Shown: piece after piece, positions 1-64,000 of the stretch
Layout of the letters: every line of letters begins with the position of its first letter
Numbering within the stretch: the stretch's first letter is position 1
From: Alloascoidea hylecoeti
Taxonomy: Eukaryota
Assembly: GCA_001600815.1 (NCBI GenBank)
Contig: BCKZ01000015.1
Location: 372,001-436,000 of the forward strand
Length of the DNA: 64,000 nt
Direction: 5' to 3'
Notes under the pieces: model-generated
The model's database searches: none
Seen by the model: only the letters and a program-made list of their open reading frames with translations
What the model was told of the DNA's origin: nothing
Position numbers and translations under genes: made by a program

Positions 1-493
1 ATTGTGTATTGGAATCATAATTAAATTTGGGATCAACATTGACTATTGAGTCCTCTGTTAAAATGTTAACGCTGTGAAAGCTCATATGATACTTGTAAAT
101 TTTTACTTTTTCTCTCTTGTTTTTTTTTTGATTGTTGCATGTTACCTTTTCAGATACTTAGATAATAATATACACCAGTGAATATCTGATAATATATAAC
201 ATTTTTGGTGATGTTCCAGCGTATAAGATCTTTACTATAATGTTTAAATTAGCCCTTCTAGATGGATGCAGGACCGGGCACTAGGTATTAATTATATAAA
301 GCGCTATATATAGCTATAAAATTAATTATAGCCATTAAAAATAGGAACGTAAAATAACAGTAAAATGGCCAAAGTTTATATATTTATACCATAAACGTTA
401 TCATACTTCTAAATACAATAAATGATATCGCAAGGGGTTGAATGAAAGAACAATTTGAATTATATAATGGTGTCTCACAAGCTCTTATAGAGA

Positions 494-594
494 CTCCTGG
501 TGGCCCAGTTGGCTAAGGCGCGAGACTGTAATGGATTCTGTCAAAGAAGTAAAAGTTGATCTTGAGATCGGGTGTTCGATTCACCCCCAGGAGA
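494..594 (+). tRNA. tRNA-Tyr(GTA) with a 27-nt intron (532-558)
   Basis: Acceptor stem CTCCTGG/CCAGGAG plus discriminator A. D-arm contains TGGCTAAGG. Anticodon stem CGAGA/TCTTG with GTA at 528-530 and intron after position 37. T-loop GTTCGATTC. Followed by a T-run Pol III terminator. Closely resembles yeast tRNA-Tyr. Confidence 0.96.
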
Positions 595-1438
595 ATTTTT
601 TCACATTCATTTTGCCAAAAATAAAAATCTTGGAAAAAAAAAACAATCAAATGGTAAGTTAGACAAATGTATGAAGATTCTCGGTTTATAAAACACATAA
701 TAAGCCTTACTGTAGAGGTAATATGGAATATACGGGTCCTTAGACGCTTTAGTTTCTATTGATTTAACATTGGAGTCCTCTTCAGTTTGCCAAAATGGAA
801 AACGTAAATTAATTCTGGAATACAAATAAAGTATCATATTAGATATGATATCAGACTTGGTTTTACCGCACAGGTATTTAAACCTTTGTTATATAAACTT
901 ATTCAATAATTCTTTTTATCCTCTTATAGATTAGCAAGTATAATTTATAATAAAATGATTAGGTAAAAAAAACTAGTAAGGATTCCTTCAAAAAATCAAT
1001 TGAAATTATAAATTCAATCAATGTAAAATAAAGATGATTATAATAATATTTGAACATTTTATGGGAAAAGATTATCGATTAAATGAAATGATTTGTGATT
1101 CCACAAGATACACAAATGAATTAATTCAAATCAACAATATAAGAAAAGCAATTAGAAACCTAAGAAACAAAAGAAGATTTGGAACGACCACATTAGAGTC
1201 GACAAACAAAGAACTTTTAACTGCAGTGAAAGCTGACGTTAAAAGAAGAGTAACGCTTGGATTTAGATTTATAAAATATGTATGTATAATTATTCTGAGA
1301 TGTACGCACATATGTGTATATTTGAGTATCCAAATTTTAAAAAATGTTTCACCTCCACCAACAAAAGTAGTGACGTTGCTCATCTACCATCACCGAAACG
1401 TTTAATTATATCACGAAGGGGAATTCTTTTTGTTTGCG

Positions 1439-2476
1439 ATGCTGGGAAAAGTAAATTGTATCGAGAGGGCTGCAACGGCTACTTCTAATGCTACTGTCAA
1501 TGGAATCTCCAGATTAGTACAGATCAATCAAGTTCGGTTTAAAGGAAGCAGAAGTGTGGCTTATCCCGCAAGAGGGATGAGATTCCGAACATATTCCCCA
1601 TCCGAGCGTAAATACAAATCTTTAATGCGATTGCAAATGAAAGACTGGCTAGGCCCTAAGAACTACAAGGGAGAATATTTACATAATATATACTATGCTC
1701 CACCAAAACATCACCAGCCCAATTATATCAATGATAGACTCGGAGCTAATGTTCTTTTGAAGAAAGATAAAAAGGGGAATATCGTTAGTGATCCGCGAGA
1801 ATCTGATGGCCGCAAACCCTCGTTTAATCGATCTAATCTTAGTCCCTTCCCAAATAATCCAGCCACAGTCACAAATAAAGTGATTGAAGAAAGTCTAAAG
1901 GAAACAGTGATAAATGATATGAAAAGAGGAATTAGTTTAATGGATATCAGTATAAATACTGGTATAAAGATTCCTAGATTACAAGGATTATTGAAATTAG
2001 ATGAAATTGAAAGAAAATGGAGAGATGAAAAACGAATCACACGTGAACTTGAAATCTTGGACAACACAATGTATGAAATGTTCCCAGTATTCAGCCTTGA
2101 TAGCGTGAGCAAGACTTCATTCGCTGATGATCAAATTAGTGCTGATCCAAAAGCTAGAGCTGGTCGATTCTTGACCATTGCTGAATCAGAACCATTTGGA
2201 CCATTGGATGCTGCCAATGAGTTGAATATTGAACCAGCAGCTGATATTTTAGCGAAATCCAAAGACTTTACGTACATTTCAGAAAAGGCAGCCAAGGAAA
2301 AAGAAAACAGGGCAAGAATATTTATTGCTCCTCAACTAAAAGGTGAAAAGAGCTTATTGAGATTTACACATGCTAGAGTCGGTCATGTCGGGTTCAGATA
2401 TGGTGCTTCAAAGGATGATAACAAGAGAAATAGAAAAGTTAAATTTAATGAGATTGGGGAGATGGTTTATGCTTAA
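1439..2476 (+). CDS. MRPS35: Mitochondrial small-subunit ribosomal protein mS45 (Bot1p family)
   Basis: LGPKNYKGEY..N.YY, PFPNNP, ARAGRFLTIAESEPFGPLDAA and VGFRYGA motifs. Arg-rich presequence. First ATG is 1439 (ORF track starts at TTG 1430). Confidence 0.88.
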   Translation: MLGKVNCIERAATATSNATVNGISRLVQINQVRFKGSRSVAYPARGMRFRTYSPSERKYKSLMRLQMKDWLGPKNYKGEYLHNIYYAPPKHHQPNYINDRLGANVLLKKDKKGNIVSDPRESDGRKPSFNRSNLSPFPNNPATVTNKVIEESLKETVINDMKRGISLMDISINTGIKIPRLQGLLKLDEIERKWRDEKRITRELEILDNTMYEMFPVFSLDSVSKTSFADDQISADPKARAGRFLTIAESEPFGPLDAANELNIEPAADILAKSKDFTYISEKAAKEKENRARIFIAPQLKGEKSLLRFTHARVGHVGFRYGASKDDNKRNRKVKFNEIGEMVYA

Positions 2477-3528
2477 ATTTCATGGTTGACTATTATGTGT
2501 ACATATTTTTAAAAGGTTTGCCATTTTCCGAACAAAATGGTTCACATTATATATAGAAATCGATATAGAGAACAAAATAAACCTGTTCATACGATAATTG
2601 TGCAAACAAAAAATTAATTATAACGAAATTATGTAGTGATAATAAAAAAAAAAGGAGTTCTTTCGATACCTAAATTGAACAATTGAAAAATTAAATGTTT
2701 ATGGAGAAATATATGACCATGGAATGGTTTACCAAAGAAAGTAATCGAATCTTCAAATCTTACAGAAATGTGTGAAAAAGCGTATGTATTTGATGTTTTA
2801 TGGGTAAACGCTACCAATTACAAATAATAAACGGTAACAACGTATTCGTTTAGGTCCCATTGTGATTATCGAAATGTTTTCGATTCATACGAAACATTCA
2901 GCAATAGTTACTCTTAAGCCTAAGTATAATTATATAGATTAATCTTTTTAAGTCAAAGCTTTCCTATTCGACAGTCATGATATAATAAGTAACAACTCCT
3001 GTAAGGGCTTACAACACAATCCGCCTAAAGTTACCCTCACTAACATATGTCATTATTCCAAATTAATACTATCATCATTAGATGGAGAGTTTTCGTTACG
3101 AGTAAAATTGGTGGAATAGGATCGTTTTCATAAAGGGTATTTAAATGCTTGTGAGAAAATGCAATATATAAGTTTCCTGGAGATCGTTATACAATTAATA
3201 TAACCTACATGTAAGCTTATATATGGATTGATCAGAACCAATTATGTTGGTGGATAGTGTCAGCTCTGATTTAACATACCGTAATTCTTGGAATTCTTTC
3301 AATCACTCTAGGCTGTGATGTATCTCTTAAACTTCTCCTATCAATTATTTCTGGATCGTTACAACAATTACCATCCGTGGTACAGGAAACAGAAGAAGTT
3401 GTAGCATTGCGATTGTGGTTTAGACTTTCTTTATTATCATCCGATTGAGGTGCAAGAACATAATCCCTGGTGCTAGAGACAAAGCATACTGGACTTGGAA
3501 AATCATCTTCTCCAAAATAATCAAGTTC

Positions 3529-4515
3529 TTAAGCGGTAGTTAGATAATGGTGAATAAAATTCAAATACATCTGTCTTCGTTCAATTTCTTGGTACAACTC
3601 GAATTCCATTTTATATCTAGCTTCTATTTCTAAGTAGTCATCAAGAGCGACTGCGGCGTAGCAATATTCTTCTGTCGAATACTTGGATCTAACAGATTCA
3701 ATGGGGTGAGGTGCAAAGCGATACATCAGTTGTAAACAATCATTTCCATTATCAGTGTCCATAATAGGTAAGGTGGCCAATAAATCGAATCGAAGCAAGT
3801 GATTTGCGAGATAGTAACCACAAATTCCAACCGTTGCGGTTGAGAAGCAATAGCACTCTCCACGAAACATCAACAGTTCACAAAGATATAAAGCTAAATT
3901 GTATTTCAGATCGTAATAACTTTGTAGTTCTGTATTTATAATATCTTCTTTACTGTTTGCAAGTCTAATGTGGTATTCCAAAGACAACCCCACAAAAAAA
4001 TCAAGCATTGGAGCAGAAAAGTCCCAATTTAAACACTGCAGTATCTCTAACTCTGCACGTTTAATATCTGCTTTGCTAAATGAATTAAAGCAAAGATCAA
4101 CAAGAAGTTGACACTTAGGCACTATTGATTTATTATCGCTGGATTTAGCTGAAATCCACAATGAAACAATGCCAAACAATTGATAATAATGAGTTGAAAT
4201 GACACGTATTCGCGTATATCTGTCAAGAATGTCTATGGCTAAAAAGAATGTCTCGGGAGACAAGTTCAAATGGGAAGCCAGAGACATCACAAACTCTAAC
4301 ACAAATTCCCTTGTGATCCAATCTAAAAATGGCTGATTGTCCATGAGATCAACAAAAATTCTTAGGTTTTTCTCCTCATCAATAAGAATCTGCTGTATCC
4401 TATTATGATCAACTTCACTTCCATTTGATTCTGAGCTTCCTGAACCTTGATCTCCAGACATAGTTAATTCTGATGTTTGTTCAGATAGAAGTAAGTTGAA
4501 TACTGGTGATACCAT
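3529..4515 (-). CDS. Cyclin (cyclin-box N and C domains; probably G1/CLN-like, divergent)
   Basis: R..VLEFV...LSPETFFLAIDILDRY...YQLFGIVSLWISAK...AELEILQCLNW cyclin box. The frame stays open for 85 more codons past the TAA (see findings). Confidence 0.8.
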   Translation of the reverse strand: MVSPVFNLLLSEQTSELTMSGDQGSGSSESNGSEVDHNRIQQILIDEEKNLRIFVDLMDNQPFLDWITREFVLEFVMSLASHLNLSPETFFLAIDILDRYTRIRVISTHYYQLFGIVSLWISAKSSDNKSIVPKCQLLVDLCFNSFSKADIKRAELEILQCLNWDFSAPMLDFFVGLSLEYHIRLANSKEDIINTELQSYYDLKYNLALYLCELLMFRGECYCFSTATVGICGYYLANHLLRFDLLATLPIMDTDNGNDCLQLMYRFAPHPIESVRSKYSTEEYCYAAVALDDYLEIEARYKMEFELYQEIERRQMYLNFIHHYLTTA

Positions 4516-5900
4516 AGATAGTAATAGTTAGAATAACAATGATATAATATTATAATATAATAATAGTTAGAATAACAATGAGAACTGTTGAAATGATTTA
4601 CTAAAAGGAAAAAAAAGGAAAATTGGAATATAAATAAGTTTCTGAGTTGCAAGTCAAATTAGAAGTTTCAATTCAGGATCAAATTTAAGTTAAAAATTTT
4701 AAAAGAAATATAAAATATAAATTTAAGATTCAATTTCTAAATATTGATATACAAAGTGTAAGTTTGGAGTTGTAATACACACTCTTGTATAAATGATAAG
4801 GAAAAGGTTAATATATATTAGATGAACAAGTACAATTATTATATCACCTCCAACTCATTTAGGAAAAAGCTAAATAAATTAAATGAGGCTTGAAATTATT
4901 AAGAGCTGAATGCTAATAATATAAAGTGTAATAACCGAAAAGAGAATGGATTGCTTGATATCTTAAATTATTTGCAGCTGTTAATCGCGATCGTAAACAT
5001 AAAATAAATGGAATATATACTTTTATATGGAATATCTCATTGAAAGTAAAGTCAGTGTCTCTCAACTTGCTTATATGCTTTTTAATACTGTCTGCATGAG
5101 TTTTTAGAGAAGGAAATAGGAAAAGAACAATGCTGGGCCGATATTAATATAAGAGCAGAAGAGCAGATAACACGTCTGAAATTTTATAGGAAAATGTGAA
5201 GCAAATATTCTTTTTACGCCATCAATTCTAATCGCCAATATTAATTATGGACTTTTTAGATGAGCTAATTTTGCAAAGCTTTCACATATAGGATTTTTCA
5301 TAACACTCGTATGACATCGATTTGTATATATTAATATCAGTGGTATATAATAAGATTGAATTTCCAGAAGCAGTGGCGATCAGAAAATAATTATTTATTT
5401 ATTAATGCTTATAAACCTTAAATTCAATTCGTTATACGAGATGAGTCAAACAATGAACATATGCTTGCAATTAGAATCGTCAAAATTCCACCTTCATGAT
5501 CACATTTATATGACAGAAACAAGTGCCACAAATTCATTCAAATTGTAATTGAGAATCTGGATGATTATAATTGAGAGAATTGGATATGGGAAAAAAATTT
5601 AGGAAAAGATAATAAGCGTGCAATGAAATTTGGAAAAACACTTTTTCAAAAAATTTCATATTCGTTGATGGGTCAAACTGTAACTATAATGTAAAGTTAT
5701 TTTATCAACCAAACTACTATTATATTAGAAACCTTCCAAATTAATATGCCAACGAATAGATCATAATTCATCAAAGTTCCAAAGTTCTTGTTGAGTTTCT
5801 GTTTTCTTTTTTCTTCAATTATAATGTGAAAGAGGCCATATAGTATTTATCAAGCTTTCTCGTATTTTTATGATGCATTTGGTATATTATTTTTGCCTTA

Positions 5901-6950
5901 ACAGACTCAGACAATTTGAAGATCTATGCGATTCGTTAGTTTCTTTATCAACGGAACTAATTGAAGAAGAAGTTTCATTTTTCATTCATAAAATTAATGG
6001 TTTGATATTAAAACTAGCGATTGTTTTTAAAGAAAATTGTTTTGATGAACTTTTGGAAACACTTCCAAGGAGTATAAAACCAAATATTTCGGTTAAAGAG
6101 AAATTGTGATCTAAATAAGAAGAGGGAGGTTTTCCATTCTATATCTATGAGTGATTTGATTTCCTCACTTAAATAGTTTCTAGTTAGAATTTTTAATTGT
6201 ATATTATATGTAAAGTTTAAAAGAAAAATATCAAGTAGAAAGCACCGTTTCCCATCCAATCAACAGTAGTTAAGCTGCTAAGAGTCACATCGAGCAATAT
6301 AGTCGCAGACCATAAAACTGCTGTAGTCCTTTTTAATTTTTAGGATTTCTGAGAGGGTCGTGCTACCCATCTTTGGCTACTTATCTTCCTTTGATCATCA
6401 AATTTGAAATGTTTCTAGTGATATTTGTTGCCCTGAAATATCATCAAAGCAATTTAAAATTCGTTTCAATTCCTCTGATTCAGGAGACCAATGAATATTG
6501 ATGTGACTGAGAAATTACAAATTTCTGTCCACTGATATATGTCTTATTAATAGTCGAAAAACATCAATGATAGACGTTCACGGATTTTAGGGTGGAAGCA
6601 AGATACCACTCACTCATTAACAGATTTTTCAAGTGTAGTCTCTGAAATGTTAGTCTCTGAAATGTTAGTCTCAGCTTTCACACAATCTGAATTGGTGAAT
6701 GAATCATTTTTGTTTTCGCCTTACAATTGTTGTAAGGTATGGCTATAACCGAAATATTCGGTTTTATATTCAAATATGCTCCTTGGAAGTGTTTCCCAAA
6801 GTTCATCAAAATAATGTTCTTTAAAGACAATCACTAGTTTTAATATCAAACCGCTAATTTTGTTAATGAAAAATGAAACTTCTTCAATTAGTTCGGTCGA
6901 TAAAGAACTAACGAATCACACACAGATTTTCAAATTTATAAACTGTCTGT
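5901..6950. repeat. Diverged inverted repeat pair: arm 1 ~5901-6095, arm 2 ~6746-6950, ~650-bp spacer
   Basis: The reverse complement of arm 2 aligns by eye to arm 1, e.g. GAACTAATTGAAGAAG, GTTTCATTTTTCATT, GGTTTGATATTAAAACTAG, TTTTGATGAACTTT, GGAAACACTTCCAAGGAG, ATATTTCGGTTA, with scattered substitutions and small indels. Confidence 0.9.
6636..6672. repeat. 15-bp tandem duplication (TAGTCTCTGAAATGT x2.5) inside the inverted-repeat spacer
   Basis: Read directly from the sequence. Confidence 0.9.
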
Positions 6951-7603
6951 GACTGGATATTATTACAGAGATATCCAAAATTATGATAATGATAGAAAGA
7001 CAATCCTATTGCTTGAATTAACTTTAGAACGTTAACAGTTTATAAAACTTTCAAGATTGATACTAAGAACCAATCAATCAATTGTCATTAATCAGAAACA
7101 ACAATATGATCTCTCCTTCTAAACAAATTTCTCAATAAGTTTATATTGTAATTGATAAACAAGCTTTTCGAAAATAATGAATATTCATATTAATGAAAGA
7201 AAATAATCACAAATTTGAAAATCGAAAACCCGATCACGAATAATATTGACTGATAATAAAGATTGATTCACAACCAGTATTAACTAATAGTTTTGTTTTA
7301 TCTCCATAATATAAAAGACTTCATTTCATATTCATATGTATTTTTAATGTCAACAAAAATTTTTCAAGTAGGACGATATATCTTCGCTGCATTTCAATTT
7401 CGATAATTCTTATGACTTGGATCATACAGTATGTGGCCATGGGACGGTACTGGAAAAAGACGTTAGAGCAGTGCCAGTATGTTAATCACATTGATGGAGA
7501 GATGTTTATAATTGCCAGACTTGAGTTCTGCAATTGAAAAATTCAGCATTTGCCTGTTGATTTAAATACGTCGTTATAGCATATAATTATAATCGAAATA
7601 TAT

Positions 7604-9022
7604 ATGACAATTGAAAGGCTTATACCACGCGGTTCACTGGATCTCAGGTCTGTTATCCTCATCGGCTCTCAAATAATCATTTACTACGCAATTTATCATA
7701 TCCTCCCCAAATCCATATCCTCGAATTTTGTCATTAGAACTCTGTTTATTTTATTTATTACTGGTATTATGTCACGGACTGGACTTCCCGGCTGGTTACT
7801 CAGGACACTGCTTAAAAATTCTGATCCTCTGGGCCGATCCTCTTCAGTTTTTTCCCCTCTAAACATGTCGGGGTTACAAACAGACCAACGACAACAAGTC
7901 CTTGGTGTGATATCTGGTTTAGACAATTATCTTACAAAAGGCATTAATTCAAATGATAGGCACCGACGTTTATATAATAAGATGATTACAAGGCATAGAA
8001 ATTGGGCCGTAAAAGCTGGATATTTGAAAAAAATTGATGCAGTTGATGAAGCTATAAGACTTAACTCTTACCTAACGAATGATCTTACTTATGAAATTAA
8101 GAAGGAATGGAATATAAAAGATCCCGAAGTCAATCTTTTAAAAAATACTAAAGATGTTCCTGAAAACTACCAAATAGCCGAAACTTTGGGTCATTATGTT
8201 CGCGATTGGTGTGACGAAGGATATTTGGAAGTGAAGCCACTAATTGAATATGTTACTTCTCAATTAAATAAACAATTCCCGAAGGTTGATAATAAAAGAA
8301 ACCATATACCAAGGAATAATATCAGAATAATTATTCCTGGTAGTGGTGTCGGTAGAATAGCCCACGAAATAGCTACAATGGAATCCGATCCAAAATATCA
8401 GTGGGGGTCTGTTGAAGCAGTTGAACTGTCTTGGTTAATGCATTTCGCAAATAAATTCGTTTATATGGACGAATTTAAAAAGAATGATAGGGATGATACC
8501 AATCACAATAGATCAGAATATGAGATTTATCCTTTCATACAAAACTATTCAAATCATGTTTTAACAAATGATCAAACTAGAAACTCCATATTTAGAAGAC
8601 GAAAAGCCAAACCAAAAAATTTAAAAATTAAACTATTTGATTTTAGAAATTATTTGAATGAAAATGAAAATGAAACTTCAAAATGGGATGCTACAATTGT
8701 TGTTTCAGTATTTTTCTTAGATACTGCCGAAAATATGTTTGAATATATTGATGCCATTTCAGCACTAACAACCTCTTCTTTAAAATCTGGTATTTGGATT
8801 AATGCTGGACCTTTAAAATATGGAACCGCTGCTCGTATCGAATTTACTTTAGAAGAGCTTATAAATGCTTTGAAGATTGATGGTTGGGAAATGTTAGATA
8901 AAGAAAGGGAAACAAATCCAATTTTAGGGTACGGTTCTTATTTAGGGGATAGTAAAAGTTTATGGGGTGGAAATTATGGTATAATTGGTTTCACGACCAA
9001 AAAAAAACCGAAAAAGCGATAA
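7604..9022 (+). CDS. N2227-like (carnosine N-methyltransferase family) SAM-dependent methyltransferase with hydrophobic N-terminus (YMR209C-like)
   Basis: HYVRDW, PGSGVGRIA (SAM motif I), FFLDTAEN and WINAGPLKYG motifs. Two hydrophobic N-terminal segments. Confidence 0.82.
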   Translation: MTIERLIPRGSLDLRSVILIGSQIIIYYAIYHILPKSISSNFVIRTLFILFITGIMSRTGLPGWLLRTLLKNSDPLGRSSSVFSPLNMSGLQTDQRQQVLGVISGLDNYLTKGINSNDRHRRLYNKMITRHRNWAVKAGYLKKIDAVDEAIRLNSYLTNDLTYEIKKEWNIKDPEVNLLKNTKDVPENYQIAETLGHYVRDWCDEGYLEVKPLIEYVTSQLNKQFPKVDNKRNHIPRNNIRIIIPGSGVGRIAHEIATMESDPKYQWGSVEAVELSWLMHFANKFVYMDEFKKNDRDDTNHNRSEYEIYPFIQNYSNHVLTNDQTRNSIFRRRKAKPKNLKIKLFDFRNYLNENENETSKWDATIVVSVFFLDTAENMFEYIDAISALTTSSLKSGIWINAGPLKYGTAARIEFTLEELINALKIDGWEMLDKERETNPILGYGSYLGDSKSLWGGNYGIIGFTTKKKPKKR

Positions 9023-10924
9023 ATATTTGAAGTTATTTTGAATATCTTCTGTTCATATGGTATTTATAAATAACATTCCCATTTGTTAATTATGGAATAC
9101 ACGTGTAATTTAATCTTATTTGCAATTGATAGCATATGGTAAGATATACTACTATGCATATTACTATATAGCTATATAGGCCTATAGATATCGATCATAT
9201 AGATACATGTATCCGCCATTATATACTAAAACACATATACGAATATTAATGGAATATCTATGAGGCCTTATAATTATAGGTAATAGCCTAATAGGTACAT
9301 GTATATCATTGTAAGAATCAGGGACCTATATGCATGTACTCATTGTGATGTATATGTATTAACGTTAACCACAATATCGAGATTAAAATTTTTGTTATCA
9401 CTATAGCTATAATGCTATAATATATCTAAATATCGATATCTATTGATATTGGTTTAGTGTATTTTATGATATATGCTACCTATCACTTTAGTGTGAAAAT
9501 AAATTTATATTAATTCTAATATTAGCGAATAAATTAAGTATAATATTTGAAATCTAGCTGAATATTATGTATGTTATAAATTATAGCTAACTTCATATTT
9601 ATAAATAAATAAATCGAAAACTCAATTATAAAGAATCAAAGATAATAACTTAATCGTACGCGTCTAGATCTAGACGTCTCACCATCTATTAGCACTAATA
9701 TTATCGATATCGATTTTAAAACTATTTTATTTAGCATTATATATTTGATATCTCGACTTTAATTTAGATCTATATGTAGCTATATAGAGGTATATATTTC
9801 CTGATCGATGTCTGGACTTAGAACTTCGAAGAATACTAAATTTATATGTTTATTTTCAATTGGATATTAGCATTTATTATTTAAAATACATTTAATTAGC
9901 TTAAGGCGGTATACACCTATGTGTATGTATAATTGCTTACATCGATGGAACGTGAACAATATTTTACGCTCACCCATATCAATCTTTCGATTTATTGTCG
10001 ATCTTCATATAATTATATATAAAGATATATAAAGCTAAATGGGCAATATTATATCTATTTTAAGGATACTTGCAATTGATTCAAGAGCATTTGTTTCAAC
10101 TGCTAAAAGGTTAATATATATAATATTATAAATGATTATAATACTTAATTAGGTTTAGATCTATATATATATATATAATGATTATTATCAGGCATAGTGC
10201 AACGAACTCGTGGATTTTATTATTTATAATATCAGTTTAAATGTTAATATATTAATTACCATATAATCGATATCTTCATTAAAACTTAGAAGTCAAGATA
10301 CGTGAGAATAATAACAATTGCAAGCTTGTAAATTCCCATCATATAAGTTATATAGCGTCTCATATTAATATTTCAATATAATCATCAGGGATCAATATAT
10401 TGCAACATTAACATTAGCCACAATGTTACCACATAATAACATTATGATTAGTACTAGTGTCAAGGGTTATATAACGCATGTTATCATTGCTATGTGACAA
10501 TAAAATACAGCTTAGCATATGAAAAGCCTAAAGGCATGCTATAAATTATAAACGCTTTACTATCATTCGATATAATCACCTCTATAGTCTATACCATATA
10601 GTATATTATAATTAAAGAAAACATTGTACACATTTTTGTCGAAGTAAAATTTACAACGTATAAATGGAAACAAAACTCATATATCAAATTATAATTATAG
10701 CCCATACTTGTATTAAAGTGTAAATATATTAGAACAATAGGAATATTATTAATTTTGATGATTGCTCTTATTATGGTGCCTCCAACGATATTTTTATTGA
10801 TGGAAACAGATCTAGAAATATAAGAAGAATCTGCAGTATCTTGCGTTTTTTGATGGTTTAGTTATGTTTTTTAAAGGATTTGGCATTTAATTTCATGAAC
10901 TTGGACATCTAATCCCTCACTCGT

Positions 10925-11440
10925 TAATTCCGATCCCCTAGATCTCTTAATCTGTATTTTTTATCCGCATTTTTACTAATATTTTTGCATTTCAATCGAC
11001 ACCGAAAATTTTATTACCGCCAATATCATTCGAATCGGAATCCTTGCCTCTCTTTTATTTACAAATAAACTCTTGAACTCAACATCGACATCCCAAATCC
11101 GAACAGTTCCATCATAACCATTTCCAGAGAAGCTACTAATTCAACTAAAAAAGTTGTATAGTGAGTGAATTTTACTGCATCAATTCGTCTTTTAATATAA
11201 AGGTATAATACAGGCCGATGAGCCACAAACAAGCTTAAAGGAACCTATGCTTAAGATACTAATTATAACCACTGTTTAGAGAGAACTTTGTAGCTCTTGT
11301 ATCACATTATTCACCTATCAGCATATTTAGCCGTAAATAAATCCCATATTTTGATAGTATGATCCATTGACACTGAATAAGCAACTGTTGCATCTGGAGA
11401 AAAACAAACATCCATTACTGGTTGTGTATGTCCTTCCACT
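10925..11440 (-). pseudogene. YTM1: Degenerate 3' fragment of the WD40 ribosome-biogenesis factor Ytm1/WDR12
   Basis: Translation across frameshifts gives EGHTQPVMDVCFSPDATVAYSVSMDHTIKIWDL, DTRATKFSL, LVCGSSA, GYDGTVRIWDV, NKIFGVD* and DKKIQI, collinear with the Ytm1 C-terminus. Contains stops (including TGA at a conserved Trp) and indels. Absent from the ORF track. Confidence 0.85.
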
Positions 11441-11857
11441 AAAAATAAATAATTAGCTGTATAACTTAGGTCCATTTAACAATCTACAACTTTTTTTTGC
11501 TGCTATTGAAGTGAGTGTTATGAATTTTTATCTGGGAGCTTGAATCGGTAGTCATCTTTTATTGTAAATCGAGAATAGACAATCCAAATAAGGTTAGTGA
11601 AAATAGTGAAAAATCGATATACACGAAAAATAAGATCCGATGCCGATGCACAGTTACCCGGCGATATATCAGCGAAAGCGTATTCGGACTCGGACACAGA
11701 AACGAAAATGAGACCGAATAAATACTTGAGCTCGAACTGTTCAGTACAATAAACGTACGAAAAATATATAAAGGTATATAAACATCCCCATAACAAATTT
11801 AAATCTATAATCTACAACTTCTGATATCCAGAATAGGTTCATTCGAACACCCACAAT

Positions 11858-20811: not shown

Positions 20812-23340
20812 ATGGTTGAAACACAACACCAGGAATTTCAACTGGGTCATGACATGGAACAGCAAGGGTCTCCCAGAGTGCAACAATCGACTTCGGAAGT
20901 TGTGGGTGATTTAAACGAAGTTGCCGAAATAAAACGATATGAAGATGTAGAAACAGTTGACTGGGTCGAGGATGCAGTAAGAGAAAACAAAAGAAAATGC
21001 GAACGAATATTGAAAAATTCGAAGGAGGTTGCGATTTTAGATGAGACAGACACAAGCACGACAGTTATGTTAGATGTTTTGAGAAATAGGCAGTACCGAT
21101 TAAGATACCAAATCGGAAAAATGTATCGAGCAGCACAGAGTTGGATAACATTAGTACTTATTGGAATAACCATTGGAATAATAGCTGGCATTTTGAATAT
21201 TGTCACAGAATGGTTAAATGATTTTAAATCTGGTTATTGCAGGACTTCATTGTATTTAAACAGAAACTTTTGCTGTTGGGGTGAAAGTGAAGATGACTGT
21301 ACAAACTGGGTCCCTTGGTCCCACTACTCAATATTACAATATTTCATGTTCATCATAACATCGATTTTTTATGCTTTTACGGCTGCTGTATTGGTGTACA
21401 ACTATGCTCCATTAGCGGCAGGGTCTGGCATTTCGGAAATTAAATGTATAATAGCAGGTTTCACATTAAAGGATTTCTTAGGTCCGTGGACTTTACTTAT
21501 TAAGGCAATTGGGTTACCTTTTGCCATTTCATCGGGGTTAAGTATTGGGAAAGAAGGTCCTAGTGTACACTATGCATCATGTGTTGGAAATGTCATTGGA
21601 AGATTTTCCCCCCATTACCGTCGAAACGCCGCAAAGAGGTCGGAAATCCTATCTGCTTCTGCTGGTACAGGAGTTGCTGTTGCATTTGGGAGTCCAATGG
21701 GTGGTGTTTTATTTGCACTGGAAGAAATGAGTTCTGTGTTTACATTAAAAACAATATGGAGAACTTACTTTTGTGCCTTGGTTGCTACTGGGGTTCTATC
21801 AATGGTCAACCCTTTTAGAACAGGTCAGTTGGTAGTTTTTGAAGTCTCATATAAGCATGATTGGCATTTATTCGAAATTCCGTTTTTTGTTGTGATAGGT
21901 ATCTGGGGAGGTATTTATGGTATTATCGTTAGTCGTTATAACTTAAAGGTTCAATCTTTCCGAAAAGCGTATTTGAAAAACTATGCAGTTCAGGAAGCAG
22001 TTTTATTAGCTAGTATTACCGCCTTAATTTGCTATTTCAATCAATTTTTAAAGGTTGATATGACTGAGGGAATGGAATTTTTGTTCCACGAATGTGAAAA
22101 TGGGTTTGAACAATCATCCATTTGTAATATTAAACACTATGGAATTTTGGTTACTTCATTGGTTTTCGCAACAATATTACGAATGATACTGATTATAATT
22201 TCTTATGGTTGTAAAGTTCCCGCAGGTATATTTGTTCCGTCAATGGCAACTGGTGCAACTTTTGGCAGATTGGTGGGGATTGTGGTTCAAGAAATGTATA
22301 AAAAGTCGGTAAATAATGGATCTGGAACTGGTTACTTCGCTTCATGTTCTCCAGATGTTCCATGCATTACACCTGGTGCATATGCTTTTTTAGGTGCGGC
22401 AGCTTCACTGAGTGGTATCACTCATCTTACCGTTACAGTTGTAGTTATTATGTTTGAATTGACTGGTGCCCTTAAATATATAATCCCAACCATGGTGGTG
22501 GTTGGTGTCACAACAATGATAATTAGTCGATTTGGAAATGGAGGTATTGCGGATCAAATGATTTTCTTTAATGGACTGCCACTGATAGATAATAAAGAAG
22601 AACCTCGGTTTGATGCTGCTATTAGTAAAGCAATGACAAGGGATGTTATTGCTTTGCCCTTAAAAGGGTTAAGATATTCACAATTAACATCGATTTTGAA
22701 GAAGTATCATGAGTTACAAGGATTTCCCTTAATCCTAAGTAAAAAGAATCCTTATTTATTGGGTTACATTGGTCGGGTTGAGTTAACTTATGGGATAGAG
22801 AAACAAAGTAGTAAGGGTGAGATTTCGCTCGACGCTCTCTGTCATTTTGCCTCTTCTAGGTTGTATGACGATTTATACAGTATTGACGATTCTGGAGAAC
22901 AATCAGAGAATCGCAGTAGACTCATAAGTGGATTGAGTATTGAGTCGAATGCTGCTTTGCTTTCAAGGGAGTCTATATTAAGTGACGTTATAAGTGAACA
23001 TGTTGGGGATGAACTGGAACAGCCCATAGAATTTATCAAATTTGATAATTTGGTCAATTTATCTCCGATAACAGCCCAACCACAATTACCGTTAGAAACC
23101 GCACATGATATATTTCTGAAGTTAGGACCTCGGATCATTCTCGTCCAAGATCAAGGCATGCTATGTGGATTGTTGACACGAAAAGATATTCTAAAATATC
23201 ATTTTAGACACGATAAGGGATATGATGCTGATAGCTCACAAATCCCACCACCACCATTTAGTGGATTACAAGAATTAGAAAATAAGATGTGGAGTTTCGT
23301 AAAATCCAAAACACTTGAACTGTTAGGACAAACTAATTAA
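20812..23340 (+). CDS. GEF1: CLC-family chloride/H+ exchanger with two CBS domains
   Basis: GSGISE, GKEGP and GIFVP CLC signatures; C-terminal CBS domains. GEF1 versus another CLC paralogue cannot be resolved here. Confidence 0.92.
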   Translation: MVETQHQEFQLGHDMEQQGSPRVQQSTSEVVGDLNEVAEIKRYEDVETVDWVEDAVRENKRKCERILKNSKEVAILDETDTSTTVMLDVLRNRQYRLRYQIGKMYRAAQSWITLVLIGITIGIIAGILNIVTEWLNDFKSGYCRTSLYLNRNFCCWGESEDDCTNWVPWSHYSILQYFMFIITSIFYAFTAAVLVYNYAPLAAGSGISEIKCIIAGFTLKDFLGPWTLLIKAIGLPFAISSGLSIGKEGPSVHYASCVGNVIGRFSPHYRRNAAKRSEILSASAGTGVAVAFGSPMGGVLFALEEMSSVFTLKTIWRTYFCALVATGVLSMVNPFRTGQLVVFEVSYKHDWHLFEIPFFVVIGIWGGIYGIIVSRYNLKVQSFRKAYLKNYAVQEAVLLASITALICYFNQFLKVDMTEGMEFLFHECENGFEQSSICNIKHYGILVTSLVFATILRMILIIISYGCKVPAGIFVPSMATGATFGRLVGIVVQEMYKKSVNNGSGTGYFASCSPDVPCITPGAYAFLGAAASLSGITHLTVTVVVIMFELTGALKYIIPTMVVVGVTTMIISRFGNGGIADQMIFFNGLPLIDNKEEPRFDAAISKAMTRDVIALPLKGLRYSQLTSILKKYHELQGFPLILSKKNPYLLGYIGRVELTYGIEKQSSKGEISLDALCHFASSRLYDDLYSIDDSGEQSENRSRLISGLSIESNAALLSRESILSDVISEHVGDELEQPIEFIKFDNLVNLSPITAQPQLPLETAHDIFLKLGPRIILVQDQGMLCGLLTRKDILKYHFRHDKGYDADSSQIPPPPFSGLQELENKMWSFVKSKTLELLGQTN

Positions 23341-23476
23341 TAAGGGTAGGTAGTATTACGCTTGAACACTGTCCTTGACCACTCAAAAAAAAGGGGGCTT
23401 TTTATCAAATACCAAAATAACCACCAACAACACAAATAATTATGAATTCACTAGATATTTTGTATATATAAACTAC

Positions 23477-23791
23477 TTATACTAATATATTCACTGAATA
23501 TGAACCGTTTTCATTCATTTTAAAAATGGTTTCAGATGATGCTCCTTTATCAACAAAAAATAGGACAAGTTTGGAATTTAACCAGTTTTCAAAAGCTGGA
23601 AAAGAGTATTTTTCATTGAATTTCTCATTGGTTGAAGATGTTATTGTTTCCTTATTTGGTTTAAAAACATCGTATGAAAGATTGTGAGTACCATCAACAT
23701 AATCAGAGAACGTGGACTTATTATCAGTTGTTTTAAATGACTCATTTTTATGTTTATATTTGAAATTTAAGAGCAGTCGACAAGGGGTCAT
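23477..23791 (-). CDS. Hypothetical 104-aa protein
   Basis: ATG-initiated ORF fills most of the GEF1-RPN8 gap without overlapping either gene. No family recognised. Confidence 0.3.
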   Translation of the reverse strand: MTPCRLLLNFKYKHKNESFKTTDNKSTFSDYVDGTHNLSYDVFKPNKETITSSTNEKFNEKYSFPAFENWLNSKLVLFFVDKGASSETIFKMNENGSYSVNILV

Positions 23792-23898
23792 ATGGCTTTT
23801 TGGTACAGTTGGGAATACGACAAATTATATGATTCAAATAATACTAATTATTTGTTAAATATAAAATATAATTTTTTTACAAATATCTATTTATTTTC

Positions 23899-24942
23899 CT
23901 ACTTTTTATTATCAGGTTCAGCATCATCCTTCACATCCTCTTCTTCAGCTTCTTCAGCTTCTAATGTTTCCTGTTCCTCGGCTTTACTATTCTCAAATGC
24001 TTCCTTTTTATTCTGTATTTTATTTTCAATCAAATCATGGAATGCAATAATTGCTCTAACTAAACAACTAATATAAACAATCATAAGTTCATCATTTGTC
24101 TTTACTGTAAAAGCTCTTGACAGCACACTGCTTTCAACTTCAGAATGATTAGTAGCTTTTGTAGTCTTTACTAAATCCGGTATATCAGTAGGTGTGAATA
24201 GGTTTGGTAATAAATTGAAAACATCTTGTAATCGACCTAAAATAACATGATTAATTGGCAATGTACCATCTAAAACTTTGTGTAAATAATTAGCTATATC
24301 ATGTAATCTATGATGAAGGCCTTGTAAAGCACTTAATTGATTTGTAATTCTTGTTGATAAAGAACCAGCAGCTTGATCTCTAACATCACGGAGTAAATGT
24401 TCAACCCCAATTTCTTCAGCTTCTTCAGCTTCAATAATAGATGGAATGTGTACAAAAGTTTTTGAAGTAGCGGTTCCATCATCTTTAATTTCTTCAATTG
24501 CATGATAAGCATCAGTGGGAATACCTACATCTTTTGGTTGAACGTCAACAATCACTAATAATGGATTTGGAGTATATCTTTTAAATAAATCATTAATTAA
24601 TAAATCAGATACTCGTAGTTTTGGACCAGAATGATACCAACCAATTAATTTTTCTTTGGCATTAATCTTTTTAAACATATCAGTCATTGCTTCAATATAA
24701 TTATGATCTAAGAACCAAACTAATGGATTCCTCTCATCTTCTTCAAAAGGAACAGCAAAACTGTTTGCAACTCTAATAATGGAACCAGTGTTGTCACCTA
24801 ATAAAACACCGACGACTCGCTTCTTGGTATCCTTAGCTGTTCTGTTATAGTGATCAACTACAGAAAGAAGCACAAGTGGTGCTATGGAAACAGTTTTAGA
24901 CAGAAGTATTGATTCTGTTTCTGAAGTCGTAGTAGCTGGCAT
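23899..24942 (-). CDS. RPN8: 26S proteasome lid subunit Rpn8 (MPN-)
   Basis: [39 protein letters not shown] and [17 protein letters not shown]. Confidence 0.98.
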
Positions 24943-25228
24943 AGTGGCGAATATTCAAAACGGGTGTATTTGAGGAAATAAAAGGTGAAAAAACTTGATG
25001 CAAGAGTCAATTAACTAGAATATTTTCTAATATTTCTGATAAGCCTAAAAAGGATCTCTTGATTGTTGACTTATGGATGAGAGAATAGGTTTGAATAATC
25101 AACAGTTTAGATATCACCAAAATCCAAAGGAGGTTGGAAAGAATTGATATGCTGTAATGTACGCATTGATGCTGAAATATACACCCATATTAATAAATAT
25201 ATCATTCATGTTATAATAATTAAGAAAA

Positions 25229-26254
25229 ATGCCATTTGGACAGATTGTTGTTGGACCTCCCGGATGTGGGAAATCAACTTATTGTTTTGGAATGTATCAG
25301 TTTCTATCAGCTATTGGAAGGAAAGTTTCTGTTATAAACCTTGACCCAGCTAATGACCACACAAATTATGACTGTGCTCTTGATATTAGGGATTTTGTTA
25401 CATTAGAAGAAGTTATGACAGATCAAAATCTAGGACCGAATGGAGGAATAATGTATGCAATGGAAGAAATAGAAGAATCAATCGATGTCTTCATTTCAAG
25501 ATTACAAAAGTTAGGAAAACAGGAATATTTAATATTTGATTGCCCTGGGCAGGTTGAACTTTTCACACATCATTCATCTCTTCATAAAATATTCAAAAAG
25601 TTGGAAAAATTAGATTATCGACTAGTTGTTGTTTCATTGGTAGATTCCTTTTATATTACTTCTCCTTCTCAATATATATCGGTTATTTTATTAGCATTAA
25701 GGACAATGATGATGCTTGATTTACCTCATATTAATGTGTTCAGTAAGATTGATTTATTATCAAGTTATGGGAAATTAGATTTCAATCTTAATTATTACAC
25801 AGAAGTTCAAGATTTAACATATTTAGAGGAGTCAGTTGAAAACGAATCTAATGTTGGAAAAAAATATTCAGAACTTACAAAAGCAATAGCTGAAGTGATT
25901 GGTGATTTTGGATTAGTTAACTTTGAGGTGCTTGCAGTTGAAGATAAACAGTCAATGATAAATTTACTATCAGTGATAGATAAAGCTAATGGATACGTTT
26001 TTGGAGCGACTGAAATTGGTGGTGATACGGTATGGGCCGAGGCAACACGACAAGGTGGATACTCTGAGATGGCTATAGATATTCAAGATCGATGGATCGA
26101 TAATAAACAATTATATGATGAAGAAGAAGAGAAAAGACAGCAGGAATTGATAAAAGAAGCAGAAGAATTAAATAAACCAATCTCAGCAGAAGAAGATTGG
26201 GAAAATGCCTTAAAAGAATGGGAGTCTGGTCATAATGCTAAATTTCAAAGGTAA
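25229..26254 (+). CDS. GPN2: GPN-loop GTPase 2
   Basis: GQIVVGPPGCGKSTYC, NLDPAND, LGPNGG, FDCPGQVELFTHH and YYTEVQDL. Confidence 0.95.
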   Translation: MPFGQIVVGPPGCGKSTYCFGMYQFLSAIGRKVSVINLDPANDHTNYDCALDIRDFVTLEEVMTDQNLGPNGGIMYAMEEIEESIDVFISRLQKLGKQEYLIFDCPGQVELFTHHSSLHKIFKKLEKLDYRLVVVSLVDSFYITSPSQYISVILLALRTMMMLDLPHINVFSKIDLLSSYGKLDFNLNYYTEVQDLTYLEESVENESNVGKKYSELTKAIAEVIGDFGLVNFEVLAVEDKQSMINLLSVIDKANGYVFGATEIGGDTVWAEATRQGGYSEMAIDIQDRWIDNKQLYDEEEEKRQQELIKEAEELNKPISAEEDWENALKEWESGHNAKFQR

Positions 26255-26353
26255 ATAAATTTCACAATCTCACAGTTCACAATTCACAATATTATTTATA
26301 TTATAGTTTTTAATCTAATGATTACCTATAATTATAACTTAACGAATATAAAT

Positions 26354-26806
26354 CTATGATAAATTTTCAGCTTGTTCAATTTTGTCCTTTGCTTCGGTTG
26401 TGTCTTCCTCAGGACTGACCGTTTCCTGTATAAATATCTGTTAGATAGATTCAAAAGATGATGTTCAACACACATAACATAACATAACATAACATACCAA
26501 GAAACTCGTCAAACCACTAGCAGCAGCTTTGATTTTCTTTCTGAGTTCTGGGATCATTTGTTTGGTGTCTTCCAAAACATCCAACTATATATATTTCTTT
26601 GTTAAATTTGGTACTCATTACAATAGAAGATGTAAAATATATTCGCGTACCTGTTTTTTCAAATCATACTTATCTGTGGAAGGATCTGCCTTTAATTTAT
26701 CCACCACGGCCTGTTGATCCGCCAATTCTTTATAGTAATATTTTTCTTCTTTTAAAAGTCTACCCAAAGCAGATACTTTGATTTTTAATTGTGATGGAGG
26801 TGACAT
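26354..26806 (-). CDS. RBL2: Tubulin-binding cofactor A (3 exons, 104 aa)
   Basis: Exons 26806-26651, 26584-26498, 26425-26354; introns GTACGC..TAG and GTATGT..CTAAC..CAG. Protein MSPPSQLKIKVSALGRLLKEEKYY...YDLKKQLDVLEDTKQMIPEL. Confidence 0.93.
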
Positions 26807-26928
26807 TTGAAGATCTGAAGATTTGAAGAAGTTAATAAATTTGGAGTTTTAATTGAAATGTTGATTTGTAACACCCAAACATTTATACATTTTTCAAGCA
26901 AACACAAAATAAACAAACGAAACTAAAA

Positions 26929-27776
26929 ATGACAGAAGAGACGGATTTTGACAGTATGTTTTTTATGATGTCTTTTTAAATATATTTATAAATACAGTAA
27001 CTAACAATGGATGTTTAGTCGATCAGGTACTATTGCAGATTGTAAGAGATAAAGGATATAATCAAATAAATCAGTCACTGCAATGGCCAAATATTGTTCC
27101 TCAAATAACAAATCTATTAAACCAAATCATTGATACGAATTTTATTTTGGGTAGAGAAGCATTATCTTATGAATCAGGATCAAACTCGAGCCCAAGTTCA
27201 GGTTCAGGTCCAGGTCCAGGCTCTGATTCAGAATCTTCAGAAACATATCTAAAAATCAGAGAAAATATATCAGGTATAATATCAAGTTTAGATAACCATT
27301 TAAAGAAATATTTCCAAGCATATCCACCTCAGACAATATTAAGATTATCTGAATTGTTATTATATCCAAATCGGCATTCATCAAAGCATCAAGCGTTCAA
27401 ATATTTAAGAGCTATCGAAAGATGTATAAGAGTTACTGAAACAGCTGTTACATTTTCGGATATTAATGAAAGTGCAAAGCCTGAATTAGGACACAAGAGT
27501 ATCAATTATATCAATGGAGAGGAAATACACTTTTCAATGGAATTGATTCCGTGGTTGAGGGATAGCGATGATGATCAAGATAATAGAGCAGGAGACAGAT
27601 CGATGGATGAAGATACAGTTCATGATGAAATGATGATTGATGAAGATTTTGGAGAAAACATTACTGAAAATATTAATATTTGTGAAGATACGCTGATGTC
27701 GGACCAAAGTCCTATAAAAACACCTGGTCATGGTCATCCCCCAACTACAAATATAGAAATAAACACAAATAGATAA
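26929..27776 (+). CDS. PSY4: Protein phosphatase 4 regulatory subunit 2 (PPP4R2/Psy4-like), 2 exons
   Basis: Exon 1 26929-26953, intron GTATGT..ACTAAC..TAG 26954-27018, in frame with the 27033 ORF. PPQTILRLSELL..P...KYLRAIERCIRV motif; acidic tail. Confidence 0.8.
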
Positions 27777-28059
27777 GAAATGTTTAGCTAATGAACGTGA
27801 ATGTAAAATAGTGTATAATAATCATAATCATAAAAAGGCATTAAATATATATTGGTGCGTGTAGATAAAATTTAAAGAGGATCGATAAGGTTGAACAAAT
27901 TAAATGCCAAATTCTATTTTCGGTACTTAAATGTATTTTAATTATCAAAAACCCTCCTTTTCTCATTCTTTTTACTTTAAATTTCTTTCTCTCTTAAAAT
28001 TCTCTCTTTTTCCAACCACCTTCTTTTTTAAAAAAGATTATTGTTTCTCTTGAACGTAA

Positions 28060-29655
28060 ATGTTACCATCATTATTAACAACCGGTAAACCTTATAAACG
28101 TTCCAGTTCCATCCGCCCCTCAGGAAAATCGAACTTTCTTCATTTAACACCACCTTTAGTACTTGTTTTTATATGGCTTTTAATATTTATATGGTTTGAA
28201 AGGTTAGACCCTTATTTCACTGTGAAAAAATGTCAATGGAAAAACTGGGAATATACTAATATTAATGCTACAGATAATAATAATAATGTTCATGTGTCTT
28301 TAATTGCCGACCCCCAATTAGTTGATAATCATACATATCCAGGTAGAAATCCATCTTTATTATACTTATCAGAAAAAATAGTTGATAATTATATCTTTAA
28401 AAGTAATTATTATATTAATAAAGTATTAAAACCTAATACAACTTTTTTCCTTGGTGATTTATTAGATAATGGAAGAGAATCCACAAATAAATATTATAAA
28501 CCACAAGTTGAAAGATTTAATAAAATTTTCCCAATAGATCAAATTAATCAATATAATGGTAAAAGATATTTAAATATACCTGGTAATCATGATATTGGTT
28601 TTGGTGATTATATTATACCATCTTCACTAATAAGATTTAAAGAAACTTTTGGTTATCCAGATTCAAATAAATCAATTGAAATTGCTAATCATAAATTTGT
28701 TTTATTAGATACAATATCATTAAGTGATAATGTTCATCCTGAATCTTCAATTGAACCAAGGAAATTAATGGAATTTATGAATAATGATCTTGATGATATA
28801 AAACCAAGAATTATGTTATCTCATGTAACATTATTTAAACAAAATCCTGATAAATGTGGTCCATTACGTGAATCTAAAAATCCAAAATTCCCAATTCAAA
28901 GAGGTATTCAATATCAAACAGTTATTGAGCAAAATTTATCAAATGAAATTCTTGAAAAAATAAGACCAATTGCAATGTTTGCTGGTGATGATCATGATTA
29001 TTGTTTTACAAAAGAAAAATATATTTATAATAATAAAGAATTTATATCTGATTCTTATAACGTTAAAAGTATTTCAATGGCAATGGGCATAAAATATCCA
29101 AGTATACAATTATTAAGTTTAAGATCTGATTTATCATTAAATGAAGATGGTAAAACTTTTGATACAATTAATTGTTTTATGACTGTTCCTTATTTACCTC
29201 TAATAGTTTATATAACTTTTGCAATTTTAAATATTGTTATATTAACACTTTTTAATTTTCAACAAACAGCACAATATAAAATGTTAAGATTATCACAAAA
29301 ATTATGGTCAACATTAAATATTAAATCTAATAAGAAAAAACCATATTTAAGACTTAATACAATTATTCCTTTAACAACTTCATCATCTGGTACAACAAGT
29401 CGTGAAAGATCGGATTCTATTGGTTTATCAAGAAGATCACCAAGCCCAACTTCTGCCTCATTGGATGATTTTTATATACCATCTTATAATTATGAAGAAT
29501 CAGAAGAATCAAAAATGTTAAATTTTGATAATAATAGATCAAATAATTTATTAAAAAATAAGATTAAAATTGGGTTTAAAAGGTTTTTCATTCATGTCTT
29601 TTTAATGTTTTTTATAGTCTTGGTATTATTTTTATTTATTTCTTTACGTCCATGA
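28060..29655 (+). CDS. CDC1: ER metallophosphoesterase Cdc1 (GPI remodelling)
   Basis: IADPQLVDNHTYPGR, LGDLLDNGR, PGNHDIGFG, CGPLRES, GIQYQT, GDDHDYC and VKSISMAMG; N- and C-terminal transmembrane segments. Confidence 0.93.
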   Translation: MLPSLLTTGKPYKRSSSIRPSGKSNFLHLTPPLVLVFIWLLIFIWFERLDPYFTVKKCQWKNWEYTNINATDNNNNVHVSLIADPQLVDNHTYPGRNPSLLYLSEKIVDNYIFKSNYYINKVLKPNTTFFLGDLLDNGRESTNKYYKPQVERFNKIFPIDQINQYNGKRYLNIPGNHDIGFGDYIIPSSLIRFKETFGYPDSNKSIEIANHKFVLLDTISLSDNVHPESSIEPRKLMEFMNNDLDDIKPRIMLSHVTLFKQNPDKCGPLRESKNPKFPIQRGIQYQTVIEQNLSNEILEKIRPIAMFAGDDHDYCFTKEKYIYNNKEFISDSYNVKSISMAMGIKYPSIQLLSLRSDLSLNEDGKTFDTINCFMTVPYLPLIVYITFAILNIVILTLFNFQQTAQYKMLRLSQKLWSTLNIKSNKKKPYLRLNTIIPLTTSSSGTTSRERSDSIGLSRRSPSPTSASLDDFYIPSYNYEESEESKMLNFDNNRSNNLLKNKIKIGFKRFFIHVFLMFFIVLVLFLFISLRP

Positions 29656-29710
29656 TACACATTAATCAATATATAGTTTAAATTTTATTAGTTATATGAT
29701 ATATGAATAA

Positions 29711-30250
29711 TTAAGCAGTCCAAGATTTAGTAACAAATCCAACTAATCCATCATCTTCAGTTTCCATTGCATAAATACCATAGAAAGAAACAGCCGTACC
29801 AAATTGAAGTAAATATTTAGCTCTGTTGTGCCATTTTCCATAAGTTCTTTTTGGTATATAATCAACAATACAACTTTCAAATCCTAAATAGGTATGTAAT
29901 AAGATTGTAGATCCGAGTAAAGCATCAATTGAAGGTACAATAGATCCGGTAGCGATAGGTAAAATTGTCAATGGAACTAGCCCAATACATAAGATTCTCT
30001 CGTAAGTCCAGTGATATGAGCCATGGAACCAGTTTGATTGTGGAACAGGGGCTGCATCATTAACGGTTCCAACTATATTGCCGGGTGGTTGAGGGATTTG
30101 TTTTAGGAAAGGAATATCAAATTTGTTTGTATTTGAAGTTTTAAACTGTCTGAGACCAATAGTTGGAAGCCCATTAAGAGTAGTCCTGGGGATGGTCCTT
30201 GTGATGGAAAGAGAGGATGTTTTAAGACCAGACACTGTTAAACGGAACAT
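29711..30250 (-). CDS. SDH4: Succinate dehydrogenase CybS membrane anchor (Sdh4/Tim18 family)
   Basis: IPQPPGNIVGTVND, HGSYHWTYER and H.YLGFESCIVDYIPKR.YG. Likely ATG at 30250 (presequence MFRLTVSGLK). Confidence 0.9.
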   Translation of the reverse strand: MFRLTVSGLKTSSLSITRTIPRTTLNGLPTIGLRQFKTSNTNKFDIPFLKQIPQPPGNIVGTVNDAAPVPQSNWFHGSYHWTYERILCIGLVPLTILPIATGSIVPSIDALLGSTILLHTYLGFESCIVDYIPKRTYGKWHNRAKYLLQFGTAVSFYGIYAMETEDDGLVGFVTKSWTA

Positions 30251-30401
30251 TATTGACGGATGTGGAGAAGAAAAAGAAAACGATTTTCTGAACTGCGGAG
30301 GTTTGTAAAACTCGCAGAAGATCACGTGTTGCTTAGAATTATCGGAGTTCCTATTTGCTTATATTATTACTATAAAGATAAATAATGATAAATATTAAAT
30401 A

Positions 30402-32456
30402 TTATTGTTCAAACACTCGTAAAGGCTCTTCTTTTTTCAATCCATGTCGTTTATTCAGATGTCTGCTTAGTTTCCTAGTACTTCCTGTTTTATCTTTTAA
30501 CATCAAAGCTCCACAAATCTCAGGTCCTCCATTCTTCAACACTTTACAATACACTTTAGTATTATCCGTTGTTAAATCATCAAAATACCTCCAAACCCAT
30601 GAATATCGATTAGGATGTGACTGAGGAGCTGTATATACTTTAGAATTCACAATAGTTGGGACTTGTGCTGGTGATCTTTGTTGTTGTTGTGCTGGTGGTG
30701 GTGTAGCTAACGTTTGCGCTCTTGAAGTTGTTGGTGTTGGTAAAGGCACCGCTAATTGATTTGATGCTTGTAATTGTTGATGTTGTTGAGTCATTTGTGC
30801 ATGCTGTTGTTGTCTTAGAATATCTTGCTGCTGTTGTGGAGCAGGATCAAATCGATATGTACGAAACAAGTTAGCATCATCATTAGAAAGATGTTGTTGA
30901 CGAGGTTGAACATGTTGTTGTCGTTGTTGTTGTGATGGACTGCTATTATTACTTGGAGGATTATTCATACCAACAGTTGAAGAAGTATTTAATAATCTTG
31001 CAATATTTGGATTACTACCCTGTGATGAAAGAGATGGATAAGATATTGGAAAACCAGCTCCTAAAACATCAGCGCTTAAATTCTGTGCAAACATATTTGA
31101 AGAATCAATATGATCAGAATAAGAAATTTGATTTAATAAATCATTTGTAATAGCTGAGTTTGATCTTCCATGAAGATGAGTTGGAGTCAAATCTGATTGA
31201 TTTTGATTTTGATTTTGGTTTTGGTTCTGATTTTGGTTTTGATTTTGGTTTTGATTTTGGTTTTGATTTTGATTTTGATTTTGATTTGGGGGATGTGTTT
31301 GTGTTTGATTCTGGTTTTGACCATGAGATGGTGATTGTTGTTGAGATTGTTGAAGTAACGGAGTTGCTAAAATATGATCAGCTTGTTCAGAACCATAAAT
31401 CTTATGAACATTATTTAAATGTCTTATAAAATTTTTAGTAGATTTAGAATGATCGTAACTCATTGAACAACCACAAACTTCTTTATCATTAGAAGCAGAT
31501 GTAGCAATACATCTAACTCTATCTTCACTTGTTTTTTGAAAATAATTCCAAACCCATGATCTTTTTCTTGCCTTTTTAACAGAAGTTTTAGGATCTTTTT
31601 CTTTTCGTTTTCTCTTCCCATTTTCACTAAGATCAATACCAGTTTCATCAATAATATTAATACTATCATTGTTTACTTGATTAGAATTTACATTTCTACT
31701 TCCACTCCCACTTGCCGTATCATTTTGATTTTGATTTTGATTGTCAGGTAAAATTAAATCAGGATCTGAATCATTAATGTTTGTAGATGGAGGTTTCGAG
31801 TACCCGATGAACTTTCGGGTCTTGGGTCTGACACCAAAGTTGACCTCACTGTTCATGTACCGCGTCGGGACCGTCGCATCCCGCGCAAATGTTTTGCCGC
31901 ACGCCCGGCACCGGATAAGGCTGGGATCCCTTGCATACTCCTCAAACACCACCCAAATCCAACTCGAGTGCCCAACTTCGCTGGCTCGGAACCGGTGCAT
32001 GTGTTCTAAATGCCCACTCAGCTTCAGCAAGGCTCCTTCTCCAGTGGGTACATTGCCAAACTTTCGGTTGTCCGCCACAATGGCGTTGCAGATCACCTTG
32101 AACGGGTCATCAGGATCGGCAACAAAGTAGTTCCAAACCCAGGACCGACGAGGCCCAGTACCAGTACCAGTGCCACTTGGTGTATCGTTGATGTTGATTA
32201 CTCTGGTCGAGTCGTCTCTGTTCGAGTCCTCCTGTCCATCCTCCTGCTTCGGACCGGCTGGTTTGATGCCGTGTTTGGTGGCCAAATGACGGATGAGGTT
32301 CTTGGTAGAACGGGACTTATCCCGACGCAAGACCCGCCCACAAGGCCCTGCATGCCCATGGGTTGGTGGGTAGTCGGGCATGTGTAGCGAGTGCGGGTGC
32401 GGATGCGAGTGCGGGTGCATCAACTCCTGCGGGTCGGTCATGTTGAGGTTTTCCAT
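30402..32456 (-). CDS. Multi-BED zinc-finger protein (5 BED-like modules, Q/N-rich linkers), no transposase domain; possibly the last exon of the upstream SET gene
   Basis: Repeated S-W-[VI]-W-x-[YV]-F...C...C...ST(K/R)x(L/F)xRHL...H modules. Modules 4 and 5 are complete; modules 1-3 are partial. Basic NLS-like KRKRKEK; (QN)n tract. Confidence 0.85.
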   Translation of the reverse strand: MENLNMTDPQELMHPHSHPHPHSLHMPDYPPTHGHAGPCGRVLRRDKSRSTKNLIRHLATKHGIKPAGPKQEDGQEDSNRDDSTRVININDTPSGTGTGTGPRRSWVWNYFVADPDDPFKVICNAIVADNRKFGNVPTGEGALLKLSGHLEHMHRFRASEVGHSSWIWVVFEEYARDPSLIRCRACGKTFARDATVPTRYMNSEVNFGVRPKTRKFIGYSKPPSTNINDSDPDLILPDNQNQNQNDTASGSGSRNVNSNQVNNDSINIIDETGIDLSENGKRKRKEKDPKTSVKKARKRSWVWNYFQKTSEDRVRCIATSASNDKEVCGCSMSYDHSKSTKNFIRHLNNVHKIYGSEQADHILATPLLQQSQQQSPSHGQNQNQTQTHPPNQNQNQNQNQNQNQNQNQNQNQNQNQNQNQSDLTPTHLHGRSNSAITNDLLNQISYSDHIDSSNMFAQNLSADVLGAGFPISYPSLSSQGSNPNIARLLNTSSTVGMNNPPSNNSSPSQQQRQQHVQPRQQHLSNDDANLFRTYRFDPAPQQQQDILRQQQHAQMTQQHQQLQASNQLAVPLPTPTTSRAQTLATPPPAQQQQRSPAQVPTIVNSKVYTAPQSHPNRYSWVWRYFDDLTTDNTKVYCKVLKNGGPEICGALMLKDKTGSTRKLSRHLNKRHGLKKEEPLRVFEQ
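31195..31285. repeat. Hexamer microsatellite (TTTTGA/TTTTGG)n encoding a poly-(Gln-Asn) tract
   Basis: Read directly; encodes NQNQNQ... in the BED protein. Confidence 0.9.
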
Positions 32457-32561
32457 CTCTGTTTGAGTGCTCTTAAAAGGGGGGAAGGTGCAAGTTGAAA
32501 ACCCGCATTGTTGCTACTCCACAGTTACCCGGAGACGCACGGCGCCCATCGGGTATCTCCG

Positions 32562-35500
32562 TCAGGTGACACTGACTGTCCGGGGCCCTTTCTTAACCTC
32601 CTCACTGGAATCACTAAACTCTTCTTCTTCTTCTTCTTCATCCTCTTCATCTTGCTCGTCAATAGAATTAGAAGCAACCGATGAATATGGAGGTGGAGGT
32701 GACTGTGGCGTTCTATTAGGATCTTGAATCTTGATTTCCGTTTGAACAAATGTGCAAGTAGTACTAGTCGTCGTAGTAGTCCTTGATGCTGATGATCCTG
32801 CCATCGGCAATTTTCCACTCTGATTTTGTTGTTGACTATTCGTCTTGGCTTTCTCAGCTTGTCTTTCGGCTTCCATACTTGCATTAATTTCAGCTGCAAC
32901 ATTTTGTAATTGTGGTAAAGTTGGTAGCTTTTGAACACCAGAACTCAAACTTAAACTTGTTAATTGTTCATTCATATTATCATTATCATGATCATCATCG
33001 TTAACATCATTCTGATTATTAGAATCTTCTGCTTGTTCTTCATGGTCAGAACTTTTATCAGTGCGTCTTTTCTTAGAACTTCTTTTCCCCTTATCCTTTT
33101 CCTTAATTCTATTTCTTCTTCGTTTTCTTCTTTTATCCTTTTCTTTTTCCTTTTCTCTTTTATTCTTATTGACACTAGCTTCTTTCAACCTCATAACTGT
33201 TTTACTAGTTCTTTGTGCTTCGGCTGCTGGATCAATAATATTACTCGTTTGTAATGGCATATATAAAAATTGCGCTTGAATTTGATATTCATGATGATGA
33301 TGTGTATGGCTATGATCATCGTGTGAATGTAACGCTATATCATGATTTGTTCTTGAATGAGAATTAACTATATTTGAATCATGACTAAATGAACGAGAAT
33401 CTTGAACTGGTTGTGGTAATTGATATTGTTGTTCTAATTGATAATGTATACGTGTTTTATTTTTATTACAAATTGATGTTTTTCTTGAATCAATTGTATT
33501 TGGTCTTGTAATACATGTTCTAGGTGCAATAGTAACATTACGTCTAGTCATATTATTACTTTGATTTGGGGTCAATTTTGGTTGAATATTAACTGGACGA
33601 TTTAATTGCATCGGTTTAGTCACACTACAATTGGAACATAAAATGGCGTTCTGTTGCTCCTGTTGTTCCCGTTGAAGTTGCTCCTGCTGCTGTTGTTGCT
33701 GTTGTTGCTGGTGTTGCCGCTCCTCTTCTTGTCGTCTTTGCAATTTTCTCTGTTCTTCTTGTTTCTCTTCCAATTCCATCATTTTTTTCCTTTTTTCTTT
33801 ATACTCTTGAATCTTTAATAATTGAATTCTGACATGTTCAGGGACATCTGGTGGTATATGGTCAACAACTTCGGATCCTTGAATATTAGTTCTTGGTCGA
33901 AGAGGTGGAGATCTAGGTTTTCTCTCATTAGGTAATATCGGTGTCTTATTAACTAAACTTGATGATGGTTTATTGATTATAATTGGAGATGATGTTTTAT
34001 TCATTGGAATTTTTCTATTCATATCTTGAACAGGATCAAATTTGGTGCTTCTATAGCTACATAATTGTGATTGTAATTCAGTATTTGCTTCTGATGTTAG
34101 CACTTGAGGTGGTGGAGAGTGGGATGTTATAGCGATTGACGCAGGAGGTTGTGAATATTGTATTTGTAGTTGTGGTTGTATACTCAACTGAGGTTGTGAT
34201 GGTTGCCAACCCGATCGTAATTGTTGTTCCACTGGTAGTTGTGATTGCATATGAGGAGGCATGCATTGTGAAGCATTTTGAGAACTCATGGATCCTGAAC
34301 CTCCCAATATATTACTACTATTCGGTATAGTATTTTGAAAAATATATTGTTGCTGCTCCTGTGTTGATGATGATGGCACAACTATATTTTGTTGTTGCGG
34401 TGTTTGCGGTTGTTGCTGTTGATGATGCGAAAATGCAGGAATAGGTCTATATTCTTCTCCAATCCTAGTATCAAATGCAACACCCGAACCCGGTATTGAA
34501 ATGGGAGCACTACCAGCAGGTTTTGCTGTAGCTGATGCATTTTCATTAACGGTCCTTGGTGACGCAGATGATGAATTGGATAATTTTTTTTCACCTTTTA
34601 ATTGTGTAACTGTAACTGGGACATAATGAGTTGGTTGAGTTTTTTGATAAGAAAATAAAACATTTCTTTTTTGTTTACTTCTTGCGGGAATAACATTATG
34701 ATGTTCAACAGGGATTTGTGGTCTCAATGGCATCATATTATTGGGTGATATTGTACCTGGGATAAATGAAACAATTCCTGATGTTGTACACGAAACTGAT
34801 TGTCCACTAACTGTTGACATTATTTTTGGTTCTTCAACAGGTGCTAAGGTTAAAGTTGTTGTTGGAGGTTGTAAGGATAATGGAATAATTGATTCATTAA
34901 CGGTTGCCGAAGATACTAAAGGGTCAGATTTTGACTGATACGATTCCGGAAAAACATCAGTCGATACCTCATAAACAACTTCTGTTGCTTTTGATCTTGA
35001 CCTTCTTTTTCTTGCTTCATTACTACTACTCATACCAGTTCTTCCTGCCAATATAGACGGTAGAACCGGCTGTTGTGGTTGTGAAGGATCAACTCCAATA
35101 ATATCTGCTCTAACTTGACTTGTTTCAGGCTGTGTACGAACACTAGTTTGTTTTTGTATATGACTACTTGCACTAGCAAGAGATTGAATAGCCGAAGGTG
35201 ATAAAGAATAACCGACATTAAAACTTGCTGATTGTTCCCTGGTTAATACCTGATCTTGATAATACATATGCCCATAATCTTTTTCCCTAATTTCTTCAAG
35301 TGTGGATAAAGGTCCTGGAGAATATCCAAACTTTGAACTTGATGAAGGTTTGGGTAAAACAAGAACGGGTTGTGGTGCTGTTGGAATTTCCTTTCTGTAA
35401 TCAGCTATTGATGGTTGATTCTCGCTTTCATGATTTTGATTATTCGTTGGTAATATAATTGGGGTTGATTCTTTTGATTCATAATTAAGTAATTGGGAAA

Positions 35501-36142
35501 TGGGCATAAGATTTGGTTGTGACTTTGATCTTGCATTCGAAGGTTTAGTCGGTAATGAAGGTGAAACCATATTGTGTGAAAATGCTCCTATCTCAAATGG
35601 GTGATTTTCCTCTTCTGTACTCTGAATTTTTGGAATTGGATCTTGTGTTTTTTCAGGTCTGTTCTCTTGAATAATCTTTGAGGTACCTTCAACCTGTAAT
35701 TTCTTGTTTTCAATATTCTCCTCTAACTCATTTTCTGTTTCTTTTTGTACTTCTGCTTGGATGATTTTTATAGGATATGATTCTCTGTGATCACTCATTG
35801 AAATGTCGAAATTAGAATCATCATAATCATCATCAACAACATCATCATAAAATACAACATCTATTCCCAAATTCTCTTCAATCTCAACATTTGTTTCATT
35901 ATCTTCTTCATTTGAACCATCGTCAATCACATTGTTAACACCAACTTGCTTGATTATTTGTAAATTGTTATTTTGTTCATCAGAACTGATAGCTTCATCA
36001 ACTCGAATAATTTTCCCATTATTATCCTCATTGGTACTTGTGGTTGTGGGTGTCGTATCATTTATAACTATATCATTACCATCATCATCAAAATCATTAT
36101 CAACTCCATCTAACAAATCATCAAAATTATGGATTATATCAC

Positions 36143-36195
<53 letters not shown>

Positions 36196-39100
36196 GGTAA
36201 ATTTAAGTCACTGATATTTGATGGATCAATTTCGACCAACTGAATCGATAAATCGGAAATTGAATCTGAATCAATGGTATCATCTTCTTCATCAAATCCA
36301 TCGTCACTATAAAAATCTATTGCACCATCATCCATATTTATGTTTGATTTATTATCAATTGATGTTAATGTTTCAATTGAATCCGGTGTAACTAAAGTCT
36401 TTTCACGTTGATATCCATGATCATTGTGATTTTCTCCTTCATTGATTGTAGCTTTTGGTACATATTTCGATAGCAGGGTATTGGCATCTTTCTCGAATTT
36501 AGATATCTTTCTTGATGAGGGAATTTCATCATTATCACTCAATTTATTATTACTATTTTCGTTCTTTTCTCCATTTGATTTATCACTATTTATCATTGGA
36601 GAAGTTGAATTAGAAGAAGTTATGATCACTTTTGTTGATGGTATATCATGATCATCAAGATCTTCTACCATGTTAGCTATTATTTCAGTACTGTCCATTC
36701 TATTAGGCTCAGCTACTTGTGATAATAACTCTTTGATTTTATTTTTTTTTCCAACTTCTTTTTCATTTTCAAATTCAATATCATAATCATAGTCATTAGA
36801 TATAATATTCTCTGGGATCGTTTGTGATTTAATAAATTTTTCTACGCTATATGAAAATGAAACAATAAGAGATTTATGATTATTGTTATTCTTATTTGAA
36901 ATTAATTTTGGATTTGACAAATCATTTGAAGTTTTTGAAGCACCGTTAACATTTTCTAATTCTTGAACAACCTCAGCATCTGCCTGTTTTGCTTTATTTG
37001 ATCTACTTGTTGATCTTTTATTATTTGTTGGTTCGGAATACATATCAATTTCCAATTTTCGTAATGCGGGTGGTAATAACTTCTTTAATTCATCAGCTTC
37101 TTTAATATCATTACCATGATTTGATATTAAAAAGCTTTCTTTTGATATTGATTGTTGCCGATATGAATCATGAGCATCTATTAGTAGAGAACTTGAATGG
37201 GAACATTTATTATTCATTGTTGTTGTGGCTTGTGTTGGTAAAATAGGTAACGTTCTACGACGTTCTTTTAAAGCAGCCTTTTGAGCTCTTGCTTTTGCCA
37301 AATTTGCCAATATATGTTGTTTTGTAAGCGCCTTAGATTTCTTTAGTGGCCTATAATCCATAATTGTGTGCCTCCTCCTTTTATACGATTCGTGATCTGT
37401 TAAAGTACTGAAGTTACTTCGGTGATTATTTTGAGATAAATGAACACGACTTTGGCTATAGGTATTATGATGGGTAATATTAAAGGTATTGCGTGAATGA
37501 CTATTAGAAGAGTGAGAATTATGTTTACTGTCAATTTCTTTTGTAACTAATATTTGATTATCATTTTTTGTATGACTATTGTTATGACTATTATGATTGT
37601 GTTTTAAATCAGCAGAATTTTCTTTCGAAGATTTTTTACCAATAAATCCTCTGCAATTAAATGATCCACATAAACAAGCCTGTGGCTCTGCTCCTTCAAA
37701 CCAATCAAAATTGTAATCATATGTTATTTCAGTACCTTCTTTAATACCTTTCGGACCAGCGAATAACCCAATTCTTGGCTCACCATTGACGTACCATTTT
37801 TGCATTTCTGCATTTGGATTACATGAATGATTAACGAATCTTGCGACTGAGCCTCTTGTTCCACTATCAATGACACAATTCTTTTCAAGACTTAGCATAT
37901 AAAAGTTCTAATAATATTAATTGCAATTAGATTTAAATATAATTTATGATTTTTTCGTAATATTATCTTACCTTAGCACCTTGATATTTGTTTTGTACCC
38001 TTGATTCCATTTCATCTCGAGTGATTACATCTCCAGTATACTCAACGATTATTTGAGCAGGATCATAGGATCGAATTGCTCTTAAACCGTAACCCCGATT
38101 TCCAGTCTATAATCTGTGTTAGCTAATCAAAATGTCAAAAATTTAAAAAAGACATACATCAAATACTTCAAATCCATTAGCATATCGTTTCCTGGCAGCT
38201 AATTCCTTCTGTAATGTTTCAAAAGGCCTATTACCACAATTCTTTTTGCCCAATGGACAAGTCAATTCATCGCATTCATATTGCATCATTCTACAAAATG
38301 AAATGTTAACAGTTATAAGAATATTATAATTATTATAGAATGAAGATTAATAAATCATTCATATTGTTAACGTACCTATTAAGACAGTCTTCTCCACATT
38401 CATCTTTACAATTGCATGAAGGAAGTTCTTTTATTTTTGCAAAATGAGCTGTTTGATAAATATCTAATAGAAAGAAAATAGTGTTAAGGGTTTATGTTAG
38501 GTAAGGATATTAATCAGTTAGCACAATATTGGGATCTTAAAGATTGGGAAAAAGAAAGGAAATCTGTTCATGCTTAAGAAGAAATTATATTCAACTTGTA
38601 ACTTACTTTTTTTTAATGATCTCCATTTTAAAATCTTTCTTTCTCCATTACTCGGACAATAGATATTCCATGGCAATTGAAAATCCTTTTTATCTTTCAA
38701 GGAAGATTGATCATGTGGTAAAGAAAATTTAAATTTTTCAGGAATTTGTTTCTTAAGTCCACCACTATAAAGGCCAGCCATAAGGAATAATTTACGCCTT
38801 TTTGGTTGATAATTATGATTTCGACCTTGATAATTTTGACTTTGACTTTGACTTTGACTTTCATTAGTAGTGATGCTATATACATTTTTAGGTATAGGGT
38901 TTTTTTGAATTTGGTTTGGATTTGAGTTTATTGAACCTAACGTTAGACCTCTTTTCTTATAGTACTGTGACCAATCAAATACTTGAGATACCGATTCCAC
39001 AGCATCCTGAATGTATTTTTCGCCTCCTTTATCAGGAATGGCAGAGTTATGAAAAAAATCATGAAGAGTGCTTGCACAGTGACGGGTTGTGTATTTTCTT

Positions 39101-39198
39101 AAGGCCCAAGGTTTACCAATCGGCTCAGGGACAGGAGTTGAGCCAGGTAAATTCCAGTCAGGGCTCTTTTCTGCGACAAACTTTTTATGGGAACCCAT
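32562..39198 (-). CDS. ASH1L-type histone H3K36 methyltransferase (AWS-SET-postSET) with a very long low-complexity C-terminal tail; 5 exons, ~2,097 aa
   Basis: Exons 39198-38607, 38463-38376, 38290-38158, 38106-37972, 37907-32562, joined in frame by GT..AG introns. Motifs: AGLYSG..F.LP..DFQLPWNIYCP..W....N (fungal ASH1-like pre-AWS), C.C...CGEDCLNR..YEC...CGN, RGYGLRA, EYTGDVI, ARFVNHSCNPN, EITYDYNF, CLCGSFNCRG. Further upstream exons cannot be excluded. Confidence 0.88.
36143..36195. repeat. (TTA)n microsatellite encoding poly-Asn in the SET protein tail
   Basis: Read directly. Confidence 0.95.
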
Positions 39199-42100
39199 TG
39201 TCTTGACCGTGAAAAAACGTTTGTAGGAAAGAAGTGGCAAAGGTGAAGGTCTATCAGTGTATCAAGCAGAAAAGGGAAGTGAAGAAGAAAAAGGTGTTGA
39301 ATGGTTTTGTGATTGCAATTAATTAATACTGCAATTGAGACCAAAATAAAATGCTTGATTAAAATTCCTAGAAGTATGCATGATTTATGCACAATGTTCT
39401 GCTTGCATATCCTCCTGCAAGATGTAACTAATTGCTCAATTAAATTTGATGCATGCACACACTGCATACATGTGTCCACAACTAAATGAAGTACCAGGAA
39501 TTCACTAGCTGCTTTCCGATTGGTTCCTTCTCAGATCCCAATTATAATATCTTCATCATATATACCAAATTTTTATAATATTATTATCCTTATGTTTAAT
39601 ATTTCTGGGTTTAGTTATGCCGATCCTCTAATTATAATCTCTGATAATCAATTGCAATATAATAATACCTTCCGTCTCATTTGCGAACCCAATATTACCC
39701 CAAATGATCATAAGGAAATTAGCAAACGGTATAAAAATTTATTCACGATCACTGAAAAATATTACAGCTAGTTTCTTCGAACGCTATTTTGACTTCTATT
39801 ATTTTTCTACAATTATACAAATCTCAACTTCCTATACCCAACTAGCTAAGAACCTGCCAGTAATGATGGGTTGATCCGTTGAAATTGTAACTTATTCACA
39901 GAAATACATATGGACACAGCAGTATGGCTATAGTTAAGATAATAACCACTACCACATGCATGAAACAACGCAAACAATCAGCGTTTGTTATCTGTTGTAT
40001 GAGAACTCCTAACCAATATCAGGGTTAGGAAATAATTATTCAACTACAAATTTGTTATAATTAGATGATTGTTTTGTACAATGATTTCTGATATTCCCAG
40101 TCTTTTATATCTCTCATTAATATTGTACAGTTCTCAATTGCAATATCTTATATATCTCCCAAAAGAAAGATCTGCAGATATAGTAGAGTAATTGAGTGAC
40201 ATAAGGTCTTGTTAAACTCTCTGTTGAACGTTTATGATAATATGACAGTAATGTTATAGACTAGTTTTGGAGATATTCAGAAGGTGAGGCCTACTCCGTG
40301 GCCATCTTACTCGCCAACATTATTACATAATATCAACAGAAAATATGATAGCTTTATTATTGAAGTATGAAGATCTTTTCTTTTAAGTTTTAATATATTC
40401 TAGATCAATTCCAGAAGCGTAAAAAAGGCTGATGAATGACCCAAAATAGAAGATTTGCACTATTCCCAATGCATCTTCATGTGAACTGTACATCTGCATG
40501 TTTTGGAGTTTCATTTCAGCTGGCATGTCAATGATAACAGCTACTACCAGTATACCAATAAATCAACCTCATGTCATACCATTAAAGGTACTAAACCTCT
40601 TCAATAATAGTAGGAATGTGTATTAAACCTCGGCAACTAAACAGGTAGTACTGCCAGTATATATGAGCTAGCTATAGTATAAATCCAAGTCTAAAACTAT
40701 TTGTTTAGTTGGTAATTAAGCCTGCTATGTATTCAAAGGAATATACTTCCTGATCGCACTTTTTCCCATTAAGAAGTACCGAATTATTTTTATTTTTATT
40801 TTTATTTTTTGTGTGTCAGATTTTACTATTCTAGGGAGAAGAAGAATAACTAATTATGAGGTTTATAAAACTTGAAGATGGTTTCATTTATGTGATGAAC
40901 CACGTGTATTCAATTATAGGGGCTGTTCTTGTGAAGAGTCGGTGCTCATATGTTGAGCGGGACAATTTCTAAGAACTGTACTGATCAAGCTGTGTTGGTA
41001 AATGGCAGTTGCGACAATGAAGTCTCCGCAATATTCACTATCTTGCGTTGTTGGTGTAGTTCAGGGGAGTTAAGTAGAACATGCTGGATATTTTGGATTG
41101 CTCCATAATTGCATCATGTGGATTCTTCTCCAAAGTATCTCTTGTTATGGCATTTCCAATTCGACACCGGAGCCTCTTCAGTGTTTCATACAAATATCAC
41201 CACTGAAATTCCATGGACAGGTATCACCTGATCAGTATCATTTTGTCTGTTTACCGTCGCCCTCAATCACAAATTAATTTTAGATAGTCTTAAAATGTCA
41301 TGACTCGATCTAATCACTGAAACTATAGTCTATAGATTATAGTAATTTCATTTTTTTGAGCCGTTTCAGCTCCAATTATAGATTTATTCAATATGGTACT
41401 GTTCATGAGCGTTGAGACAATGTCACATGCAGTATATTATCATATTATATACAGAAATTGCAACAATTCATTAGATTTGAATAGTTCAAATCTACAGTAC
41501 TATTATTATCTGCTAAATCACCATAAATTTATATTTTACTTCATAGATTTAGTTAATTATATATTATCGAGTACTAATACTGATGTTATAATTAATATAT
41601 AGATATCGATTATTGTTTTATATACCTAGGCTTAATACACGAATACAATTTTAAGCTGGCCAAAATATAGCTAAATAGTTTTTCTTGTATATATACCTAT
41701 ATATTGATAGTAGACATTATTAATCTTATAGCTATTTATTATGCTAAACTTGACTATGCTGGTGCAGACAAAAAAATAGATTTTAATGGGAAACATATAC
41801 TGGCACCATAATAGGTGATATAAACTTAACCCGTATACATATATTCAGTTTTAAAAACAAGTATAATAATAACAGTATATGATCGACTATAAGTTAGTAC
41901 AATACTACATATATATAGTATTTATATATCTAACACTATATAAGCCCTGTATATCTTGTTGAGCTTTTTTTATGTGATCGGACTAATTAATTTACAGATG
42001 TGAAAAAAATTTAAGGGATTATATATATCTTCAGATGACAAATTTGAATATTTAATAATGTATAACTAGCGAGCGCTGGCTGTAGTAATAAAATTGAACC

Positions 42101-42382
42101 ATAATTAAAATAATAAATGATAGCTATATCACTTTAACCTATTAAAAAATCACAAACTATAAGGTCATGAACAGCTTTTCCACAACCAATTAAATACACT
42201 ATGCAATTACTCAGGTTACTTTACTTATAAATTTTAATATTATGTAGCTAGTTTTTACCTTACATTTACTATATATTGCTATTACTAGCTATGTTTTGTT
42301 TTTCTTATTATAATTATAAATTAGTCATATGAATTTTGTATTATAGTTATGTGAAGCAGACTATGGATGATATATCGATTCT

Positions 42383-42960
42383 CTAAATTATAATAGAGTA
42401 CATTCCTTCAACTTTGATGTTGCAATTGTAGTTTTCTTTTATCGTTTCATTCATAGCAATCTCTAAGTTATCATCCAATCGTTCTAGCTCGATGTTTTTG
42501 TTGGGATCAAAGGGCCCATCGATATAAACAATCTGATTTTCTTTTATATCAACTTTTGGTATAATTGCAAGAATCAAGATTATTTTCACCATCCAGTATC
42601 TTCAAATATATCAAATTCATTTTCCGTATGACATCTAAACAATCATCATGAATAGTTTATAGCACCTTGGGTTTATAAACTAAAACCTAAGTATGTTTCC
42701 ACCTTTTCTCTGCTTACCAACTTTTCTTTCCCACTGGGAATTCTATTAACTTTAGAAGGAATAATAGTTGTCTTGTTATAAATATTCCGCAATCTAATTT
42801 CTCATAGGTATATTTCGAACTGTAATTCAATATTGTGACATGTTTCAATACTGATTTTTAATACACTTCCTTCTAGGATCGATCTCACTAAATCCATCAC
42901 GGTACAATTCTCTTTTTCCACGATACCATTGGACATATAAGTATCTGTTGCATTAAAAAA
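42383..42960 (-). mobile_element. Decayed Ty1/copia-type retrotransposon integrase fragment
   Basis: SNGIVEKENCTVMDLVRSILEGS (cf. copia NG.AER.NRT.....RS.L) at ~42865-42933, followed by KEKLVSREKVETYLGFS (cf. KL..R.....FLGYS). Interrupted by stops and frameshifts. Confidence 0.7.
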
Positions 42961-45900
42961 TTGGTTTATTGGTTTATACCTTTATCATACCAGCAATCTT
43001 TCGGTGGTATCTTCAGATCTATTATCAGAACATAAATATTAGAGTCAATATTTTCATTGATAAAGGAAACATATGCGAGTGTAAATAGCTGAGCTTAACG
43101 AACCTGGAATGGTAACTCAGAGGAAAGGAGTTATAGTCGGTTGAAGGGTCTGACAATTGCAATCTTGGTATTTCTTTTGCATACTATTTCTTATAAGCTT
43201 TCTTTTGAATAAAAGAAATTTTATTCATTACTGAAATCAGAACTAATACTTACCTAATTTATTATTGCAACTGAAGGCGTATTGTTCATAATAGTCTATA
43301 CTTTTACTACACCATCATCAACAATTAATGAACTTAATATTACTTATAATTTTAATTGCAGACCATACTGTGATTAGTTTATATGAAGTTAAGGTTAATA
43401 CCATCTAATTTCAATTATTTCCAAAATTCAGCAGCTGCTTGAATGTCATCAGCGTTTAAAATATCGATACTACAATCCTTTAATTGCTAGCAAATATTAC
43501 TTCGCTTGCGCATTTTAGTTAGTTTATCTACAGGAATCCCCCAATATCTAGCTTTTATAACTTTATAATTAAAATTATTCCTGTTCACGCATTTGACATT
43601 ACTTTCTTATAATTAGTTAGAATTTAAATTCTTCTTTTCCTTCATCAAATTTGATTCTAAAAATTTTTATTAAAATTGAGCTTGAAAAATATCTGACTTA
43701 CCGGTCAATATTTCTATCGAAGCATCAAAAGTTAATCCCAAATGCCTGCACTTTTAATCATGTTCAACCATGCATCACCTGTCTCCATATAATTTATGTC
43801 CCTTCTGCAATATTGATCTTTTTGTACTATGCATTATGTATCCTATATAAGAAATAAGAATGCATAGATCCCAATTGATTAATCAAAACATCTCATTTTT
43901 CCTGATTTTATATCAACATTAATTAAAGGGTATAGTATATCGTTTGGATCATTTCCAAAAATTCTAATATGATCTTTTATATTTTCTGATAGGGTCACTG
44001 TTATTTTTGAAATATTACTTGTTGGGTATCATATATACGGGCACACTTGAGCAGTTCACAAGAGTCAATTGTCTTTCGATGACCTTAATTATACACGTAG
44101 ATACAAGTATACCGTATGTTATGATATCACAGTTATACCTCATAATATTTAATGCAACTCAATAAATTTAAAGCTATTTTATAATACCATATGAAAGATG
44201 TATATCCCCGAATTCACCCAAAAGAGGCATTATGATAATCAATAAATTAAAGCAGTATCACTATATTATATAGACAAACTTGTAGTAGGGAAGAAAAGAA
44301 AGGTCTATGTCTCCTCTATCTGATTATGTCATTTACTATTAATTAGTATGAATAACCATCGCTCAATTTTCCGTACCACTAGTACTTTTCAATAGTCCAT
44401 TAAACTCCTTCTAGAAGTTCAAGCTATATTGTTAAAGTAGAAAATTGTACTTACGCTCTTAAAAGATGTTCTAGTGTATTTTCAAAGTCGATTGGTCTTT
44501 TATTCTCCTCTTCCCCGTAGTTTTGTTGGTATCACTAAGAAAAACATAAAACATATTAAGATAATATATCTTAATAAAGTTCTAAGTGCCTGTAATAAAG
44601 TTCTACCATAATAAAGATCTAAATGCCTGTTTCTCCCAGTTACGCCAAAAATCCAATCGACTTTCTTTTTGTGAACTGTTCTAAGAGTGATACCAAAATC
44701 TCTTGATTAAAGTGCTAATTATCAAGCAAATTTTGCTAAATATAATGTAAATCATGTTCCCTAAAGTGTCAGAGTATCACTATAGCTGAGGAAAATTCTG
44801 CATATTTTTGTCGGGTCACTTTTGAGCTTGTCCCAGGCAGTTTTTAATGGGAATTAGGTCTGGGCCAACATAATTGTTTCATTTAATTTTCCTCCTAGTT
44901 TTTTTGATTCGGGATTGGAGAATTGTCCTGTTGAAAATATCATCTTCAAAAGCTTGAATAAAAAGTATTGCCAGCCGTTATAATGTTTTTTTGATATGCA
45001 CCCTTCCCTGAAACTTCTCAGTAACATACGAATGTTGGCGTGTTCTTCGTCAGACCTTTTTGTAATCTTCATATCGCACCCCTAAGATCTCGTGAAGGTA
45101 ACTTTGACCTGTTTTGTATATATACTATAGCTAAAGTTTCAATGGATTTGTAATGAAGCCTGATGCCTCTCACAGTACACAAGAGGCCTCACTACAGAAC
45201 CAGCACAGGTATGACCGGATCCGACCAAATAGACGAGATATGACTTTTGCACTGTAGTCAGTCGAGTCATTCATATTTCGAATGCTCCAATATGATTAAG
45301 GTTTCAAAGAGATATCTTCTCAAATAAAGTTAAGAGTGAAACCAAAAAAGCTTAAAATTTCTATAGATGTCAATCTATTAATATATTACCGTTTTCATTA
45401 TTATAGTAAAAAAAAACTGGCTATAGCCACACTTAGTGTTGCGCCTTTGGGGTTTTCTAATGACATCTAAAACTCTAAACATTACATTAGTTATAACATT
45501 GTTTTTAATCTATGTTTAAGACAATCTGCAGCTTCAATGCACTATTGAAACCTTCTTCCAGATCAGGACTCATAATATATCGAAACTTAAAATCTTGACC
45601 CATAGTTATGTATTTATGCATTTTTGAAATTTTTGCAGTCCATGATTATGGTTAATGAACAGGAACTGCTATTCTTGAATTATTTTCAATTTAAATTCAA
45701 CATGTAATATGTCAAATCAGATTTCATTAATATAAATGCTATTATTCCAAATTTCAACACCACTTATATCCCTTTAATAATTATTTCTGCAAATTGGCAT
45801 TTTGTCTTGAATTTCTATTTGTTCTGAATAATAGGTATCACCAGTAATGGAAGCTACAGAGCGCAATTATAAATAGGGTTTAATCTTTGAATTATTATGG

Positions 45901-48890
45901 TCACTAAATATATGTTTTACTTGCAATTGTCATTATATCTAATGTATATTTTATAGTTTATTATAACGGGTGTTCAAAGAATTCAGGTTCACGTTAACCA
46001 ATCTGATGAATGTGGCTATAGGTAAATAATAAAACCAACTTCTAGGATTTGTCCCTTGAGTTTTTTTTCTAAGGATGCATCCCAAATATTAGTCAAATAC
46101 ACTGGTGTTAGTGTACAAGACAGCGAGATACTTAATTATAAGCCTTTATGATAAAAGCTTGAAGTTTTAACCATTCCATATACTACGATTTTGTTATATT
46201 CAAAATGATGTTAAGCATCCGTACCAATTGTTTTCCTGAGCTTGTTTGTTCCAAAGCATAAGTATACCGAAGCTGAATAGATCCTTAGCAATTATGTATG
46301 TTCATATACCGCTTTAATTTCAATTTATTAGTGTTGCTATACATTATAGTGATCGTATAATATAAAGTTTATAATTATTGGATAGATATAAATATATATG
46401 TGGGAGAAATAAATGAATCTGTACAATGCACCAAAATCTTCGATGCACCGCGACTAGATCAAGCAAATATTCATATGCCGGTCATACATTTAGGAATTAA
46501 CATTATTTCTCACCATCAAGATCGGAAGTACTTTAGAAAGAAAGAAGGTACCTTTGTAGAAACGCTGAATTAGCCATATCATTTTTGGGTGCTCCGAAAC
46601 TAAATTGACCAGAGAATGATATTCAAATAATCACTTGCACTGAATTCGGAAAAGTTATTTCTCACTACCTATTCGAGATCACACACCAAATTTTTTTTTT
46701 TTTTGGGTAAAGGTTTGAATGATCAGATATCTAAAGTATCCGTACAAAAATTAATAACGAAATCACTATATCGAATAATTTAGCAGTTCACTCTCTGAAT
46801 CTAAGTTTTAGTAGTTGATACTTATCATGAACTGGTCAATCTCGCACATAAATTTCTTTCCATAGAGCACAGGAACTTTTTTATTTTCTATATAGTTATT
46901 CTAGAGAGGAAATAGCTTTATTGAATGTAATTAATATTGCATCGGCTTTTTCGAAGCTTGGTTCAGTTTATTTAGTAAGTTTAAAGCACTATATCAACTC
47001 CATACCTAGCTATACAGATCGAGAACCTTTCATAGTTACAAATATCTGAAGAAGAAGGTAAGTCCAAATAATTTTCAAGGATATCTCTCTATCTCTAGAA
47101 GGACTGCCATTTCATGCCAGGTGTTCATTTGCCTTCATTCGAGCAAATGTAAGCTTATAGAGCCCCTTAGATATATGAGGGCAGTTAACCAACATCATAG
47201 CCACCTATATATTGTGATTACAGAAAATGGTACTCAGCAAACAAAAGAAACTATGCTAACCCTTCTTTGTAATTGAAAGCATTGTAGGAAGTCAATCAGA
47301 AAAGTTATAAATAATTGTGTGTAACGTGTCTCATTTCCCTTAGCTACCCATCATTATACCTGCATATCCATATATCCCAAAAATTCCGTATTAAATGGCT
47401 TATATGAATGAATTTCTCTCAGCTGAGTACATATATTTGAAGTCCGATTAAAATTATGGTGTTACATGTAAATACTTTATTTCATGCCCCTTTATTAGTC
47501 ATGCACTCCTCGAGATACTCCGAATACATATGAAATATGTGTGTGAATCAAATCACAACAATTATATTCTCAATTATTGATAAACAGTCAATTAAAACAC
47601 ACTATTACATTGATTATAATTTAGTTAGAGGATAAATTTTTATCTTGAGTTTCCTTTTTGAATGAAATATATTTTTACATGTCATTTATTCATACCTGTC
47701 TCAAAAGTAGAAAACATAACAAAAACATAACTTTTTTTCTTTTAGAGCATGAAAGAAGTGGGATTTATTAACTAATTAATATTCTATGCAATTAATGTAG
47801 CTGAATCAATTTTGGATAGTTTTTCACCCATTCTTCCCAACTAATACTAACCGACATTGATATTGATACCTATGACGAAATCATCGACACAATTCCGAGC
47901 TTATTAACCTACAGGTAATATACAATATATAAGCCTATAACCCTCATAATACCCTACGTCACTATGTAAAATCACTTTACGTATTTGTTAAAGAACACAA
48001 AAGGTAGATAGTTGGAAAATATAAATCCTATCGTTTCAAATTATTCGACCCTATTTCTTAATTATGCAGGCCTCCAAAATTCGCAGCCATACAGATATGC
48101 TACGTTTGATGAATTTAATCAGTTTTCTCGTTCAATGATCACGTGTTATGTATATGTCCTCATGGCGTAATATGTATTGTTGCATCAACTTGCATGCATA
48201 TTCCTGGAGACCAAATTCTTACAAAAAAAAGTTAGTTTTCAGTGTGTACCATAGTTAAATTTTGGATGTCTTCTCTTCGGTATCTAAAAGCGGCTATAGA
48301 GGTATATAAATATTACATATAGAAAATAAATGTTTCCTGAATTTTCCTTTAGATTTAATTTGCGAGCCTTGTAGATGTAGCTATATATAAATAAACTTCA
48401 TTAATTCCATATCTTGAAGTCCGGACCTCCGCCGCTTCTATATTCTTTTATATTCAACTGAAAATTTCATACATTATTTTTATTCGAAGATTAAACAAGA
48501 GCGTCTAATACGTATTCAACTTATAGATGATGCTCGTAGAACTAGCATATATATAACACTTTATAAGCTTATATATATCGTATCAGTTTAAGCTACGAAT
48601 ACCTATGCCTATATGATTTGCATAATTAAAATATGGTAATATCCAGTTACTTAGATAGCTAGTATACACGTATACGTATTAAGATAGTAGTATCACAATC
48701 CGTGATAAGTAATATACACTCCAGAGGTTATGATGGCTTATATGTTCCAAAGAATTCATACTGGTTTTTGCAGTTCTTAGACTAGAGCTTTTTTCTGTAT
48801 GTATCAGTTGGTAATTACAAATCAAATGAAACGCTTATTTTCTGAGGCTAACTATAGCTTCATCTCCTAGTGGTCTCTTGAGCTACTATA

Positions 48891-49157
48891 TAAGATTGAC
48901 AAATTCAATATATCAATACATAATTATATGATATCGCGTTAATATTATTTAAGTAATAAATCTGCACTATTCATTTCCTATTTCCTCTTTAAAGTAACTT
49001 CCGTTTTGGGAATATTATGCAGAAAATGTAAAAAAGATATTATAAATGAAATATGCCATATAAAAGTATCTACTCCTTATCTATTTTATGTTTAAATACG
49101 CGATAGCATTTGAATATAATTTCAGGTATCAATCAGTTAATTTCTATTTAATCTTTT
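48891..49157 (+). repeat. Dispersed repeat copy A (~270 bp), possibly a solo LTR or non-autonomous element
   Basis: Reverse complement matches 59599-59839 (AAAGATTAAATAGAAATTAACT, CTATCGCGT, CATAAAATAGATAAGGA, AAAACGGAAGTTACTTTAAA, TTGTCAATCTTA). Confidence 0.85.
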
Positions 49158-49899
49158 CAATTATTAATAACCTTTATATTATTAGCAATATGAACTTTAA
49201 TTTCAAATTTCAAATTTCAAACGATATATTTAACTTTTTGCTATAACACATGATTTGGAAGCGGTATAACTCTACTTTTATATCAAACATATTACGATAT
49301 CTACCAAATTTAACCTTTTTATTATCATTTACCGGTTTAAAGGGCTTACGCTTAGTATATATTTTTTCGATAATACCTAATTTGGTTCTGATCTGAAACT
49401 TCCACTATATAACTTCTATTGTGACTTATAATTCAGAAAAGTATTTATATTCCAAATTTCTTTACCTTTTTAATTTGGATCAAACACTCTAAAATACTTC
49501 TTCAGTAATTTCTCAACAACTTTCAGAATTACTATTTCTATTACAATGGCTCCATACTTTTAAATGATGAACAAACATCGGAATTAACCGTGTCTTGGGT
49601 TGAACACACAGGAAAACAGTAGTTAATTGGAAGTAACATTGATTACGGCGTTACGGCTTAGACTTATATCCTTTATATATATATATATATATGCACGCTT
49701 AAATAAGAACTACTTAATATAGACTACTCTTACATGTAATGTTATGTTTAATTATGGAGAACAACCTCCTTCAATTCATGGTGCGAAGATCTTTGAAATC
49801 GGCAGCAATACAATTAATAATATAGAATTAATAGATAATTACATGTATTGTGAACCACTGAGATACATTAGTTTCACTTAATGTAGGGCATTCTGATTA

Positions 49900-50950
49900 C
49901 TAATTATCGGCCATCCCCATAACTATGTTTAGGGCTGGTTGCAATGAGTCCATCAAAATACGACTTATCTATCTCCTTCCATAACCCTGGTAAAATTTCT
50001 GATAGGTGTTACTTGACGTTCTTAACTTCTCCTTTCACGATAGCAATATTTTGCCCTTTTTACCTAGCTCAGGTTTAAGCTTATGCTAAGCATGATGGGG
50101 TTGAGGTCTGACTACCATATCTGCTTAAGATTATATACCGCCAAGATATTCGAAAATTTTTCAGCTGTATGGACGGCAGAATTGTCTTGTTGAAAATAGC
50201 ACCTTCAATGGAATTCAAGGTATTGCTTCCAGTATTAAGACTTCATTAATATATCTTTCGGAATTTATTTTACCTTCTTCAAAACGGACGAGCCTTGATC
50301 GTGCTTCACCGCAGAATCCTCCCCAGGCCATGTTTTTAACATCACCACTCTTGAATTGAGGTAATAAATACCGGGGGTTGCCTTTATTATCATTCTGATC
50401 TTGGTAACAATATCTATCTGCTGCTGAACCACGTTTCGAAATCGACGACACACCCGAGAAAATCACGCGTTTCCAGTCGCTTACAGTAAAATTTTGATAT
50501 TGGTGAAGGTGACAACCAAGACTTTTTTCTCATTTTTCTTCATTTAAAATTCATCTCTAAATATCTTCTAACTGTCATAGTGCTCACCTGAAATCGTTTC
50601 AAAGAGGCGTCCATTGTTGGAATTTTTAGTAGTTCCCTTCTGATACCCCTAAGGTCTCGAGGAGATAATACAGACTTCACTCCAGGTGGTTTGATATTCT
50701 CTACGGTATCCCTCTTTTTATAAAGAAGGCAGACGTGTCTCGGAGTATTACGATGAACACCAACTCTTTTGGCAGTTTCAGTATTGGAATTACCTGCGTC
50801 CAACAAATGAATTATGTGCAATTTTTATTAAGCCGAGCCATTTAAACTTTGAATGGTCAAAAAGGAGTAAGGTTTCGTTAAAATATACTCGAACAAAGTT
50901 TACAAATGTTTTAGGCATTTTGAAGCTGCACCCAAACTTCCGAGCACTAC
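49900..50950 (-). mobile_element. Degenerate Tc1/mariner (IS630-Tc1) DNA transposon
   Basis: HTH (S.TETAKRVGVHRNT), PG.KSVLSPRD.R.I.R, DWKRVIFSG, MAWGGF, KINSERYINEVL, FQQDNSAVHTA and DLNPI motifs in order, split by frameshifts and stops. Ends are approximate; no intact TIR pair seen. Confidence 0.88.
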
Positions 50951-51495
50951 GTTTAACTTAACTGAGACCTAAGATCATCTCAAGCATGTGAAAACGTCGC
51001 TTCCCGGACCCCACATTATCTACACCCTAGGCTTAATACTAAGATTTTGAGCGCAAATCCAGGAAAATCCTACGGATTATATAGATTATATAAATTGGAC
51101 TAGAAGATATTATAGTTAAGAAGAAAAGTACAATAAATCAGATTATCAAGTTTTTGGTCTTCACAAGTGGGATTCTTTAATCTTATAATAACATGTACAA
51201 CCATTCGAACTGAATTAGACAAGCCGTGATAGTAGACACGTTTGAGAGGGTGGTTGAGTTACTGATTATTGAATTTTCGAATATAGAGACATAATTTTGA
51301 GAATTCGTGTTTTCTTTTTGATATTTATTGTATCTCTTCCCTTTTTATAAACTTTCACGTCAATTTTAATATAACTGAACCGTTATTGTATTTTTTCCCA
51401 GATTATTATGCTATAGACGTATCAAACAAACTCCAAAATATAAACCATATCTATTTATGTACCCATTAATATATTAGAAAAGAAAATTAAAGAAT

Positions 51496-51816
51496 TCAAA
51501 AATAGTATATACATATTGCCAATAACCCGAGTGTAAACAACAGGCCTTGGACTCTGATAAAACGTCTGACATTAATATCCATATAAATAAGAGGTGAAGG
51601 ATCATGATCAATATTCGCCAGGAAATTTTTAGGAAGTAGCCCTATAGCCAACGCTTCTCTTAACTCGTAGGAGTTTAGACAGAGAACTGAACCACCACCA
51701 GTTCTAGTGTCATCGTTATGATCGTCCAATAATTGATTTAGAAGGTCGTTAGCTCCATGATCGTAATGATTACGGGCATCTCTATCTCTTTGAAGTAGTC
51801 TGGAGTTAAACAGCAT
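51496..51816 (-). CDS. Hypothetical small protein with a C-terminal hydrophobic (tail-anchor-like) segment; possibly the last exon of a spliced gene
   Basis: 106-aa ORF ending GLLFTLGLLAICIYYF. TTTAAC..CAG acceptor-like sequence near its start and TACTAAT..TAG upstream at ~51958-51971. Exon structure unresolved. Confidence 0.4.
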   Translation of the reverse strand: MLFNSRLLQRDRDARNHYDHGANDLLNQLLDDHNDDTRTGGGSVLCLNSYELREALAIGLLPKNFLANIDHDPSPLIYMDINVRRFIRVQGLLFTLGLLAICIYYF

Positions 51817-52094
51817 AGTAAAGCCAGATATTTTGTGTACTCATGAAATAAAAAGAAAGCAAATGATTTTTCAAATCTCTTATATAACCATTTTTGAATA
51901 TACGATCAGAACGGGTCGAAGTTTTTTGATTAGAAGTCCAGATATGATGTTGACTGACTAAGGAATTAGTAATAGTTGGACCAAGTCCAACCACAACACA
52001 CAACAGCCATAAAATTCCATTATATAATGAAGTTACACAAGTTACATAATCTAATTTTATTTGCTTTCCCTTAAAAAAAAAAAAAAAAAAAAAA

Positions 52095-53024
52095 ATGAAG
52101 TTAATAAATCGATCTTTTACAACAAACAGTCTAAAATATATTCGTACAACAATATATGCTGTTCAAGTCGGTCAGTATTAGAATACATAAAGCTTCTACC
52201 TAAAATAAATATTAATATATCAATTGTATTATAAAATAGGTAAACAAATTGGTATATTTGATGATTGGAAAATTTGTAAGGAACAAGTGATTGGATTCCA
52301 AGGTTCCAAATATAAGAAATTTTATGAAATTGATAAAGCAATAGAATATATGAATGATATAGGTCCGATCGGATCATATCCAATACTCCTTCCTAACATG
52401 AACATCAATATTAATAATTCAGGTACAGATATAAGTATAGATATCGATAGTACTAAAAAATTAGAGCTTGAAGCATTTTCACCCTTAAAATATGATGGTA
52501 TACCAATATATATAGATGGAGCATCACGTAATAATGGGAAAAGAAAAAATCATGGAGAAAAAAATATTGCAATTGCAGGTTATGGTGTATTTTTTGGTAT
52601 TTCAGATAAAAGAAATATATCTGAACCATTAATAGGTCTACAAACAAATAACCGAGCAGAATTAACAGCATTTCAAAAAGCAATTGATTTTATATTAAAT
52701 GATATTATTACATCCAAAGATGATAATAATTTTCAAAGATATTCAATTGTAACAGATTCAAAATATACAATTAATTGTTTTAATGATTGGATGGACAAAT
52801 GGAGATTAAATGATTATAAATTATCATCTGGTAAACCAATTAATAATTATGATATTATAAAGGATGTTGATTTAAAATTACAAAAAATAAATGATTATTA
52901 TTTTAAAAAAGGTTGGAATAAGGTAAAATTTAATCATACTTATGGTCATGAAGGTGATTTTGGCAATGAAGAAGCAGATAGATTAGCAAATTTAGGAGCT
53001 GATAAAAATCCATTAAATTTTTAG
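52095..53024 (+). CDS. RNH1: Ribonuclease H1 (hybrid-binding domain plus RNase H domain), 2 exons
   Basis: Exon 1 52095-52170, intron 52171-52239 (GTCAGT..TAG, contains an in-frame stop). Splicing restores IYAVQVGKQIGIFDDW..C..QV.GF.G.KYKKF. Catalytic YIDGA, QTNNRAEL, TDSKY and GH.G..GNEEADRLA. Confidence 0.92.
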
Positions 53025-53052
53025 CTATTCTATATATAGTATATATAATATT

Positions 53053-53826
53053 TTATAATTTTGCAACATCTTGAGTCCAATTTATACCACACCATTTTGA
53101 AATATCAATTGATAATTCTCTAGCACTGTCAATTTCATCTTTTGTTGCACCGTTATTTAAGGCACCTTTCAAGTGACCTTTCAATTGAGGGTTAACATCT
53201 TGTGGTATAAGACAAGCAATAACAACTAAGCTTGTATCATGAGCACTTAAAACATCTGTAAAAGATAATAAAGGAGTATAAACATAGTTTAAAGCATACA
53301 TTCCTAAATCAGGATATGCGGCAGTCAATTGTCCCATTACTCTTTTTGAAATTTTCCCATAAACTTGATCCCAAAATGATGAACCAAATTCAATATCTTT
53401 TTCATTGACTGTTTTCAAATTTTTTCTTTGTATTTTAGTTTCTCTTAATTCATCAGGAGTTATATTTTTTAAAACCGTTAATGAATTTATTGTTTTTGGT
53501 AACCCCGCTAAAGCACATCCTTTCATCAATGCTTCTCTTGTCTTTTTAGCAATTTCTAGTTGTTTTTGAAAAACAATTGGATCTGAAGATACTTTAATAT
53601 CATCTTTTGCATCAAATTTATTTAAAAGACTTTTGATATTTGGATTTGGATTTGGATTTGAATTTAGTTCAGCATGTAACATGGCATACTTGAATAAAAC
53701 GGGCACTTCATCCGGTTTATTACAAACGCTCAATGTTGCAGCTGCTATAAAGTACCAAGTATTGGTTAACAAGGGAGAAGTACTAATTCTCAAAAGTCGT
53801 GAAGGTGTTAAAAGTCTCGAAGTCAT
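53053..53826 (-). CDS. PXP2: AhpD/carboxymuconolactone-decarboxylase-like protein (Pxp2/YJR111C-like)
   Basis: WYFIAAA, REALMK...LAGLPKTINSL, FWDQVYGK, YPDL and ACLIPQDVNPQLKGHLKGALNNGAT. Confidence 0.8.
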   Translation of the reverse strand: MTSRLLTPSRLLRISTSPLLTNTWYFIAAATLSVCNKPDEVPVLFKYAMLHAELNSNPNPNPNIKSLLNKFDAKDDIKVSSDPIVFQKQLEIAKKTREALMKGCALAGLPKTINSLTVLKNITPDELRETKIQRKNLKTVNEKDIEFGSSFWDQVYGKISKRVMGQLTAAYPDLGMYALNYVYTPLLSFTDVLSAHDTSLVVIACLIPQDVNPQLKGHLKGALNNGATKDEIDSARELSIDISKWCGINWTQDVAKL

Positions 53827-53992
53827 TTTGTCTATTTACTCAGATAACGTTATAATTAATGTCTATGTTTATTATTATGAGAGCGACACAAATGTAGATG
53901 CATACCTCACACTTATGCACTCACAGTAATAAAATCATCACATCTCTTGATTATGATCTTTTCTCTGATTAATTTTCCAGAAAGAAAACGAA

Positions 53993-55688
53993 ATGGACAA
54001 CCGTACAAGTATTTCGAAACCTCGAACCCAAGAACGCGATCGTTCGGAACGTTCAAGATCCGACCGTTCAAGGTCTAGAAGTAGAAGATCCGATTATAAG
54101 GAGAGAGATAGAGACTATAGACGTGATGATCGGTATGAAAGACGTCGTGAGGATAGTTATCGGCCAAGTAGAGATAGAGATAGTGATAGAGATCGTGATC
54201 GTGAAAGGGAACGTGAAAGAAGAAGAAGAAGAGATCGTGACCGTGATCGTGATCGCGCTAGAGATTATCGTCATAATACTGACAGAAGTTATAGGTCCAA
54301 TGATTCTAGGAATCATTCCCGCAATTCATCCTCAGCGACAGACGTTGAAAGAGATCAAAGAACTATATTTGTACAACAATTATCCGTTCGTTTAAGATCC
54401 AAAGAATTAAAATCATTTTTTGAACAAGTTGGTACTGTTATTGATGCATCAATAGTTAAAGATAAATCGACAGGTCGCTCAAAGGGAGTTGCATATGTTG
54501 AATTTGAAAATAAAGAATCAGTTCAAAAAGCAATAAATTTAACTGGTAATAAATTATTAGGTATACCAATTATTGTACAATATACAGAATCTGAAAAAAA
54601 TCGACAATCATTATTAATGGGACCAAAACCAATAAAACCTGATTTTAAAACTGTTTCACCAAATAGAATTTATGTTGGAAATATTCATTTTGGTGTTACA
54701 GATGAAGAATTAAAACAAATTTTTCAATCTTTTGGTGAAATTGAAGCTGTTTATTTACAAAGAGATGATCTGGGAAAATCAAAAGGTTATGCTTTTATAA
54801 TGTAAGTTTTTTTTTTATCATATTTTTTATTTATATCTGATGGATTTACTAATGATATGAAAATATTTAGATTTAAAAATAAAGAAAATGCACAAGAAGC
54901 ATTAATCAAAATGAGTGGTTTTGAAATAGCAGGTCGTCAAATAAAAGTAGGACTTGGAGTTGAAAAAAGCACATTAAACAATGATCCAACATTAATTCAA
55001 AATAGTCCTTCAATAAATTCAAATCAAAATAATAATAATAATAATATAAATTTAAATGATAAACCAGGTTCAAATATTGAAAAGGCAAGACAATCAGGAT
55101 TATCATTAAAAGATAATGATTCAAATGATTTTAATAATGGTACAAGAGAAAGCTTAATGAGGAAATTAATGCGTGATGAAGATGATCTTTTAACAAATGA
55201 TTATTCAAATGGTGATAACAAATTAAAATTGAATTTAAATGATCAAAATCTACAACAACATAGTAAAGTTATTTCACGTTGTATTGTCTTAAAAAATATG
55301 TTTGATCCAGCAGAGTAAGTACTATTAAAAATTAACATTAAGAAATAAATTACTAACAAAAAATTTATAGAGAATCTGAGCCAAATTGGGTTAAAGATCT
55401 TGAAGAGGATACAAAATCCGAATGTGAAGAAAAATATGGTAAAGTAGTTCATATATCAGTTGATTCATCATCAAAAGGTGAAATTTTTTTAAAATTTATA
55501 AGTATTGAATCAAGTGAAAAGGCAATTTTAGGTTTAAATGGTAGATTTTTTGGTGGTAGACAAATTGTTGCTTTACCTGTTGTTGAAATGATGTATTCTG
55601 TTCGGTAAGTTTTTTTTTATATTTATTTATTGGAATTTGTGTTTACTAACTTATTATTATTAGATTTCCAAAATCGAAATCATTATAA
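53993..55688 (+). CDS. RSD1: RBM39/CAPER/Rsd1-like splicing factor (RS domain, RRM1, RRM2, UHM), 4 exons
   Basis: Exons 53993-54801, 54871-55314, 55371-55604, 55664-55688 with GTAAGT..ACTAA(C/T)..TAG introns. ERDQRTIFVQQL, RSKGVAYVEF, SRCIVLKNMFDPAEE and LNGRFFGGR. Confidence 0.9.
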
Positions 55689-55939
55689 TTATCATTATAA
55701 CTATAATAACCATAGCTTTCTTTTTTTTTTTTTACATTTTTAGGATTATAAAAAAATATCATAATTATTATTAAGAGTATACTTAAAAGTTTTCTATTTT
55801 TTTTATCTCTTTAACTACTAACAAGAAACTGCTTTTTTTTTCGAATTCTAATTCTAGATATTATTGCTATCGAAGTACAATTAATGGCTATTAGATATAT
55901 GGTAGCAATTACAATTAATTATAATGTCAAGTATCAGTA

Positions 55940-55985
55940 GTATAAGTATAAGAATAAGTATAAGTATAAGTATAAGAATTTAGTA
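55940..55985. repeat. (TAAGTA)n-type short tandem repeat between convergent genes
   Basis: GTATAAGTATAAGAATAAGTATAAGTATAAGTATAAG read directly. Confidence 0.8.
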
Positions 55986-56092
55986 TGGAAATGTTGAAGA
56001 TAGATGTATCGTAACTTAATTATACTTTAATAAATATATAAAGATTTTGTATTATATTATGTTATACTGATAAAATGCTGAATATGTAAATT

Positions 56093-64000: not shown

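What the first reader, a model, noticed from the sequence alone, without database searches (positions are those of the whole stretch)
30402..39198. Possible ASH1L-type SET methyltransferase fused by a cryptic intron to a five-BED-finger DNA-binding module
Seen: the SET ORF stop (TGA 32564-32562) and the BED ORF are on the same strand and in the same frame, only 105 bp apart, separated by two stops. A 63-nt segment 32576-32514 begins GTCAGT and ends GGTAAC-TGTGGAG-TAG. Removing it deletes both stops and joins ...KKGPRT|QQCGFS...QTEMENL into a ~2,796-aa protein. The same unusual GTCAGT donor is required to splice RNH1 in this window (52171), and 63 nt matches the local intron size. Established: BED fingers are DNA-binding domains of hAT transposases and their domesticated derivatives. 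To my knowledge fungal ASH1 H3K36 methyltransferases do not normally carry BED fingers. Inference: a sequence-targeted histone methyltransferase, or alternative splicing producing forms with and without the BED module. Caveat: the branch point is non-consensus, and the junction is GC-rich like the MET16/RHO1 junction, so it could be a compact promoter instead.
Basis: partly seen in the sequence, partly recalled or inferred. Interest (0 to 1): 0.85.

Follow-up and report, generated by a model that had tools for sequence, protein, structure and literature searches.

The report
SET and BED genes, fusion unproven
A histone-methyltransferase gene and a zinc-finger gene lie 105 bases apart on the same strand, and the DNA between them looks more like a small promoter than a spliced-out intron, so a fused protein is possible but unproven.

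Summary
The sequence observation is correct. On the minus strand a five-exon AWS-SET-postSET gene ends at TGA 32564-32562. A BED-finger ORF follows in the same frame, with its first ATG at 32456. A 63-nt GTCAGT...GGTAAC...TAG segment (32576-32514) would join them into 2,796 aa.

No transcript or comparative evidence for the splice could be obtained. No RNA run holds this organism.

The 105-nt junction carries promoter marks:
- A perfect Reb1-type TTACCCGG sits 69 nt upstream of the BED ATG. It contains the proposed branch point. The only two other copies in the window also lie upstream of start codons.
- A C/T-rich box lies 18 nt upstream of the ATG.
- The ATG position matches the start of the relative's ORF call.

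In favour of splicing, the segment matches local introns in length, donor and TAG acceptor. The SET stop is also the only one of 22 without an AT-rich 3' flank.

Odds:
- Two tandem genes with a compact promoter: about 0.55.
- A fused isoform exists: about 0.27.

Only three of the five BED units pass Pfam's threshold.

The parts
38607..39198 (-). SET gene exon 1 (ATG 39198-39196), 197 aa with no Pfam family
38464..38606 (-). SET intron 1 (143 nt, GTAAGT...CTAAC...TAG)
   Evidence: the frame stays open after removal
38376..38463 (-). SET exon 2 (start of the Cys-rich AWS region)
38291..38375 (-). SET intron 2 (85 nt, GTACGT...TTAAC...TAG)
38158..38290 (-). SET exon 3: AWS domain (25.2 bits, cut-off 23.3)
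38107..38157 (-). SET intron 3 (51 nt, GTATGT...CTAAC...TAG)
37972..38106 (-). SET exon 4: SET profile positions 1-36
37908..37971 (-). SET intron 4 (64 nt, GTAAGA...TAG)
   Evidence: Exon 5 continues the SET profile at position 38
32562..37907 (-). SET exon 5: rest of SET, post-SET and a tail of about 1,650 aa of low complexity, then stop TGA 32564-32562. The tail has no AT-hook
32514..32576 (-). Candidate 63-nt in-frame intron (GTCAGT...GGTAAC...TAG, GC 0.62). It holds both in-frame stops. Splicing is untested
32525..32532 (+). Perfect Reb1-type site TTACCCGG (CCGGGTAA on the minus strand), 69 nt upstream of the BED ATG. It overlaps the proposed branch point
   Evidence: Motif taken from PMC5052057
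32475..32494 (-). C/T-rich box CTTGCACCTTCCCCCCTTTT (18 of 20 pyrimidines), 18 nt upstream of the BED ATG
30402..32456 (-). BED-finger ORF from the first ATG (684 aa) to TAA 30404-30402. It has five BED-like units, of which three pass Pfam
31791..32620 (.). GC-rich island (GC 0.56 against 0.32 for the window). It covers the last 19 or so SET codons, the junction and BED units 1-3

Best explanation
These are two tandem genes.

The upstream gene encodes a 2,097-aa AWS-SET-postSET lysine methyltransferase of the H3K36 clade (ASH1/NSD/SETD2). It has a long, fast-evolving, disordered tail.

The downstream gene encodes a 684-aa protein with several BED zinc fingers and no transposase domain. It is presumably a sequence-specific DNA-binding factor. 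Only one relative was detected, so it appears restricted to a narrow lineage.

The 105 nt between them work as a compact promoter for the BED gene. It has a Reb1-type factor site (TTACCCGG) about 70 nt upstream of the ATG, then a C/T-rich box, then the ATG. By analogy with budding yeast, the same bound factor may also stop polymerases arriving from the SET gene.

On this reading the 63-nt intron-like segment is a coincidence. Part of it is produced by the factor site, which supplies the 'TAAC'.

Shown: the domains, the motifs and their positions, and the separate ORF in the relative. Inferred: factor binding, the transcription start, SET transcript termination, and the absence of splicing.
For: 1. 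TTACCCGG occurs three times in the window. Shuffles gave a mean of 0.51, and 2 of 100 reached three. The other two copies lie 197 nt upstream of the GHMP-kinase ATG and 61 nt upstream of the ATG of a small three-exon gene. The third lies 69 nt upstream of the BED ATG.

2. Taking TTACCCGG and CACGTG together, 7 of 12 sites lie 53-197 nt upstream of one of 20 listed start codons. Such stretches make up about 6% of the window. They include SDH4 (73 nt), SFXN (58 nt) and MET16 (81 and 61 nt).

3. A 20-nt box with 18 pyrimidines and 10 C ends 18 nt before the BED ATG. Only 0.8% of random 100-nt windows reach 18 pyrimidines with at least 8 C. Boxes of at least 17 of 20 with at least 6 C precede 5 of 19 start codons, against 4.7% of random windows. 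Two of those 19 windows were offset by 1-2 nt.

4. The only close relative has a stand-alone 505-aa ORF (E 1.7e-128). Its first Met lies 42 residues before the first conserved Cys, against 38 here. Conservation begins only at ...GH(A/S)GPCGRVL.

5. BED is 55% identical over its whole length. The SET tail cannot be aligned beyond post-SET. The two parts therefore evolve under different constraints.

6. No SET-BED protein was found. None of the 57 hits is longer than 1,357 aa, and one search found none.

7. Short tandem spacers are normal here. The BED stop to the SDH4 ATG is 151 nt, and MET16 to RHO1 is 234 nt.

8. The candidate intron has GC 0.62. Eighteen local introns that I trust have GC 0.14-0.33.
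Against: 1. The 100 nt after the SET stop are the only 3' flank of 22 genes without an AT-rich patch. GC is 0.55, the lowest 30-nt GC is 0.43, and there is no poly(A)-signal-like motif. The others have GC 0.15-0.43 and lowest 30-nt GC 0.03-0.33. MET16, in the other GC island, keeps such a patch. How the SET transcript ends is not explained.

2. The 63-nt segment matches local introns. Length is 63 against 48-86 for 17 of 18 (one is 143). The donor GTCAGT is also used in RNH1. The TAAC lies 11 nt before a TAG acceptor.

3. Ten elements in the window meet stringent signals and bridge two ORFs of at least 40 codons. Eight lie at homology-supported splice positions, one is a decoy inside the Bot1p domain, and the tenth is this one.

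4. There is no TATA-like element in the junction. An upstream ATG at 32507 means a BED transcript would have to start within about 48 nt of its ATG.

5. The Reb1 motif comes from Saccharomyces cerevisiae. Nothing shows that this organism has such a factor.

6. The relative's separate ORFs are mere ORF calls. They do not exclude an intron there.
Confidence: 0.55

Rival explanations
1. There is one gene, or one long isoform. Transcripts from the SET promoter run through the junction, and the 63-nt intron 32576-32514 is spliced out. This removes both stops and gives a 2,796-aa SET-BED protein, a sequence-targeted H3K36 methyltransferase. Intron retention would give SET alone. The internal promoter could still give BED alone.
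For: - The frame stays open after removal, giving 2,796 aa.
- Donor, length, distance from TAAC to the acceptor, and the TAG acceptor all match local introns.
- Eight of the nine other elements that meet the same criteria are at homology-supported splice positions.
- The SET stop is the only one of 22 without an AT-rich 3' flank.
- SET and BED ORFs appear to share one 15,803-nt contig in the relative, judged from equal contig lengths.
- The window's SET tail has no AT-hook, while the two relatives have 4 and 6. A different DNA-binding module would make sense.
Against: - The junction bears promoter marks that a coding or intronic linker does not need. The 'branch point' is part of the TTACCCGG site.
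- GC is 0.62, against 0.14-0.33 in local introns, and there is no U-rich tract.
- The peptide between the acceptor and the ATG (QQCGFSTCTFPPFKSTQTE) is rich in Cys and Phe, unlike the tail.
- An AG lies 3 nt before the TAG. If it were used, the TAG stop would stay in frame.
- No fused protein exists in the databases.
Confidence: 0.27
2. The two ORFs are co-transcribed without fusion. Either the BED transcript starts inside the 3' end of the SET coding region and the 63 nt are a 5'-UTR intron, or SET transcripts read through as a two-ORF RNA from which only SET is translated.
For: - No terminator-like sequence follows the SET stop.
- A candidate 5'-UTR intron that ends right at the ATG exists in RHO1 (57706-57820, GTACGT...TACTAAC...CAG, GC about 0.53). 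GC-rich introns in GC islands may therefore occur.
Against: - Upstream ATGs at 32534 and 32507 would precede the BED ATG in such transcripts.
- The C/T box and factor site lie where other genes of the window have them relative to the ATG. This fits a start downstream of them.
- No RNA data exist.
Confidence: 0.12
3. It is an artefact or read-through. Either the two stops are assembly errors in one continuous ORF, or both stops are read through during translation.
For: - The two ORFs share a frame, with only two stops in 35 codons.
- TGA-C and TAG-CAA are contexts I recall as leaky.
Against: - Two independent errors, or two successive read-throughs of different stops, would be needed.
- The relative also has separate ORFs.
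- The window holds no N.
Confidence: 0.03

Closest known systems
SETMAR (primate SET methyltransferase fused to a mariner transposase)
   Same: A SET gene is followed on the same strand by a transposase-derived DNA-binding module. In SETMAR the two are joined in one mRNA. It is described as such a fusion in 10.1101/2021.11.30.470311 (passages seen). The detail that an intron removes the old SET stop is recalled from Cordaux et al. 2006, which I did not read here.
   Different: No transcript evidence exists here. The module is an array of BED fingers (hAT type) without any transposase core. The junction carries promoter marks. The SET domain is of the ASH1/NSD/SETD2 type.
Fungal ASH1 H3K36 methyltransferases (for example Neurospora ASH1)
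   Same: The core is AWS-SET-postSET, without the SRI or WW domains of Set2. The best solved relative is ASH1L. ASH1 orthologues act independently of RNA polymerase II (PMC6251624, abstract seen in the listing).
   Different: NSD and SETD2 score almost as well (E 1e-27 to 1e-25 against 1.5e-28), so the subfamily is not settled. The tail of about 1,650 aa is not alignable to relatives and lacks their AT-hooks. No activity was tested.
Multi-BED zinc-finger proteins derived from hAT transposases (ZBED-like host genes)
   Same: There are several BED units and no transposase core. Unit 5 resembles the N-terminal BED of longer proteins, one of which has a hAT dimerisation domain (P0034). Capture of transposase domains by host genes is described in 10.1101/2020.05.07.082677 (abstract seen).
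   Different: Only units 4 and 5 have all four zinc ligands (read). Units 1-3 are half or degenerate units, yet they are conserved in the relative. Only one relative was found.
Reb1-type general regulatory factor sites in compact yeast promoters, which also act as roadblock terminators
   Same: The perfect consensus TTACCCGG lies between two tandem genes, about 70 nt upstream of the downstream start. In S. cerevisiae such sites stop incoming Pol II in either direction. The paper shows one with a downstream transcription start 80 bp away (PMC5052057, passages seen).
   Different: The organism is unknown and binding is untested. No Nrd1/Nab3-type motifs were seen by eye upstream of the site. That paper also reports many Reb1 sites that are read through.

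Membership tests
SET-domain lysine methyltransferase, H3K36 clade (ASH1/NSD/SETD2) | SET domain (PF00856) | tested here: met
   Exon 5 matches profile positions 38-105 at E 1.4e-11. Exon 4 matches profile positions 1-36 (16.9 bits alone).
SET-domain lysine methyltransferase, H3K36 clade (ASH1/NSD/SETD2) | AWS (pre-SET) and Cys-rich post-SET flanking the SET domain | tested here: met
   AWS scores 25.2 bits against a cut-off of 23.3 in exon 3. The post-SET region CLCGSFNCRG aligns with ASH1L, NSD and SETD2 chains to the ends of their constructs.
ASH1 subfamily specifically | Closer to ASH1 than to NSD or Set2/SETD2, and no SRI or WW domain | tested here: inconclusive
   ASH1L is the best hit (1.5e-28), but NSD1 (9e-28) and SETD2 (2e-25) are close, and only 96 aa were used. 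No SRI or WW domain was found by Pfam. No tree was built.
BED zinc finger (PF02892) | Match to the profile above the gathering score, with Cys2His2 ligands | tested here: met
   The whole ORF scores 56.8 bits. Units 1, 4 and 5 pass on their own, and units 2 and 3 do not. Full ligand sets are present only in units 4 and 5.
hAT transposase | RNase-H-like catalytic core and C-terminal hAT dimerisation domain | tested here: not met
   Pfam finds only zf-BED in the 703-aa ORF and in the relative P0004.
Spliceosomal intron of this genome | 5' splice site, branch site, 3' splice site and length like local introns | tested here: met
   GTCAGT is also used in RNH1. TAAC lies 11 nt before TAG. Length is 63 nt. 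Base composition is atypical (GC 0.62).
Spliceosomal intron of this genome | Removal from RNA | not testable with these tools
   No RNA holder was listed. The three runs that were laid hold only low-complexity look-alikes.
Host-transposase fusion gene (SETMAR-like) | One mRNA and one protein that hold both parts, or a continuous ORF in relatives | tested here: inconclusive
   No fused protein was found. The relative has separate ORFs.
Reb1-type promoter element | Consensus TTACCCGG placed upstream of start codons | tested here: met
   Three of three copies lie 61-197 nt upstream of an ATG.
Reb1-type promoter element | Bound by a Reb1 orthologue, nucleosome-free, transcription start downstream | not testable with these tools
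   No genome is held for this window. No binding or start-site data are available.

The most novel reading that the evidence does not exclude
The locus is a fungal counterpart of SETMAR at an early stage. The BED gene keeps its own promoter. Polymerases from the SET gene meet no terminator and read through, and the 63-nt in-frame intron is spliced in part of these transcripts. The result is a 2,796-aa H3K36 methyltransferase tethered to DNA by BED fingers, alongside SET-only and BED-only forms. This would give an ASH1-type enzyme a sequence-specific targeting module, replacing the AT-hooks that the relatives' tails carry.
Probability: 0.25. Interest if true: 0.7.

Novelty: new member of a known kind. 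Interest (0 to 1): 0.3.

Why it matters
How ASH1-type H3K36 methyltransferases are aimed at particular chromatin is poorly understood. A natural fusion to a sequence-specific BED module would give a directly testable targeting mechanism and a fungal parallel to SETMAR.

If the two are separate genes, as I think more likely, the locus is ordinary. It is still a useful caution: in compact yeast-like genomes an in-frame intron-like segment between tandem ORFs can overlap a promoter element. The lineage-restricted multi-BED protein, with three conserved but ligand-poor units, is itself an uncharacterised DNA-binding factor.

Tried and rejected
- RNA evidence: no RNA holder was listed for 31000-34500. 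Three metatranscriptome runs of one study were offered, each with a word share of 0.00. Laying them at 80% likeness gave only short pieces on low-complexity stretches (poly-Gln around 33650-33720, the GAA repeat). No piece was 99% alike, and no joint appeared at the junction.
- Whole genome: none is held for this window.
- Earlier findings of this scan: nothing by place, by relatives or by sequence.
- DNA of relatives: the metagenome scan gave 9 loci with only distant BED matches of 31-36% identity. In the prokaryote genome collection 50 stretches matched a pattern but none encoded a relative. The relative's junction could therefore not be read.
- Fused proteins: none among proteins of 1,232-3,515 aa.
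- ESM Atlas: only generic BED clusters, best score 0.86.
- Solved structures: no match for the BED ORF.
- RNA structure of the junction: z-score -0.13, nothing special.
- Rfam and tRNA scans of the window: nothing.
- AlphaFold of BED units 1-3 with a two-row alignment: mean pLDDT 36.7, unusable, so no fold search was made.
- Similarity between the two GC islands: none.
- Literature: one paper holds 'BED zinc finger', 'SET domain' and 'fungi' together, and it is a general transposon review. A study of fungal SET proteins (PMC12581908) does not mention BED in its main text. These two searches are my only basis for saying that no fungal SET-BED fusion is in print.
- Stop-codon read-through and assembly error were considered and judged unlikely.

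Full report
**What is there**

On the minus strand a five-exon gene starts at ATG 39198. Its introns are 38606-38464, 38375-38291, 38157-38107 and 37971-37908.

Exon 3 carries an AWS domain (25.2 bits). Exon 4 matches SET profile positions 1-36, and exon 5 matches positions 38-105. The intron positions are therefore supported by colinearity with the profile.

The last exon runs to TGA 32564-32562. Joined in a script, the exons give an open frame of 2,097 aa.

The 96 aa of SET and post-SET match ASH1L best among solved structures (E 1.5e-28). NSD1-3 and SETD2 are close behind. It is an H3K36-clade enzyme, and 'ASH1-type' is plausible but not settled.

The tail of about 1,650 aa is low-complexity sequence. 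Outside SET and post-SET it cannot be aligned with the nearest relative. It holds no AT-hook, whereas the two relatives' tails hold 4 and 6.

**The second ORF**

ORF 32513..30405 is in the same frame. Its first ATG is at 32456, which gives 684 aa.

Pfam finds zf-BED and nothing else. Taken one by one, units 1, 4 and 5 pass the cut-off. Unit 1 is only the C-terminal half of a finger. Units 2 and 3 are below threshold. 'Five BED fingers' is therefore generous.

An exhaustive profile-free search of 1.84 billion representatives found 57 hits at E <= 0.001 and one close relative. That relative is P0004: 505 aa, E 1.7e-128, 55% identical in a full alignment. No hit was longer than 1,357 aa.

One longer hit has a hAT dimerisation domain, which fits a transposase origin for the fingers. 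A search among longer proteins (1,232-3,515 aa) found nothing.

P0004 and the SET ORF P0061 both come from a single contig of 15,803 nt. From the equal contig lengths I infer that the two genes are neighbours in the relative as well.

Both proteins look like plain ORF calls. P0061 begins just after the position of an intron in the window. They therefore say only that a stop or a frame change separates the two ORFs there too.

**The candidate intron**

Segment 32576-32514 is 63 nt, GTCAGT...GGTAAC(N7)TAG, and holds both in-frame stops. Its removal gives an open frame of 2,796 aa.

I trust eighteen introns of the window on sequence and homology grounds. They are 48-143 nt long, and 17 of 18 are 86 nt or shorter. 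All end in TAG and have GC 0.14-0.33. One of them, in RNH1, uses GTCAGT.

A stringent pattern has 59 hits on both strands. It requires ten donor hexamers, a length of 45-80 nt, T[AG]A[CT] 7-26 nt before a TAG, and the TAG itself.

Ten of those hits also bridge two ORFs of at least 40 codons:
- Eight are at homology-supported splice positions.
- One is a decoy inside the Bot1p domain.
- One is the candidate.

The signals are therefore good, and the chance of such an in-frame element at one given junction is, by my estimate, of the order of 1%. The composition is wrong for a local intron (GC 0.62). The segment does lie in a GC-rich island.

A second point favours co-transcription. The 100 nt after the SET stop are the only 3' flank of 22 genes without an AT-rich patch or any poly(A)-signal-like motif. 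MET16, which ends inside the other GC island, keeps such a patch.

**The junction as a promoter**

The proposed branch point is part of CCGGGTAA, which reads TTACCCGG on the other strand (32525-32532). This is the consensus site of the yeast general regulatory factor Reb1. That factor marks promoters and can stop incoming Pol II as a roadblock, in either direction (PMC5052057, passages seen).

The 8-mer occurs three times in the window, against 0.51 expected. Two of 100 shuffles reach three. The other two copies lie 197 nt upstream of the GHMP-kinase ATG and 61 nt upstream of the ATG of a small three-exon gene. The third lies 69 nt upstream of the BED ATG.

CACGTG is also enriched, with 9 copies against 3.4 expected. 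It sits 53-81 nt upstream of the ATGs of SFXN, ACPS, SDH4 and MET16. In all, 7 of 12 such sites lie within 200 nt upstream of one of 20 listed start codons. That zone makes up about 6% of the window.

Between the site and the BED ATG lies a C/T-rich box, with 18 of 20 pyrimidines and 10 C. Only 0.8% of random 100-nt windows reach that level. Similar boxes precede the ATGs of SDH4, SET, the MPN gene and the phosphoesterase gene. C/T-rich promoter motifs are documented in at least one other yeast (PMC10506223, passages seen).

The BED start thus has the same layout as the SDH4 start 2 kb downstream: a factor site at about 70 nt, then a C/T box, then the ATG.

The spacer from BED to SDH4 is only 151 nt, so 105 nt is short but not out of scale. 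In addition, the relative's ORF starts 42 residues before the first conserved Cys, against 38 here. Conservation begins only just before that Cys.

**Weighing**

The promoter marks are hard to explain if the junction is only an intron plus a coding linker. The intron-like signals and the missing terminator are hard to explain if the two genes are fully independent.

A roadblock at the TTACCCGG site could account for the missing terminator, but that is analogy, not data.

I put two separate genes at 0.55. A fused isoform, most likely alongside a BED-only transcript, gets 0.27. Co-transcription without fusion gets 0.12, and artefact or read-through 0.03.

No RNA data could be brought to bear, and the relative's DNA could not be reached.

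**The GC island**

The island 31791-32620 has GC 0.56. Third-position GC is 0.60-0.72 in BED codons 1-220. It falls to 0.10-0.14 in the rest of BED, and is 0.16-0.30 in the SET tail.

A second island (57201-57850) covers the 3' half of MET16 and the spacer up to RHO1. The two islands share no sequence. I have no tested explanation for them. Biased gene conversion at a recombination hot spot is my guess.

**Novelty**

As two genes, the locus holds new members of known families. If the fusion is real, it would be a new variant of the host-transposase fusion kind, with SETMAR as the nearest case.

My two literature searches found no fungal SET-BED protein. Supplements were not examined.

Noticed in passing
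window 31791-32620 and 57201-57850: Two sharp GC-rich islands (GC 0.51-0.59) lie in a window of GC 0.32. In the first, third-codon-position GC jumps from 0.10-0.14 to 0.60-0.72 within one ORF. Both islands span the end of one gene, a tandem spacer and, for the first, the start of the next gene. They share no sequence.
   Followed up: partly
window 57706-57820 (+): A candidate 5'-UTR intron of RHO1 (GTACGT...TACTAAC...CAG) ends exactly at the ATG 57821. It is GC-rich (about 0.53), unlike the other introns. Untested.
   Followed up: no
window 39800-50200: A stretch of about 10 kb has no ORF of 90 aa or more on either strand, no tRNA and no Rfam match. At its edge (50215-50824, minus strand) two ORF fragments carry a transposase-like helix-turn-helix (HTH_23, CENP-B_N). 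This looks like a decayed Tc1/mariner-type element.
   Followed up: partly
P0001 (window 37907-32565) against P0061 and P0062: The window's SET tail has no AT-hook (RGRP-type) motif. The tails of the two nearest SET relatives carry 4 and 6.
   Followed up: partly
window 56739-56764 (+): Two CACGTG sites lie 81 and 61 nt upstream of the MET16 ATG. This resembles the Cbf1-site layout of sulphur genes in budding yeast, which I recall rather than tested. CACGTG is enriched in the window (9 copies against 3.4 expected).
   Followed up: partly
window 56467-56093 (-): A small three-exon gene of 84 aa has two hydrophobic stretches and an 18-nt first exon. A TTACCCGG site lies 61 nt upstream of its ATG. 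It has not been identified.
   Followed up: partly
window 32517-32518 (-): An AG lies 3 nt upstream of the TAG acceptor of the candidate intron. If it were used, a 60-nt intron would be removed and the TAG would stay in frame, giving a SET protein that ends ...GPRT.
   Followed up: no
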